Source: an uncultured Deminuibacter sp.
Lineage (GTDB): Bacteria; Bacteroidota; Bacteroidia; Chitinophagales; Chitinophagaceae
Assembly (NCBI GenBank): GCA_966424055.1
Contig: CBJLMB010000013.1
Span: forward strand, 38,562 to 102,561
Direction of reading: 5' to 3'
DNA length: 64,000 nt
Position numbers and translations under genes: made by a program. Below are positions 1 through 64,000 of this stretch, in pieces. A model generated the notes under the pieces. It saw only the letters and a program-made list of their open reading frames with translations, searched no databases and was not told the origin of the DNA. The first letter of the stretch is position 1. Every line of letters starts with the position of its first letter.

Positions 1-323
1 ACTACTTCATCAAGCTGACCGCCATTATCGTTCTCAAGCGTGATGATCAGGTTGTCGTTGCCTGTGGCAGTAATATCCTGGTCTTTGTATCCCAGCGATT
101 TTACCAGTAGTTCGGCAGGTATCGATGGAACGGTAAGGTTGAATTGGCCGGCATCATTGGTAAGCGTTATTTTTCCTGGTGCAGACTTCAGCGACACCTG
201 TGCGCCGGCAACAGGATCGCCATTTTTCTTGTCCACAATTTTTCCGTGAATGGTGATGCCCTGCGCATAGGCAAACAGGCAGGGTACACACAACAGCAGA
301 AGGAGTGTTAGTCTATTTTTCAT
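1..323 (-). CDS. TonB-dependent receptor (SusC-like), N-terminal fragment; the gene continues beyond the window start
   Basis: Reverse-strand ATG at 323 with no in-frame stop to position 1. The translation MKNRLTLLLLLCVPCLFAYAQGITIHGKIVDKKNGDPVAGAQVSLKS...ITLENDNGGQLDEV is a signal peptide plus a carboxypeptidase-regulatory-like domain, which is typical of Bacteroidetes TonB-dependent receptors. Confidence 0.6.
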   Translation of the reverse strand, partial: MKNRLTLLLLLCVPCLFAYAQGITIHGKIVDKKNGDPVAGAQVSLKSAPGKITLTNDAGQFNLTVPSIPAELLVKSLGYKDQDITATGNDNLIITLENDNGGQLDEV

Positions 324-756
324 AATTAATAGTGATGGTATTTACTGGATAATATCAGGTACGGTATTGTGTTACATAAAAGCAGTAGGGCTTTATGAGA
401 TAGATAAAAACATTTACTTGTTTTGTTCTGTACACAGCGCAGCCGGTAAGATGGAGATAATTGAATGGAACATCAATGATCATATGGCAATCGTTCCGGT
501 CGCTGTAATACGCATTACTGCTGGGTTGGGTCAATAACAGCCTGTCGGGCGGATAAAGTGCAATATCCCGGCTAGTTAACTGTTACTATCCCAGCATCCG
601 GACAGTAATTGTCTGTACTATACTATGCTATACTACAAATGTAAGGCAATCGTTTGAATACTTCCAAATGCTTTTTTTGTGCAGCATGTTCTTACTGCAA
701 ATTAGTTTGTGCCTGGTTTGAGAGAATAGAGAATCTTCTGAATGGGATGGATTATT

Positions 757-1680
757 TTATGAAGCAGCATCGCCGCCGGTATAAGCCGGTTTATTCCTTT
801 TCCTGTATTCGCTGGGCGATAAACCCATCAGTTTGGAAAACAGGCGCGAAAAATAATATTGATCATCCACGCCCAGTGCGGCAGCAATTTCTTTAACGGT
901 CATAGCCGATAAAAGCAGGTACTGACAGGCTTTTTGCACTTTCAGGTGATTGAAATATTCAATGGGAGAGTAACCGGTTTTCTGGCGGAAGACAGCCGAG
1001 AAATGAGAAACAGATAAACGCGCCAGCCGGGCAAATTCCTGCAGGCTGCAAACTGTATGTATTTTTTTCTGCATCAGTTCAATAACAGCACTGAGCATGT
1101 CATTGTCTTTTTTATTATCGGTATTATTGAATTGCTCTTCATAAAGGATAGAAGACAGGAAATGGTAGAAGATCATGTTCACATAGCGGAGATTATCGGC
1201 GCCATAACCTTTTTCCAGGTTGAAATAGATTTCCTGGAACAGCTTGATCCGGTTTTCATTGTACATCAGCTGCGGTTTCCGGTTCCGTTCATTCAGCTGC
1301 AGCAGGTTTACAATATGGGCCGATACTTCACCGCGGAAATGTACCCAGTAAATTGTCCATGGGTCCTGTGTGCCCGCAGAATATTTATGAGGGGTATTGG
1401 CGGGTATCACAATGAACTGCGAAGGCGTGATCTCTGTTTTTTTCCTGTTGATCTCCACCCAGCCTTTGCCTTCCACACAATAAATAATAATGTGCTGGCC
1501 AATACCGGCATGCCTTTCTACATAATGCCCCGCTGCTTTGGGGTAATAGCCGATATCGGTAATATATACCTGCCTGGTGATAGGGTCTGCGGTGAGAAAA
1601 TCGCTCATGATCTTCTTAGGCAGCACGATCAGTTGCTGTCCGTCAAAACCCTGCCGCTTCCGCTGCATTTTATCTTTCAT
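757..1680 (-). CDS. AraC family transcriptional regulator (N-terminal cupin-like sensor, C-terminal HTH)
   Basis: The C-terminal AraC-type HTH is visible (…LARLSVSHFSAVFRQKTGYSPIEYFNHLKVQKACQYLLLSAMTVKEIAAALGVDDQYYFSRLFSKLMGLSPSEYRK). The N-terminal half looks like an AraC ligand-binding or cupin domain. It is divergent from the glycan-utilization genes. Confidence 0.85.
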   Translation of the reverse strand: MKDKMQRKRQGFDGQQLIVLPKKIMSDFLTADPITRQVYITDIGYYPKAAGHYVERHAGIGQHIIIYCVEGKGWVEINRKKTEITPSQFIVIPANTPHKYSAGTQDPWTIYWVHFRGEVSAHIVNLLQLNERNRKPQLMYNENRIKLFQEIYFNLEKGYGADNLRYVNMIFYHFLSSILYEEQFNNTDNKKDNDMLSAVIELMQKKIHTVCSLQEFARLARLSVSHFSAVFRQKTGYSPIEYFNHLKVQKACQYLLLSAMTVKEIAAALGVDDQYYFSRLFSKLMGLSPSEYRKRNKPAYTGGDAAS

Positions 1681-1935
1681 GGTTCGGGCTTATGGAAGGC
1701 AAGTTAAGAAAGAATAAAATAGTCCATCGTTTTCATAAAATAACCCATTCTTTATGTTAGCGCTGAGCGCGAGATTTGAACTGTTGAACGACCAGCTGTT
1801 TTGATGAAGAAGATTGCGATGCCTTTTTTCCACACCCACTGAACCGGTGCTGAACAAAGCCGGTTGTATAACCGGGATGGAAGCTATTGCAGCCATTCTG
1901 TTGCTTTATTCAGCTGATGAACAAATACATGATCC

Positions 1936-4122
1936 ATGAAGAGAACAGGTTTGTTGATTTTATTATCCTTATTGCTGTTGTGTGAATGGTTGTATGCCGG
2001 GCCTGTACAGGCTTACCGTGACAGCCTGGTGGTAACCGCAGGCACTATCCGGATTGTGGTGCACAACCGCAATGGCACCTCCGATTATCATTTTGCCAAT
2101 GGGCATTCGCTGATGGCTACGGTTGCTTTTGTGGAAGACAGGCAGGCTGGTTATTTTTCTTCTGCTGCTTACCGGCAACATATATACAAAACAGAAAAGA
2201 TACATGATTCACTGGGGCGGGGCATCCGTATCAGTATACGGCATGAAGATGACCGGTTGCCCGTGGTACTGCTACAACATATTGTGGTGTATGGCGCAGC
2301 TTCTTTTTTGCTGGTAGATGCATCGGCTTTTAAAAAAGAGCGGGGCGTAAAATTGTTCAGCAGGTATATCTCCCCACTGGCAGTACTCCCCGGGCATAAG
2401 GGAAGCTGCCATATTCAGGGAGCCATGCCCCGTATATTAGATGCTCCCTTTGATAATGACAACTGGGCCGGCGCAGTAACACGCAGCTGGCCTGCAAAAG
2501 GGATCAGTTACGAATTTTCTGCCCTGTACAACCAGGCTTCTTTTTCAGGCATAGTAATGGGCAGTGTACAGCACGACCGCTGGAAAACAGGGATTGCCTA
2601 CCGCACTGCCAGCCAGGACGGCCTGCTCGATTCTTTACTGGTATATGGCGGGGTAGCTACAGCCGATGATAAATCGCTGCCGGCTTTATATGGCGGCTAC
2701 GACGGCACACATGATCATGCACCGCATGGTGTGGTGAGTGGCACAGTTGTGCAGTCACCAGGTGTATTTCTCTGTGGCGGTGATATTCGTACTGCACTGG
2801 AAAAATATGGCGCCATAAATGCCCGCATCAACGGCAGCTTGCGCTGGAACAGGGAAGCGCCGGTATACTGGAACAGTTTTGGTGTGGAAGATGTATTGGG
2901 AGCCAGGCATATCATGATGCCGGATGGTGTGAAGCAGGTATCGGATTTTATCCGTTCGATGAATTATTTTAACAGCCATAACCCGGTGCTGAGCATCGAT
3001 TCTTATGATCAATCCATATACACCACACCTGTATTATCGGCTATCGGGTCGTATGCTGCTGCCAGGAACCAGCGTATGGGTTTTTATTGTATCCCTTTCG
3101 CCGTGTGGACCTGGAAAGATTCGCTAAATAAATTGCTACCGGGTACCCAAACCATTTTGCGCGATGTTGTGCTGCGCGACACCGCCAACCAGCCTATTTT
3201 TTATAAAGAAGGCAACTTCGGGGCTTATGCTATAGATCCTACTCATCCCGCTACCCGGGCAATGATGGTACATGCCCTGCAAAAAGCAAAGATCATACAT
3301 GCTTCTTTTATCAAGATAGATTTTTTAACCGCAGGTGCACTGGAAACACCGGCGCATTATGATACGTCTGTTCAAACGGGTATGCAGGCCTATAATAAGG
3401 GCATGCAACTGCTGAAACATCTTGTGGATTCTATCATGGGGCCCGATGTATTTATTACACAGGCCATTTCACCGCTGTTCCCCAGCCAGTATGCACACAC
3501 ACGTTTTATATCTACCGATGTGTATTCACACCTGCGGGATGATGAACCTGGTTTCCCGCATTATGGCAGCACCGGCGCCTCACTGGCCAATGGCTCGTTC
3601 ATGTGGTGGGTAAAAGGAAGTTTATGGCCATATACCAATCTCGATGTATGTATTATGAAAAATTTCCAGCATAATCCCGATCTTTCTGAACAGGATATTA
3701 AAGTGCGGCTGTATGCAATGATGGTGATGGGGAGTATACTGGGTGATGGCTCAGACCTGCGTAACCCGCTGGCCGTACAAAGAGCCCGGAAATATATAAA
3801 CAATAAAGCACTGTGTGATTATTTCAGCCATCCCAGGGTATTTACACCGCTGCGTATGGCTGATGGCGATGGGATGGATCAGCAATTGTCTTTTTACCTG
3901 AAAGGGGATACCACTACGCTGGCGATGTTCAATTTTAGCAGGCAACAGGCGTTCACAGAAAGTTTCCGGCTGGCATCATTGAAGCTAAAACCAGGTCATT
4001 ACCTTATTAAAGACTTTTTAACCAATACCGTACTGGGCAGTATTGAAAAAGAGCAGGCAGTTTTTTCGCTGACCGTTGCTGAAAAAGATGCCTGCCTGGT
4101 ACAATTGATAGCAACACCATAA
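1936..4122 (+). CDS. Secreted hypothetical protein (728 aa), possible glycoside hydrolase of unrecognised family
   Basis: It has an N-terminal signal peptide (MKRTGLLILLSLLLLCEWLYAGPVQA) and its size and context are PUL-like. It has a hydrophobic-K-x-D-hydrophobic motif (FIKIDFLTAG), which is only weakly reminiscent of clan GH-D nucleophile regions. I could not recognise any definite family signature. Confidence 0.45.
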   Translation: MKRTGLLILLSLLLLCEWLYAGPVQAYRDSLVVTAGTIRIVVHNRNGTSDYHFANGHSLMATVAFVEDRQAGYFSSAAYRQHIYKTEKIHDSLGRGIRISIRHEDDRLPVVLLQHIVVYGAASFLLVDASAFKKERGVKLFSRYISPLAVLPGHKGSCHIQGAMPRILDAPFDNDNWAGAVTRSWPAKGISYEFSALYNQASFSGIVMGSVQHDRWKTGIAYRTASQDGLLDSLLVYGGVATADDKSLPALYGGYDGTHDHAPHGVVSGTVVQSPGVFLCGGDIRTALEKYGAINARINGSLRWNREAPVYWNSFGVEDVLGARHIMMPDGVKQVSDFIRSMNYFNSHNPVLSIDSYDQSIYTTPVLSAIGSYAAARNQRMGFYCIPFAVWTWKDSLNKLLPGTQTILRDVVLRDTANQPIFYKEGNFGAYAIDPTHPATRAMMVHALQKAKIIHASFIKIDFLTAGALETPAHYDTSVQTGMQAYNKGMQLLKHLVDSIMGPDVFITQAISPLFPSQYAHTRFISTDVYSHLRDDEPGFPHYGSTGASLANGSFMWWVKGSLWPYTNLDVCIMKNFQHNPDLSEQDIKVRLYAMMVMGSILGDGSDLRNPLAVQRARKYINNKALCDYFSHPRVFTPLRMADGDGMDQQLSFYLKGDTTTLAMFNFSRQQAFTESFRLASLKLKPGHYLIKDFLTNTVLGSIEKEQAVFSLTVAEKDACLVQLIATP

Positions 4123-4142
4123 ACAGGTACAAAACAAATTAT

Positions 4143-7100
4143 ATGGAAGTAAAAGCATGGGTGGAGAAGATCGTTATCCCCACTTATACAGCAGGCCGGC
4201 CCGAGAAAAACCCGATGTTCCTGGAGAAAAGAGTTTACCAGGGTAGCAGCGGCGTGGTATATCCGCATGCTGTGATTGAAAAAATTGCTGATGAAAAAGC
4301 AGATAAAGAATATACTGCGGTGTTTCTTGAAAATGAATACCTGCGTATTATGTTGCTACCCGAACTGGGCGGCAGGGTACAGCGTGCTTACGACAAGATA
4401 CAACAACGCGATTTTGTATATTATAACCAGGTGGTGAAGCCTGCACTGGTGGGACTTGCCGGTCCCTGGATATCCGGTGGTATTGAATTTAACTGGCCGC
4501 AGCACCACCGGCCCTCTACTTTTGAACCGGTTGATTATACGATCAGGGAAAACACAGATGGCAGTAAAACAGTATGGATCAATGAAGTGGAATTGATGTT
4601 CCGTACCAAGGGGATGGCAGGCTTTACTTTGTATCCTGAAAAAGCCTATCTTGAAATCAGGGGAAAGCTGTTTAACCGCACACCCTTTCCACAAACATTC
4701 CTGTGGTGGGCCAACCCCGCAGTAAAAGTAAATGAGCATTACCAGTCGGTGTTTCCACCGGATGTATATGCGGTGTTCGATCATGGTAAAAGAGATGTAT
4801 CTGATTTTCCCATTGCCACCGGTACTTATTATAAAGTGAATTATGCACCCGGTACAGATATCTCGAAATATGCGAATATTCCCGTGCCTACTTCTTATAT
4901 GGCTATCCGGTCAAAATATGATTTCATCGGCTGTTACGAGCACGATACGCAGGCTGGCATGCTGCATGTGGCAGATCATCACCAGTCGCCGGGCAAAAAA
5001 CAATGGACCTGGGGCAATGGCGATTTCGGGCAGGCATGGGACCGCAACCTGACAGATGAAGACGGGCCTTATATTGAACTGATGACAGGTATGTTCACCG
5101 ATAACCAGCCCGATTTTTCCTGGCTGCAGCCGAATGAGGAAAAAACATTCACCCAATACTTTATGCCCTATACCGGGGTAGGTATGGTAAAAAATGCCAG
5201 CCGTGATGCCATGCTGAACATGGAATGGGAAACTGCCAACCGGCTGGCAATAAAAGTGTACACAACTGCTGTATACAAAAATGCGGTCATACGCCTGCTG
5301 CGGAATGGTGTGCTGGTAAAAGAATACATTGCGGACCTGCTGCCCGGTAATTTTTTCAGCACTATACTGACAGAAGAACATCCCGGCAAACCAGAAGACT
5401 GGAAAATGACTGTTTCCGGTTGTGATGGCAAAATACTGGTGTCTTACCAGCCCGAGGTTTTTACAAAAAAAGAAATACCCGCTGCTGCTACAGCTGCCAA
5501 AGCGCCTGCAACTATTGAGCAGGTGGAAGATCTTTACCTGAACGGCCTTCACCTGGAACAATACCGTCATGCCACTTTCAACCCTGTGGATTATTATGAA
5601 GAAGGACTGCGCAGAAGTCCGGGCGATGTCCGTTGCAACAATGCAATAGGTTTACTGCTGTTGCGCAGGGGACAATTTGAAAAAGCAGCACCTTATTTCA
5701 GGAAGGCTATCGGAACACTGACACACCGCAATCCCAACCCTTATGATGGAGAGCCTTACTACAATCTCGGCTGGTCATTGCTATTGCAGGATAAAAAAAC
5801 AGAAGCCTATGATGCTTTTTACAAAGCCTGCTGGAATGATGCCTGGCAGCATAGCGGCTTTCTTTCACTTGCCAGGATAGCAGCCGCAGAACAAAGGAAC
5901 GAAGATGCACTGGAGCTCGCAGACCGGTCGCTGGTACGCAATTATCATAGTTGTACCACCAGGCATATCAAAGCCACATTGCTGCGTAAGCTGCAGCAGA
6001 AGGATAGCTGTATTGCGTTTATACAGGAATCAATGCATATTGACCCCTTTAATGTTGGCTGTCTTTTTGAACATTATCTTTTACTGAAATACAGCAATGG
6101 TGATAATGCCCCTGTTCTGGCCCAATTCAAAACACTGATGCGCGGTGCTTTGCAGAACTACCTGGAGCTGGCCCTCGACTATGCACATGCCGGCTGGTTT
6201 GAAGAGGCTTCCATGGTGCTTTCTGTGTTTACTGAAGGGAAAAGGGAAATTAGTCCGCTGGTATATTATTACCAGGGCTGGTTTGCACAAAAAAGCGGTG
6301 ATACTGCAAACGCCCTGGAGCTGTACAGGCAGGCTGATAAAGCAAAGCCCGACCTGTGCTTCCCGAATAAAATAGAAGAAGTACTGGTACTGCAAAATGC
6401 CCAGGTACTGCTGCCATCCGGCGCACAGGCATTTTACCTGCTGGGTAATTTCTGGTACGATAAACGGCAATATACAGAAGCCATTGCCTGCTGGGAAAAA
6501 GCGGCAGCACTTAACCCCTCTTTCCCTACAGTGTTCCGCAACCTGTCGCTGGCTTATTATAACAAGCTGCAGCAAAAAGAAAGATCCCTGCAGTGCATGG
6601 AAAAAGCATTTGCTCTGGATACCACTGATGCGCGTGTGCTGATGGAGCTGGACCAGCTGTATAAGATCATGGGCAGGCCTTTTGAAGAACGGCTGGCAAG
6701 GCTGGAACAATACCCTGAACTGGTAAATGAACGTGATGACCTGTACCTGGAAAAAATCACCCTCTTCAATAACCTCGGTGGATATGAAACAGCCAGGCAA
6801 TTACTGGCTGCACGGAGGTTTCATCCCTGGGAAGGAGGGGAAGGGAAAGTGATCGGCCAGTTCCTGCTCGCTTATACCGAGCTGGCTAAGCAGGCTATAC
6901 TCCGCAACGATTATCTGCAGGCCGGTGAATTGCTGCAATCTATCGTATCCTATCCCCATAACCTGGGTGAAGGTAAACTGTATGGCACGCAGGAGAATGA
7001 CAGGAATTACCTGATGGGCTGCGTATATGAAGGCCTGGGGCAGCTACAGGAAGCCAATGAACAATTCAACCTGGCCACTGCTGGCATCAGCGAGCCGGTG

Positions 7101-7490
7101 CAGGCGATCTATTATAACGATCCGCAACCGGATAAAATTATTTACCAGGCACTGGCCTGGCTAAAACTGGGAGAGCCTGAACAGGCCCGGCAGATCTTTG
7201 AACGCTTTATTCATTTCGGTCAGCAGCATATGAACGACCGTATATCGATCGATTATTTTGCGGTGTCTTTACCCGATATGCTGGTGTTTGACCAGGATAT
7301 CAACCTGCGCAATAGTATCCATTGCAAATACCTTATCGGGCTGGGTTATCTGGGACTGGGAAAAACGGCAACAGGCAGGCAATACCTCGAAGAAGTGGTA
7401 CAGCTGGATATTAATCACCAGGGTGCGGCAGTGCACCTGCGCATGATCCCTTTTTTTGAACAGGCTGCCAAACAATATATGCCGGCATAA
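4143..7490 (+). CDS. DUF5107 domain-containing protein with C-terminal TPR repeats
   Basis: The N-terminus MEVKAWVEKIVIPTYTAGRPEKNPMFLEKRVYQGSSGVVYPH…GPWISGGIEFNWPQHHRPSTF matches the conserved DUF5107 N-terminal region found in Bacteroidetes PULs. The C-terminal half is rich in TPR-like helical repeats (YYNLGW…, AFYLLGNFWY…, AIACWEKAAALNP). Confidence 0.8.
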   Translation: MEVKAWVEKIVIPTYTAGRPEKNPMFLEKRVYQGSSGVVYPHAVIEKIADEKADKEYTAVFLENEYLRIMLLPELGGRVQRAYDKIQQRDFVYYNQVVKPALVGLAGPWISGGIEFNWPQHHRPSTFEPVDYTIRENTDGSKTVWINEVELMFRTKGMAGFTLYPEKAYLEIRGKLFNRTPFPQTFLWWANPAVKVNEHYQSVFPPDVYAVFDHGKRDVSDFPIATGTYYKVNYAPGTDISKYANIPVPTSYMAIRSKYDFIGCYEHDTQAGMLHVADHHQSPGKKQWTWGNGDFGQAWDRNLTDEDGPYIELMTGMFTDNQPDFSWLQPNEEKTFTQYFMPYTGVGMVKNASRDAMLNMEWETANRLAIKVYTTAVYKNAVIRLLRNGVLVKEYIADLLPGNFFSTILTEEHPGKPEDWKMTVSGCDGKILVSYQPEVFTKKEIPAAATAAKAPATIEQVEDLYLNGLHLEQYRHATFNPVDYYEEGLRRSPGDVRCNNAIGLLLLRRGQFEKAAPYFRKAIGTLTHRNPNPYDGEPYYNLGWSLLLQDKKTEAYDAFYKACWNDAWQHSGFLSLARIAAAEQRNEDALELADRSLVRNYHSCTTRHIKATLLRKLQQKDSCIAFIQESMHIDPFNVGCLFEHYLLLKYSNGDNAPVLAQFKTLMRGALQNYLELALDYAHAGWFEEASMVLSVFTEGKREISPLVYYYQGWFAQKSGDTANALELYRQADKAKPDLCFPNKIEEVLVLQNAQVLLPSGAQAFYLLGNFWYDKRQYTEAIACWEKAAALNPSFPTVFRNLSLAYYNKLQQKERSLQCMEKAFALDTTDARVLMELDQLYKIMGRPFEERLARLEQYPELVNERDDLYLEKITLFNNLGGYETARQLLAARRFHPWEGGEGKVIGQFLLAYTELAKQAILRNDYLQAGELLQSIVSYPHNLGEGKLYGTQENDRNYLMGCVYEGLGQLQEANEQFNLATAGISEPVQAIYYNDPQPDKIIYQALAWLKLGEPEQARQIFERFIHFGQQHMNDRISIDYFAVSLPDMLVFDQDINLRNSIHCKYLIGLGYLGLGKTATGRQYLEEVVQLDINHQGAAVHLRMIPFFEQAAKQYMPA

Positions 7491-7527
7491 ACGGTATTGG
7501 CTGATTGTTAACAGGCTAAATAATACA

Positions 7528-8634
7528 ATGACAACAGGAACAGGGCAGGCTGCTTTATCGGGCTCGTGCAGATTATACGGCAGCTGGCAAAATAAAAACA
7601 TCTACCTGGTTACTTTAAAAAATGATGCGGTGGAACTGCATATGACCAATATTGGTTGTGCGGTAACGGCTATCTGTATACCGGATAAGAACGGGCAGAG
7701 AAAAAGTATAGTGGCAGGATTTGAGCAGCTGGAAAATTATCTTCATAATCCACATTACCTGGGCAGCGTGGTAGGGCGTTATGTAAACCGCATCAGCAAC
7801 GGCCGTTTTATACTGGATGGAAAAACAATCCAGCTTTCTGTGAATGAGCAGGGTAACCACCTGCACGGCGGTACCAGCGGGTTTCATGAAAAAATATGGG
7901 AGATGGGCGAGTTGAAAACTGCAGACAAAGAGATCAGCATTTCATTTGAATATTTCAGTGCCGATGGGGAAGAGGGGTATCCCGGCAACCTGCAGGTGCG
8001 CGTAACCTATACGCTCACCAGTCAAAACTGCTTTTGTATGGAATATGTGGCAGTGACAGATAAAACAACACCGGTGAACCTCTCCAGCCACACTTATTTT
8101 AACCTCAGTGGTTTTGAAAACCCGGTTGTCAACGATCACTTGTTGCAGGTATATGCTGATAGCTACACAGAAAAGAATGAACGTAACCTGCCTACGGGCA
8201 GGTTGCTTTCGCTGCGCAATACGCCGCTTGATTTTTTGGTGCCTGAAAAAATTGGCAGGCATATCGGGTGCTTCTCTGCCGATGGAGGCTTTGATCACAA
8301 TTATGTTTTGCAGCGCACGATGCCCAAAGCGCTGAAAACAGCGGCAGAACTGTATGATCCGCTATCTGGCAGGTGGGTGAAGATCAGCACCACTGAACCG
8401 GGCCTGCAGGTATACACGGCCAATTGGTGGGATGGCAGCCTTACAGGTGTTCAGCAGGTGCCTTATGTAAAACATGGTGCAGTAGCATTGGAAACCCAGG
8501 CTTTTCCCGACAGCCCCAATCACCCTGCATTCCCCAGCACCCTGCTTGTGCCGGGGCATACTTACCTGGCAACCACTATTTTTGAATTCGGCGTTAAAGC
8601 GCATACACCAATGAGTGGTATTAAAGAGCGATAA
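7528..8634 (+). CDS. galM: Aldose 1-epimerase (galactose mutarotase)
   Basis: Mutarotase family hallmarks are present: LKNDAVELHMTNIGCAVTAI…GRYVNRISNGRFILDGKTIQLSVNEQGNHLHGG…FHEKIWE. The start is placed at ATG 7528 (MTTGTG…). The ORF-track start at 7456 would overlap the upstream gene. Confidence 0.85.
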   Translation: MTTGTGQAALSGSCRLYGSWQNKNIYLVTLKNDAVELHMTNIGCAVTAICIPDKNGQRKSIVAGFEQLENYLHNPHYLGSVVGRYVNRISNGRFILDGKTIQLSVNEQGNHLHGGTSGFHEKIWEMGELKTADKEISISFEYFSADGEEGYPGNLQVRVTYTLTSQNCFCMEYVAVTDKTTPVNLSSHTYFNLSGFENPVVNDHLLQVYADSYTEKNERNLPTGRLLSLRNTPLDFLVPEKIGRHIGCFSADGGFDHNYVLQRTMPKALKTAAELYDPLSGRWVKISTTEPGLQVYTANWWDGSLTGVQQVPYVKHGAVALETQAFPDSPNHPAFPSTLLVPGHTYLATTIFEFGVKAHTPMSGIKER

Positions 8635-8677
8635 AAACTGATGAACTATTTTATTCATAAACCTGTATACGATTGCT

Positions 8678-10009
8678 ATGTCATCACCTGTTTATAACAA
8701 TGCTTATATTATCGGTATATCCCTGATCTCTGCCCTTGGCGGGTATTTGTTCGGGTTCGATTTTGCCGTGATCTCCGGTGCACTTCCTTTTTTGCAAAAA
8801 CAATTCAATCTCGATGCATACTGGGAAGGCTTTGCCACCGGCTGTCTTGCACTGGGCGCCATTGCAGGTTGCTTAGTCGCCGGCAAGTTTTCTGACAAGT
8901 ATGGTCGCAGGAAGGGATTGCTGCTGGCGGCAGCTATATTCGGGATTTCCTCTCTCGCCATGTCTTTCTCTGCTACACGCGACCTGTTTATTTTTTCGCG
9001 TTTCATGGCGGGTATTGGTGTGGGAATGGCATCTATGCTTTCGCCGATGTATATCGCAGAGATTTCGCCTGCGCACCTGCGCGGAAGGATGGTGGCTATT
9101 AACCAATTGACTGTTGTAGTGGGTATCCTGGTAACCAACCTGGTGAATTATGGGTTGCGCAACAGTGGCGATGAAGCCTGGCGCTGGATGTTTGGACTGG
9201 GACTGCTGCCTTCTGCACTATTTTTTGCCGGTGCCTGGTGGCTGCCTGAAAGCCCGCGCTGGCTGGTGAAAGCAGGCAGATCTGCTGAAGCTGGTGTGGT
9301 GCTGGCAAAGATAGGCGATCAGTCTTTTGTACAGCAATCCCTGTCGGGTATCACCCGGTCGCTGGAAGGTGGCCAGCCTTTGTCGTATGCCGCTGTTTTC
9401 AAAAAAGCAGCGCTGCCCGCAGTGCTCATAGGTATAGGACTGGCTGTTTTTCAGCAGCTGTGTGGTATCAATGTGGTATTTAATTACACGCCGATGATAT
9501 TTAAAAGCATTGGTGTTGCACAGGATGGGCAATTACTGCAAACCGTTTTTATCGGAGGTGTAAACCTGGTGTTCACACTGCTGGCAATGTTACTGGTAGA
9601 TAAGCTGGGCCGTAAACCACTGATGTTACTGGGTGCGGGTGGCCTAGCACTTTTGTATATTGCTGTTGTGCAGCTGCTCGCATCAGGCGCTGCAAGTGTA
9701 TCCTGGTTGCTGCTTACGGCCATCGGTGTATATGCTATGTCGCTGGCGCCGGTTACCTGGGTGCTGATAGCAGAAGTATTTCCGAATAAGATCCGCGGAG
9801 CGGCCACTTCGGTTGCTGTGCTGAGTTTATGGGCAGCTTATTTTATACTCGTGTTCAGCTTTCCTGTTTTGTTCAACAAGTTTAAGGATGGTACATTTTA
9901 TATTTATGCATTTATTTGTATAGCCGGTTTTGTATTCATCTGGCTGAAAGTAAAAGAAACAAAAGGCAAAACACTGGAAGAACTTGAAGAAGTGATTACA
10001 TTGCATTAA
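8678..10009 (+). CDS. Sugar porter family MFS transporter (sugar:H+ symporter)
   Basis: It carries about 12 TM helices and sugar-porter signatures: GRRKGLL after TM2, PESPRWL after TM6, and an FGFDFAVISGALPF N-terminal motif. Confidence 0.9.
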   Translation: MSSPVYNNAYIIGISLISALGGYLFGFDFAVISGALPFLQKQFNLDAYWEGFATGCLALGAIAGCLVAGKFSDKYGRRKGLLLAAAIFGISSLAMSFSATRDLFIFSRFMAGIGVGMASMLSPMYIAEISPAHLRGRMVAINQLTVVVGILVTNLVNYGLRNSGDEAWRWMFGLGLLPSALFFAGAWWLPESPRWLVKAGRSAEAGVVLAKIGDQSFVQQSLSGITRSLEGGQPLSYAAVFKKAALPAVLIGIGLAVFQQLCGINVVFNYTPMIFKSIGVAQDGQLLQTVFIGGVNLVFTLLAMLLVDKLGRKPLMLLGAGGLALLYIAVVQLLASGAASVSWLLLTAIGVYAMSLAPVTWVLIAEVFPNKIRGAATSVAVLSLWAAYFILVFSFPVLFNKFKDGTFYIYAFICIAGFVFIWLKVKETKGKTLEELEEVITLH

Positions 10010-10033
10010 AACGATACGTTCTGCAAAACAACC

Positions 10034-12475
10034 ATGATGAAAAAAAACTTTCTCCCGTTTTTGTTGCTGATGTGCTGCCAGATGATATATGCACAGGATG
10101 ATGTCCGGATGTTGTTTACCCAGCCCGCAAAGGATTTTCATTTTTCTTCCCCGCTGGGTAACGGGCGCCTGGGTGCCATGGTCTTCGGCGGTACAAACCG
10201 GGAACGTATTGTACTGAATGAAATATCTATGTGGAGTGGTGGTATACAGGATGCTGATGATGAAAATGCAGTACACTACCTGCCGCAGATCAGGCAATTG
10301 CTACTGGAAGGAAAAAATGCAGAGGCACAGCAGTTATTGCAGCAGCATTTTGTATGTAAAGGACCAGGATCAGGCTCTGGTAATGGCGCCAATGTAAAAT
10401 TCGGTTGCTACCAGACTTTGGGCGACCTGTATATTGATTGGGCTAAAAATGAACAGCCTGTACAAAACTATGAGCGGGTACTGCGGCTGGACAGTGCCTA
10501 TGGCCGTACCAGCTGGGTCAGGGAAGGTGTACGGTATACAGAAGAAGTGATCGTGTCTGCACCGCAGCAAGTGATTGCGATAAAACTGACAGCATCAAGA
10601 CCTGGTGCGCTTTCCTTTACTGCCAGCCTGTTCAGAAAAGAAAGGGTTGCTTATAAAGCCTGCCAGGGAAAGCTTTGTATGCAGGGTAGTTTAAACAGTG
10701 CAGGCGATGAGGGAATACAGTATGCAGCACTACTGGATGTATTGCCTGCCGGTGGAACCAAAACCGTGACCGACAGCAATATTGTGGTACGCAATGCAAC
10801 TGAATGTGTACTGCTGATCAGTGCTGCCACAGATATGAATTGGCCACATGTAGAACAAAGAGGTGCAGCACCGTTGCCGGTTGCCGCCGCTGCAATAAAA
10901 AAAGCAGCAGCTGTTCCCTGGAACAACCTGCTTGCAATGCATGTAAAAGATTACCAGTTTTATTTTAACCGCTGCCGCCTGCAGTTTGCCAGTGAGCCGG
11001 GCAGCAATACCGGGCAGCTGGATATGCTGGAGAGACTGAACCGTTTCAGGGAAGGCAGTACAGATCCGGCGCTGGTGAGCATGTATTTTAATTTCGGCCG
11101 CTACCTGCTGATCTCTTCTTCACGCCCTGGCGGAATGCCGGCTAACCTGCAGGGTTTATGGGCAGAGGAATACCAGACACCCTGGAATGGCGACTATCAT
11201 ACAGATATCAATGTGCAGATGAATTACTGGCCTGCAGAGGTGACCAATCTGTCCGATTGCCATCAGCCCATGTTCACCTTGTTAGAGCAGATGGCCCGCT
11301 ATGGCAGGCATACCGCGCAAACTTATTACCAGGCAAAAGGATGGGTAACACATCCCATCACAAATCCCTGGGGCTATACATCGCCTGGCGAAGGTGCTTC
11401 CTGGGGTTCTACTGTAACTGGTGGCATATGGGCTGCTACAGATCTGTGGCAACATTATGCATATACACAGGATAAAAAATTCCTGGCATCTGTATACCCC
11501 ATCATTAAAGGTGCTGCTGCATTTTTTACCAGCATTCTTATTGAAGAGCCTGCACACAAATGGCTGGTTACGGCACCTTCCAATTCGCCGGAGAATACTT
11601 TTATCATGGCCAACGGAAAGGAGGCTTCTACCTGTATGGGACCCACCATCGATATGCAGCTGGGCCGCGAAATATTGAAAGAAGCCGCTAATGCCGCAGC
11701 AGTATTACAGGTAGATAAAGCCTGGAGCGATAGTCTGCAGATGATCAGCCACCGGCTGGCGCCGGAGCAGATCAGTCCTTCAACCGGCGCCCTGCAGGAA
11801 TGGCTGGAGGATTACAAAGAAGCGGAACCCACACACCGGCATATATCACATAGCCTAGCATTGTATCCCTACGATGAAATTACACCCTGGGATACGCCGG
11901 AACTGGCCGCTGCAATGAAAACAACATTGCAGCGCCGGAATGTAGGTGGCAGCGGCTGGTCGCGCGTACTGCGTATGGCACTCTGGGCCCGCATGCAGGA
12001 TGGTGATGAAGCTTATTCGTTATTCCGCACACTGCTTATACCAGCTTCCGGTTTTGCTATTGATATGAATAAGGGGGCAGGCACTTATCCCAATTTATTT
12101 TGCGCACATCCGCCATTCCAGATCGATGGTAATTTCGGTGGCACTGCAGCCATTGCCGAAATGCTGATGCAAAGCCATGGCCGGAACAATACTATCCGGT
12201 TGCTACCGGCATTGCCTTCGGATGCATCGCTGCAAAACGGCGCTGTAAAAGGATTGCGGGCACGCAATGGTTTTGAGCTATCTTTCGGATGGAAAGCAGG
12301 AAAAGTGCAGGATGTGACCATCCGTTCATATAACGGGTTGCCCTGCTTTATCCTGATGAAAGATGCTACCGGTGTAAAGAGCAGTACCGGCAAAAATATT
12401 GCCTGTACGAAAGATAAAGATGGCGTACTGAACTTCAACACTACAGCCGGCGAGGTTTATCACATCATACAGTGA
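10034..12475 (+). CDS. Glycoside hydrolase family 95 (alpha-L-fucosidase / alpha-L-galactosidase type)
   Basis: It has a signal peptide and the GH95 N-terminal signature …[33 protein letters not shown]…. The ~810-aa size and an (α/α)6 catalytic region (…[29 protein letters not shown]) also fit. Confidence 0.85.
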
Positions 12476-12485
12476 TCGGCCTTAG

Positions 12486-12700
12486 TCCTCAGTAGGCAGT
12501 TCTCAGTCCTCAGTCGGCGGGGGGAGGAGTAGATCGCAGTAGCAGATGGCGGAAAGTACCGATTGCAGCAGGACAGTGAACCATTACCAGCCGGCGGGTA
12601 CAATACCAGCGTTAGAATCAGCGCAATGCACAATCCATTGCTTCCCACAAATTGCCCACTGCCTACTGCAGACTGAGAACCGCCTACTGCCAACTGAACA
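12486..12700. repeat. Long inverted repeat (arms of about 20 bp; left arm 12490-12508 CAGTAGGCAGTTCTCAGTC, right arm 12668-12689 GCAGACTGAGAACCGCCTACTG) enclosing a ~160-bp loop, between convergent genes
   Basis: Read directly from the sequence. TCCTCAGT is duplicated on the left and GCCTACTG on the right. The right arm ends in CTGCCAACTGAAC, the same motif as the repeats at 28235-28286. Confidence 0.55.
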
Positions 12701-12705
12701 CCGCT

Positions 12706-13719
12706 TCACCTTCTCTCCGTAGATCCCCGTTTAACCAGCACTGAAGGCAGTACCCTGTTCTCTTCCCGTAAATTAAAGCGGGGTTTTTCCAGCGCGCTGA
12801 ACAACAGGCTCGCTGCGGCTTTACCCATTTCATAAGCCGGCTGGGTAATGGTAGTGAGGGAGGGATTCAATAAGGCCGCTGTTTTCATATTCGAGAAACC
12901 AACCACTTTTATATCTGATGGTATCTGCAGGCCAAGATCCTGTGAGATGCTGTAGGTGAGGGTTGCCAGTTTCTCCACGGAGCCGATAATACCATCAGGC
13001 CTTTCATTGCTGTTCAGTAAGGCCTGGATCAACTGGTATGCTTCGGCTTCATCTGCAGGGCAATGCACCAGGCAATGCTGGTTGTATTGCTCACCGGCAT
13101 CTGCCAGTGCATGACAGAAGCCCTGTACCCGGTTTTGAATAATGGAAAGGTTTTTACCAATGGAGAGAAAAGCTATTTTTTTACAGCCCGATTCCAGCAA
13201 ATGCGCAGTGGCTTTATAACCGGAAGCCTGGTCATCTGTTTGAACTTTGGCGGCTGTTACATCAGGACAAACCCTGTCGAAGAAAACCAGTGGCATCTGG
13301 TTACCGCACAATTCCTGTATATGCTGATGATTATCGGTTTCCTGCGAAACAGATAGCAGTACGCCATCTACCCGGCCATTCCTGAAATCGCGCAGAATAG
13401 ATTGCTCCATGTGAAGGTCTTCATGTGTGAGATAAATGAGTACATGAAATCCTTTTTCTTTGGCAACCGATTCAATGCCATTGATCGATAAAGAAAAAAA
13501 ACTATCGGCGACTTCAGGTACCACTACTGCAATGGTTTTACTGCTTCTTTTACGAAGACTGCTGGCATAAGGGTTGGGAGTGTAGTTCAAACGACGCGCC
13601 AGGTCAATCACACGTTGCTTTGTTTCGGGGCTGATTTCATAACTATCCTTCAATGCTTTGGAGATGGTGGCTTTAGATAGCTGCAACTCCCTGGCAAGAT
13701 CATTTATTTTCACACTCAT
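12706..13719 (-). CDS. LacI family transcriptional regulator
   Basis: The N-terminal HTH is MSVKINDLARELQLSKATISKALKDSYEISPETKQRVIDLARRLNYTPN, followed by a periplasmic-binding-protein-like sugar-binding domain. Confidence 0.9.
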   Translation of the reverse strand: MSVKINDLARELQLSKATISKALKDSYEISPETKQRVIDLARRLNYTPNPYASSLRKRSSKTIAVVVPEVADSFFSLSINGIESVAKEKGFHVLIYLTHEDLHMEQSILRDFRNGRVDGVLLSVSQETDNHQHIQELCGNQMPLVFFDRVCPDVTAAKVQTDDQASGYKATAHLLESGCKKIAFLSIGKNLSIIQNRVQGFCHALADAGEQYNQHCLVHCPADEAEAYQLIQALLNSNERPDGIIGSVEKLATLTYSISQDLGLQIPSDIKVVGFSNMKTAALLNPSLTTITQPAYEMGKAAASLLFSALEKPRFNLREENRVLPSVLVKRGSTERR

Positions 13720-13747
13720 CCATGGTTGATTAAAAGTTGGGCGTACC

Positions 13748-13767
13748 GGCGTTACGAAACCGGTTTC
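13748..13767. promoter_or_regulatory. Near-perfect palindrome ACGAAACCGGTTTCGCAA; candidate LacI-family operator upstream of the lacI-family gene and the SusC operon
   Basis: A 14-bp perfect dyad CGAAACCGGTTTCG lies 30-45 bp upstream of the LacI-family start. The symmetry resembles LacI/GalR-type operators (…AAnCGnTT…). Confidence 0.45.
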
Positions 13768-14139
13768 GCAAATAAAACTATTTTATAGCGTTCATTTAAC
13801 ACTTAAAATTATCATTTTAGTACCTGCATAAAAATGTAGGATTGTTTGAATAAGATAAACTTAATACCGATCTGCTGCCATCTTTTTTTATTAAGTGTCT
13901 ATACTACAATTTTACATTTGAACAATATTAAGATTTTAAACGACATGAAAAACCAGGTGAAGTATAATATATTGGTTTTTAATATGTAATGCTGTTGAGT
14001 TGTGTCCGTTCTACCATTAACGGATACTTAATTGAAATAATTGCTATATGAGAGTATCAGCCAGATGTACCCTGCCGCCTGAACCAGACAGGTGGTTGCT
14101 TTCTCTTTTTCCTGTTCATCGTTTGTATTCATGTAATCA

Positions 14140-14146
14140 TAGTTTG
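14140..14146 (+). promoter_or_regulatory. Bacteroidetes-type -7 promoter element TAGTTTG upstream of the SusC gene
   Basis: TAnnTTTG-like motif (TAGTTTGCC) about 63 nt upstream of the SusC ATG, inside a long AT-rich intergenic region (13720-14209). Confidence 0.35.
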
Positions 14147-14209
14147 CCAAAAGGATTTTGCACAGGCGCACCTGTTGCAATTGCTTGTTAAAAATAAACT
14201 GCATCCATT

Positions 14210-17200
14210 ATGAGATCTTTTTTCAAAAACTTACAAGGGAATTGTTTCCTGTTTGTACTACTGGGCTGTTTGCTGCCATTGCTTTCCACAGCACAAGACC
14301 AGCATACAAGAGAAATCAGGGGGCTGGTTACTGATTCTTCCGGCAAACCGCTGCCCGGTATAACCATCCGGATAAAACGTACAGGACAGTCGAAAGCCAC
14401 CGAAGCTGATGGCTCATTCCGCATTACTGCACAAAATGGTGATGTGCTTAGTTTTTCAGCACTGTCGTACACAACAACCGATATAACGGTAGGCAGCGCA
14501 TCCATTTACACGGTTGTACTGCACGATGCAACCGCCGCACAGCTGGGTGATGTGGTAGTGGTGGGTTACGGAAAAAGCACCCGGAAAAACCTGACAAGTG
14601 CCATCAGCTCGGTTAAAGGGGAAGACCTGAACAGGGGCGCTATCAGTGATGTAGGCCAGCTGCTGCAGGGAAAGGTACCGGGTTTGAACATATCGGCCAG
14701 CGGCGATCCCAACCGCCCTTCGGCAGTGGTGCTGCGTGGTGCATCAACACTCAATAGCTCACAGTCTCCTTTTTATGTAATAGATGGTATCCCCGGTGCG
14801 GATATTTCTGTGATCGCCCCTGATGATGTGGCTTCTATCGATGTGCTCAAAGATGCTGCCGCCACCGCTATTTACGGTAACCGCGCCGCCAATGGCGTTA
14901 TTATCGTTACTACCAAGCGTGGTAAAAAAGGACAGCTGCAGGTTGCTTACAGTGGTTATGTGGGATTAGAAAAGGTATCACGCAAACTGCCCATGATGGA
15001 TGCCGGAGAGCTAAGGGCTTTTCTTTCTAAAAATAGTCTTTCTTTTTCACCCAATGATGATAAAGGAGCCAATACCAACTGGCAAAGCGAAGTGGAGCGA
15101 AACGCAGCCGTATCACACAATCACAATCTTTCATTCAGCGGTGGTACAGAGCATAATAATTACAGCGCCAGCATCAACTATTTCGATAAGCAGGGTATCA
15201 TCAACCTGAGTGGTTTGAAAAGAGTGATCGCAAGACTGGCCGTAGAGCAGTATGCATTTAACGATAAGGTGAAATTCGGTTTAACCGTCACCAACTCGAA
15301 CAGTGATGCACAAAACGTTCCGTTGCGCAATGCTGTGCTGCTGCAAATGATCAATCGCCTGCCGGTATCACCGGTGAAAAATGCAGACGGCTCTTATTTT
15401 GAAAATTTTACGAATACCGGTTATTTTAACCCGGTGGCCATGATTCATCATGCACAGGACAATACTAAAACCAATAACCTGGTAGGTAGCTTTACTGCAC
15501 AGGTAAAACTGCCATTCGGCCTTACCTACGATCTTAACCTGGCCTACCAGCAGTCCAATACACTGCATGGTGAATTTTACGACAGCTATTATACTCAATA
15601 CAACAGCAGCAATTTTTACAACAATCCCGATCCACCTGCCGTACATACCCTGGTGAACTTTGGCACCAACGGATCGGCGCTGCGCAACAGTTACCAGAAC
15701 ACCAACAAAATACTGGAAACCTTTTTCACCTGGAACCGGTCTTTTGGTGCGCATTCGGTAAATGCGGTACTGGGATATTCCTGGCAGGGTAACACACTGG
15801 GGGATGGGTTCCAGGCCACCAGTACCAATTTCCCGGTAGACAATGTGAGCTATAATAACCTGGGGCTGGGTAATCCTTATGCCATCTCTTCTTACAGGAT
15901 CGATTTTGGGCCCGATAATTACCAGGAAACCCGTTTGATCTCTGATTTTGCCCGGTTGAACTACAATTACAAAGATAAATACCTGCTGCAGGGCTCCATC
16001 CGCCGCGATGGTGGTTCGGTGTTTGGTAAAAACCACCAATGGGGTTATTTCCCTTCAGTAGGTATCGCCTGGCGTATGATCCAGGAAGATTTTATGCGCC
16101 GTCAACAATTGTTCAGCGATCTGAAACTGCGCGCGAGCTATGGTGTTACGGGTAATGCCACTGGCTTTAATGCCTATACTGCACAGCAAATATCAGGTGC
16201 CCTGGGTAGTTTTTATTACAATGGTGTGCAGATGGCCGCTTATGGACCAACACAGGCTTCCAACCCAGACCTGCAATGGGAAAAAACAGCAACCACCAAT
16301 GTGGGTGTTGATTTCTCATTGCTGAAAAACAGGTTGAGCGCTACCCTGGAATGGTACAACAAAAAAACAACAGGTATGATCTATTCCTACCGGGCAGACC
16401 CGATACTGGTTCCGGTTGGCAGCATCGTTGCAAATGGTGGCAGTATGAAGAACACCGGTATTGAAATTAGTATCACTGCAGCTCCGATACAGAACGCCCG
16501 CTTCAGCTGGACCACATCGCTCAACCTGGCACATAATAAAAACACCATTCTCAGCCTGAACAACCCGCTGTTTTCCGGTGGCGATTCCATTCGTTTATCC
16601 GATCCCGAAGGGGCCGGGCAAACCAACAGCACTTTGCAGATTTTAAAATCCGGTAAACCATTGGGGCAGTTCTTTTCATTGCAGTATGCCGGGAAAAATG
16701 CCAATGGCGTTTCCCAGTATGTTGCCGCCGACGGCAGCTTAACCACAACACCTTCAATTGGTATGGATTATCATTATCTCGGTAATGCGCAGCCTACCTG
16801 GTTACTGGGCTGGTCGAACAGTTTACGTTACCGCAATTTCGACTTGAATATTTTTATGCGCGGCGTACTCGGCAATAAAATATTCAATGCAACAAGGGCC
16901 GACCTGTTCAGGCCTGGTACAGCACAATACACCAATATCCTGAAAGAAGTGGCGGGTGAATCGATCAATGATGGCAATGCCTATAAATACTCCAGCAGGT
17001 TTATCGAAAACGGCAGCTACCTGCGGATGGATAATGCCACGCTGGGCTATACTATTAAAAAAATAGGCACTTATATCAAAAGCCTGCGCCTGTATACTTC
17101 TGTGAACAATCTTTTTGTTATTACAGGATATAAAGGAATAGACCCGGAGATTAACCAGGGCGGCATTGCACCAGGCGTGGATGCCAATAATTTCTATCCC

Positions 17201-17242
17201 AAAACCCGCACGTTTATGCTGGGAGCCAATGTGTCATTTTAA
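14210..17242 (+). CDS. SusC/RagA family TonB-linked outer membrane protein
   Basis: It has a signal peptide, a carboxypeptidase-regulatory-like domain, the TonB-box-proximal DVVVVGYG and a plug domain. The beta-barrel ends with the SusC-type C-terminus …NNLFVITGYKGIDPEINQGG…YPKTRTFMLGANVSF. It is immediately followed by SusD. Confidence 0.9.
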   Translation: MRSFFKNLQGNCFLFVLLGCLLPLLSTAQDQHTREIRGLVTDSSGKPLPGITIRIKRTGQSKATEADGSFRITAQNGDVLSFSALSYTTTDITVGSASIYTVVLHDATAAQLGDVVVVGYGKSTRKNLTSAISSVKGEDLNRGAISDVGQLLQGKVPGLNISASGDPNRPSAVVLRGASTLNSSQSPFYVIDGIPGADISVIAPDDVASIDVLKDAAATAIYGNRAANGVIIVTTKRGKKGQLQVAYSGYVGLEKVSRKLPMMDAGELRAFLSKNSLSFSPNDDKGANTNWQSEVERNAAVSHNHNLSFSGGTEHNNYSASINYFDKQGIINLSGLKRVIARLAVEQYAFNDKVKFGLTVTNSNSDAQNVPLRNAVLLQMINRLPVSPVKNADGSYFENFTNTGYFNPVAMIHHAQDNTKTNNLVGSFTAQVKLPFGLTYDLNLAYQQSNTLHGEFYDSYYTQYNSSNFYNNPDPPAVHTLVNFGTNGSALRNSYQNTNKILETFFTWNRSFGAHSVNAVLGYSWQGNTLGDGFQATSTNFPVDNVSYNNLGLGNPYAISSYRIDFGPDNYQETRLISDFARLNYNYKDKYLLQGSIRRDGGSVFGKNHQWGYFPSVGIAWRMIQEDFMRRQQLFSDLKLRASYGVTGNATGFNAYTAQQISGALGSFYYNGVQMAAYGPTQASNPDLQWEKTATTNVGVDFSLLKNRLSATLEWYNKKTTGMIYSYRADPILVPVGSIVANGGSMKNTGIEISITAAPIQNARFSWTTSLNLAHNKNTILSLNNPLFSGGDSIRLSDPEGAGQTNSTLQILKSGKPLGQFFSLQYAGKNANGVSQYVAADGSLTTTPSIGMDYHYLGNAQPTWLLGWSNSLRYRNFDLNIFMRGVLGNKIFNATRADLFRPGTAQYTNILKEVAGESINDGNAYKYSSRFIENGSYLRMDNATLGYTIKKIGTYIKSLRLYTSVNNLFVITGYKGIDPEINQGGIAPGVDANNFYPKTRTFMLGANVSF

Positions 17243-17264
17243 ACCTAACGATTAAATCTTTAGT

Positions 17265-18881
17265 ATGAAAAGAATATTTCCCTGTACCGGCTGCTGGATA
17301 TTGCTGCTGCTTGTGTTTACTGCCTGTCATAAGCTGGATGTGCCGGTTAAAACCGAGCTTACACCTGAAGTGTTTCCACAAAACCCATCACAGTTTATCC
17401 AGGCTTCCGGCCCGGTATATGTGGCTTTCAGGGGCAATTTTTCATTGGACTACTGGTTCATGCAATCACTGAGCACTGATGAAGCTATCCTTCCTGCAAG
17501 AGGCGGTAACTGGTACGATGGACAGAATTATGCCATGCTGCATTACCACAACTGGACAAAAGACCATGGATGGACCAACGGCTGCTGGAACTATTTCTCT
17601 ACAGTGATCGGCACTGCCAACCAGGCGCTTTCTGTACTGAACCAGACAATGCCGGCAGGCGCAGCAAAGCAGGCTGGTCTTGCAGAACTAAGGATGATGC
17701 GGGCCCTCAGCTACTACCTGATGATGGATCTATATGGCAACCTTCCAATAGATACGGTTTACGGTGAGTTTAAACCCCAGGTTAATATGCCGCGTACACA
17801 GGTGTTCAGTTTTATTGAATCGGAAGTGAAAGCCTGCCTGCCTTACCTGGACCCCTCAACAGGTGTGGCCACTTATGGACGGGCCAATAGATACACCGCA
17901 TTTGCTTTGCTGGCTAAAATGTACCTGAACGCAGAATATTATACCGGCACCCCCCGCTACAATGATTGTATCGTGGCCTGCGACAGTGTGATCAATTCAG
18001 GAAAATATGCGCTGGAACCGCGCAGCAGTTACCTGAAAATGTTTTATCCCGATAATGGTCCGCAGATGAAAGAATTCATTTTTGCGGTGCCATATGACCC
18101 ATCTGCTTCTACTGCGTATGGTTTAAATGGCTATATGTACCATGCGCGCTATGATGTGCCGCGTTCTGAAAGGGCAAAGTTCGGGTTGCCGTTTACACCC
18201 AGTGCCGCCGAAAGCACCCTGCCTGAATTTTATGCGCATTTCAATGATGCGAATGATATCCGCAATGGTCAGTGGTTAACCGGGCTGCAATACATGAACG
18301 ATGGCATTACTCCCGTTATGGTAACAACGACCAACCTTGGCTATAACCAGTTTTACACAGGTAATAACCCGGGTGCTGCCTATACCTACCAGGTAAATTT
18401 AACACCGGATGTACAGCTGCGGCAAAACCCATCGCTGTTCGACTGCGGTAATGATGAAATAGCCTGGAATATGGGATACCGGAACATTAAATTTTATCCG
18501 GACAATACATCCATTAACCGCAACCAGAACAATGATGTGCCTGTATTCAGGTATGCAGATATTTTACTGATGAAAGCCGAAGCGATACTGCGTGGCGGCA
18601 CACCCACCCAGGGACAAACTGCGCTATCACTGGTGAATCAGCTGCGGGCTGTACGCACCACGGCTGCCTCATGGAGCAGCCTCACCCTCGATTCAATATA
18701 TGAAGAAAGATGCCGCGAATTTGCCTGGGAAACCTGGCACCGGAATGATATGATCCGTTTTGGTAAATACGAAAACAAATGGGGCTTTAAAACGGATGCA
18801 GACCCGAATCATCGTATTTTTCCCATACCTACCAATGCAATAATGCTGAACCCGGCATTGAAACAGAACCCGGGCTACTGA
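17265..18881 (+). CDS. SusD/RagB family nutrient-binding outer membrane lipoprotein
   Basis: The lipoprotein signal has a Cys (…LLLLVFTACHKL). The ~540-aa TPR-like SusD fold, with the WxxxYxxxEA-type C-terminal region (…RCREFAWETWHRNDMIRFGKY), sits directly downstream of SusC. Confidence 0.9.
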   Translation: MKRIFPCTGCWILLLLVFTACHKLDVPVKTELTPEVFPQNPSQFIQASGPVYVAFRGNFSLDYWFMQSLSTDEAILPARGGNWYDGQNYAMLHYHNWTKDHGWTNGCWNYFSTVIGTANQALSVLNQTMPAGAAKQAGLAELRMMRALSYYLMMDLYGNLPIDTVYGEFKPQVNMPRTQVFSFIESEVKACLPYLDPSTGVATYGRANRYTAFALLAKMYLNAEYYTGTPRYNDCIVACDSVINSGKYALEPRSSYLKMFYPDNGPQMKEFIFAVPYDPSASTAYGLNGYMYHARYDVPRSERAKFGLPFTPSAAESTLPEFYAHFNDANDIRNGQWLTGLQYMNDGITPVMVTTTNLGYNQFYTGNNPGAAYTYQVNLTPDVQLRQNPSLFDCGNDEIAWNMGYRNIKFYPDNTSINRNQNNDVPVFRYADILLMKAEAILRGGTPTQGQTALSLVNQLRAVRTTAASWSSLTLDSIYEERCREFAWETWHRNDMIRFGKYENKWGFKTDADPNHRIFPIPTNAIMLNPALKQNPGY

Positions 18882-18979
18882 TTGAAGACCGGAATAAAAT
18901 GCCAACCTGTAGCCTGAATTGTCAACAGGCTGCAGGTTGGCCATTGGTGCAGGTGAATTCATGGATCAAATTAAAAGGT

Positions 18980-21178
18980 ATGAAACAATTCTTCTTGTTG
19001 TGTGGCTTTATTTCTTTGGTATCCGCAGCATCAGCACAGCTGAACACCGATGCTGCAAAAAAAATGTTGCAAAGAGTAGTGCCTGCACATGCAGCCGGTT
19101 TTGTGGTGGAAGCTTTGCCACAAGATGCAGGCCAGGATGTTTTTGAAATCGCCTCGCGAAGCGGCAAGATTGTTTTGCGTGGCAATAATGGTGTGGCAGT
19201 GGCATCGGCTTTGTATTATTATCTCAATGAATATTGTCATTGCCAGCTTACCTGGAATGGCGTTAATATGCAGCTACCCGCCAGGCTGCCTGTTGTAAAA
19301 ACACCCGTAAGGAAAAACACGGCTTACACTTACCGCTATTACCTCAATTACTGCACATTCAATTATAGCATGAGCTGGTGGGACTGGCCGCGCTGGGAAA
19401 AAGAGATCGACTGGATGGCACTGCATGGCATCAATATGCCGCTGGCAATAACAGGAGAGGAGTATACCTGGTATGAAGTGTATAAAGACATGGGCTTCAC
19501 TGATACAGACCTACAATCTTTTTTTTCAGGGCCTGCTTATTTTTCCTGGTTCTGGATGGGCAATCTTGACGCATGGGGTGGGCCGCTCCCGTTCAGCTGG
19601 ATGCAATCGCACCGGCTATTGCAACAAAAAATACTGCAGCGCGAAAGAGCGCTGGGTATGCATCCCGTACTGCCTGCATTTACAGGGCATGTGCCGGCAG
19701 CATTTAAAAAGAAATACCCGCAGGCTAGGTTGAAAGCAACCAACTGGAACAATGGTTTTGCTGATACATATATACTTGATGCCGCTGATCCGCTGTTTGC
19801 TGAGATCGGCAAACGGTTCCTGCAGAAACAAACTGCATTATTTGGTACAGATCATCTTTATTCGGCCGATACGTTCAATGAAAATGAACCCCCTTCTGAT
19901 GATCCTGATTTCCTTGCCAGGCTCAGTGCAAAAGTGTATGAAGGCATGCACAGTGCCGATACAGCAGCTGTATGGGTTATGCAGGGATGGTTGTTTTACA
20001 GCGACAAAAAATTCTGGAAAGCGCCGCAAACAGAAGCGCTGCTGAAAGCCGTGCCGGATAATAAAATGATCCTGCTCGATCTCGCAGCCGAAATAGAACC
20101 TGTATGGAAACGTACATCGGCATTTTACGGCAAACCCTGGATATGGAATATGCTGAACAATTTTGGCGGCAATACCAACTTGTTCGGCCGTATGGATGGC
20201 GTGGCCACCGGCCCTGCCGCAGCATGGAATGATCCCCGGAAAGGGCGTATGGCGGGTATAGGATTAACCATGGAAGGCATAGAACAAAACCCCGTGATAT
20301 ACGAGCTGATGACAGCGCATACCTGGCGTACAAACGAAATCAGCCTGGATGAATGGCTGCCTGCATACATCAGGAACCGCTATGGCGCTGCAGATACAGC
20401 CGCTATCAGGGCCTGGAAGGTATTGCATGCAACAGTATATAATGGACGCCGCATACGTGACGGTGCCGAATCCATCCTTCAGGCAAGGCCCACTTTTGAT
20501 TCGCTTACACAGTGGACAAAAACCACGCTCAATTATGCTGCTGAAGACCTGCTGCCTGCCTGGGATGCCTTGCTGCAGGCTGCAGACCACTGTGGCAGCT
20601 ATGATGGCTACCGCTTCGACCTGGTAGATCTTACACGGCAGGTGCTGGCCAATTATGCACTTCCCTTACAGCGTAAATGGGTAGCCGCTTACCACAACAA
20701 TGATACAGCTGCTTTTGATCGTTATAGTACTGCTTTTATTCAGTTGATAGATGACATGGACCAACTGCTCGCCACCCGCAAAGATTTTTTGCTGGGCAGC
20801 TGGATCGCAGATGCCCGCCGTTGCGGAACCACACCGGCAGAGAAAAACCTCTATGAAAAAAACGCCCGTAACCTTATTACCCTTTGGGGCGATGCAGCCA
20901 GCCCGCTGCATGAATATGCCTGCCGGCAATGGAGCGGACTATTCTCCTCTTTTTATAAACCCCGGTGGCAACAGTTCTTTACCCTATTAACGGTTGCATT
21001 GCGCAGCGCCGCCAAACCCGATCTGGACGGCTTCAAACAACAGGTAGCGCAATGGGAATGGCAATGGGTTAACAGGCGCGAAGATTACCCGGTTACACCA
21101 TCGGGTGATGAAGTGGAAACAGTGCGCCGCCTGTACCACAAATACAGGGAGCACGTGGCTGCAGCATATAGTAACTGA
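18980..21178 (+). CDS. Alpha-N-acetylglucosaminidase (GH89, NAGLU family)
   Basis: Signal peptide MKQFFLLCGFISLVSAASAQ. The central TIM barrel matches NAGLU (…YYLNYCTFNYSMSWWDWPRWEKEIDWMALHGINMPLAITGEEYTWYEVY…). The tripartite N/TIM/C architecture and ~730-aa size also fit. Confidence 0.85.
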   Translation: MKQFFLLCGFISLVSAASAQLNTDAAKKMLQRVVPAHAAGFVVEALPQDAGQDVFEIASRSGKIVLRGNNGVAVASALYYYLNEYCHCQLTWNGVNMQLPARLPVVKTPVRKNTAYTYRYYLNYCTFNYSMSWWDWPRWEKEIDWMALHGINMPLAITGEEYTWYEVYKDMGFTDTDLQSFFSGPAYFSWFWMGNLDAWGGPLPFSWMQSHRLLQQKILQRERALGMHPVLPAFTGHVPAAFKKKYPQARLKATNWNNGFADTYILDAADPLFAEIGKRFLQKQTALFGTDHLYSADTFNENEPPSDDPDFLARLSAKVYEGMHSADTAAVWVMQGWLFYSDKKFWKAPQTEALLKAVPDNKMILLDLAAEIEPVWKRTSAFYGKPWIWNMLNNFGGNTNLFGRMDGVATGPAAAWNDPRKGRMAGIGLTMEGIEQNPVIYELMTAHTWRTNEISLDEWLPAYIRNRYGAADTAAIRAWKVLHATVYNGRRIRDGAESILQARPTFDSLTQWTKTTLNYAAEDLLPAWDALLQAADHCGSYDGYRFDLVDLTRQVLANYALPLQRKWVAAYHNNDTAAFDRYSTAFIQLIDDMDQLLATRKDFLLGSWIADARRCGTTPAEKNLYEKNARNLITLWGDAASPLHEYACRQWSGLFSSFYKPRWQQFFTLLTVALRSAAKPDLDGFKQQVAQWEWQWVNRREDYPVTPSGDEVETVRRLYHKYREHVAAAYSN

Positions 21179-21216
21179 TATAAATTATTAAATCATTCAT
21201 CCAGTTTATCACAAAT

Positions 21217-22767
21217 ATGTTCCAGGTATACCGGTTATCAATCGTATTATTCTGTCTCATTGCAGGCAGTATGGTTAAAGCACAGCGTCCTGTGCTGGAT
21301 ATTGTACATTTTGGCGCCAGGGCAGATGGGATTACAGACAATACAGCTGCCATACAAAAAGCCATCAGCCAGGCATCAGCCACTGGCGGTGGTATAGTGG
21401 TGGTGCCGGCCGGCCGGTTTTTAACCGGCGTATTGACACTGCAATCGAATGTAGAACTGCAACTTGCTGAAGGCGCAGTATTGCTGGCTTCCGCCAGGCG
21501 CGCTGACTATGGGGGACGAAATGCATCGGCCCTGCTGGTGGCCAGCGGGCAGCAGCATATTGCTTTAACAGGAAAAGGTATCATTGACGGGCAGGGCACC
21601 GCATTGCTGGAAGATATCTATCGCATGCTGCATACAGACACCTTGCAGGATGATGAATGGCAAACTTATAATCCCTGGCACCAGATGCGCCCTGCAGAAC
21701 ACAATCGCCCCAAATTAGTGGAGTTTATACAATGTTCAGATGTTGCCATTAAAGGTATTACGCTGAAAAACGGATTGTGCTGGATACAAAATTATAAAGA
21801 ATGTACCCGCCTGGTCATTGACAGCGTTCGCGTGGAAAGCACTACTTTCCTGAACAATGATGGCATCGATGTGGTGGATTGTAAAGACGTACGTGTTACG
21901 CATTGTGATATCAATGCTGCGGATGATGGCATCTGCCTCAAATCAGAAAACCGCAACAGCCGCTGCGAAAATGTATATGTTGCCAACTGTCGCGTTCGTT
22001 CCAGTGCCAGCGCCATAAAACTGGGCACTGCATCATGGGGCGGCTTTAAAAATATCACCATCCATAATATATCGGTATATGATACTTACCGCTCTGCCAT
22101 CGCGTTGGAAAGCGTGGATGGTGGTGTGCTCGAAAATGTGGATGTGCGCAATATCGACGCGGTAAATACCGGTAATGCAGTATTTATCCGCCTGGGTCAC
22201 CGCAATAAAGACAGCGTCATTAGCCGTGTGCGGCACCTATACATCGGCAATATAAAGGTCGCTGTTCCTGCCACCAAGCCAGATGCCGGCTACCCAATGG
22301 AAGGGCCTTCCCTCCGGTATCCGCACAATATTATGCCGGCCTCAGTTACGGGATTGCCGGGGCACCCGGTAGAAGATGTGCTGTTGGAAAATATCTCCAT
22401 TACATATGCCGGCGGAGCCAGTAAAGACACCGCTTTTTTTGCACTTGATTCACTGGGTAGGATAACAGAGAATGCATCCGGTTATCCCGAATTTTCCATG
22501 TTTGGTGAACTGCCTGTCTGGGGGTTTTATGCCCGGCATGCCAGCAATATCCGGTTGCTCCATTGCGAGCTGGGGTATGAAAAACCCGATTTTCGCACAG
22601 CGATGATTTTTGATGATGTACAAAAACTGCAGCTGCAAAAACTGCATATCCGCTCCGGGCAACAGGCGCCGTTTATAGTGCTGCATAATACACCCGGGGC
22701 AGCACTGGAAGGCTTACAACTGCCGCAACCGGGTAAAACAGCTGTTTTGCGTACAACCAGCCGGTGA
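21217..22767 (+). CDS. Glycoside hydrolase family 28 (polygalacturonase-like beta-helix)
   Basis: The signal peptide is followed by …VHFGARADGITDNTAAIQKAISQA…GGGIVVVPAGRFLTGVLTLQSNVELQL…. The beta-helix carries NNDGIDVVDCKDV and NAADDGICLKS motifs, corresponding to the GH28 NTD and GDD regions. Confidence 0.7.
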   Translation: MFQVYRLSIVLFCLIAGSMVKAQRPVLDIVHFGARADGITDNTAAIQKAISQASATGGGIVVVPAGRFLTGVLTLQSNVELQLAEGAVLLASARRADYGGRNASALLVASGQQHIALTGKGIIDGQGTALLEDIYRMLHTDTLQDDEWQTYNPWHQMRPAEHNRPKLVEFIQCSDVAIKGITLKNGLCWIQNYKECTRLVIDSVRVESTTFLNNDGIDVVDCKDVRVTHCDINAADDGICLKSENRNSRCENVYVANCRVRSSASAIKLGTASWGGFKNITIHNISVYDTYRSAIALESVDGGVLENVDVRNIDAVNTGNAVFIRLGHRNKDSVISRVRHLYIGNIKVAVPATKPDAGYPMEGPSLRYPHNIMPASVTGLPGHPVEDVLLENISITYAGGASKDTAFFALDSLGRITENASGYPEFSMFGELPVWGFYARHASNIRLLHCELGYEKPDFRTAMIFDDVQKLQLQKLHIRSGQQAPFIVLHNTPGAALEGLQLPQPGKTAVLRTTSR

Positions 22768-22957
22768 TACCGTTTTTTCCGCCAGGCATATTGTTTAGCA
22801 GGATCATTCGGGGCGTTTAGGGCAAACCAGTACACCACAGGATGCAGCTATAATGAAAAAAATTATATTTGGCTGCCGGTGCCGGCGACATACCAGGAAA
22901 TGCTTGTGTTTGCCCTGATGAACACCGGTTGATTTTGTCAACTATCGAAACAATTAT

Positions 22958-25654
22958 TTGCCGATGCATCATTTGTTCTTCCTGAACAGGGTTGCTGTTC
23001 TGCTTGCCTGTTGCTGTACATTCCATGTTGCTGGTGTTGCGGCTCAATCTCCCTGTAAAATAGTGGATATGCAAACAGAATACCTGCATCAGCCCCTGGG
23101 TATTGATGCGGTTCACCCGCGTTTTACCTGGCGGTTGGAAGATGACCGTAAAGGCGCCAGGCAAACTGCTTACCGCATCCTAGTGAATACCGATTCGCTC
23201 GCACTCACTGAAGGCAGGGGTACTGTATGGAATACAGGATGGGTACAGCAAAATGACCAGCTGGTGCTTTTTAACGGCCGGCCACTGCAGCCTTTTACAC
23301 GCTACTACTGGCGTGTGGAGATAGCAGATAAAGACGGGAAAAGAGCAACAGGTACTTATATGGCTGCTTTTGAAACAGGCATGATGGATAGCCGGAACTG
23401 GCAGGGTACCTGGATTTCTGATGGGAATGATATACACCTGAAACCCGCACCTTATTTCAGAAAAGCATTTACAGCCCGGAAAAAAATAAAAACAGCGCGT
23501 GCCTATATCGCTGTTGCCGGTTTGTATGAGCTGTATATTAATGGCAGCAAAATCGGCAATCACCGCCTCGACCCCATGTACACCCGCTTCGATCGCAGAA
23601 CATTGTATGTTACTTATGATGTAACCGGTGCACTGCAACAGGGTACTAATGCAATAGGTGTATTATTGGGCAATGGCTGGTATAACCTGTCATCAACAGC
23701 AGTATGGGAATTTGATAAAGCACCCTGGCGTGCCAGGCCCTGTTTTTGCCTTGATCTCAGACTGGTGTATGAAGATGGCTCAGTAGAAACCATTACATCA
23801 GGTAAAGACTGGAAAACAGCGCTCAGCCCGGTTATATTCAATAGCATTTATACCGGTGAACACTATGACGACCGGTTGGAGCAACCCGGCTGGAACACCA
23901 CTGCATTTGATGATGCTAAATGGAAAAATGTGATCATCCGTTCTGCACCTTCTACACAGATCGTATCACAGGCATTGCACCCCGTGCGGAACGTAGAGGA
24001 AATTGCTGCTACAGGTATAAAGCAACTGAGCGATACCTGTTATGTATTTGACCTGGGGCGGAATATTTCGGGTGTAACTAAGATCAAACTGAATGGCCCT
24101 GCAGGCACAGTGGTACACCTGCGGCATGCAGAAAGGTTGCTGGCCAATGACCATACCGATCTCTCGAATATCGATGTGCATTACCGCCCCACTGATCATA
24201 CCGACCCTTTCCAGACAGATATTTTTATCCTGAACGGAAAAGGTGAAGAAGTGTTCATGCCCCGCTTTAATTACAAAGGTTTCCGCTATGTGGAGCTAAC
24301 CAGCAGCCATCCCCTGCAATTAAACCGGGAAAGCATTACCGGTTATTTTATGCACAGTGATGTGCCTGTGGCCGGGCATATTGATGCAGGCGATACCATT
24401 ATTAACCAGATATGGTCTTCAACCAATCATTCTTATCTATCTAATCTGTTCGGCTATCCTACAGATTGTCCGCAGCGGGAAAAGAACGGCTGGACAGGGG
24501 ATGCGCAGATCGCTATTGAAACAGGGCTGTACAATTTTGATGGCATCACTGTGTATGAAAAATGGCTGGCCGATCACCGCGATGAACAGCAGCCCAATGG
24601 GGTGCTGCCTTCTATTGTGCCCACCTGCGGATGGGGATATGAATGGGGCAATGGACCCGACTGGACCAGTACCATCGCGATTATACCCTGGAATATTTAC
24701 CTGTTCTACGGCGACAGTAAATTACTGGCCGATTGTTATGATAACATTAAACGGTATGTTGATCATATTGAAGCGATCAGTCCTGCAGGTTTAACCACCT
24801 GGGGCCTGGGCGATTGGGTGCCTGTAAAATCAAAAAGCCCGGTTGAACTCACTTCTTCTGCCTATTATTATGCTGATGCGCTGATACTGTCGAAAGCAGC
24901 GAAGCTGCTGCATAAAGATGAAGATGCTGCAAAATATGCTGCACTGGCCGAACATATCAGGAATGCATTTAATAACAAATACCTGGATAAGGCAACCGGT
25001 GTCTACGGCAAAGGCACACAAACAGAACAAAGTGTGCCGCTTTACTGGGGCCTGGCACCCGAAGCGATGAAACCTGCTATTGCAGCACAGCTGGCCAAAC
25101 GGGTGGAGGCAGACAGTTTTCACCTGGATGTGGGATTGCTGGGACAAAAAGCCATATTGAATGCATTGAGCGAAAACGGTTATGCTGATGCTGCCTATAA
25201 AATAGCTGCACAGCGAACCTATCCTTCCTGGGGCTGGTGGATGGTGAACGGCGCTACCACACTGTATGAGAACTGGAAAATAGATGCGGCGCAGGATATA
25301 TCGCTCAATCATATTATGTTTGGCGAAATAGGCGCCTGGTTATTTAAAGGGCCTGGCGGCATTCATCCCGATCCGCAGCAGCCGGGTTTTAAAAACACTA
25401 TCCTGTCACCGCATTTTGCAGAAGGGCTCGATCGTTTTGAAGCCATGCATGAAAGCAGGTATGGAAAAATTGTTTCTTCCTGGACAAAAAACAACAATGA
25501 GATTCACTACACGGCTGTGGTACCGCCCAACACCACTGCCACACTTCACCTGCCGCAATTGGATGGTATGAAAATATACAGCGATGAGCAGCCGGTAGCG
25601 GGAAAAACAATACAGCTGCAGGCAGGTACCTATCACTTCAGCTGGAAACGCTGA
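22958..25654 (+). CDS. Alpha-L-rhamnosidase (GH78)
   Basis: The N-terminal rhamnosidase domain pattern is present (…HPRFTWRLEDDRKGARQTAYRILV…FTRYYWRVEIADKDGKRATGTYMAAFETGMM…WQGTWISD). The ~900-aa length and C-terminal six-hairpin domain fit GH78. Confidence 0.85.
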   Translation: MPMHHLFFLNRVAVLLACCCTFHVAGVAAQSPCKIVDMQTEYLHQPLGIDAVHPRFTWRLEDDRKGARQTAYRILVNTDSLALTEGRGTVWNTGWVQQNDQLVLFNGRPLQPFTRYYWRVEIADKDGKRATGTYMAAFETGMMDSRNWQGTWISDGNDIHLKPAPYFRKAFTARKKIKTARAYIAVAGLYELYINGSKIGNHRLDPMYTRFDRRTLYVTYDVTGALQQGTNAIGVLLGNGWYNLSSTAVWEFDKAPWRARPCFCLDLRLVYEDGSVETITSGKDWKTALSPVIFNSIYTGEHYDDRLEQPGWNTTAFDDAKWKNVIIRSAPSTQIVSQALHPVRNVEEIAATGIKQLSDTCYVFDLGRNISGVTKIKLNGPAGTVVHLRHAERLLANDHTDLSNIDVHYRPTDHTDPFQTDIFILNGKGEEVFMPRFNYKGFRYVELTSSHPLQLNRESITGYFMHSDVPVAGHIDAGDTIINQIWSSTNHSYLSNLFGYPTDCPQREKNGWTGDAQIAIETGLYNFDGITVYEKWLADHRDEQQPNGVLPSIVPTCGWGYEWGNGPDWTSTIAIIPWNIYLFYGDSKLLADCYDNIKRYVDHIEAISPAGLTTWGLGDWVPVKSKSPVELTSSAYYYADALILSKAAKLLHKDEDAAKYAALAEHIRNAFNNKYLDKATGVYGKGTQTEQSVPLYWGLAPEAMKPAIAAQLAKRVEADSFHLDVGLLGQKAILNALSENGYADAAYKIAAQRTYPSWGWWMVNGATTLYENWKIDAAQDISLNHIMFGEIGAWLFKGPGGIHPDPQQPGFKNTILSPHFAEGLDRFEAMHESRYGKIVSSWTKNNNEIHYTAVVPPNTTATLHLPQLDGMKIYSDEQPVAGKTIQLQAGTYHFSWKR

Positions 25655-25793
25655 TGGACACAAAATAATAATTGTCAATTGAACAGAAATTCCCGATCTC
25701 ATAAACGCTTTTTTCTTTTTCAGTAAATGTAACAGGCTGTCTGCCGGTAGTTTTGCCGCCATTTAACGGGGGATGCTCCAGTAACTGACTTAT

Positions 25794-28142
25794 ATGAAGA
25801 AGATTTACCTGCTGCTGGCAATATTAGGGTGTACTACAGGCTTATGGGCGCAGCAAACAATTCGCGGTACTATTAAAGATGAAAACGGGCAGCCATTGAG
25901 GCATTGTTCAGTTAGCCTGAAAGGCCAGCATGAATTTGTGTCTACCGGTGCTAACGGGCAGTATACGCTTAGCACAGATAGAACAGGTAAACAGGAGCTG
26001 GTCATTTCTCTCGCAGGATATAAAACAAACAAACAGGTCATCGACCTGCAACCCGGAAAGGAAATAATGCTGAACGGTCAGCTGGAACCTGACCTGCGCC
26101 AGCTGGATGAAGTGATCGTTTCCGCCAGCCGCCGTCCTGAAGCATTGAGTAATGTGCCTTCCTCTGTTACGGTTGTCAACCGTAAAACCATTGAAAGCGA
26201 TATGGCGGTTGCAACGGATATTACAGAAATACTGGCCAAGGAAGTGCCAGGACTGGCACCTTCAGCACAAACCAGCAGCAATGTAGGTCAGTCATTGCGC
26301 GGCCGTTCGGTACTGGTGATGATCGATGGTATACCACAGTCAACGCCATTGCGCAATGGCGAAGTGGATCTTCGTTCTATCGATCCTTCGGTAATAGAAC
26401 GGGTGGATGTACTGAAAGGCGCTACTGCTATTTATGGCAACGGCGCCACCGGTGGTCTCATCAATTATATAACATTGACACCAAAGGATGCCGGTGTATT
26501 GTCTGGCAAAACTTCGGTGAACATGACAGGCTCGCTGTCTAATTTAAAAAACAGTACCGGTGGGCGGCTCAATCAATTGCTGTATGGCCGCTATAAAAAA
26601 CTGGATTATGTGCTGAGCGGTGTTTATGAACAAACCGGTGAGTTCAAAGATGCAAAAGGACAGTTGCTGGGGCCCAATTACAGCCTCGGCGAAACAGAAA
26701 GCTACAATGCATTTGCAAAAATCGGTTTTGAGCCCACACGCAACCAGCGTATCCAGCTGATGTATAATTTTTACGGCAGCCAGCAAAACTCAAAATATGT
26801 ACTGGTGAATGGCGATTATGCCACGGGCAAGCCTGCCACTGGTGTGCCGGGCAAACAAACCGGCGATCCTACCGGTGTAAAAGGCAATCACAACCTGCAA
26901 TTGTCTTATCATGCCGATAGCCTGATAGGCGCTACTTCACTGGACGCTGATGCCTACTTCCAATCCAGGAATGATGTGTTTTATGTTTCCATCGGCCGTT
27001 TTGAAGGTGGCGACGGGCAGTCGCATACGCTTTCTAAAAAGAAGGGGCTGCGCCTGATGCTGAACACTCCACTGCTAACAGCAAAAACAGCACAGGGTAC
27101 CGTTTCCTATGGTGCCGATCTGCTGAATGATATAACATCTCAGCCACTGGTAGATGGCCGCACCTGGGTACCCGAAATGAACATGCTCAATTTCGCCCCT
27201 TTTGCCGAAACGGAATGGCGGCTGTTGCGCGATCTTATTGTAAAAGGCGGTGTTCGTATAGAAAAAGTACGCATCAGTGTAAACGACTATACAACTCTGC
27301 GCATCACCAATGCGAACGGGCAAACCATTACGCCCAGCTTTAATGTAAAAGGCGGCGACCTGAAATACACAGCCACTTTATTCAATGCAGGTATCCGTTA
27401 TAACCGTTATGCATTGTTCGCGCCTTATGCCAGTTTTTCACAGGGATTTTCTGTGTCGGATGTAGGACTGGCACTGCGCGATGCCAAAGTGGATAATATT
27501 AATAAGATCAATACAGAGGCTGTACTGGTGAACAATTATGAGCTGGGTTTTGTAAGCCGGTATAAAAAACTTCGTTTCGAGCTTACGGGTTTTATCAGCA
27601 CCTCCAAACTGGGCTCCGAAATGCTGTTCGACAATACTACCGGCCTGTTCAATGTAAGCCGTACACCTGAGCGTATATACGGTTTTGAAGCCAGCCTGCA
27701 GTACCAGCTGCTGCCCACACTGGATATCTCTGCTTCCTATAGCTATGTGGAGGGAAAAGCCGACACCGGCAGAAATGGTCATTACAATACTTATTTGAAT
27801 GGAAGACGTATTGCCCCACCCAAGCTAACAGGCAGTGTTCATTACCAGCCTTTGCCGGCGATGGACCTCCGACTGCAATACACAGGCATCTGTGCAAGGG
27901 ATCGCTTTGTTAAAAATACTTCCGGCACATACAATGGCAATGAAGGACCAGTAAGTGCTTATAACCTGTTTAACCTGAATGCCAGCTACCGGTTCAATAA
28001 AAATACGCAGCTCACCCTGGGTATTGAAAACCTGTTCAACGCAGATTATTTTCCTGCCCGCTCCCAGTGGTATATGATCCCGGGTTTTTATTCCAAAGGA
28101 AAAGGTGCCTCGTTCAATGTGGGTATATCGGTGAGCTATTAA
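25794..28142 (+). CDS. TonB-dependent receptor (non-SusC type) with N-terminal carboxypeptidase-regulatory-like domain
   Basis: It has a signal peptide, a plug domain (…VIVSASRRPEALSNVPSSVTVV…IERVDVLKGATAIYGNGATGGLINYIT) and a 22-strand barrel ending in an aromatic residue (…SFNVGISVSY). No SusD gene follows it. Confidence 0.85.
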   Translation: MKKIYLLLAILGCTTGLWAQQTIRGTIKDENGQPLRHCSVSLKGQHEFVSTGANGQYTLSTDRTGKQELVISLAGYKTNKQVIDLQPGKEIMLNGQLEPDLRQLDEVIVSASRRPEALSNVPSSVTVVNRKTIESDMAVATDITEILAKEVPGLAPSAQTSSNVGQSLRGRSVLVMIDGIPQSTPLRNGEVDLRSIDPSVIERVDVLKGATAIYGNGATGGLINYITLTPKDAGVLSGKTSVNMTGSLSNLKNSTGGRLNQLLYGRYKKLDYVLSGVYEQTGEFKDAKGQLLGPNYSLGETESYNAFAKIGFEPTRNQRIQLMYNFYGSQQNSKYVLVNGDYATGKPATGVPGKQTGDPTGVKGNHNLQLSYHADSLIGATSLDADAYFQSRNDVFYVSIGRFEGGDGQSHTLSKKKGLRLMLNTPLLTAKTAQGTVSYGADLLNDITSQPLVDGRTWVPEMNMLNFAPFAETEWRLLRDLIVKGGVRIEKVRISVNDYTTLRITNANGQTITPSFNVKGGDLKYTATLFNAGIRYNRYALFAPYASFSQGFSVSDVGLALRDAKVDNINKINTEAVLVNNYELGFVSRYKKLRFELTGFISTSKLGSEMLFDNTTGLFNVSRTPERIYGFEASLQYQLLPTLDISASYSYVEGKADTGRNGHYNTYLNGRRIAPPKLTGSVHYQPLPAMDLRLQYTGICARDRFVKNTSGTYNGNEGPVSAYNLFNLNASYRFNKNTQLTLGIENLFNADYFPARSQWYMIPGFYSKGKGASFNVGISVSY

Positions 28143-28149
28143 CAGCGGC

Positions 28150-28300
28150 GGGAAATTTGTCTCGCGGAATGCGCGGAAGACGCGGAAGGAAGGGATGAAT
28201 TATTCTTTGAACGTTCCATTTATGATTGCCTGCAGCTGCCAACTGGACTGTGGACTGCCGACTGCCAACTGTGGACTGCCAACTGGACAAAACACTGGAA
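28150..28300. repeat. Intergenic repeat element: GCGGAA-type motif block (GCGGAATGCGCGGAAGACGCGGAAGGAAGG) plus tandem GACTGCCAACTG mini-repeats at 28235-28286
   Basis: Direct reading of the sequence. The same motif families recur at 12655-12700 and 53400-53430 in this window. Confidence 0.55.
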
Positions 28301-28314
28301 TCAATAAAATTACA

Positions 28315-29361
28315 TCACCCCTCGCCCCGGGGATCATCCTGCTGCGCTGTGGCTTGGTAATGCCGCCATCCCCAATACAAGCGGTTGCGTATGTTTTTAC
28401 GCAATACTTCAGGAGCCAGCACTTCAACGCCTTCGCCAAAGCCCAGTATTTCCTTTTCCAGCTCAAAGTTCAGCTGCAGTTTCATTTGTATGATGATGCC
28501 GTTTTCTCTTCGCTCAATCGTTTCCTGGCTGTGGTGAAAGGGCTTGGTTTCTACATAAGGCGCATGCAGCTGGTTTACGAATAGTTGTATTGTTCTGGGG
28601 CGCTGGTTCTGGCTCACCGTAACACCGATCACATCCTTATAAAAATCATGGGGGTGTATACCGCCGTTGCCGGTATACGCGATATTGTCTGCCTGCTCCA
28701 GCGCCTGTATCCTGTCCAGCGCCAGGTTCAGCACATACTGACCGGCCTGTTTCACACCCACAGCGAACCACCTGTTTTTAAATTCTTTCAGCCACCATAC
28801 ATGAAACACGAACTGCTGTGCTTCCCTGGCTTTGAACGAGCGGTAACTGAGCAGTACTGCTTTCTGCTGTATAACGGAATGGTACAACAGGTCGAGGTGT
28901 TCAAGTCCTTTCAGCCGTTCGTTCTTTTCAAAATCAATAACAGGGGTGGTTTGATGGGCAGATGCATATACATGGTCTTCCAGTTTTTGCACTACCTCGT
29001 TCAGGCTGGTAAAATGTGAGAAACCTTTGAATTGTTTCAGCACTTCCACCGCTTCGTTCATGCGGCCCAGATCCTGTTCACTCAGCGGAATATTGGTGAT
29101 GCTGTAGGAGGGATCTTCATAAGTATAATATTTCCGGTTCAGCACCACGATAGGGGCATTATAGCCCAGCTTATCGCTGCGCATCACCTGTATATCGGCC
29201 TGTATGGTGCGTTTGCTAATGCCCTTATCCATGCCTTCATATTCGTACAATGCATCAGATACCGCATCGATCAGCTTTTCCAGTGTCCATTTCCGCTGGC
29301 GGTTGCGCAGGCAGGCATCAATGGCTTTATAGCGGATCAGGGCATTGCGGTTAACAGGCAT
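28315..29361 (-). CDS. WYL domain-containing transcriptional regulator (HTH + WYL), divergent from rtcB
   Basis: The N-terminus MPVNRNALIRYKAIDACLRNRQRKWTLEKL… is the typical start of HTH-WYL regulators. A downstream WYL-like domain is present (…VFHVWWLKEFKNRWFAVGV…). The start is set to the internal ATG at 29361 rather than the ORF-track start at 29469. Confidence 0.75.
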   Translation of the reverse strand: MPVNRNALIRYKAIDACLRNRQRKWTLEKLIDAVSDALYEYEGMDKGISKRTIQADIQVMRSDKLGYNAPIVVLNRKYYTYEDPSYSITNIPLSEQDLGRMNEAVEVLKQFKGFSHFTSLNEVVQKLEDHVYASAHQTTPVIDFEKNERLKGLEHLDLLYHSVIQQKAVLLSYRSFKAREAQQFVFHVWWLKEFKNRWFAVGVKQAGQYVLNLALDRIQALEQADNIAYTGNGGIHPHDFYKDVIGVTVSQNQRPRTIQLFVNQLHAPYVETKPFHHSQETIERRENGIIIQMKLQLNFELEKEILGFGEGVEVLAPEVLRKNIRNRLYWGWRHYQATAQQDDPRGEG

Positions 29362-29397
29362 ACACAAAAAATTTCCGGGAAAATAGAAAATAAATTT

Positions 29398-29422
29398 TAC
29401 TGCGCAAAAAGACTGCGCAGTA
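29398..29422. promoter_or_regulatory. Inverted repeat TACTGCGCA-N7-TGCGCAGTA in the WYL-regulator/rtcB divergent promoter region; candidate operator
   Basis: A perfect 9-bp dyad read from the sequence. It lies between two divergent starts that are about 80 bp apart. Confidence 0.4.
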
Positions 29423-29438
29423 GACTTGCAGCTTTGTA

Positions 29439-30875
29439 TTGTCAAATAAAACAAGCAATATGGAACCATTGAACATCACCGGAAAAGAATTGATCAGCAT
29501 CGGTTATCCGCAATCACCCGCTATAGCCCTGGCCATGCAGCTGGTGGCACATGCCTTCAGTGCAGGGCAGCGGCAAGAAGCATTGGAGGTATTGAAAGCT
29601 GTACTGGAACAGCCGGAGGCTTTTACCGGTGATGCTGTTTTTGCCGAACTGGCCGCAGCGTTGATAGCAGAGAAAGAATCATCTACCATACAGTTACAGC
29701 AACCAGCACCTTATACAGTGTTCGGTAGCGATTTTATTGAACAGGGCGCCCGCGCACAAATGGATGCGGCCGTTAAACTGCCGGTGGCCGTAGCGGGTGC
29801 CCTGATGCCTGATGCTCACCAGGGTTATGGTTTACCTATCGGTGGGGTACTGGCTACCCGTAATGCTGTTATTCCTTATGGTGTGGGTGTGGATATCGGC
29901 TGCCGTATGTGTTTGAGCATTTATGATATACCCGGTGAACATTTAATCAGCCATAAAGCGCAGTACCAGCGTGAACTGGTGGCACATACCCTGTTTGGTG
30001 CAGGTGCGGGTTTTCATGGGCGGTACAAAGCTGATCATGCTGTGCTGGAAGACAAAACTTTTTCGCTTACTCCTTTTATCAAACAGCTGCACGATAAAGC
30101 CTATACCCAGCTGGGTACTTCAGGCGGCGGCAACCATTTTGTAGAATGGGGTGAGCTGGAAATACTGTCAGCACAAAATGCACTGGCTATTCCCAAAGGT
30201 AAATACCTGGCTCTTTTATCTCATTCCGGTTCGCGGGGCTTTGGTGCTACTATTGCAGGGTACTATACCAGGCTGGCAAAGGAATTGTGCCGTTTACCAA
30301 AAGAAGCCGCCAACCTGGCCTACCTGTCGCTGGATACTGCCGAAGGGCAGGAGTACTGGCTGGCAATGAACCTGGCCGGTAATTATGCCAGCGCCTGTCA
30401 TGAAGTAATTCATAATAAGCTTACCAAAGCCATCGGCGCACAGTTACTGGCAAGGGTGGAAAACCACCACAATTTTGCCTGGAAGGAAACCTGGAATAAC
30501 GAGGAGATGATTGTACACCGTAAAGGTGCAACACCTGCGGCCGAAGGTGTGCTGGGTATTATTCCCGGCTCTATGACAGCACCAGGCTTCCTGGTGCGTG
30601 GTAAGGGTAATACTGCTTCATTGCAATCTGCATCGCATGGTGCGGGCCGGCAGATGAGTAGGACTGCCGCCGAAAAGGCTTTCACATCCGAATGGCTGCG
30701 GGCTACACTGCGCGAGCATGATGTAACCCTGATAGGCGGCGGACTGGATGAGGCACCCGGTGCATACAAGGATATCCGTACAGTAATGGCAGCACAGCAA
30801 GACCTGGTAGAAGTACTGGCCTGCTTTACACCACGTATTGTGCGGATGGCCGACGACGGCAGCCGGGAAGATTAA
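29439..30875 (+). CDS. rtcB: RtcB family RNA-splicing/repair ligase (3'-phosphate/5'-hydroxyl nucleic acid ligase), long form
   Basis: Conserved metal and GMP-binding motifs are present: …ALMPDAHQGYGLPIGGV…, …GGGNHFVEW…, …HNHNFAWKE…, …ASHGAGRQMSR…. There is about 100 aa of N-terminal sequence ahead of the core, as in archaeal/eukaryotic-type RtcB. Confidence 0.9.
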   Translation: MSNKTSNMEPLNITGKELISIGYPQSPAIALAMQLVAHAFSAGQRQEALEVLKAVLEQPEAFTGDAVFAELAAALIAEKESSTIQLQQPAPYTVFGSDFIEQGARAQMDAAVKLPVAVAGALMPDAHQGYGLPIGGVLATRNAVIPYGVGVDIGCRMCLSIYDIPGEHLISHKAQYQRELVAHTLFGAGAGFHGRYKADHAVLEDKTFSLTPFIKQLHDKAYTQLGTSGGGNHFVEWGELEILSAQNALAIPKGKYLALLSHSGSRGFGATIAGYYTRLAKELCRLPKEAANLAYLSLDTAEGQEYWLAMNLAGNYASACHEVIHNKLTKAIGAQLLARVENHHNFAWKETWNNEEMIVHRKGATPAAEGVLGIIPGSMTAPGFLVRGKGNTASLQSASHGAGRQMSRTAAEKAFTSEWLRATLREHDVTLIGGGLDEAPGAYKDIRTVMAAQQDLVEVLACFTPRIVRMADDGSRED

Positions 30876-31029
30876 CAACGATTTTGTTGATACAACATAA
30901 AAAGCTTCCACGAGGAAGGTTGAACAGGGTATTGCCAGGCCCGGATGAGGGTTTCTTACAGCCCCGTAGTATTGCCCGCAATAGCTGGTGATATGCTGCC
31001 TGCCTTGCTGTGTTCATCAAACCATCAAT

Positions 31030-31122
31030 GGGCGGGGGTTCGAATCCCCCTGCCGGCAACAGCTGGTATAGCTCAGCGGCAGAGCAATTGAACCAATGCA
31101 GGTTCGAATCCTGCTCCAGCAG
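31030..31122 (+). ncRNA. Two tandem tRNA-like fragments with no anticodon arm; candidate tRNA-mimic / Y-RNA-like (YrlA-type) ncRNA downstream of rtcB
   Basis: Fragment 1 (31031-31054) is GGCGGGGGTTCGAATCCCCCTGCC, a T-arm-like hairpin with the canonical GGTTCGAATCC loop. Fragment 2 (31060-31122) is GCTGG-TA-TAGCTCAGCGGCAGAGCA (D-arm), a 13-nt linker, AGGTTCGAATCCT (T-arm) and GCTCCAGCA (closing acceptor-like stem of about 5 bp). The linker is too short for an anticodon arm, so neither is a functional tRNA. The whole 30876-31426 region is non-coding. Confidence 0.4.
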
Positions 31123-39051: not shown

Positions 39052-41982
39052 ATGAACAAAATTTGTACTATCCTGCTGGCCGGGATATGCCTGCTGCAGC
39101 ATGCTTCTGCTCAATATGAGTGGAAGGAGGCCAGTGCGGGAGGCTATACCTACCGGTATGTGACCAACGACCCCATGAAAGCCCGTTTTTACAAGCTGAA
39201 GAACGGATTAACCGTTGTGCTCAGTGTTAACAAAAAAGAACCGCGTATTCAAACACTGATCGGTACAAGGGCCGGCAGCAACAACGACCCGGCCGATCAT
39301 ACTGGTCTGGCGCATTACCTGGAGCACCTGCTGTTTAAAGGAACCGACCAGTTCGGCTCGCTTAACTGGTCAAAGGAAAAGCCTTATCTCGACCAGATCG
39401 AAGCCCTGTACGATGCTTACAATCATACCACCGATACAGCCGCACGCAGGGCTGTTTACCATAGTATAGACAGTGTATCGGGTATTGCAGCCAGGTATGC
39501 TATCGCCAATGAATACGATAAGATGATGGCTGCCATGGGCGCCCAGCGGTCTAATGCGCACACCTGGGTGGAAGAAACCGTGTATGAAGAAGATGTGCCT
39601 TCCAACGCACTGGATAAATACCTTGCCGTACAGGCTGAACGGTTCCGTGATCCTATTTTCCGCTTGTTCCATACCGAGCTGGAAGCAGTATATGAAGAAA
39701 AGAACCGGGGCCTCGACAATGATGGCCGTAAGGTGTACGAAACCATGCTGGCCGCTTTATTTCCCACCAATAACTACGGGCAGCAAAGCACCATCGGTAC
39801 TATTGAGCACCTGAAAAACCCCTCGCTTAAGGCCATCAGGGCGTTTTATAATACCTATTATGTGCCCAACAATATGGCGATTGTGATGGCGGGAGATTTT
39901 GACCCTGATTATGTGATCAAAATGATCGACAGGCAGTTTGCCTATATGCAACCCCAAACACTGAAAGAATACAAGCCCGCCCCCGAAAAGCCGATCACTG
40001 CACCGGTGGTAAAAGAAGTGCTGGGGCCAGATGCGGAGAATGTAATGATCGCCTACAGGATGCCCGGTGCACTGGATACTCAATCTGATGTGCTGCTGGG
40101 CGCCATCGCTAAAATACTGAGCAATGGCAAGGCAGGGCTGCTCGACCTGAATGTGAACAAGCAGCAGACCGTACTCGGCGCTGGCGCCAGTTTGATGCCG
40201 TTTAAGGATTATAGTGTTTTTTATCTCAGCGGCAGGGCCAAACAGGGCCAGTCACTGGAACAGGTTAAGGATATCCTGCTGGAGCAGATAGAACTGCTGA
40301 AAAAAGGCAGTTTCGATGAAACACTGGTAAAAGCCATTGTCAGCAATGAAAAGCTCAGTGAACTGCAGGGGCTGGATAACAATGCCAACCGGGCCAACGC
40401 ACTGATGGATGGCTTTATTAAACACAAAGGCGATAACTGGGCGCATGATGTTGCTTATGTAACGGATATGGGGAAAATAACCAAACAGCAGATCGTCGAT
40501 TTCGCCGGCAAATACCTGGCCGGTAATTATGTGCTGGTATATAAACGCAAGGGGGAAGATAAAAATGTGCAGAAAGTGGAGAAGCCGGCTATCACACCTG
40601 TAGAGGTGAACCGCGAGGCACAGTCTGATTTTATGAAAAAAGTCGCTGCCATCCCTGCCACACCGGTGCTGCCGCAATGGCTGGATTATGATAAGGATAT
40701 CCTGAAAGGTAAAGCAGGCAATTCAGGTATGCTGTATGTACAAAACAAAGACAATAGCCTGTTCCGCCTGTACTACCGTTTTGATATGGGCAGCTGGAAT
40801 AATAAAAAGCTGCCGCTGGCTGCACAGTACTTGCAATACCTGGGTACGGATAAATACAGTACAGAGCAGATCAGTAAGGAGTTTTACAATATCGCCTGTA
40901 ATTTTTCTGTGGTTACGGGCAATGATGTAACAACCATCTCTATCTCGGGTTTACAGGAGAATTTTGACAAAGCCGTGCAATTGTTCGATCATGTACTTAC
41001 CCACTGCCAGCCAAATGATGCAGCGTTGACTGCGCTGAAAGGGCGCATGCAGAAGGCCCGCACAGACAGTAAACTGAATAAATCGGCTATTCTGCGTGGT
41101 ATGGTACAATACGCTATTTATGGTGCACACAATCCCTATAATTTCCAGCTGAGCCAGGCCGGTCTGGATGCACTTACTGCCGGCGAATTAACAACCATGC
41201 TTCACCAGCTGCCTTCTTATAAGCATACGGTGATTTATTATGGTCCTGCAACAGCAGAAAAAACAAGTGCTGCCATCCGGCAACTGCATGCCACACCTGC
41301 TACTTTTATTGAAACACCGGCAGCAGAGAAATTTGATAAAATAAGCCAGGATAAAAACCAGGTATTGTTTGCCGATTATGATATGGTGCAATGCGAAGTC
41401 AACTGGATACGGAACAATGCCTTGTACAACCCTGGCAATACCGCCATCAACAGGTTGTTCAATAATTATTTTGGCGGCGGTATGGGATCTATTGTTTTTC
41501 AAACCATCCGTGAATCTAAGGCACTGGCATACTCAACCTATGCCTTTAGTGCATCACCCGATAAAGCCACCGACCATTATACGGTAATGGCCTATGTGGG
41601 CAGCCAGGCCGATAAAATGAATGAGGCCATCGGCGGAATGAACGATCTGCTCAATGAAATGCCCCGTAGCGATAAATTGTTTGAAACTGCCCGCCAGAGT
41701 ATGAAGCAGGATATCGAAACAGAGCGCATCACCCAGGATGGTATTGTATTCAGTTACCTGGCTGCACAAAGGCTGGGACTAACAAATGATATTCGCAGGC
41801 AGGTGTATGAAAGCATCAGTACACTATCGTTCGATGATATTAAAAAATACCATAACGATAACCTGGCGCATAAGCCTTATACTTATTGCATACTGGCCTC
41901 GGAGAAAAAAGTGAATGCCGCTGACCTGGAAAAATACGGAGCGGTGAAAAAGCTGTCGCTGGAAGAAATATTCGGGTATTAA
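39052..41982 (+). CDS. M16 family zinc peptidase (pitrilysin/insulinase-like, duplicated M16 + M16C halves)
   Basis: Signal peptide. Inverted zinc motif HYLEHLLFKGT (HxxEH). Length about 975 aa with two tandem M16 modules. Confidence 0.85.
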   Translation: MNKICTILLAGICLLQHASAQYEWKEASAGGYTYRYVTNDPMKARFYKLKNGLTVVLSVNKKEPRIQTLIGTRAGSNNDPADHTGLAHYLEHLLFKGTDQFGSLNWSKEKPYLDQIEALYDAYNHTTDTAARRAVYHSIDSVSGIAARYAIANEYDKMMAAMGAQRSNAHTWVEETVYEEDVPSNALDKYLAVQAERFRDPIFRLFHTELEAVYEEKNRGLDNDGRKVYETMLAALFPTNNYGQQSTIGTIEHLKNPSLKAIRAFYNTYYVPNNMAIVMAGDFDPDYVIKMIDRQFAYMQPQTLKEYKPAPEKPITAPVVKEVLGPDAENVMIAYRMPGALDTQSDVLLGAIAKILSNGKAGLLDLNVNKQQTVLGAGASLMPFKDYSVFYLSGRAKQGQSLEQVKDILLEQIELLKKGSFDETLVKAIVSNEKLSELQGLDNNANRANALMDGFIKHKGDNWAHDVAYVTDMGKITKQQIVDFAGKYLAGNYVLVYKRKGEDKNVQKVEKPAITPVEVNREAQSDFMKKVAAIPATPVLPQWLDYDKDILKGKAGNSGMLYVQNKDNSLFRLYYRFDMGSWNNKKLPLAAQYLQYLGTDKYSTEQISKEFYNIACNFSVVTGNDVTTISISGLQENFDKAVQLFDHVLTHCQPNDAALTALKGRMQKARTDSKLNKSAILRGMVQYAIYGAHNPYNFQLSQAGLDALTAGELTTMLHQLPSYKHTVIYYGPATAEKTSAAIRQLHATPATFIETPAAEKFDKISQDKNQVLFADYDMVQCEVNWIRNNALYNPGNTAINRLFNNYFGGGMGSIVFQTIRESKALAYSTYAFSASPDKATDHYTVMAYVGSQADKMNEAIGGMNDLLNEMPRSDKLFETARQSMKQDIETERITQDGIVFSYLAAQRLGLTNDIRRQVYESISTLSFDDIKKYHNDNLAHKPYTYCILASEKKVNAADLEKYGAVKKLSLEEIFGY

Positions 41983-42356
41983 TACAATGACACGCCTTAA
42001 TTTTTTTTAAGGTTGCTTAATCACTAATTAATCCCGGTATCTGAAGTGTTCTGCTATTTTTACAGTGGTTTTAGCAGCGTATATGCATCACCGGCAATGA
42101 TACTGGTGTATTGATTTGTCTGATTATTTTTTTGTATAGATTTCCATTAGTGCCCTGGTATTCTTGCCGGGGCATTTTTGTATGCAGCAATGGAACAGCC
42201 CTATACCAGCTTCTTGCCCGGATAGCCGGTAACAATATCTTTTCTGCTGAAAGGAGATGTATGGAGGTTGCCTGGATAAAGTGTTTAATTGACATGCATC
42301 CATTCGCTGTTTTTGCGCATATTCCGTAAATTCGCGGCCAATTAAAACCGGAATCT

Positions 42357-43013
42357 ATGGCAAAGGCTTTTTTATTCGATCTGAACGGCACGGTGATTGA
42401 TGATATGTCATACCATGCTAAGGCCTGGTACGATATCCTGAACAATGATCTGCATGCCGGCCTCACGCCCGAACAGGTGAAAAAAGAGATGTATGGCAAA
42501 AATGATGAATTGCTGATCAGGATTTTTGGAAAAGACCGTTTTACAGAGGAGGAAATGAAAACGCTGTCTGTTGAAAAGGAAAAAAGATACCAGGCCGCTT
42601 ACCTGCCTGATATTGCCCTGATCAATGGCTTGCAACAGTTCCTGGAAGCAGCAGTAAAACACCAGGTGCCCATGGCGATAGGCTCTGCCGCTATCCCGTT
42701 TAATATCGATTTTGCATTGGATAACCTGCATATCAGGCATTTTTTCTCCGCTATTGTCAGTGCAGATGATGTGGCATTAAGCAAACCGCATCCCGAAACA
42801 TTTCTCAAAGCAGCACAGCTGTTGCATGCCCAGCCTGAAGACTGCGTGGTATTTGAAGATGCACCCAAAGGCGTGGAAGCAGCCCTGAATGCCGGCATGA
42901 AAGCGGTTGTTATCACGACCATGCATGGTAAAGAAGAGTTTGCAGCTTATCCCAATGTGTTGTTTTTCATAAAAGATTATACAGATGTCGCATTGCAGCA
43001 ACTGCTGCAGTAA
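42357..43013 (+). CDS. HAD-IA family hydrolase (beta-phosphoglucomutase-like phosphatase)
   Basis: Motif I FDLNGTVID, a cap domain, and motif IV …FEDAPKGVEAALNAGMKAV…. Confidence 0.8.
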   Translation: MAKAFLFDLNGTVIDDMSYHAKAWYDILNNDLHAGLTPEQVKKEMYGKNDELLIRIFGKDRFTEEEMKTLSVEKEKRYQAAYLPDIALINGLQQFLEAAVKHQVPMAIGSAAIPFNIDFALDNLHIRHFFSAIVSADDVALSKPHPETFLKAAQLLHAQPEDCVVFEDAPKGVEAALNAGMKAVVITTMHGKEEFAAYPNVLFFIKDYTDVALQQLLQ

Positions 43014-43056
43014 GAACCGCAGGATAAAACCGCTTTAAGCAGGCATATATTACAAT

Positions 43057-43086
43057 AAAGGACGGCCCCGCCGTCCTTTATTGTAT
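43057..43086 (+). terminator. Rho-independent terminator hairpin (AATAAAGGACGGCCCCGCCGTCCTTTATTG)
   Basis: Perfect 10-bp GC-rich stem with a 3-nt loop, flanked by A/T runs, 45 nt after the HAD gene stop. Confidence 0.6.
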
Positions 43087-43312
43087 ATCCCACCACCCAC
43101 CAGGATAGCATTTCCAGCATTTTTTTTCGCTGTTTACAAATTGGCGCAAACGTTTGATGATTGCATTTGCGACTGTCTGGCCCGCACACCATAGATGCGA
43201 TGGGCATTTTCGTCGCTATTTTTCTATATTTTGTCGCTTCATCCTGCCGTAGCAGATAGTATTTCATAAAAAACAAAAGCAGAACGGGCTTTGAAACTGC
43301 AGCCCGTTCATC

Positions 43313-45370
43313 ATGTGTATGAAGCATTTTTTTACAATACCGGTAGCCGTACTCACGCTATTTTTTTCACAGGCGCTTCATGCGCAGAGACAGGTGATCA
43401 GTTTTAATAACGATTGGCAGTTCAGGAAAACTGTTGTTGAGAAGAACGCCGCCCAGGCCGATACCGGTTGGAATGAAGTGCAGCTGCCACATACCTGGAA
43501 CAATAAAGACATGCAGGCGGGAAAGGATTTTTATCAGGGGGAAGCTTTATACCGGAAAACTTTTGTTGCAGAGAAGGATTGGCAGAACCGGCGTGTATTT
43601 ATCCGCTTTGATGGTGTGGGGCAGGTAGCTGCTGTTTGGGTGAATGGTAAACTGGCCGGCGAGCACAAAGGCGGCTATAGCGCTTTTTGTTTTGATATCA
43701 GCTACCTGCTGAAGTTTGGCGAAAACAACCAGGTAGAAGTGAAGGTGAACAATGAAGCAAGGCCGGATGTGATTCCCGTTAACAATAACCTGTTTGCCCT
43801 GTACGGTGGCATTTACCGGCCTGTGAACCTGATCCTGACCGGCAAACTGAATATCAGCACCACCGATTATGCCGGTCCGGGTGTATATATCCGCCAGAAA
43901 AATGTATCGGCATCTTCGGCCGCTATAACAGTGAGCACCAGGCTGGAAAACAAAACCGGTCAGCCGGCAGCATTAACATTGTCTGCAACCGTATCTGATG
44001 CCGCAGGCAAAATAGTGCAATCCACTGCCCGGCCCATCCGCCTGCTGCCACAGGCTATGCAGCAGTTCGATCAGCCAATAACCGTCAGCAGCCCGCATTT
44101 ATGGAATGGTCTTGACAACGCTTATCTGTATAAAGTAACCGTACAGCTGAAACAGGTCGATACGGTATTGGATGAAGTAACACAGCCGCTGGGGCTTCGT
44201 ACAATAGAGATCAGGGATGGCAAAGGTTTGTACCTGAACAATAAGCCCTACCGCCTGTATGGTGTTTGCCGTCACCAGGACTGGTGGGGCCTGGGTAACG
44301 CACTTACCAACCAGCAGCATGCTACCGATCTTGAAATGATACATGAAATGGGCGCCAATTCCATCCGCCTGGCACATTACCAGCAGGCGGCTTATATCTA
44401 TGAAAAAACTGACAGCATCGGCTTCCTGGTATGGGCCGAAGTGCCTTTTGTAAATTCGGTGACCGGCAAGGAAAGCGATAATGCCCTGCAGCAGATGAAA
44501 GAGCTCATCAGGCAAAACTTCAATCATCCTTCCATCTATGTATGGGGCATGCACAATGAAGTGTATGAAAAAAATGGTGCTGGTTATGTAAGCCAGCTTA
44601 CGGCCGCTTTACATAGCCTGGCCAAAACGGAAGATCTTGACCGGTTTACTGCCAGCGTCAACGGCTATGGCACTATGGAACGCCCGGAGAATGGTGAAGG
44701 CGATATACAGGGTATGAACCGCTACTATGGCTGGTACGAAGGTAAAACAGCCGATCTTGAAAAATGGGTAGCAGGCCTGGAACAAAAATATCCTTCCAAT
44801 AAAATAGTATTGTCTGAATATGGTGCCGAAGGAAATGTGCAGCAACAGGATGAAAACCCGCCAGTGAAGATCGATCCGGTAAGTGGCCAGTATTTTCCCG
44901 AACAGCTGGAAACGCGTTTGCATGAAGTGCAATGGGGCATTCTCAAAAAACATCCTTACCTGGTATCCAGCTATGTGTGGAATATGTTTGATTTCTGTGT
45001 ACCGTTATGGAACCGCGGTGGGGTGGCCGCTCGCAATATGAAAGGCCTGGTAAGCTTCGACCGGCAAATAAAAAAAGATGCGTTCTACTGGTACAAGGCC
45101 AACTGGAGCAAAGAGCCTGTGCTGTATATCGCCGACAGGCGCCTGGTGCAGCGCAAACAGGCTGTGACCACCATCACGGTTTATTCGAACAGGGGCGTAC
45201 CGGTACTGGAGCTGAACGGGAAAAAAATAGCAGCACCTAAACAGGGTACTACAACAGTGCATTACCTGTTTGAACAGGTGACCTTGCAAAAAGGAAGGAA
45301 TGAAATAAAGGTATCGGTGCAGCAAAACGGCAAAACGTATTCAGATGCCGTACAATGGCAACTTCAGTAA
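43313..45370 (+). CDS. Glycoside hydrolase family 2 (beta-galactosidase/beta-glucuronidase-like)
   Basis: Signal peptide. GH2 sugar-binding jelly-roll (…RVFIRFDGVGQVAAVWVNGKLAGEHKGGYSAFCFDIS…) and GH2 TIM-barrel region (…GANSIRLAHYQQ…, …VWGMHNEV…EYGAEG…). Confidence 0.8.
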   Translation: MCMKHFFTIPVAVLTLFFSQALHAQRQVISFNNDWQFRKTVVEKNAAQADTGWNEVQLPHTWNNKDMQAGKDFYQGEALYRKTFVAEKDWQNRRVFIRFDGVGQVAAVWVNGKLAGEHKGGYSAFCFDISYLLKFGENNQVEVKVNNEARPDVIPVNNNLFALYGGIYRPVNLILTGKLNISTTDYAGPGVYIRQKNVSASSAAITVSTRLENKTGQPAALTLSATVSDAAGKIVQSTARPIRLLPQAMQQFDQPITVSSPHLWNGLDNAYLYKVTVQLKQVDTVLDEVTQPLGLRTIEIRDGKGLYLNNKPYRLYGVCRHQDWWGLGNALTNQQHATDLEMIHEMGANSIRLAHYQQAAYIYEKTDSIGFLVWAEVPFVNSVTGKESDNALQQMKELIRQNFNHPSIYVWGMHNEVYEKNGAGYVSQLTAALHSLAKTEDLDRFTASVNGYGTMERPENGEGDIQGMNRYYGWYEGKTADLEKWVAGLEQKYPSNKIVLSEYGAEGNVQQQDENPPVKIDPVSGQYFPEQLETRLHEVQWGILKKHPYLVSSYVWNMFDFCVPLWNRGGVAARNMKGLVSFDRQIKKDAFYWYKANWSKEPVLYIADRRLVQRKQAVTTITVYSNRGVPVLELNGKKIAAPKQGTTTVHYLFEQVTLQKGRNEIKVSVQQNGKTYSDAVQWQLQ

Positions 45371-45385
45371 CCAAAATGATAAACA

Positions 45386-47602
45386 GTGTTGCATTCATTT
45401 TTAAAAACAGGCTTGCCGGTAATGTTTTGCTGCAGTATGGCGCTGCGGGGTATGCCGCAATTGCTGCATTCTCCGCTACCCCAGGCGGCTGACAGCATTA
45501 ATGAATTGTACAGGGGCGACTGGCTGGTACACCGCCCCGCGGTAAATGCTACTGTATACACCACCAACGGCGGAAAGGATATTGTTTTATACAATGGTTT
45601 ACTGAAAAGAGTGTTCCGCCTGCAGCCGGATATTGCCTGTATTGATTATACCAACCTGGTCACCGGCCAGCAATTGCTTCGTTCTGTAAAGGCAGAAGCA
45701 AGGCTGTGTATTGATGGTAAAACGTATACCATAGGCGGCTTATCCGGTCAAAAGGAAAATGCTTACCTGTTGCCCGATAGTGTGGACAACTGGAAAAAAA
45801 GCAGTACCGGTTTTACGGTACAATCCTGTACCGTATCGGCAATACAGCCTTACCTGCACTGGCGTTCTGCGCTATGGACTGCTAACCGGCAACAACCCAC
45901 CGGCCGCTCGGTTTGTTTTACGTATACAGGAGCCGATACTGCAGTACAGGGTGTTGAGGTAAAAGTGTATTATGACCTCTACGATGGGCTGCCACTGTTA
46001 AGCAAATGGCTTTCTGTACAAAACAATGGAAGGCGGGTCATTCGCCTGGATAGTGTGGTGAACGAAATACTTGGCCTGGTAGAAGAGCAGAGCGCGGTAG
46101 TGGGCAGTGTCAACGATATGGAAAAGCAGCAGGGCATTTATGTGGAAACCAATTATGCATTCAACAATGCCATGCGTTACGACCTGAGCGATCAAACCCT
46201 GCACTGGAAAGCGGATCCTTCTTATACTTCACAGGTAAACTACAACCTGCAAACGCCCTGTTTAATGGAAGTGTATCCCGGTAGGGGCATCGGGATCACA
46301 TTGAACCCGGGCGAACAGTTCCGCTCTGTACGCAGCTATGAATTGCTGATGGACAGCTACGACCGCGAGCGGCGCGGGCTGGCCATCCGTCAGCTGTACA
46401 GAACAATTGCTCCGTGGACAACAGCCAACCCCATTTTCATGCACCTGGTAAGTAAAGAGGATGCACAGGTGAAAGCCGCGATTGACCAGTGTGCAGCAAC
46501 TGGCTATGAGGCCGTGATCATGAGCTTCGGCAGTCACTGTAATATGGAAGATACCAGCGTTGCCAATATCCGCCGGTGGAAGACGATGGCCGATTATGCG
46601 CACAGTAAAAAGATTGCACTGGGTGGCTATTCGTTATTCAGCTCCCGCCGTATCAGCGATGCAGATGATGTAATAGATCCCATTACAGGCAAACCCGATG
46701 CCGGGGCTTTTTTTCAGCATGCACCCTGCCTGGGCAGCAACTGGGGGCTCGCTTATCTCGCTAAACTGAAATACTTTATTCGTAGCACCGGCTTTGATAT
46801 TTTCGAAAACGACGGGCCCTATCCCGGCGATGTGTGTGCTTCCACTTCGCACCCCGGTCATAAAGGACTGGATGATTCGCAATGGCGGCAGATGGAATTG
46901 CAGAAAGACCTGTACCACTGGTGCAACGAGCAGGGCGTATATGTAAATGCACCCGACTGGTATTTCCTGGATGGTACCAATAAAATAGCCGTCGGTTACC
47001 GTGAAACCAATTATTCATTGCCCAGGGAACAACAGAAAATACTCAACCGCCAGAATATATTCGATGGCACTTGGGAAAAAACACCAGCCATGGGCTGGGG
47101 GTTTGTACCATTGACCAAATACCAGGGCGGTGGCCCAGAAGCAGTGCTTGAACCGCTGAAAGATCATCTGCAGGATTATGAACAACTGATGATGCAATAC
47201 TATGGCGCAGGTATACAGGCCTGTTACCGCGGCCCCAGGCTCTACGATGCAGATACCACCCGCGAAACCGTGAGCCGCGTTATCCGCTGGTACAAGCAAT
47301 ACCGCGATATACTGAATGCAGATATCCTGCATCTCCGCCGTGCCGATGGAAGGGATTGGGATGGCATTATGCATGTGCGTTCCGGCACCGGTATTAAAGC
47401 GATGGTGATGTTGTACAACCCGCTTCCCGAAACAATCAGGCGCACCATCCGTTTGCCGTTGTACTATACCGGTTTGCAGCAAACCGCACTGATCAGCGAA
47501 AGAACAGCCACTGGCAGGCGTTATACCCTGGACCACGACTGGTCGGTACAGGTACCGGTAACGATCCCCGCAAACAGCTATACCTGGCTAACGGTTGAAT
47601 AG
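45386..47602 (+). CDS. Hypothetical protein (738 aa), probable operon partner of the GH2 gene; unrecognised family
   Basis: Starts 16 bp after the GH2 stop. Weak hydrophobic N-terminus. No motif that I can assign to a known GH family. Sits between GH2 and uxuA. Confidence 0.45.
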   Translation: MLHSFLKTGLPVMFCCSMALRGMPQLLHSPLPQAADSINELYRGDWLVHRPAVNATVYTTNGGKDIVLYNGLLKRVFRLQPDIACIDYTNLVTGQQLLRSVKAEARLCIDGKTYTIGGLSGQKENAYLLPDSVDNWKKSSTGFTVQSCTVSAIQPYLHWRSALWTANRQQPTGRSVCFTYTGADTAVQGVEVKVYYDLYDGLPLLSKWLSVQNNGRRVIRLDSVVNEILGLVEEQSAVVGSVNDMEKQQGIYVETNYAFNNAMRYDLSDQTLHWKADPSYTSQVNYNLQTPCLMEVYPGRGIGITLNPGEQFRSVRSYELLMDSYDRERRGLAIRQLYRTIAPWTTANPIFMHLVSKEDAQVKAAIDQCAATGYEAVIMSFGSHCNMEDTSVANIRRWKTMADYAHSKKIALGGYSLFSSRRISDADDVIDPITGKPDAGAFFQHAPCLGSNWGLAYLAKLKYFIRSTGFDIFENDGPYPGDVCASTSHPGHKGLDDSQWRQMELQKDLYHWCNEQGVYVNAPDWYFLDGTNKIAVGYRETNYSLPREQQKILNRQNIFDGTWEKTPAMGWGFVPLTKYQGGGPEAVLEPLKDHLQDYEQLMMQYYGAGIQACYRGPRLYDADTTRETVSRVIRWYKQYRDILNADILHLRRADGRDWDGIMHVRSGTGIKAMVMLYNPLPETIRRTIRLPLYYTGLQQTALISERTATGRRYTLDHDWSVQVPVTIPANSYTWLTVE

Positions 47603-47737
47603 AGGTGTTTTGACTGCAGGTACTTGTGTTCCTTTTGCAGCATTACAGAAAACGTTTTCGTAGTTTATCCTACAGCAGTTGACCGGCTGAATAGGCTAAA
47701 AGCTGTATTTTGAGCGTCAAAAGAACAATCATTATTT

Positions 47738-48907
47738 ATGCGATTAAAACAAACATGGCGCTGGTTTGGACCGAATGACCCTGTTTCATTAATAGATATT
47801 CACCAGGCAGGAGCAAAAGGCATCGTGACGGCACTACACCATATCCCGCATGGCGAAATATGGACAGTAGAAGAGATCCGGAAAAGAATTGATGAGCTGG
47901 CCCGCAACAATTTTATCTGGGATGTAGTGGAAAGCCTGTCGATTCATGAAGACATCAAAACCCGCTCTGGTAATTACCTGCAGTATATTGAAAACTACAA
48001 AATATCCCTTCGCAACCTGGCCCAATGCGGCATCCGTATTGTTACGTACAACTTTATGCCGGTAAATGACTGGACCCGCACCGATATCGCTTACCGGATG
48101 GCCGACCAGTCGAAAGCGCTTTATTTTAACTGGACCGATCTGGCCATTTTTGATATTCATATCCTCAAAAGAAACAATGCGGAAGCCGCTTATCCCGCTG
48201 CTATCACAGAGCGGGCCAAGCAGAAATTCGCTTCTTTTACACCTGCACAAACCGAAACCCTGGTCGATACGGTGCTATTCGGTATTCCCGGCGAAGAAAG
48301 AAGAACCGTTCAGGCTATGCAAAAACAGCTGGAACGGTATACCGATATCAATCATGCTGCACTGAAAGAAAACATGGCTTATTTTCTGCGGCAGGTGGCG
48401 CCTGTTGCGGAAGAGAATGGTATCAGGCTGGCAGTGCATCCGGATGATCCCCCATTCGATATACTCGGTCTCCCGCGTATTGTATCCACACGGCAGGACC
48501 TGCTCGATGTACTGAAAGCCACACCCGAAGCAGCCAACGGCATTTGCTTTTGTACAGGATCATTGGGCGCCAATAAAGAAAATGACCTGCCCCGGATGAT
48601 CCGGGAGCTGGACACCCGCATACACTTTATTCACCTGCGCAATACACGGCGCGATGAAGAAGGTAACTTTTATGAAGCCGATCACCTTGACGGGGATACA
48701 GATATGTACGCCGTGGTAAAAGAATTGCTTACCATCCAGCAAAAACTCGACAGCCCGATCCCTTTCCGTCCCGATCATGGCCACCAGATGCTGGATGATA
48801 TGGACAAAATAACCAATCCCGGCTATTCAGCCATCGGCCGCCTGCGCGGCCTGGCAGAACTGCGCGGCCTTGAACTGGGAATTGCCCGCAGCCAGGGCTG
48901 GGATTAA
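47738..48907 (+). CDS. uxuA: Mannonate dehydratase
   Basis: N-terminus MRLKQTWRWFGPNDPVSLIDIHQAGAKGIVTALHHIPHGEIWTVEEI… is the canonical UxuA start. TIM-barrel with about 390 aa. Confidence 0.9.
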   Translation: MRLKQTWRWFGPNDPVSLIDIHQAGAKGIVTALHHIPHGEIWTVEEIRKRIDELARNNFIWDVVESLSIHEDIKTRSGNYLQYIENYKISLRNLAQCGIRIVTYNFMPVNDWTRTDIAYRMADQSKALYFNWTDLAIFDIHILKRNNAEAAYPAAITERAKQKFASFTPAQTETLVDTVLFGIPGEERRTVQAMQKQLERYTDINHAALKENMAYFLRQVAPVAEENGIRLAVHPDDPPFDILGLPRIVSTRQDLLDVLKATPEAANGICFCTGSLGANKENDLPRMIRELDTRIHFIHLRNTRRDEEGNFYEADHLDGDTDMYAVVKELLTIQQKLDSPIPFRPDHGHQMLDDMDKITNPGYSAIGRLRGLAELRGLELGIARSQGWD

Positions 48908-48931
48908 AAGCACAGCATAAAAAAACAACAA

Positions 48932-48975
48932 CAAGGGAATAAACTTAAACGATATAGGTTATTCCCTTGTTTTTA
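48932..48975 (+). terminator. Putative rho-independent terminator after uxuA (CAAGGGAATAA…TTATTCCCTTGTTTTT)
   Basis: 9-bp stem, about 20-nt loop, followed by a T-run. Confidence 0.45.
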
Positions 48976-48995
48976 TATGATAATTTTACTGCAGC

Positions 48996-50174
48996 ATGAA
49001 AAACTTATTACTACCTGCACTGATCCTGGCAGCAACGCTGGGTGCAGGAGCGCAGAATAAACAGATGAAGGCATTTATAGATGAGCAATTGTCCTTCGCC
49101 GTACAACAATACAAAGTGCTGCACCAGCGAACACCACAGGGTCTGTTTCCCCGCACTTATGATGTTGCAAAAGATAGCCTGTACTGCAGTAAGTCAGATT
49201 GGTGGTGCAGTGGTTTTTATCCCGGTACTTTATTGTATTTATACGAATATGCAAAAGATGCGGCGCTGAAACAGGATGCATTGGAAAGTATGCGCTACCA
49301 GGCAAAAGAACAGTTCAATAAGGGCACGCACGACCTGGGCTTTATGTTGTACTGCAGTTTTGGCAATGCCTGGCGGTTGTTTCATGATGACAGCTGTAAA
49401 GCCGTTCTGCTGAATGGCGCCAGGTCGCTGAGCACACGCTTTAACCCGGTGGTGGGCTGTATCAGGTCATGGGATGCAAAGCGCTGGAAATTCCCGGTGA
49501 TCATCGATAATATGATGAACCTGGAATTCCTGGCCTGGGCCACCAATATCAGTGGCGATTCTTCTTTCTATAATATTGCTGTTACCCATGCTACCACCAC
49601 CATGCACAATCATTTCAGGAAAGATTACAGCTCGTACCATGTAGTGGATTATGACCCGGCAACAGGCCAGGTGATCAGGAAGCAGACCGCACAGGGTTAT
49701 GCGGATGAATCTGCCTGGTCACGTGGGCAGGCCTGGGGCCTTTACGGGTATACAATGATGTACCGCGAAACAAAACAGCCGGCTTTCCTGGAGCAAGCCA
49801 AACATATTGCGCATTTTATTCTCAGCAATCCCAACCTGCCGGCCGATAAAATACCTTACTGGGATTACAATGCGCCGGATATACCCCATGCTTACCGCGA
49901 CGCATCCGCAGCGGCTGTAATGGCTTCTGCTTTCCTGGAGCTGGCGCGTTATACAAAAGGAACAGAACACAATACCTATCTTTCCACTGCAGTCTCCATA
50001 CTGAAAAAACTGGGCTCACCCGCTTACCGCGCTGCATTGGGCACCAACGGCGGTTTTTTGCTGCAACACAGTGTAGGCTCTTTGCCGGGAAAATCAGAAG
50101 TGGATGTTCCGCTGAGCTATGCCGATTATTATTTTGTTGAAGCACTGCTGCGCTACCGCCAGTGGTATTTATGA
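48996..50174 (+). CDS. Glycoside hydrolase family 88 (unsaturated glucuronyl hydrolase-like, six-hairpin)
   Basis: Signal peptide. (α/α)6 features (…WWCSGFYPGTLLYLYEY…, …IIDNMMNLEFLAWA…, …WSRGQAWGLYGYTMMY…) are typical of GH88/GH105. Confidence 0.75.
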   Translation: MKNLLLPALILAATLGAGAQNKQMKAFIDEQLSFAVQQYKVLHQRTPQGLFPRTYDVAKDSLYCSKSDWWCSGFYPGTLLYLYEYAKDAALKQDALESMRYQAKEQFNKGTHDLGFMLYCSFGNAWRLFHDDSCKAVLLNGARSLSTRFNPVVGCIRSWDAKRWKFPVIIDNMMNLEFLAWATNISGDSSFYNIAVTHATTTMHNHFRKDYSSYHVVDYDPATGQVIRKQTAQGYADESAWSRGQAWGLYGYTMMYRETKQPAFLEQAKHIAHFILSNPNLPADKIPYWDYNAPDIPHAYRDASAAAVMASAFLELARYTKGTEHNTYLSTAVSILKKLGSPAYRAALGTNGGFLLQHSVGSLPGKSEVDVPLSYADYYFVEALLRYRQWYL

Positions 50175-50265
50175 GCTAAAGCCTGCAGCTGAATAACTGC
50201 TGTTAAAACAAACATGCCACCGGGATAATGTTTAATATTGCACCGCATCCACAAGCGATCGTACA

Positions 50266-52101
50266 ATGCATTATTCTTCTCTGGAGCAATGTTTACTGGA
50301 TCTCGAAAAGCATGGTCACCTGGTAAGGGTGAAAGAAGAGGTTGACCCATACCTGGAAATGGCAGCTGTTCACCTGCGTGTGCATGAAGCTGGCGGACCA
50401 GCCCTGCTGTTTGAAAATGTAAAAGGCAGCCGTTACAGGGCTGCATCGAATATATTCGGCACGCTGGACAGAAGCCGTTTTATTTTCCGCGATACTTTCA
50501 AAAAGATACAACAGCTCATCGAGTTAAAAGATGACCCGGTAAAAGCACTTAAATCACCTTTCCGGAATTTTGCCACAGCGTTAGCCGCGCTCAAGGCGCT
50601 GCCGCTGCGCAATCCCGTACAAAAACCGGTGCTTGACACCACCATCCGCATCAGTGACCTGCCATTGATACAACACTGGCCTATGGACGGCGGTGCTTTT
50701 GTTACACTGCCGCAGGTGTACTCAGAAGATATCAACCAGCCCGGTGTGATGCATGCCAACCTGGGTATGTACCGCATACAGCTTACCGGCAATGAGTATG
50801 TGCCCGATAAAGAAGTGGGTTTGCATTATCAGTTGCACCGCGGTATTGGCGTGCACCAGTCTGCCGCCAATGCAAAAGGGCAGCCTTTGAAAGTGAGTGT
50901 ATTTGTCGGTGGTCCGCCCTCGCATAGCCTGGCAGCCGTAATGCCACTGCCCGAAGGTATGAGTGAGCTGAGTTTTGCCGGGGCATTGGGTGGAAGGCGT
51001 TTCCGTTATGTGTATAAAGATGGCTACTGTATCAGCACCGATGCCGATTTCGTGATCACCGGCGAGGTATATCCCGGCGAAAACAAACCCGAAGGCCCCT
51101 TTGGTGATCATCTCGGTTATTACAGCCTGGCGCATCCCTTCCCGGTGATGCGGGTGCATGCCGTATATGCACGAAAAAACGCGATCTGGCCTTTTACTGT
51201 TGTAGGCCGGCCCCCGCAGGAAGACACCAGTTTCGGCGAGTTGATCCATGCGCTCACGGGTAATGCGATACCCCAGGAAATACCCGGGTTGAAAGCCGTG
51301 CATGCCGTGGATGCCGCCGGTGTACACCCGCTGCTGCTGGCATTGGGAAGCGAACGCTATACACCTTATCAGCCGGTGCAGCAGCCCGCAGAGATACTCA
51401 CTATTGCCAATCATGTTCTCGGAACCGGGCAACTGAGCCTGGCAAAGTTCTTATTTATCACGGCAGATCCGCAAAACCGTTTGTCGGTACAGGACGTACA
51501 GCCTTTCATGGAATATGTATTGCAGCGGATCGACCTCAGCCGGGATGTTCATTTTTATACCAACACCACCATCGATACGCTGGATTATTCAGGCACAGGC
51601 CTCAATTCGGGCAGTAAGGTGGTGTTCGCCGCTTATGGCGCGGTACGCCGGCAATTATGTACCGAAGTACCCGCCGCATTGCAGTCATTACATGGTTTTG
51701 AAAAGCCTGCATTGGCTATGCCTGGTGTTGTATGCCTGCAAACAACCGCTTTTACGCATTATGCTGCTGCGCAGAAGGAGATGGCTACCCTCTGTGATCA
51801 GCTGGCAGAGCTGTCCGGACTGGATACGGTTCCGTTTATAGTGATCACAGACAACAGCAGCTTTACCGCTGCTGATCTCCGCAACTATGTATGGGTAACG
51901 TTCACACGCTGTAATCCTTCACATGATATTTATGGGGTAGGTGCTTTTACGCAGTTTAAGCATTGGGGATGCAGGGGACCGCTGCTGATTGATGCCAGGG
52001 CGAAACCGCATCATGCCCCGGCCCTGGACAAAGACCCGGCAGTGGAAAAAAGAATCAACCGGTTGTTCGCAAAAGGCGGTAGTTTGGAAGAAGTGGGTTG
52101 A
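50266..52101 (+). CDS. UbiD family decarboxylase (menaquinone-biosynthesis decarboxylase-like)
   Basis: The N-terminus …LLDLEKHGHLVRVKEEVDPYLEMAAVHLRVHEAGGPALLFENVKGSRY… matches UbiD/PAD1-partner decarboxylases. Length about 610 aa. Confidence 0.8.
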   Translation: MHYSSLEQCLLDLEKHGHLVRVKEEVDPYLEMAAVHLRVHEAGGPALLFENVKGSRYRAASNIFGTLDRSRFIFRDTFKKIQQLIELKDDPVKALKSPFRNFATALAALKALPLRNPVQKPVLDTTIRISDLPLIQHWPMDGGAFVTLPQVYSEDINQPGVMHANLGMYRIQLTGNEYVPDKEVGLHYQLHRGIGVHQSAANAKGQPLKVSVFVGGPPSHSLAAVMPLPEGMSELSFAGALGGRRFRYVYKDGYCISTDADFVITGEVYPGENKPEGPFGDHLGYYSLAHPFPVMRVHAVYARKNAIWPFTVVGRPPQEDTSFGELIHALTGNAIPQEIPGLKAVHAVDAAGVHPLLLALGSERYTPYQPVQQPAEILTIANHVLGTGQLSLAKFLFITADPQNRLSVQDVQPFMEYVLQRIDLSRDVHFYTNTTIDTLDYSGTGLNSGSKVVFAAYGAVRRQLCTEVPAALQSLHGFEKPALAMPGVVCLQTTAFTHYAAAQKEMATLCDQLAELSGLDTVPFIVITDNSSFTAADLRNYVWVTFTRCNPSHDIYGVGAFTQFKHWGCRGPLLIDARAKPHHAPALDKDPAVEKRINRLFAKGGSLEEVG

Positions 52102-52728
52102 TGTACGGTGTACGATATGGGATGTATGATGTATGGGGGAGTGTTTGTTTGAAGCCTGCTGCGCTTTTTCGCAGGTTTTTGGGGGAGGTACTTTTAGATA
52201 GCTAAATGCTTATAGCCTGGGCTGTTAAAAATGTAGGGGCAGTTGGAAACAACCGCCCCTTTTTCAACCCTAAACCCTTAAAAAACATCTTAATGTTACA
52301 AAAAACCATGCCAATATCCGGTTTGGTAAAACGATTTTTTCAAAAACAAACGGGTTTATTTCAAAGCAGAAAGCAACGGCAGGATTTTATGTATATTATC
52401 AAAAGGTAAAGTGGTAAGCGGCTTGTTTTGATAAAAACTGGTAAACCGGCAATATTCTGCTGCTTACCGCAAAAACAAATTTCTGCGGTCAATTCTATAA
52501 GTGCTGAAGGGCAGGACTGAGTAGCTGCTTACACAGGTATTGCGTAGTTTTTCAACACTCCTCCACAACAAGGTTATCCTTTTCTGAAGCTCTCCAAATG
52601 AATATCACTGTTCTGCGAAGAAATAAGGCATAGGGCCTGCATTCGGGCGACTAAAATAAAAAGTTTATATGAAACATTCAATTTATTGATTATCAATATT
52701 TAATTTATATTAAATAAAAATCCCGTTC

Positions 52729-52760
52729 AAACTGAACGGGATTTTTTACATGTCGTTTAT
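52729..52760. terminator. Bidirectional rho-independent terminator (AAAAATCCCGTTCAAACTGAACGGGATTTTTT) downstream of ndk
   Basis: Perfect 10-bp stem, 5-nt loop, and A/T runs on both sides. It begins 13 bp past the ndk stop. Confidence 0.7.
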
Positions 52761-52772
52761 TTGCCTGGCTGG

Positions 52773-53189
52773 CTAGAAGCGTTCCAGTGCAGAGAAAAAG
52801 AAATTGCCTTCGATCGCTGCATTTTCATCGCTGTCGCTGCCATGTACTGCATTTTCACCAACAGAAGAAGCGAATTTTTTACGGATGGTTCCTTCTTCAG
52901 CCTGTGCAGGATTGGTAGCGCCGATCAGTTTCCTGAAATCTGCAACTGCATTGTCCTTTTCCAGGATAGCTGCCACAATATTACCGCTGCTCATGAATTC
53001 AACCAGCTCTCCATAAAAAGGCCTTTCTTTATGTACAGCATAGAATTCACCTGCCTGCGCAGTGGTCAGGCGGGTCCATTTCATGGCTTTAATGGTGAAG
53101 CCTGCTTTGATGATCTGATCCAGGATAGCGCCTGTGTGACCTTTGGAAGTCGCATCAGGTTTGATCATTGTAAATGTTCTGTTACCCAT
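52773..53189 (-). CDS. ndk: Nucleoside-diphosphate kinase
   Basis: [31 protein letters not shown]…NAVHGSDS… with an NDK active-site His context. 138 aa. Confidence 0.9.
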
Positions 53190-53328
53190 ATACCTTATTA
53201 GCTTGTTTGAATTAGCGCGGCAAAATTAGCGATTGATGCAGGAATTCCGCCATCCGGGCAAAAAAAAATCATCATCACCCGGTATGGCCGCTTTGAACAG
53301 CAATAACCGGGCAGGATGGGACATCCCA

Positions 53329-53706
53329 ACTCATAGCTAGCAGCTCATGGCTTGCAGCTATTAAAGGCTTCGAGCTACTAGCGTTGAGCTGCGAGAAATG
53401 CATCTCGCGGAACACGCGGAAAACGCAGAAAGGAAGATGCTTTTCAGGATGGCCCGGCAAAATAATTTATTCTATTTAAGGGCCATTTTGTCCTGATAAC
53501 AGCCCGTTCTACCTCATAGCTGGCAGCTCATGGCTTGCAGCTACTAAATGCTTCGAGCGACTAGCGTTGAGCTGCAAGGAATTCATCTTGCGGAACACGC
53601 AAAAAACGCAGAAGGGAAGATGATTTTCGGGATGGCCCGGCAAAACAATTTATTCCATTTAACGGGCTATTCCAACTCATAGCTGGCAGCTCATGGCTTG
53701 CAGCTA
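53329..53706. repeat. Tandem array (about 2.2 copies) of a ~165-183-bp unit; each unit starts with (A/C)CTCATAGCT(A/G)GCAGCTCATGGCTTGCAGCTA
   Basis: Unit starts are at 53329, 53512 and 53675 (the last is partial). Units share GCTTCGAGC(T/G)ACTAGCGTTGAGCTGC, GCGGAACACGC(G/A)(G/A)AAAACGCAGAA(A/G)GGAAGATG and GGATGGCCCGGCAAAA(T/C)AATTTATTC, at about 88% identity between units. The array lies between ndk and the nrnA-like gene. Confidence 0.7.
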
Positions 53707-53777
53707 TAAAAAAACGACTGACCACCCCATTGCTTTGCCTCTATATGAACGCGGTATAAATAAATATATTTGAATGA

Positions 53778-54818
53778 ATGCGGCGAAACCCGGAATTTTG
53801 CCGCCATTCTATGCAATACATCGATCAGTTTTATCCACTGTTGGCAACCCCCGCCAAAGCAGTCGTAACAATGCACCAGAAACCAGATGGTGATGCTATG
53901 GGCTCTGCTTTGGGGCTCTACCATTTCCTTGCAGCATTGGGGCACCAGGTTACTGTAATATCGCCCACCAACTGGGCCGATTTTCTCAATTGGATGCCTG
54001 GCTGCGGCCAGGTACTGAATTTTGATTCAGAGAAGGAAAAAGCTATTGCCTTAACCAATGAAGCAGACTGGATTTTCTGCCTTGATTTTAATGTATTGCA
54101 CCGTACCAGGCATTTTGAACCGGTGCTGGCCGCTGCTCCCGGTATTAAAATTTTAATTGATCATCATCAACAACCTCAGGTTGAGGCATTTGCATATGGT
54201 GTGAGCGATGTTTCCAAAAGCTCCACCTGTGAAATGATATACGATTTTATCGTTGGTGCCGGTTATGCCAGTAAGCTGAACCTTGACATGGCCGCCTGTT
54301 TGTACACAGGCTTGATGACCGATACCGGCAGCTTCCGCTTTCCTTCCACCACCGCAGCTGTACACCGTATTATCGCACACCTAAAAGATCTGGGGCTGCA
54401 GCATACGCCCATCCACGAAAATATCTATGATAATTTCCTGGAGAACCGCCTGCGCTTTATCGGTCATGCTTTATTGAACAGATTGGATGTATTATACGAA
54501 TACAATACGGCCATCATGTCTATTCCCAAAACAGATCTGTTGCGTTTCGATATCAAGACAGGCGATTCCGAAGGACTTGTCAACTACCTGCTCACCATTG
54601 AAGGCATAAGGTTTGGTGCATTGGTGATCGACCGGGATGAAGAACGGAAATGGAGTTTCCGCAGTAAAGGCGATTTTGATGTAAACACATTTGCCAGGAA
54701 TCATTTTGAAGGAGGCGGCCATAAAAATGCAGCGGGCGGCCGTAGCAGCGAAACACTTGAACAAACAACAAAAAAATTCAAACAGGTTTTACAACAATAT
54801 GAAGCTCAACTACAATAA
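53778..54818 (+). CDS. DHH family phosphoesterase (NrnA-like bifunctional oligoribonuclease/pAp phosphatase)
   Basis: DHH motifs (…HQKPDGDAMGSAL…, …ILIDHHQQPQ…) and a DHHA1 C-terminal region with GGGH (…NHFEGGGHKNAAGG…). The true start may be the ATG at 53811. Confidence 0.8.
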   Translation: MRRNPEFCRHSMQYIDQFYPLLATPAKAVVTMHQKPDGDAMGSALGLYHFLAALGHQVTVISPTNWADFLNWMPGCGQVLNFDSEKEKAIALTNEADWIFCLDFNVLHRTRHFEPVLAAAPGIKILIDHHQQPQVEAFAYGVSDVSKSSTCEMIYDFIVGAGYASKLNLDMAACLYTGLMTDTGSFRFPSTTAAVHRIIAHLKDLGLQHTPIHENIYDNFLENRLRFIGHALLNRLDVLYEYNTAIMSIPKTDLLRFDIKTGDSEGLVNYLLTIEGIRFGALVIDRDEERKWSFRSKGDFDVNTFARNHFEGGGHKNAAGGRSSETLEQTTKKFKQVLQQYEAQLQ

Positions 54819-54819
54819 C

Positions 54820-55773
54820 ATGAAGAAATTATTATGCGTACTGGCAGTGGCTGCCGGCATTTCTGCCTGCCAGATGAATTATGAGAAAACAAAATCGGGA
54901 TTTACGTATAAGATCACCAAGGGACAAGGTGGTGAAAAACTGAAACCCGGTGCTTTTCTGAAATTCAATATTTCTTATACCATCCCCGAGAAAAAAGATA
55001 CTACCCTGAATACCACCTTCGGCAAGATACCCCTGTATGCACCTTATGATACCAGTGCCCGCTCACGCTACAGCTTTATGGAGGTGCTCTCTCAATGCGT
55101 AGTAGGTGATAGCATCACTTTTAATTTAAGTGTAGATACCCTGAAAAAACTGGGAGCTATCCAGGCTTATGACAAAACATTCAGCCGCGGCGGACAGATA
55201 CTGGGTAAGGTAAAGATCATTAAACAATTTGCTAATGAGAATGAAGTAATGACCGATTACCAGAACGAAGTGCAGCTGGAAACAAAACGTGAAGTAAGCA
55301 TGCTGGAACAGGCGCTGAATAAAGAAGGTATAAAAGTGCAGAAAACCAAGAATGGTGCTTTTGTAGAGATCACCGAGCCGGGCGATGCCGCACTGAAAGC
55401 CGATTCAGGCAAACAGGCTGCTGTCATGTACAGGGGCTACCTGCAATCGAACAAACAGGTGTTCGATACCAATATGGATACCACTAAGGGGCATACCGAT
55501 CCTTTTGTACTCACAGTAGGTGCCGGACAGGCTATCCGTGGCTGGGATGAGGCACTGCCTTATTTTGGCAAAGGCGGTAAAGGCAAGATCTATATCCCAG
55601 CTATGCTGGGTTATGGTCCGCAGGGCAACCAGGGCATTCCGCCTTTTTCCACGCTGGTATTTGATGTGGAAATCAAAGATGTGAAAACACCCGCTCCCGC
55701 TCCGCCTCCTGCCCCGGTAGCAGCCCCTGCAGCCGGCGCCCCCGCAGGTAAACCCGCCGCCGCAGGAAAATAG
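54820..55773 (+). CDS. FKBP-type peptidyl-prolyl cis-trans isomerase, lipoprotein
   Basis: Lipoprotein signal MKKLLCVLAVAAGISAC. C-terminal FKBP domain (…AVMYRGYLQSNKQVFDTN…GAGQAIRGWDEALPYFGKGGKGKIYIPAMLGYGPQGNQGIPPFSTLVFDVEIKDV) followed by a Pro/Ala-rich tail. Confidence 0.85.
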   Translation: MKKLLCVLAVAAGISACQMNYEKTKSGFTYKITKGQGGEKLKPGAFLKFNISYTIPEKKDTTLNTTFGKIPLYAPYDTSARSRYSFMEVLSQCVVGDSITFNLSVDTLKKLGAIQAYDKTFSRGGQILGKVKIIKQFANENEVMTDYQNEVQLETKREVSMLEQALNKEGIKVQKTKNGAFVEITEPGDAALKADSGKQAAVMYRGYLQSNKQVFDTNMDTTKGHTDPFVLTVGAGQAIRGWDEALPYFGKGGKGKIYIPAMLGYGPQGNQGIPPFSTLVFDVEIKDVKTPAPAPPPAPVAAPAAGAPAGKPAAAGK

Positions 55774-55801
55774 CAATAGTAAAGAATCAATTCATACAAA
55801 C

Positions 55802-55833
55802 AGCCGGTTTCAGCAATGAACCGGCTTTTTTAT
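55802..55833 (+). terminator. Rho-independent terminator after the FKBP gene (AGCCGGTTTCAGCAATGAACCGGCTTTTTTATT)
   Basis: 8-bp stem, loop, then T6. Confidence 0.65.
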
Positions 55834-55841
55834 TCGCTAGT

Positions 55842-56130
55842 GGCAAGTTGCGCTAGCGCGCCGTGAATCGCGAGTTTGCCGGTGGCGCAGGGGGATGCAG
55901 TACAACCCACTGGCCATTCACGGTTGCGGTAGCAACCACTCGCCACTCGCGAATACTGTACTGGGAAATGAAGCAAGCTTATTAAACAGGTGTACATGTA
56001 AACAACCTTACGGGAGCATTCGCGAGTAGCAAGTTGCGCTAGCGCGCCGTGAATCGCGAGTTTGCCGGTGATGTAAAGGGAATGCAGTACTATCCACTAG
56101 CGATTCACGGTTGCAGTAGCAACCACTCGC
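55842..56130. repeat. Two copies of a ~112-bp hairpin-forming repeat (55842-55953 and 56019-56130) separated by a 65-bp spacer; MITE-like. Copy 2 overlaps the 3' end of folP
   Basis: The copies are about 90% identical (TTCGC(T/G)AGT(G/A)GCAAGTTGCGCTAGCGCGCCGTGAATCGCGAGTTTGCCGGTG…CACGGTTGC(G/A)GTAGCAACCACTCGCCACTCGCG). Within each copy the 5' half is the imperfect reverse complement of the 3' half (CCGTGAATCG…CGATTCACGG; CGCGAGTGG…CCACTCGCG). Confidence 0.6.
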
Positions 56131-56965
56131 CACTCGCGGGTCCCTCATACGCAGCTACCAGCTTGATCGCTTCTATAGCCTCTTTAACATCATGTACCCG
56201 GAGTATGGAGGCGCCTTTCAACAGGGCCAGTGTATGTAATACAGTGGTGCCATTCAATGCGCCGGCGCTGTTAACCCCCAAGGTTTTCTGTACTATGGAT
56301 TTGCGGGATACACCTATCAGTATTGGCAAACCGAGTATACTGAATGCCTCCATTTCCCTGAGCAGCTGAAAATTCTGTTCTCCTGTTTTGGCAAAACAAA
56401 AACCGGGATCGATGATCACATCGGCAATACCGGCGGAATGGCAGGCGGCTGTTTGGCGGATAAAAAAGTCCAGCACTTCCTGTGTAACATGTGTGTATTG
56501 CGTTTGCTGCTGCATATTCTCCGGTGTACCACGCATATGCATGCAGATATAGGGTACCTGCAAGGAAGCTACAGTGTCAAGCATGGCTGCATCAAGGCTG
56601 CCACCGCTTACATCATTCACCATACAGGCGCCGGCGGCAACAGCCCCGGCGGCAACAGATGCAAAATAAGTGTCAACAGAAATATAGGCTTCCGGGAAGC
56701 GTTGGTGAATGGCTTCGATCACCGGCAATACACGCGATGCCTCGGTGGCTGCATCCACCTGCTGCTGGCCGGGGCGCGTGCTCTGGCCACCCAGGTCAAG
56801 AAGGGTGGCACCCTCTTGCAGCATCCGCTCTGCCTGTTTCAGGGCATCATCCACGGCGGGTTGGCGGCTGCCGCTGTAGAACGAATCCGGTGTTGTATTG
56901 ATGATACCCATCACCACCGGCTGACGGAGTGTGAGTAATCTTCCTTTGCAATTCAGCGTGAACAT
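56105..56965 (-). CDS. folP: Dihydropteroate synthase
   Basis: …VMGIINTTPDSFYSGS…, …GATLLDLGGQSTRPG…, …ISVDTY…, …MVNDVSGG…, …CMHMRG… are classic DHPS motifs. The start is placed at MFTLNCKG (56965). The C-terminal ~8 codons are encoded by the repeat element. Confidence 0.85.
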   Translation of the reverse strand: MFTLNCKGRLLTLRQPVVMGIINTTPDSFYSGSRQPAVDDALKQAERMLQEGATLLDLGGQSTRPGQQQVDAATEASRVLPVIEAIHQRFPEAYISVDTYFASVAAGAVAAGACMVNDVSGGSLDAAMLDTVASLQVPYICMHMRGTPENMQQQTQYTHVTQEVLDFFIRQTAACHSAGIADVIIDPGFCFAKTGEQNFQLLREMEAFSILGLPILIGVSRKSIVQKTLGVNSAGALNGTTVLHTLALLKGASILRVHDVKEAIEAIKLVAAYEGPASGEWLLLQP

Positions 56966-57049
56966 TGTACCCTTTCCTTTATTTTTGGTTTCCGGATGCA
57001 AACTTAAAACTGTTTATCCGGAACAGGCAGCAGAACAGTAAGGCATTTC

Positions 57050-57619
57050 ATGAACCAACATATGCATTCAACGAATACCAACCAGCAGTACGATGAGGCT
57101 GTAGCCGGCAGCAGGGATATTTTTATCAAGAAAACCGCCGATTATGGTACTTCCTGGCGGGTATTGCGCACTATTTCGGTCGTAGACCAGATTTTCATCA
57201 AAGCATTGCGCATCCGTACCATCCAGGAAAAGAAACAACAGAAGGTGGGAGATGACATCCGCTCTGAATTCATGGGTATACTCAATTATGGTGTAATAGG
57301 CCTGATACAACTGCAGCTGTCACAGCCTGCTGTGGAAGATGTGCCTGTACCCCAGGTGGAACAATGGTACCAGGAGCAAATTGCCCTGGCCAAAAACACC
57401 ATGCTCAACAAAAACCATGACTACGGTGAAGCCTGGCGCGAGATGAGCCAGGAAAGTTTTGCTGACCTCATCCTGGTTAAATTGCTGCGTATCCGGCAGA
57501 TACTGCAGAACGATGGCCGCACACTGATCAGTGAGGGGATAGATGCCAATTATATCGATATCATCAATTATGCCGCATTTGCACTTATCCTGATTGCGGA
57601 AGGAAAACATGAAGGATAG
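57050..57619 (+). CDS. DUF1599 domain-containing protein (duplicated domain)
   Basis: Two similar halves (…KKTADYGTSWRVLRTISVVDQIFIKALRIRTIQE… / …NHDYGEAWREMSQESFADLILVKLLRIRQILQ…). It sits in the commonly seen folP-adjacent position in Bacteroidetes. Confidence 0.6.
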   Translation: MNQHMHSTNTNQQYDEAVAGSRDIFIKKTADYGTSWRVLRTISVVDQIFIKALRIRTIQEKKQQKVGDDIRSEFMGILNYGVIGLIQLQLSQPAVEDVPVPQVEQWYQEQIALAKNTMLNKNHDYGEAWREMSQESFADLILVKLLRIRQILQNDGRTLISEGIDANYIDIINYAAFALILIAEGKHEG

Positions 57620-57701
57620 GCTGTATGCAAAGCCAATACCAGGCAGCTGCAGATGAAGGAAAGCCGCAGAACTATTAGCAACTGAAAAAACAATAGAAGG
57701 A

Positions 57702-58817
57702 ATGAAAACACTGCTGAATATTATTCGCTGGATAGTAGGGCTGCTGTTTATTTTTTCCGGTCTTATTAAAGCCAATGACCCGCTGGGACTTAGCTATAAA
57801 ATGCAGGAATTCTTTGAAGCCTGGGGCTGGCAGGGACTACACCATTATACACTGGCGCTTTCGGTATTGATGAATGTATTTGAAGTGCTTGCCGGTGTGG
57901 CGGTGATACTGGGCTGGCGTATGCGCCTGTTCAGCTGGCTGTTACTGCTGCTGATTGTATTTTTCAGTTTTCTTACCGGCTATGCTCTTTTATCAGGAAA
58001 GATCAAAACCTGCGGTTGTTTTGGCGATTGTTTGCCGCTGACACCATTGCAGTCGTTTCTTAAAGACCTGTTTTTGCTGGTGCTGATACTGGTGTTATTT
58101 GCAAAAAGAAACAGTATCCGCCCTTCACTGAAGCCACCGGTACCAGGTATCCTGCTGCTGGTAGTGGTGATTGCCACGGGCTATATGCAGCAGTATGTGC
58201 TGGGGCACCTGCCTTTTGTAGACTGCCTCCCATATAAAAAAGGCAGCAATATACTGAAGAAAATGGAGCCGCCGCAGGGCGCTGTGATCGACAGTTTTGC
58301 CATCACTTTTAAATACAGGAAAAACGGCAAGATCGTTGAATTTGACGCAGCCGCTATACCCGCCGATCTTGATTCCACTTATGAATATGTAGACCGCTAT
58401 GACAAACTGGTGCGCAAAGGCAATGCGATACCGGAAATAGAAGATTTTGCACTGGTTACCGCCACCGGCTATGATACCACACAGGATGTACTGAAGCAAA
58501 AAGGCAGTTATATCATGGCTTTTATACAGAATTTCGATCATTGGGACCAGGCTGCCGGCGCATTTGGCCGGCTGCTGGATAAAGCGCAGTCCGCCGGTAT
58601 GCCCGTGATCGTGGCAACACCTGCCGCAGCAGATGCAGCCAAAAAAATAATACCTGCACCATCTGTACAGCTGCGTATTGTTACCTGTGATGCCACCGTG
58701 GTAAAAACGGCAGCAAGGGTGGTACCCACTTTTTTCCTGATGAATGGCGCACTGATCGTGGAAAAGAAAAGCTATCGTGATATAGCCTCGTTTATCAGTG
58801 CCCTTCCGGGGAAGTAA
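57702..58817 (+). CDS. DoxX-family membrane protein with C-terminal soluble domain (BT_3928-like)
   Basis: N-terminal DoxX-like 4-TM region (…WIVGLLFIFSGLIKANDPLG…). CxC/CFGDC motif. A C-terminal domain of about 200 aa. Confidence 0.65.
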   Translation: MKTLLNIIRWIVGLLFIFSGLIKANDPLGLSYKMQEFFEAWGWQGLHHYTLALSVLMNVFEVLAGVAVILGWRMRLFSWLLLLLIVFFSFLTGYALLSGKIKTCGCFGDCLPLTPLQSFLKDLFLLVLILVLFAKRNSIRPSLKPPVPGILLLVVVIATGYMQQYVLGHLPFVDCLPYKKGSNILKKMEPPQGAVIDSFAITFKYRKNGKIVEFDAAAIPADLDSTYEYVDRYDKLVRKGNAIPEIEDFALVTATGYDTTQDVLKQKGSYIMAFIQNFDHWDQAAGAFGRLLDKAQSAGMPVIVATPAAADAAKKIIPAPSVQLRIVTCDATVVKTAARVVPTFFLMNGALIVEKKSYRDIASFISALPGK

Positions 58818-58946
58818 GAGGAAGGGGAGTAGTGGTTAGTAATTGGTGATTGATGATTGATGATTGGTTAGGAGGGTGGGGGCAGGCTGTTGACGAACTT
58901 TGACATTCATTTTTATACAATAAATACTTACCGGTAAAGCAATCGC

Positions 58947-59996
58947 ATGATCCGTTTTGTTATACGTAAACTGCTGTATGGGCTGCTGGTACTGGCGGGC
59001 GTAGTGGTACTGGTATTTTTCCTGTTCCAGGGTTTCGGCGATCCGGCCAGGCTGGTGCTGGGACAAACAGGCGATAGCGCCACTATCCGCAATATCCGCC
59101 AGGAGCTGGCGCTGGATCAGCCCAAATGGAAGCAGTTCCTGCTTTACCTCAACGATGTGTCTCCTGTAGCCATACATAGCCGGGAAGAAATACAACAGAA
59201 ACAGCTGAAGGGCATTTTCATCGGCGGGCAAACCAGGCTGGCACTGAAACTGCCCTACCTGCGCCGGTCGTACCAAACCAAGAAAAATGTATCGGAAGTG
59301 TTGATGGATGCGCTGCCTGCCACCATTGTTCTGGCGGTGGCTGCCATGCTGCTGGCTACCGCACTGGGTATATTGCTGGGGGTGCTGGCCGCCGTAAAAC
59401 AGGGCACCTGGCTGGATACATCTTCTATTTTTGCCAGCGTACTGGGTATTTCTGCGCCCTCTTTTTTTACAGGTATTGTACTGGCTTATGTATTTGGCTT
59501 TGTGTTCAGCAATTATACCGGGCTGCATATGACCGGCAGCCTGCTGGCAGTGGATGCTTTCACCGGCAGTCACCTGCAACTGAAAAACCTGGTACTGCCA
59601 GCCATTACACTGGGCATCAGGCCGCTGGCGGTAATTGTACAGCTTACCCGCAGCGCCATGCTGGATGTGCTGGACCAGGATTATATCCGCACGGCTTTTG
59701 CCAAAGGACTTAACAGGCGGCGGGTGGTGTTCGGTCATGCCCTGCGCAACGCATTGAACCCGGTGATCACGGCTGTTACCGGCTGGTTTGCCGAACTGCT
59801 GGCCGGTGCTTTTTTCGTAGAATATATTTTTGGCTGGAATGGCATAGGCCGGCTCACAGTAGATGCACTGGAAAAATTGGATTTTCCTGTAGTAATGGGT
59901 AGTGTTTTAATTACCGCGGCATGCTTTATTGTTGTAAATTTACTGGCGGATATATTATACAGTATCATCGATCCGAGAATCAGCATGAATGGATAA
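58947..59996 (+). CDS. ABC transporter permease (DppB/OppB-type binding-protein-dependent inner-membrane component)
   Basis: N-terminus MIRFVIRKLLYGLLVLAGVVVLVFFLF… and the EAA-like loop region (…LDQDYIRTAFAKGLNRRRVVFGHALRNAL…) are typical of DppB/OppB permeases. Confidence 0.85.
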   Translation: MIRFVIRKLLYGLLVLAGVVVLVFFLFQGFGDPARLVLGQTGDSATIRNIRQELALDQPKWKQFLLYLNDVSPVAIHSREEIQQKQLKGIFIGGQTRLALKLPYLRRSYQTKKNVSEVLMDALPATIVLAVAAMLLATALGILLGVLAAVKQGTWLDTSSIFASVLGISAPSFFTGIVLAYVFGFVFSNYTGLHMTGSLLAVDAFTGSHLQLKNLVLPAITLGIRPLAVIVQLTRSAMLDVLDQDYIRTAFAKGLNRRRVVFGHALRNALNPVITAVTGWFAELLAGAFFVEYIFGWNGIGRLTVDALEKLDFPVVMGSVLITAACFIVVNLLADILYSIIDPRISMNG

Positions 59997-60105
59997 TGTG
60001 ATCTGTTCTGAAACATTATCCCGACCCTTCGCATATGATTTCACTGTTTGCCTTGTTGAAATTGATTACCGGTATTTCATTTCCAGTACGGTTTAAACAT
60101 TTTGT

Positions 60106-60573
60106 ATGCGCACCATATCAGCCATTCTTGCGGCCAAAGGCCCCGCGTTCAATGCTATCGATGCCAGTGCTACTGTACTGGATGCATTGAGTTTAATGCA
60201 ATGCGAAAATCTGAACTATGTTGTTGTTACCCGTGGCGGCAGGTACGCCGGGCTGCTCACCGAAACGGATTATGCCCGTAAGGTGATATTGATGAACCGG
60301 CATTCACATAATACACGTATTGCCGAAATTATGACCAGCGACCTGCCCTGTGTATCAGGTGCAGATTCTGCCAGTCATGCCCTGTTGCTGATGAACCTTT
60401 ACCAGACACGTTATCTGCCCGTGCTCGACGAGTTTGAATTCAGGGGTATTATCGCCATCAACGACCTGATGCAGGATGTGTTGCAGGACAAAGAAGCCGC
60501 CGCTGCAGGTGCAGCGGAACCTGTACTGCCGCAGTGGGATAGTAAGGTAAGAAGGCGGCACCAGATCCATTGA
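60106..60573 (+). CDS. CBS domain-pair protein (paralog of 33783-34214)
   Basis: …YVVVTRGGRYAGLLTETDYARKVILMNR… and …TRYLPVLDEFEFRGIIAINDLMQ…. Shares the TE(R/T)DY(S/A)RKVILM motif with the other CBS protein. Confidence 0.8.
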   Translation: MRTISAILAAKGPAFNAIDASATVLDALSLMQCENLNYVVVTRGGRYAGLLTETDYARKVILMNRHSHNTRIAEIMTSDLPCVSGADSASHALLLMNLYQTRYLPVLDEFEFRGIIAINDLMQDVLQDKEAAAAGAAEPVLPQWDSKVRRRHQIH

Positions 60574-60705
60574 GCCGGCATACCTGCACAGAATGGTTAT
60601 AACGGTTAGCGAAACAGTAGTTGGAATAATGTATTGTAAAAAAACGCAGCCAGAGGCTGCAAACATAAATATCACCCACAGGAGCGGGCGATGAGCTGTG
60701 CTGTA

Positions 60706-60987
60706 TTATTGAATCACCACTTCCCTGATCACCTGTTCGCCCATCACTTCATTCACTCTTTCGATGATCTTTTTTTTCTGGTACAATAGTTCCTGTTTCA
60801 GCGGACCTACATGGGTTTGAATAAAAAGGGTGTGATTGATGATCTTGATCGAATCAGTATACTTGGCAATGGTTTTACCCATGATCTGTTCCCACAGCTC
60901 TTCTATCTGAAGGGCACGGATGCCGTTTTTCAGATGGCTTTTATTGAGAAAGTTTTTGATCGCATCACCGATACTGAGTTCTGCCAT
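60706..60987 (-). CDS. DUF721 domain-containing protein (DciA-like), divergent from recF
   Basis: 93 aa. MAELSIGDAIKNFL…IEELWEQIMGKTIAKYTDSIKIINHTLFIQTHVGPLKQELLY…. This is a typical recF-adjacent DUF721 protein. Confidence 0.75.
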   Translation of the reverse strand: MAELSIGDAIKNFLNKSHLKNGIRALQIEELWEQIMGKTIAKYTDSIKIINHTLFIQTHVGPLKQELLYQKKKIIERVNEVMGEQVIREVVIQ

Positions 60988-61019
60988 GGGGTAAAGGTAG
61001 GAAATAGTGTTGATGTATG

Positions 61020-61285
61020 ATGTGGTGTATGAAGGCTGTTTCCATGTACGATGTACGATGTGGGATGCACGATGTGGGCACGAAAGTATGCCGGGACGGT
61101 TTCGTACTTATAACTTCGTAATTCGTACTTTTATAAGAGCGTTATGCAGTCGCCCGCGTCCCGCGGGTGACCATTATCACTGCAGCCTCCGGCTGCCACC
61201 CCCTAACTACTACTACCCTCAATTCCCATTCCCCAATCAACCACTCAACTACTCAACCACTCAACTAATCACTATCTTGCACCGG
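61020..61285. repeat. Degenerate short-period repeat tracts: G/T-rich (GATGTAYGATGTGGG-like, 61020-61085) and the complementary-flavour C/A-rich CAACCACTCAACTACTCAACCACTCAACTAATCACT (61238-61275)
   Basis: Read from the sequence. Similar G/T-rich tracts follow stop codons at 52095-52140 and 58820-58875. Confidence 0.5.
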
Positions 61286-62368
61286 ATGTTGCAATTCAAT
61301 CACCTGGTATTAACACAGTACCGTAATTACCTGTACCGGTCATTCAGTTTCGGCAAGCGGATCATTGGTATTTCAGGTAGCAATGGCAGTGGAAAAACCA
61401 ATTTGCTGGATGCTATCTACTACCTGTGTTTCACCCGCAGTTATTTTTCCCGGACCGATGCACAGAATGTGTACCAGGGTTTGCAGGGTATGCGCCTGGA
61501 AGCGCAGCTGGAAAAAAACGGGGAACCGGCCACGCTGGTCTGTATACTGCGGGAAAACAATAAAAAAGAACTGCATGTCAATGGGCAGGAATACAAAAAG
61601 TTCTCTGAACATATCGGCCGATATCCATGTGTGATGATCGCGCCCGATGATACAACCCTTATTGCCGGTGGCAGTGAGGAAAGGCGACGTTTTATCGACA
61701 CCCTGCTTTCACAGCTTTCACCCGGTTACCTGCAGCAGCTGATCGCCTATACGAAGATCTTTCAGCAGCGTAACAGCCTGTTGAAAGCCGCCGCAGAACA
61801 CCGCCGCCTGGATGAGGCCCTGCTGGATATACTGGATGAACAGCTCTGCGAAAAAGGCCAGTCCATTTTTGAAGAACGGAAACAGTTTGCGCAGGATTTC
61901 CTTCCACTGGTACAGGCACAATACCGGGCTATCGCCGGGAAAGATGACCAGGTGGCACTCAGCTATAGCAGCCAGCTGCAGGAGCAGTCCTTTACTGCAT
62001 TGCTGGCACAAAACCGGCAGCGCGATCTCTACCTGCAGCGAACCAGCAGCGGCATTCATAAAGACGACCTGGATATCAGCATGGGCGACCAGCTTTTTAA
62101 AACACTGGCTTCCCAGGGACAGCGCAAAAGCCTGCTGTTTGCCCTGAAACTGGCTGAATACCTTACCCTGCAACAGCACAAAGGTTTTGCCCCGCTGCTG
62201 CTGCTGGACGATGTTTTTGAAAAACTCGATGCTGACCGTATGCATAACCTGCTGCACAAAGTATGTATGGAAGAACAGGGACAGGTATTTATTACCGATA
62301 CCCACAAAGAGCGACTGGAGCAGGCGTTTAAAGCACTGGGTGCGGATTATGAGCTGATCACATTATAG
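61286..62368 (+). CDS. recF: DNA replication/repair protein RecF
   Basis: Walker A …ISGSNGSGKTNLLDAIYYL…. ABC/SMC-like signature and Walker B (…LLLLDDVFEKLD…). Start placed at MLQFNHLVLTQYRNY (61286) rather than the ORF-track 61007, which would run through the repeat tract. Confidence 0.9.
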   Translation: MLQFNHLVLTQYRNYLYRSFSFGKRIIGISGSNGSGKTNLLDAIYYLCFTRSYFSRTDAQNVYQGLQGMRLEAQLEKNGEPATLVCILRENNKKELHVNGQEYKKFSEHIGRYPCVMIAPDDTTLIAGGSEERRRFIDTLLSQLSPGYLQQLIAYTKIFQQRNSLLKAAAEHRRLDEALLDILDEQLCEKGQSIFEERKQFAQDFLPLVQAQYRAIAGKDDQVALSYSSQLQEQSFTALLAQNRQRDLYLQRTSSGIHKDDLDISMGDQLFKTLASQGQRKSLLFALKLAEYLTLQQHKGFAPLLLLDDVFEKLDADRMHNLLHKVCMEEQGQVFITDTHKERLEQAFKALGADYELITL

Positions 62369-62526
62369 CAATATACGATGAAGGTTAATGCCGGATGCAG
62401 GAATAGCGGTAATCGGGCCGGAATGGGCCAAAAAAAGGTGAAAAAAAGCGGTGGCAGGGCGATAAAATTCACAACTGCCTATTTTTAAGCATTAACCCCT
62501 ATATTTGCCCCTCAAATTTTAATACC

Positions 62527-63525
62527 GTGGCTACTACCAAGTTCTCGAAAGAAACGTATATGTACTGGTACGAGCTCATGCAGCTGATCCGCCAGTTTGA
62601 GTTAAAGGCAGAAGAAATGTATAAAATGGCAGGTAAGATCCGTGGTTTTTTCCATGCTTATGTAGGCCAGGAAGCCATAGCAGCAGGCTGTATGACGGCT
62701 ACCCGTCAGGAAGACCCGTTTATCACGGGCTACCGCGATCATGGTCTGGGTTTGGCAAAAGGGATCAGTCCCAACGCCTGTATGGCCGAATTATTTGGTA
62801 AAGCTACCGGATGTGCCAAAGGCAAGGGCGGTAGTATGCACTTCTTTAGCAAAGAGCATTATTTCTTTGGTGGTCATGGCATTGTAGGTGCACAGATTGG
62901 CACCGGTGCCGGACTGGCTTTTGCTGAACAATACCGTAATACAGATAATGTAGTGCTGTGTTTCTTTGGTGATGGTGCTGCCCGCCAGGGTTTGCTGCAC
63001 GAAACCTTTAACCTGGCCATGCTGTGGAAGCTGCCGGTTGTATTCATTTGCGAGAACAATAACTATGCAATGGGTACATCTGTAGAGAGAACTTCTAATG
63101 TACAGGATATTTATAAACTGGCTGATGCCTACGAAATGCCCGGCGATAAGGTGGATGGCATGAGCGCTGAAGCTGTACACGATGCTGTAGCCCGTGCGGT
63201 GAAAAGAGCAAGGGAAAAAGGCGGCCCCACTTTGCTGGAACTGAAAACATACCGCTATAAAGGGCATTCTATCTCTGACCCGCAGAAATACCGCACCAAA
63301 GAAGAAGTAGAAGAATACAAAGCAAAAGATCCGATACAGATGGTGCTGAAAACCATCCGTGACAACAAATTTGCAACAGATGAAGAAATCGCAGCTATCG
63401 ATGCCCGCATCAATGCAGTGGTGGAAGAATCAGTGAAATTTGCAGAGGAAAGTCCCTGGCCTGATGACAGCGAAGTGCTGAAAGATGTGTATGTTGACCA
63501 GGAATACCCGTTTATTGTTGACTAA
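62527..63525 (+). CDS. pdhA: Pyruvate dehydrogenase (acetyl-transferring) E1 component subunit alpha
   Basis: TPP-binding alpha subunit: …GFFHAYVGQEAIAAGC…YRDHG…, …GDGAARQG…ENNNYAMGT…, …YRYKGHSISDP…. Confidence 0.9.
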   Translation: MATTKFSKETYMYWYELMQLIRQFELKAEEMYKMAGKIRGFFHAYVGQEAIAAGCMTATRQEDPFITGYRDHGLGLAKGISPNACMAELFGKATGCAKGKGGSMHFFSKEHYFFGGHGIVGAQIGTGAGLAFAEQYRNTDNVVLCFFGDGAARQGLLHETFNLAMLWKLPVVFICENNNYAMGTSVERTSNVQDIYKLADAYEMPGDKVDGMSAEAVHDAVARAVKRAREKGGPTLLELKTYRYKGHSISDPQKYRTKEEVEEYKAKDPIQMVLKTIRDNKFATDEEIAAIDARINAVVEESVKFAEESPWPDDSEVLKDVYVDQEYPFIVD

Positions 63526-63570
63526 GCAGTAACCTTTAATCTCTTTTAAAATAAACATTCTATATCCATT

Positions 63571-64000
63571 ATGTCTGATAAGCATCATGTGCAGGAAGCG
63601 GAGGTAAATGAATCCCTCATCAGGGCCCAGGGCTTTTGGCAAAAATACCAGAAACCTATTGTTACAGCAGCCGTAGCAGCCGTTGTCATCATCGGCGGTT
63701 ATTTCGGTTACCAGCAATGGGTAGTAAAACCGAAAGAAGACCAGGCTGGTGAGGCTATTTCCAAAGCACAGCAGTATTTTGGTGTTGATTCGCTGCGCAA
63801 AGCCCTGGATGGTGATGGCACCAGCAAAGGTTTTGTATATGTTGCCAGGAATTATGGCAGCACCAAAATAGGCAACCTGTCTAAATATTATGCCGGTGTA
63901 TGTTACCTGCGCCTCGGCGATTTTGCCAATGCTGTTAAGTACCTGAGCGATTTTAAAACAGATGCTTTACAGGTGCAGATGATGGCATACGGCTGCCTGG
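63571..64000 (+). CDS. Hypothetical membrane-anchored protein, N-terminal part (continues beyond the window end); TPR-like
   Basis: ATG at 63571 gives MSDKHHVQEAEVNESLIRAQGFWQKYQKPIVTAAVAAVVIIGGYFGYQQWVV… (one TM helix) and then …YAGVCYLRLGDFANAVKYLSDF… (TPR-like). The frame is open to the end of the window. Confidence 0.5.
   Translation, partial: MSDKHHVQEAEVNESLIRAQGFWQKYQKPIVTAAVAAVVIIGGYFGYQQWVVKPKEDQAGEAISKAQQYFGVDSLRKALDGDGTSKGFVYVARNYGSTKIGNLSKYYAGVCYLRLGDFANAVKYLSDFKTDALQVQMMAYGCL

Follow-up and report, generated by a model that had tools for sequence, protein, structure and literature searches.

The window, by which we mean the whole stretch of 64,000 nucleotides analysed, contains the neighbouring genes ndk (PF00334) and nrnA (DHH/DHHA1), the same pair that a preliminary description of this DNA had named on either side of a repeat array. 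The two genes are divergent neighbours in every relative compared. The NrnA protein shares 85% identity with its counterpart in Deminuibacter soli and 80% with the one in Filimonas effusa, which places the organism, a soil-type bacterium, in the Chitinophagaceae. The spacer between them measures 621 nt in the window, versus 98-174 nt in six relatives: 174 nt in L102, whose NrnA is 91% identical, 170 nt in D. soli (L104), 130 nt in F. effusa (L114), 115 nt in L115, and about 98-131 nt in L117 and L118. Alignments with these relatives placed about 450 extra nucleotides between ~53300 and ~53750, and this DNA is missing in six out of six.

A motif scan of positions 53150-53850 found just two boxes of the Bacteroidetes TAnnTTTG type, both outside the array: the -7 box of the ndk promoter on the minus strand (53221-53228, TAATTTTG) and the -7 box of the nrnA promoter on the plus strand (53765-53772, TATATTTG), the latter followed by a leader at 53779-53810. 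The nrnA box and leader are conserved in the six Chitinophagaceae relatives. The short spacers of the relatives thus identify the array as a lineage-specific insertion of ~450 nt between both promoters, and the position of the -7 boxes outside it, together with the conservation of the nrnA box and leader, indicates that the insertion was recent and went into an untranscribed promoter gap. Contigs L001 and L002, which come from the same organism in two other samples and are 99.9-100% identical to the window, stop immediately short of the array, at 53305 and 53283; this fits a repeat-induced assembly break and proves nothing more.

Two neighbouring features of the locus were also recorded. Within 53765-53813 (..TTTGAatGAATGcggcgAAaCCCgGAATTTTGCCGCCattcTATG) the nrnA leader contains a hairpin just before the start codon, conserved in the six Chitinophagaceae relatives, and the conserved leader may be a translational or transcriptional control element. 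On the other side of ndk, the gap between ubiD and ndk (52102-52772) is 671 nt long with no convincing ORF, Pfam or Rfam match, is also long in Deminuibacter soli (519 nt), and ends in a bidirectional terminator hairpin at ~52716-52747.

Tandem structure of the array

TRF detected the array at 53330-53671 with a period of 183, 1.9 copies, 89% matches and a score of 565, together with sub-repeats of period 14 at 53330, 53513 and 53676 (2.1 copies in the head of the unit) and of period 9 at 53406 (2.9 copies in a block of nonamers). When the whole 64-kb window was searched by blastn, unit 1 was matched by unit 2 at 53513-53671 (89.3% identity over 159 nt, E 2e-47) and by a third head at 53676-53711 (94% over 36 nt). 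The tandem array of a ~180-bp repeat in the preliminary description was therefore confirmed by TRF and blastn, and could be refined to two units of 183 nt and 163 nt, ~90% identical, plus a 31-nt head. Its order is a partial unit end, then head-body-head-body-head, all in direct orientation on one strand. That three units share a head, as had been described, is borne out by the head 20-mer CAGCTCATGGCTTGCAGCTA, which occurs exactly three times in the window versus 0.01 expected; the 16-mer GGATGGCCCGGCAAAA, at 53630-53645 in unit 2, occurs exactly twice.

Unit 1 (53330-53512, plus strand, 183 nt), like unit 2 delimited by TRF, blastn and motif matches, opens with the head (53330-53360, plus strand), a heptamer-periodic and partly palindromic run of CTCATAG, CTAGCAG, CTCATGG and CTTGCAG closed by CTA. 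An inverted partner arm follows at ~53371-53398 (plus strand; unit positions 41-71), which by blastn is imperfectly, 67%, complementary to the head. Next, a stem formed by GCATCT (53400-53405) and AGATGC (53435-53440) encloses the nonamer block (53406-53430), in which three nonamers, CGCGGAAca, CGCGGAAaa and CGCAGAA, sit in a short CATCT/AGATG stem. Module C, a stem-loop at 53446-53494 (plus strand), consists of a GGATGGCCCGG...(C)GGGC stem (also given as GGATGGCCCGG...GGGCC) with an AT-rich loop, and is followed by an 18-nt unit-specific tail. Unit 2 (53513-53675, plus strand, 163 nt) is built of the same modules, with its nonamer block at 53589-53613 decayed to TGCGGAAcaCGCAAAAaaCGCAGAA. The third head (53676-53706, plus strand, 31 nt) is identical to head 2 and runs into a unique tail that reaches ~53750. 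At the other end, the repeat extends ~7 nt to the left of 53330 (tCCCAA versus tTCCAA), and more weakly for ~30 nt further, where the flank resembles a unit end. This left junction (53300-53329, plus strand) is a degenerate fragment like the 3' end of the unit, AACCGGGCAGGATGGGACATCCCAA compared with AACGGGCTATTCCAA at the end of unit 2, and it is here that, in the alignments, the DNA missing in the relatives begins.

Over 158 aligned positions the two units show 16 substitutions (12 transitions, 4 transversions), and an indel of ~20 nt sets their ends apart. Unit 2 has lost two nonamer cores out of three, and this decay speaks against purifying selection. The 6-7-bp stem that encloses the nonamers reads GCATCT/AGATGC in unit 1 and TCATCTT/AAGATGA in unit 2, and contains the single compensatory change between the units, from G-C to U-A in the stem closing the nonamers. 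Three stretches, namely a 21-nt head core and two 16-mers, are kept perfectly, which could reflect either constraint or gene conversion; the difference in conservation between head and body was not significant (p = 0.2).

Parts of the unit recur elsewhere in the window. The nonamer pattern YGCGGAANNCGCRRAANACGCRGAA matched at 53406, 53589 and 28163, versus 0 expected, and CGCGGAAnn in three copies at a 9-nt period is exact at 53406-53430 and 28163-28187 and decayed at 53589-53613. The match at 28163, in agreement with the GCGGAA block previously noticed near 28157-28190, belongs to another copy of the body (28133-28235, plus strand), in which the nonamer block (28163-28187) is followed by GGAAGGGATG and the AT-rich AATTATTCT. 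The order of its parts is that of the array: an upstream stretch, the nonamer block, GGAAG(G)GATG and AATT(T)ATTCT. This is the sole other body copy in the 64 kb, recovered by nhmmer at E 1.3e-6 with a model built without it; blastn with one unit, the copy count that had been proposed earlier, returned unit 2 and the third head, but outside the array the tally of body copies in the 64 kb stayed at this one. A different, ACTG-type heptamer array (28236-28288) directly follows it. The 28133-28235 copy lies between convergent genes, versus a promoter gap for the array, and with the body copies in such different contexts there is no common functional setting.

The head was said to reappear in a hairpin at 34228-34300. 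The heptamers CTTGCAG, CTAGCAG and CTCATAG are indeed there, at 34222-34311 (plus strand), where arms of AGCT-type head heptamers surround a terminator-like inner hairpin (DNA fold z = -4.25), but they come in permuted order and at 75-83% identity, and this is not the head motif itself. In ~90 kb of syntenic DNA of relatives nhmmer found no body copies, and the head 20-mer had a single, unrelated match in JGI metagenomes. Modules therefore recur, and the whole unit is known only at the ndk/nrnA array, with copy counts that cover 64 kb of the genome. Of the dispersed family with local amplification that had been proposed, the tandem amplification stands, but dispersal holds for modules only.

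Origin of the array

The array showed no sign of being coding, a reading that we rejected: its ORFs of 44-61 aa start with TTG and have no third-position bias, differences between the units fall 5/4/4 on the codon positions of the longest ORF, with an indel in addition, and no word-sharing protein for the unit-spanning ORF was found among 5.8 billion predicted-protein clusters. Plasmid and phage collections contained no match to the array. No GC-skew switch was found, and a replication origin or terminus was rejected on that ground. The preliminary description had already excluded a CRISPR, rightly, since what lies between one head and the next is ~88% identical from unit to unit; there are also no cas genes in the window.

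On balance, and with confidence only somewhat better than even, we take the array to be a non-coding, lineage-specific mosaic minisatellite, either neutral or selfish and akin to REP/BIME/BOX elements. In such a course of events a single composite unit with kinship to the 28133 copy would have arrived at or arisen in the permissive gap, and unequal recombination or replication slippage between identical heads of 31-36 nt would have duplicated it. Both copies would then have drifted to ~10% divergence, with decay of the nonamers in unit 2. We assume that no function in the cell depends on its sequence; what it does is probably passive, the promoters being set ~450 nt further apart and the DNA upstream of the nrnA -7 box being replaced, and the three direct heads should still permit changes in copy number. 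Points against this reading are the compensatory change in the nonamer stem, the three stretches kept perfectly by both units and the occurrence of the CGCGGAA core in many phyla. Taken alone, the array is one more case of bacterial intergenic repeat DNA, of use chiefly as a strain marker, as a locus whose repeat number probably varies and as an explanation for broken assemblies.

Known repeat systems resemble the array in part. The BIMEs (clusters of REPs) of Escherichia coli and other enterobacteria are intergenic, non-coding mosaics of palindromic modules and linkers in variable tandem clusters; the REPs in them switch orientation from one to the next, bear a GTAG-type tetranucleotide and are associated with RAYT transposases. 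The array of the window is likewise an intergenic, non-coding mosaic with tandem modules; however, its units are direct and made of heptamer and nonamer simple repeats, and the window has no RAYT. The REP-type element suggested earlier finds no support in this comparison: a 5' GT[AG]G tetranucleotide is absent from the heptamer-periodic heads, and orientation does not alternate, all three heads and the two bodies lying on one strand. The BOX elements of Streptococcus pneumoniae, built as boxA-boxB(n)-boxC with a variably amplified internal module, are present in more than 100 copies per genome. They share with the array a modular intergenic design and internal tandem amplification, but there is no sequence relation, and the 64 kb examined here contain a single array with one partial paralogue.

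According to the summary in PMC4679880, the long simple sequence repeats of Mrazek et al. (2007) are tandem units of 5-11 nt, chiefly heptamers, that cluster in the non-coding DNA of particular lineages, some Bacteroidetes among them. The head (period 7/14), the nonamers (period 9) and the intergenic enrichment in the window fit these repeats and the heptamers of the cyanobacterial STRR type. Short tandem units with enrichment in non-coding DNA describe the modules only, and not the 180-nt unit; the window differs in that short runs, of 2-3 copies each, together form a ~180-nt composite, and this composite is in turn repeated. The 'BrickBuilt' element of Porphyromonas gingivalis, a minisatellite inside an intergenic MITE (PMC4596501), is similar to the array as a Bacteroidetes intergenic repeat frame with an internal tandem array. 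BrickBuilt has MITE ends and many copies, whereas the array has no terminal inverted repeats and one partial paralogue in 64 kb.

Alternative readings of the array

The alternative that survives best looks beyond this lineage. It sees in the array a degenerate member, lacking the gene, of a repeat system that crosses phyla, in which tandem units of 120-200 nt with inverted CGCGGAA-type arms surround GxxExxY (PF13366, PD-(D/E)XK) mini-genes, and it supposes that the nuclease, encoded elsewhere in the genome, recognises the nonamers and drives spread or amplification; we regard this as unlikely, although it is the foremost of the competing explanations. In its favour, the CGCGGAAnn x3 pattern was found at no fewer than 98 loci (at least 98, in a scan of species-representative genomes, L003-L100) from many bacterial and some archaeal phyla, but the cross-phylum excess over chance is uncalibrated against shuffled nonamers. 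Verrucomicrobiota, Acidobacteriota, Gemmatimonadota, Poribacteria, Methanosarcina and haloarchaea are among the matches listed, as are Filimonas and Flaviaesturariibacter of the Chitinophagales; a viral scan with the same pattern gave 9 loci. Matches in actinomycetes and others are probably coding or chance repeats, and it speaks against the proposed kinship that slippage can create tandem nonamers independently. A strictly defined inverted partner lies within 300 nt in at least 34 of the 111 listed arrays; more are recognised by eye, and at least a third is the share that counts in favour of the system. Several of the hairpins have kept the 7-nt core CGCGGAA with 2-nt spacers that are not complementary, a pattern that suggests recognition of a motif rather than selection for a stem, and that the core is common to many phyla hints at protein recognition.

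The link to the mini-genes comes from 5 of the at least 98 loci (L032, L035, L048, L058 and L094), where a PF13366 gene stands next to or between the arms; PDDEXK_3 is the sole recurrent Pfam family of small ORFs beside the arrays among the loci listed. In L032 the arrays flanking the GxxExxY gene have periods of 182 (3.4 copies) and 166 (2.5 copies), which resemble the 183 and 163 nt found here, and 28 of the first 30 nt of its nonamer region are identical to unit 1, followed by GATG..CTTTTC. In L134 (the P0211 locus), exact 157-nt units alternate with one 614-nt unit, whose 457-nt ORF insert is placed exactly at the unit junction GTCGAGTGAA|GAAACCGCAAA, and L137 has the order gene-unit-gene. 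Samples differ at the P0173 locus in how many 120-nt units follow the gene (1, 1.9, and from at least 2.7 to 4.6), and one MAG contains dispersed, internally deleted remnants of the GxxExxY gene with the same flanks at several loci. Close homologues run into the thousands, most of them on contigs shorter than 3 kb. We found no literature description of nonamer-arm units around GxxExxY/PF13366 genes, and literature on nonamer strings, REPs in Chitinophagaceae and GxxExxY/PF13366 yielded nothing relevant.

The alternation of units would suggest a homing-like or nuclease-driven intragenomic parasite, spread over Verrucomicrobiota, Acidobacteriota, other phyla and possibly archaea. Conceivably, though we doubt it, nonamer arrays mark an undescribed, horizontally spreading system of alternating 'empty' and GxxExxY-occupied units, and the ndk-nrnA array would represent a decayed branch of it in Bacteroidota, devoid of the gene. 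The wider point is a core with a 9-nt period whose range takes in Bacteroidota, Verrucomicrobiota and Methanosarcina, and which turns up time and again with GxxExxY mini-genes located exactly at the unit junctions of tandem arrays; were the link true, PF13366, a very abundant nuclease family of unknown function, would for the first time be placed in a genomic context and gain a role open to testing.

The units of the window share with this system the CGCGGAAnn x3 core, a length in the range of 120-200 nt and direct tandem amplification. However, the nonamer/GxxExxY units have both arms, and some an ORF, whereas the window units are one-armed, with no TTCCGCG-type inverted partner in or near them and no ORF or remnant of one: tblastn of 120 GxxExxY proteins against the window gave nothing better than E = 0.07, and Pfam gave none. 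Outside the nonamers, nhmmer with unit and body profiles found similarity to the window unit that is weak and 10-40 nt long at all loci compared (in L069, CGAGAAAATCATCTGCGGAA), and no GxxExxY gene is present at any Chitinophagales locus among the matches listed. An array with neither inverted arm nor ORF makes the connection a lead and not membership.

Two sets of loci deserve mention in their own right. GxxExxY (PF13366) mini-genes were seen in tandem nonamer-hairpin units at L134:218-1773, L137, L119-L127, L032:5033-6708, L027, L036 and L048. In a Filimonas sp. MAG (L007:5230-5560), two tandem units of ~130 nt carry a nonamer hairpin, CGCGGAAAGCGCAGAAAACGCGGAA...TTCTGTGTTTTCTGCG, and these hairpins are nested in heptamer arms of the ATTTGAG type; this locus, from another genus of Chitinophagaceae, is like the window array in its nonamer and heptamer modules and its tandem duplication.

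It is more doubtful still that the array is a protein-binding or regulatory platform, whose nonamers or heads would bind a regulator or nucleoid protein and tune or insulate the ndk and nrnA promoters. The array does lie between two promoters, and the CGCGGAA core, present three times at a 9-nt period, recurs at 28163 with other spacers. Such a role, however, is hard to square with the absence of the array from all relatives despite the conserved promoter and leader, with the decayed nonamers of unit 2, and with the location of the other body copy between convergent gene ends.

We consider very improbable the tandem small RNA of the preliminary description, whether as two copies of a small RNA gene or as a cis-acting RNA in a long nrnA leader. 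In its favour is the fold of the whole array, with z = -6.2 on the plus strand and -3.5 on the minus strand relative to shuffles, to which can be added the G-U pairs on the plus strand in module C of unit 2. The strong whole-array score, however, arises largely because identical quasi-palindromic heads pair mutually, as is expected of DNA palindromes, and the fold therefore carries no implication of a strand-specific RNA. Secondary structure predicted unit by unit consists of the head hairpin, the nonamer stem and module C, and the stability of single modules is marginal: the head hairpin of units 1 and 2 has z = -2.4 and -1.4 as RNA and, as DNA, is not more stable than shuffles (z = -1.2 and -0.9). 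The word 'structured' in the earlier account thus has weak support. Rfam scans at gathering and E-value thresholds returned chance-level matches only (for example mir-879 and GHRLOS), the tRNA/tmRNA scan none, and the motif scan of 53150-53850 no TAnnTTTG box inside the array; the units are without a -7 box or terminator, the nrnA promoter is downstream of the array, and the array is not kept in the six relatives. The small RNA option is accordingly without support.

About equally remote is the idea of a classical MITE or REP element that owes its mobility to a transposase or RAYT and was either inserted twice or duplicated. The head and the internal arm do form inverted repeats, at 67%, and the contigs from the other samples break ~25-47 nt before the left end of the array. 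But these inverted repeats are internal, and there are no terminal ones at the ends of the inserted block; a target-site duplication is not definable, as the flanks are too diverged from the relatives for base-level junctions. The ends thus do not establish the MITE also suggested in the preliminary description. Furthermore, the units are all direct, Pfam found no transposase, RAYT, cas or GxxExxY gene among the window ORFs, and the head 20-mer is essentially absent from JGI metagenomes.

Finally, a spurious duplication introduced by assembly is extremely unlikely: the source is a MAG contig and other assemblies of the same organism end before the array, but 16 sites and a 20-nt indel separate the units, and the usual fault of assemblers is to merge repeats, not to create diverged copies.

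Short-period repeats elsewhere in the window

Among the 33 short-period loci detected by TRF in the window, mostly of period 7 or 14, 17 are in intergenic DNA, which makes up 12.3% of the window (p = 6e-8). Short-period arrays have a density of 3.9 per 10 kb in the window versus 1-6.6 in relatives, a similarity indicating that the heptamer habit is family-wide and not genome-specific; the lineage-specific trait is the recent gain of composite blocks. Two further intergenic gains relative to L102 are present at 55774-56170 and 58818-58946; several intergenic regions of this Chitinophagaceae lineage have recently acquired composite modules of simple repeats.

At 55832-56140, between FKBP and folP-like genes, there are two copies of a 122-nt long imperfect palindrome with a period of 186, 89-90% identical and with the ends ATTCGC(T/G)AGTGGC...GCCACTCGCGAAT. 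Their DNA folds have z = -4.5 and -3.5, both are missing in L102, and the FKBP/folP-like spacer measures ~397 nt in the window versus 127 nt in L102. A heptamer array at 58836-58870 is missing in L102 as well. Intergenic heptamer or octamer arrays were seen at 12480-12704, 28236-28288, 52099-52135, 58836-58870, 61010-61080 and 61233-61271; their motifs are CCTCAGT/ACTGCCT arms flanking ~130 nt, TGGACTG, GATGTAN, TGATTGA and CCACTCAA, some as inverted pairs.

Just downstream of RtcB (29439-30875), and near a WYL/WCX regulator gene (28315-29469), lies a tRNA-like element (31026-31121) that scores 37 bits with the Rfam tRNA model, has its anticodon arm almost deleted and is not called by ARAGORN. 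It overlaps a sub-threshold match of 28 bits to YrlA (Y RNA-like), and is probably a Y-RNA-like or tRNA-like RNA of the RtcB repair operon. At 33607-33725, between divergent genes for a xylose-isomerase-like TIM barrel and a CBS-domain protein, a near-perfect 33-nt palindrome, AGCTATTCCATATCTCCAGGATATGGAATAGCT, is present in two copies 78 nt apart, a pair that looks like putative operator sites.

Follow-up and report, generated by a model that had tools for sequence, protein, structure and literature searches.

The region described here, from an uncultured Chitinophagaceae-like bacterium, lies in a 64-kb stretch of DNA, the whole of which was analysed and is referred to below as the window, between two genes which converge on one another. 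The first encodes an FKBP-type peptidyl-prolyl isomerase (54691-55773, plus strand; Pfam FKBP_C, E 5e-22); its stop is at 55773, while its true start is probably downstream of 54691. The second is folP (56105-56965, minus strand), which encodes a dihydropteroate synthase (DHPS) of 286 amino acids (Pfam PF00809 Pterin_bind, E 5e-77; 100% match to P0001). The FKBP gene neighbours folP in relatives too. It is followed by an intrinsic terminator (55802-55831, plus strand), which consists of a hairpin with a 9-bp stem (55802-55826) and a T-run, and a palindromic element, designated c1 (55832-55954, plus strand; 123 nt, GC 61%), starts directly where this T-run ends. A second copy in the same orientation, c2 (56018-56141, plus strand; 124 nt, GC 56%), lies beyond an AT-rich spacer (55955-56017; 63 bp, GC 41%) which is unlike either the element or its flanks. 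Two palindromic elements of approximately 90% identity had been predicted between FKBP and folP and proved to be real, with 89% identity (15 substitutions and one indel, in an alignment which included the flanks), while their dimensions had to be revised: the element measures 123-124 nt in place of ~112 bp, c2 ends at 56141 in place of 56130, and the spacer is 63 bp long in place of 65 bp. At this size, which is within the limit of ~500 bp for a miniature inverted-repeat transposable element (MITE), the element is crossed only by short chance open reading frames (ORFs) and has no coding capacity for a transposase. The GC content of the copies (56-61%) exceeds that of the residual intergenic flanks (36-41%) and of the window (48%).

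The two copies are direct repeats, and the similarity between them ends exactly at their terminal inverted repeats (TIRs) on both sides (55832-55848 and 55938-55954 in c1; 56018-56034 and 56125-56141 in c2). The DNA beyond is unrelated, both 5' of the copies (GGCTTTTTT at c1 and ACGGGAGC at c2) and 3' of them (ACTGTAC at c1 and CCCTCAT at c2), and tandem duplication of a larger segment can therefore be dismissed. Each copy is an imperfect palindrome with TIRs of 13-17 nt (ATTCGCGAGTGGCRAGT), and this 17-nt end motif was present at all four element ends with 0-2 mismatches and nowhere else in the 64 kb, where 0.2 matches would be expected by chance. The TIR, which opens with ATTCGCGAGTGGC, is made up of two tandem heptamers. 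Copy c1 reads TTCGC...GCGAA between TA dinucleotides (55831-55832 and 55954-55955, with 55833-55953 counted as the element proper), while c2 is bordered by CA and TC, has no TA flanks and ends in GG where c1 has AA; this is a comparison of target sites between two copies only, with the TA/TA flank at c1 alone.

Alignment of each copy with its own reverse complement gave 78-82 identical positions in 124-125 aligned columns and confirmed the TIRs, and a profile built from both copies matched the reverse complement of each (nhmmer, E ~4e-5). The arms of the palindrome are ~45 nt long and ~80% complementary, and they enclose a non-palindromic centre of ~30 nt, into which about half of the differences between c1 and c2 fall. 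RNA folding had been proposed as a check on the elements and gave stable structures (-54.6 to -64.1 kcal/mol): the plus- and minus-strand values were -60.5 and -64.1 kcal/mol for c1 (z -4.6 and -5.4, respectively) and -54.6 and -58.3 kcal/mol for c2 (z -4.0 and -5.6), while 0 of 200 shuffled sequences folded as well. The two hairpins are also able to pair with each other across the spacer.

The folP stop codon (TGA, 56105-56107, minus strand) is located inside c2, in the conserved CCGTGAAT stem motif of that copy. The folP ORF contains 36 nt of element sequence (56105-56140, minus strand, as read directly from the sequence), corresponding to codons 276-286 (PASGEWLLLQP) and the TGA; on the minus strand the gene reads GCG TAT GAG GGA and then, in c2, CCC GCG AGT GGC GAG TGG TTG CTA CTG CAA CCG TGA, with c2 adjoining codon Gly275. 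It had been predicted that the element supplies the last eight or so codons of folP; the overlap is real, while the count is 11 codons and a stop. The same frame in c1 reads FASGEWLLPQP followed by a stop, and the stop is therefore a built-in feature of the element.

The closest protein to FolP among 5.8 billion sequences was the FolP of a relative (P0002, 80% identity), which ends where c2 starts: the relative has ...VAAYRG and a stop, whereas the protein described here has ...VAAYEG followed by PASGEWLLLQP. The tail which follows the RVHDV motif is 26 amino acids long here, compared with a commonest length of 15 amino acids (41 proteins) among the 120 best homologues, 97 of which have tails of 12-18 amino acids within a full range of 12-29. 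The nearest FolP, encoded at locus L002, thus stops at the start of c2 and is without the element, in agreement with the original prediction that an insertion had remodelled the folP 3' end, and comparison of FolP C-termini found no orthologue which shares the tail without the repeat, leaving that claim unrefuted. The derivation of the C-terminal residues from the element is well supported by these sequence comparisons. Homology to DHPS structures in the PDB stops at residues 271-276 of 286 (5usw, E 4e-65, residues 6-271). In an AF2 model (mean pLDDT 89) the last helix spans residues 260-274, residues 279-286 have a pLDDT below 50 and the tail a pLDDT of ~39; as modelled, the added tail is an appendage, predicted to be disordered, which lies beyond the conserved DHPS TIM-barrel fold, with the 11 added residues hanging off the last helix of the barrel.

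The element was not found at the loci of other long-tailed FolP homologues. The variable tails there overlap hairpins or repeats, and the C-terminus of Chitinophagaceae-like FolP proteins is evidently plastic and has been repeatedly reshaped by intergenic structures. At one locus (L008, 1916-1972) the folP stop is spanned by a 25-nt inverted repeat (92% complementary), 35 bp from the convergent FKBP gene, and at another (L009, 2330-2400) three tandem heptamers (CCTCTAA) follow the folP stop in an intergenic region of 318 bp.

Gene order in the relative (L002) is identical to that in the window (DUF1599, folP, FKBP, DHH, NDK). Its folP-FKBP intergenic region is 127 bp long and contains one terminator hairpin, and nothing in it resembles the element. 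The non-element intergenic DNA in the window amounts to 58 bp (55774-55831) and 63 bp (55955-56017), a total of 121 bp, so that removal of both units restores the ancestral length, to the resolution allowed by a relative as distant as L002 (FolP 80% identity), from which no base-exact empty site is derivable. The spacer is probably what is left of the ancestral DNA between the two genes. In terms of the presence/absence comparison used for MITEs, L002 has the same gene pair without the element.

Further copies of the element were sought in the window and in public collections. No third copy was found in the 64-kb window (blastn, word size 7; nhmmer --max) or in any fetched locus, and no transposase or insertion sequence with matching TIRs was seen in the window. 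Two exact 20-mers represented the best-conserved stretches of the element: that from the 5' arm (GCGCCGTGAATCGCGAGTTT) gave one chance match, to a gammaproteobacterial coding region, among 185,579 species-representative genomes, and that from the 3' end (GCAACCACTCGCCACTCGCG) gave one chance match, to a GC-rich contig, in the JGI metagenomes; neither 20-mer matched IMG/VR viral contigs. A blastn search in 'distant' mode against plasmids and phages returned nothing meaningful. At the protein level, a six-frame peptide chimera of both copies had no match at E up to 10 among 5.8 billion proteins, a 46-amino acid ORF spanning c2 matched only a spurious tandem-repeat protein among 1.84 billion representatives, and the element-derived peptide was not found in called proteins (~15 billion searched). 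As far as these sequence searches extend, they indicate that the element family is not widespread. The window's own copies were not returned, and the source genome is therefore not in the DNA collections which were scanned; since the searches also used exact 20-mers or called ORFs, the absence of further copies is weak evidence, especially with regard to diverged copies. A search of viral contigs for the pattern of paired TIRs gave two matches, neither of them the element. One (L007) was a coincidence in a coding region. The other (L006, 4425-4565), on an IMG/VR phage contig with HK97-type portal, protease and capsid genes, is an element of ~125 bp located directly after a terminator hairpin, with inverted GGCGCGAGTGGCGCGAGT repeats at its ends and an unrelated interior which does not align with the folP element; the match arose only from the end bases set in the search pattern.

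The element was also compared with known classes of RNA and DNA feature. In a search of Rfam over positions 54500-57500 with E up to 1, no match covered either copy or reached the gathering score; matches near the repeats fall only on the FKBP terminator hairpin (55802-55826) and are weak and terminator-like, with an STnc450 match (55790-55858; 24.6 bits, compared with a gathering score of 37) extending over the first ~27 nt of c1. A search of the whole window against Rfam 15 at the gathering threshold gave nothing in the folP-FKBP region, and identity as a tRNA or tmRNA was rejected. It had been suggested that such hairpins could act as terminators or as sources of small RNAs. Neither role found support: on both strands, c1 and c2 lack a T-run downstream, leaving 55802-55826 as the only terminator-like site, and, in addition to the lack of an Rfam match, no Bacteroidetes-type -7 box (TAnnTTTG) for a small RNA with its own promoter was present in 55700-56250. 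An integron attC site was rejected, as the RYYYAAC and GTTRRRY cores are absent from both strands of 55800-56160 and the context is one of syntenic housekeeping genes. A REP/BIME identity was rejected on the basis of a 123-nt unit with TIRs, direct copies and a GTAG which is internal only, and an element built around an IHF site was rejected as there is no IHF consensus.

A discrete TIR-bounded unit, a hairpin along its whole length, a jump in GC content, absence from L002 and two integrations are together characteristic of small mobile repeats of the non-autonomous kind. We therefore favour, as a reasonably probable explanation, that c1 and c2 are old, diverged copies of a non-coding repeat of the MITE/ERIC/Correia type, which were inserted between FKBP and folP. 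The label of MITE had been applied to the elements from the outset; the TIRs, discrete boundaries, GC jump, absence from the relative and TA/TA flank at c1 speak for it, while the lack of a third copy in the 64-kb window or in the scanned public collections speaks against it, and this identity is plausible but unproven. The sequence itself appears to be undescribed, with no Rfam or database matches, although lineage-restricted repeat families are common.

On this explanation, the convergent FKBP and folP genes would originally have been separated by ~121-127 bp, into which the two copies were inserted by two integrations within 190 bp. The copies would have been moved in trans by a transposase recognising the TIRs, perhaps into a TA target, as at c1, at the end of the T-run of the FKBP terminator; with TA as the target, an enzyme of the IS630/Tc1 type would be expected. 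At c2, fusion of the ORF to the element would have come about either on insertion or through a later small deletion or substitution (the TIR end changing from AA to GG, with no TA); a small secondary change may be involved because c2 is without TA flanks and has GG for AA. The old folP stop has been lost, with translation running 11 codons into c2 to the element's own TGA, and the resulting tail is likely to have been tolerated rather than selected. At least 36 nt of c2 have to be part of the folP mRNA, which meets no terminator before the shared hairpin at 55802-55826, so that one or both element hairpins probably lie in the 3' end of this transcript, where they may incidentally affect its stability or processing.

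It is possible, but in our estimation unlikely, that the hairpins are instead a resident, lineage-specific functional RNA which was duplicated locally and is immobile, located in the 3' end or untranslated region of folP and acting as a 3' stabiliser, an RNase III site, a terminator or insulator independent of a U-tract, or a small-RNA precursor. Such an RNA would account for very stable folds on both strands which are strongest on the folP sense strand, for arms which are better conserved than the centre, for a folP gene without a terminator of its own ahead of the shared hairpin, and for the location of both known copies at this locus only. The differences between c1 and c2 on the folP-sense (minus) strand include one compensatory pair (G-C to A-U) and three wobble-compatible changes (two G-U/A-U and one G-C/G-U), with six further differences affecting unpaired bases (in loops, in a bulge and at one internal mismatch); however, four differences break pairs in one copy, and covariation is not significant with two sequences only. 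The missing Rfam match, T-runs and Bacteroidetes -7 box also count against a resident RNA, as does the fact that neither the nearest relative nor the other homologous loci have the structure. Moreover, exact duplication of one palindromic unit between unrelated flanks is a product of transposition and is atypical of segmental duplication.

We also considered a more specific proposal, which we judge to be quite improbable: that the element is the first member of a lineage-specific Chitinophagaceae class of intergenic repeats with tandem-heptamer ends (CGCGAGT GGCGAGT), that its hairpins are kept as a 3'-end or insulator structure of the folP mRNA, and that the FolP tail is under selection. A repeat family built on AGCTCATRGCT (34216-34312 and 53328-53700), which is unrelated to the element, shows a similar heptamer periodicity by eye.

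Supercoiling accumulates between convergent genes, and the position of the element, together with its perfect short palindromes (GCGCTAGCGC, GCAAGTTGC and GGTTGC-N4-GCAACC) and the presence of another paired palindrome at 33607-33725, would suit double-stranded DNA sites for a dimeric protein, either BIME/REP-like sites for gyrase or IHF or an operator, which organise topology at this point. However, a unit of 123 nt far exceeds a typical binding site and contains no IHF consensus, relatives which have this gene pair do not have the unit, and there is nothing to connect it with a binding protein; this explanation is very doubtful.

Finally, a second assembly from a near-identical strain (ENA; L003) differs at one position in 3263 nt and contains c1, c2 and the folP junction unchanged; L005, from the same sample, has seven mismatches in 1757 nt. 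Although the window comes from a metagenome-assembled genome and the coverage of L003 is low (~3.6x by contig name), an assembly or sequencing artefact is ruled out by the recovery of both copies and the same junction in an independent assembly, and this possibility, along with a coincidental folP overlap, is hardly credible given that assemblies which differ by SNPs elsewhere (L005 and L003) agree on the copies and the junction, that the copies are diverged and so do not represent collapsed or duplicated reads, and that the folP ORF has no alternative earlier stop.

The favoured explanation, insertion of small mobile repeats, has parallels among known systems. The Correia elements (CREE) of Neisseria, and TA-targeting MITEs generally, are ~100-155 bp long, have TIRs, form a hairpin over the whole element and duplicate a TA target; Correia elements have TIRs of 26 bp, carry IHF sites and promoter elements, insert near or into gene ends and are co-transcribed with their neighbours. 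The element described here is similar in its size, TIRs, hairpin and the TA at c1, but has no IHF consensus and has TA flanks at one of two copies. Rickettsia palindromic elements (RPE) are ~100-150 bp long and insert into coding sequence, where they add tolerated peptide segments; their insertions are in frame within ORFs and are translated from end to end, whereas here a stop codon in the reading frame of the element limits translation to 36 nt of it. REP/BIME repeats also form hairpins and occur in pairs between convergent genes and after operons, but are 20-40 nt long with a GTAG/GTGG head, are associated with RAYT transposases and form inverted BIME pairs, in contrast to the 123-nt unit, TIRs and direct copies observed here.

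For RU-1/ERIC, fusion of the repeat to gene 3' ends has been reported to eliminate the normal stop and to add residues beyond the conserved domain (PMC2759123). ERIC/RU-1 (127 bp) and RU-2/YPAL resemble the element in being imperfect palindromes of ~125 bp which have no coding gene and lie in transcribed intergenic regions beside gene ends; ERIC differs in sequence, to which the element has no similarity, in host (Enterobacteria as opposed to Bacteroidota) and in abundance, with tens to hundreds of dispersed copies compared with the two adjacent copies known here. In Coxiella burnetii, QMITE1 and QMITE2 extend 1-50 bp into the 3' ends of functional genes, an in-frame QMITE insertion forms the C-terminal 33 residues of EnhC, and the QMITE hairpin in mRNA has been proposed as a substrate of RNase III (PMC5896051). 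These are likewise small TIR-bearing hairpin elements, although they are unrelated in sequence and belong to multi-copy families with defined genome-wide distributions, and the extension described here is one of 11 amino acids in an essential folate-pathway enzyme as opposed to 33 residues in EnhC. What the element shares with ERIC/RU-1, QMITE, Correia and RPE is architecture and behaviour, and not sequence.

The fusion of palindromic repeats to gene 3' ends is already well documented in those four systems and is an ordinary event in bacteria. The folP locus offers a clean, small case, in which a selfish palindromic repeat would have rewritten the end of an essential gene without harm, its own stop replacing the old one. 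For the annotation of metagenome-assembled genomes, it follows that odd C-terminal tails can be repeat-derived.

Other repeats were observed in the window. A 183-bp unit is repeated in tandem ~2.2 times (84% identity) at 53328-53700, between the divergent ndk (52773-53189, minus strand) and a DHH-family gene (from 53778, plus strand), in an intergenic region of 588 bp compared with 195 bp in L002; the unit opens with a 31-nt motif (CTCATAGCTrGCAGCTCATGGCTTGCAGCTA) which has a periodicity of 7 nt. At 34216-34312, inverted copies of AGCTCATRGCT flank a terminator-like hairpin (CTGCAAGTGTTTTTATTCTAAAAACTTGCAG) after a gene for a CBS-domain protein. The AGCTCATRGCT sequence has 11 matches in the window, compared with 2.3 expected, and represents a second family of intergenic repeats, to which the folP element does not belong. 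In addition, two near-perfect palindromes of 33-41 nt (GAGCTATTCCATATCTCCAGGATATGGAATAGCT; 33607-33647 and 33685-33725), which are 90% identical and 78 bp apart, lie in the divergent promoter region between an ORF at 32614-33588 (minus strand; xylose-isomerase-like TIM barrel) and the CBS-domain gene, and look like candidate paired operator sites.

An RNA-like feature was also observed at 30984-31125, where tRNA-like modules lie directly downstream of a gene for the RNA ligase RtcB (29439-30875), next to a divergent gene for a WYL/WCX-domain regulator (28315-29469, minus strand). Rfam gave a tRNA match of 37 bits at 31062-31121, which has no anticodon arm and was not called by ARAGORN, and a weak match to YrlA (Y RNA-like) at 31026-31093, while a second T-arm-like sequence (GGGGGTTCGAATCCCCC) is present at 31034-31050. 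The region 30984-31125 looks like a Y-RNA-like or tRNA-mimic non-coding RNA of an RNA-repair operon.
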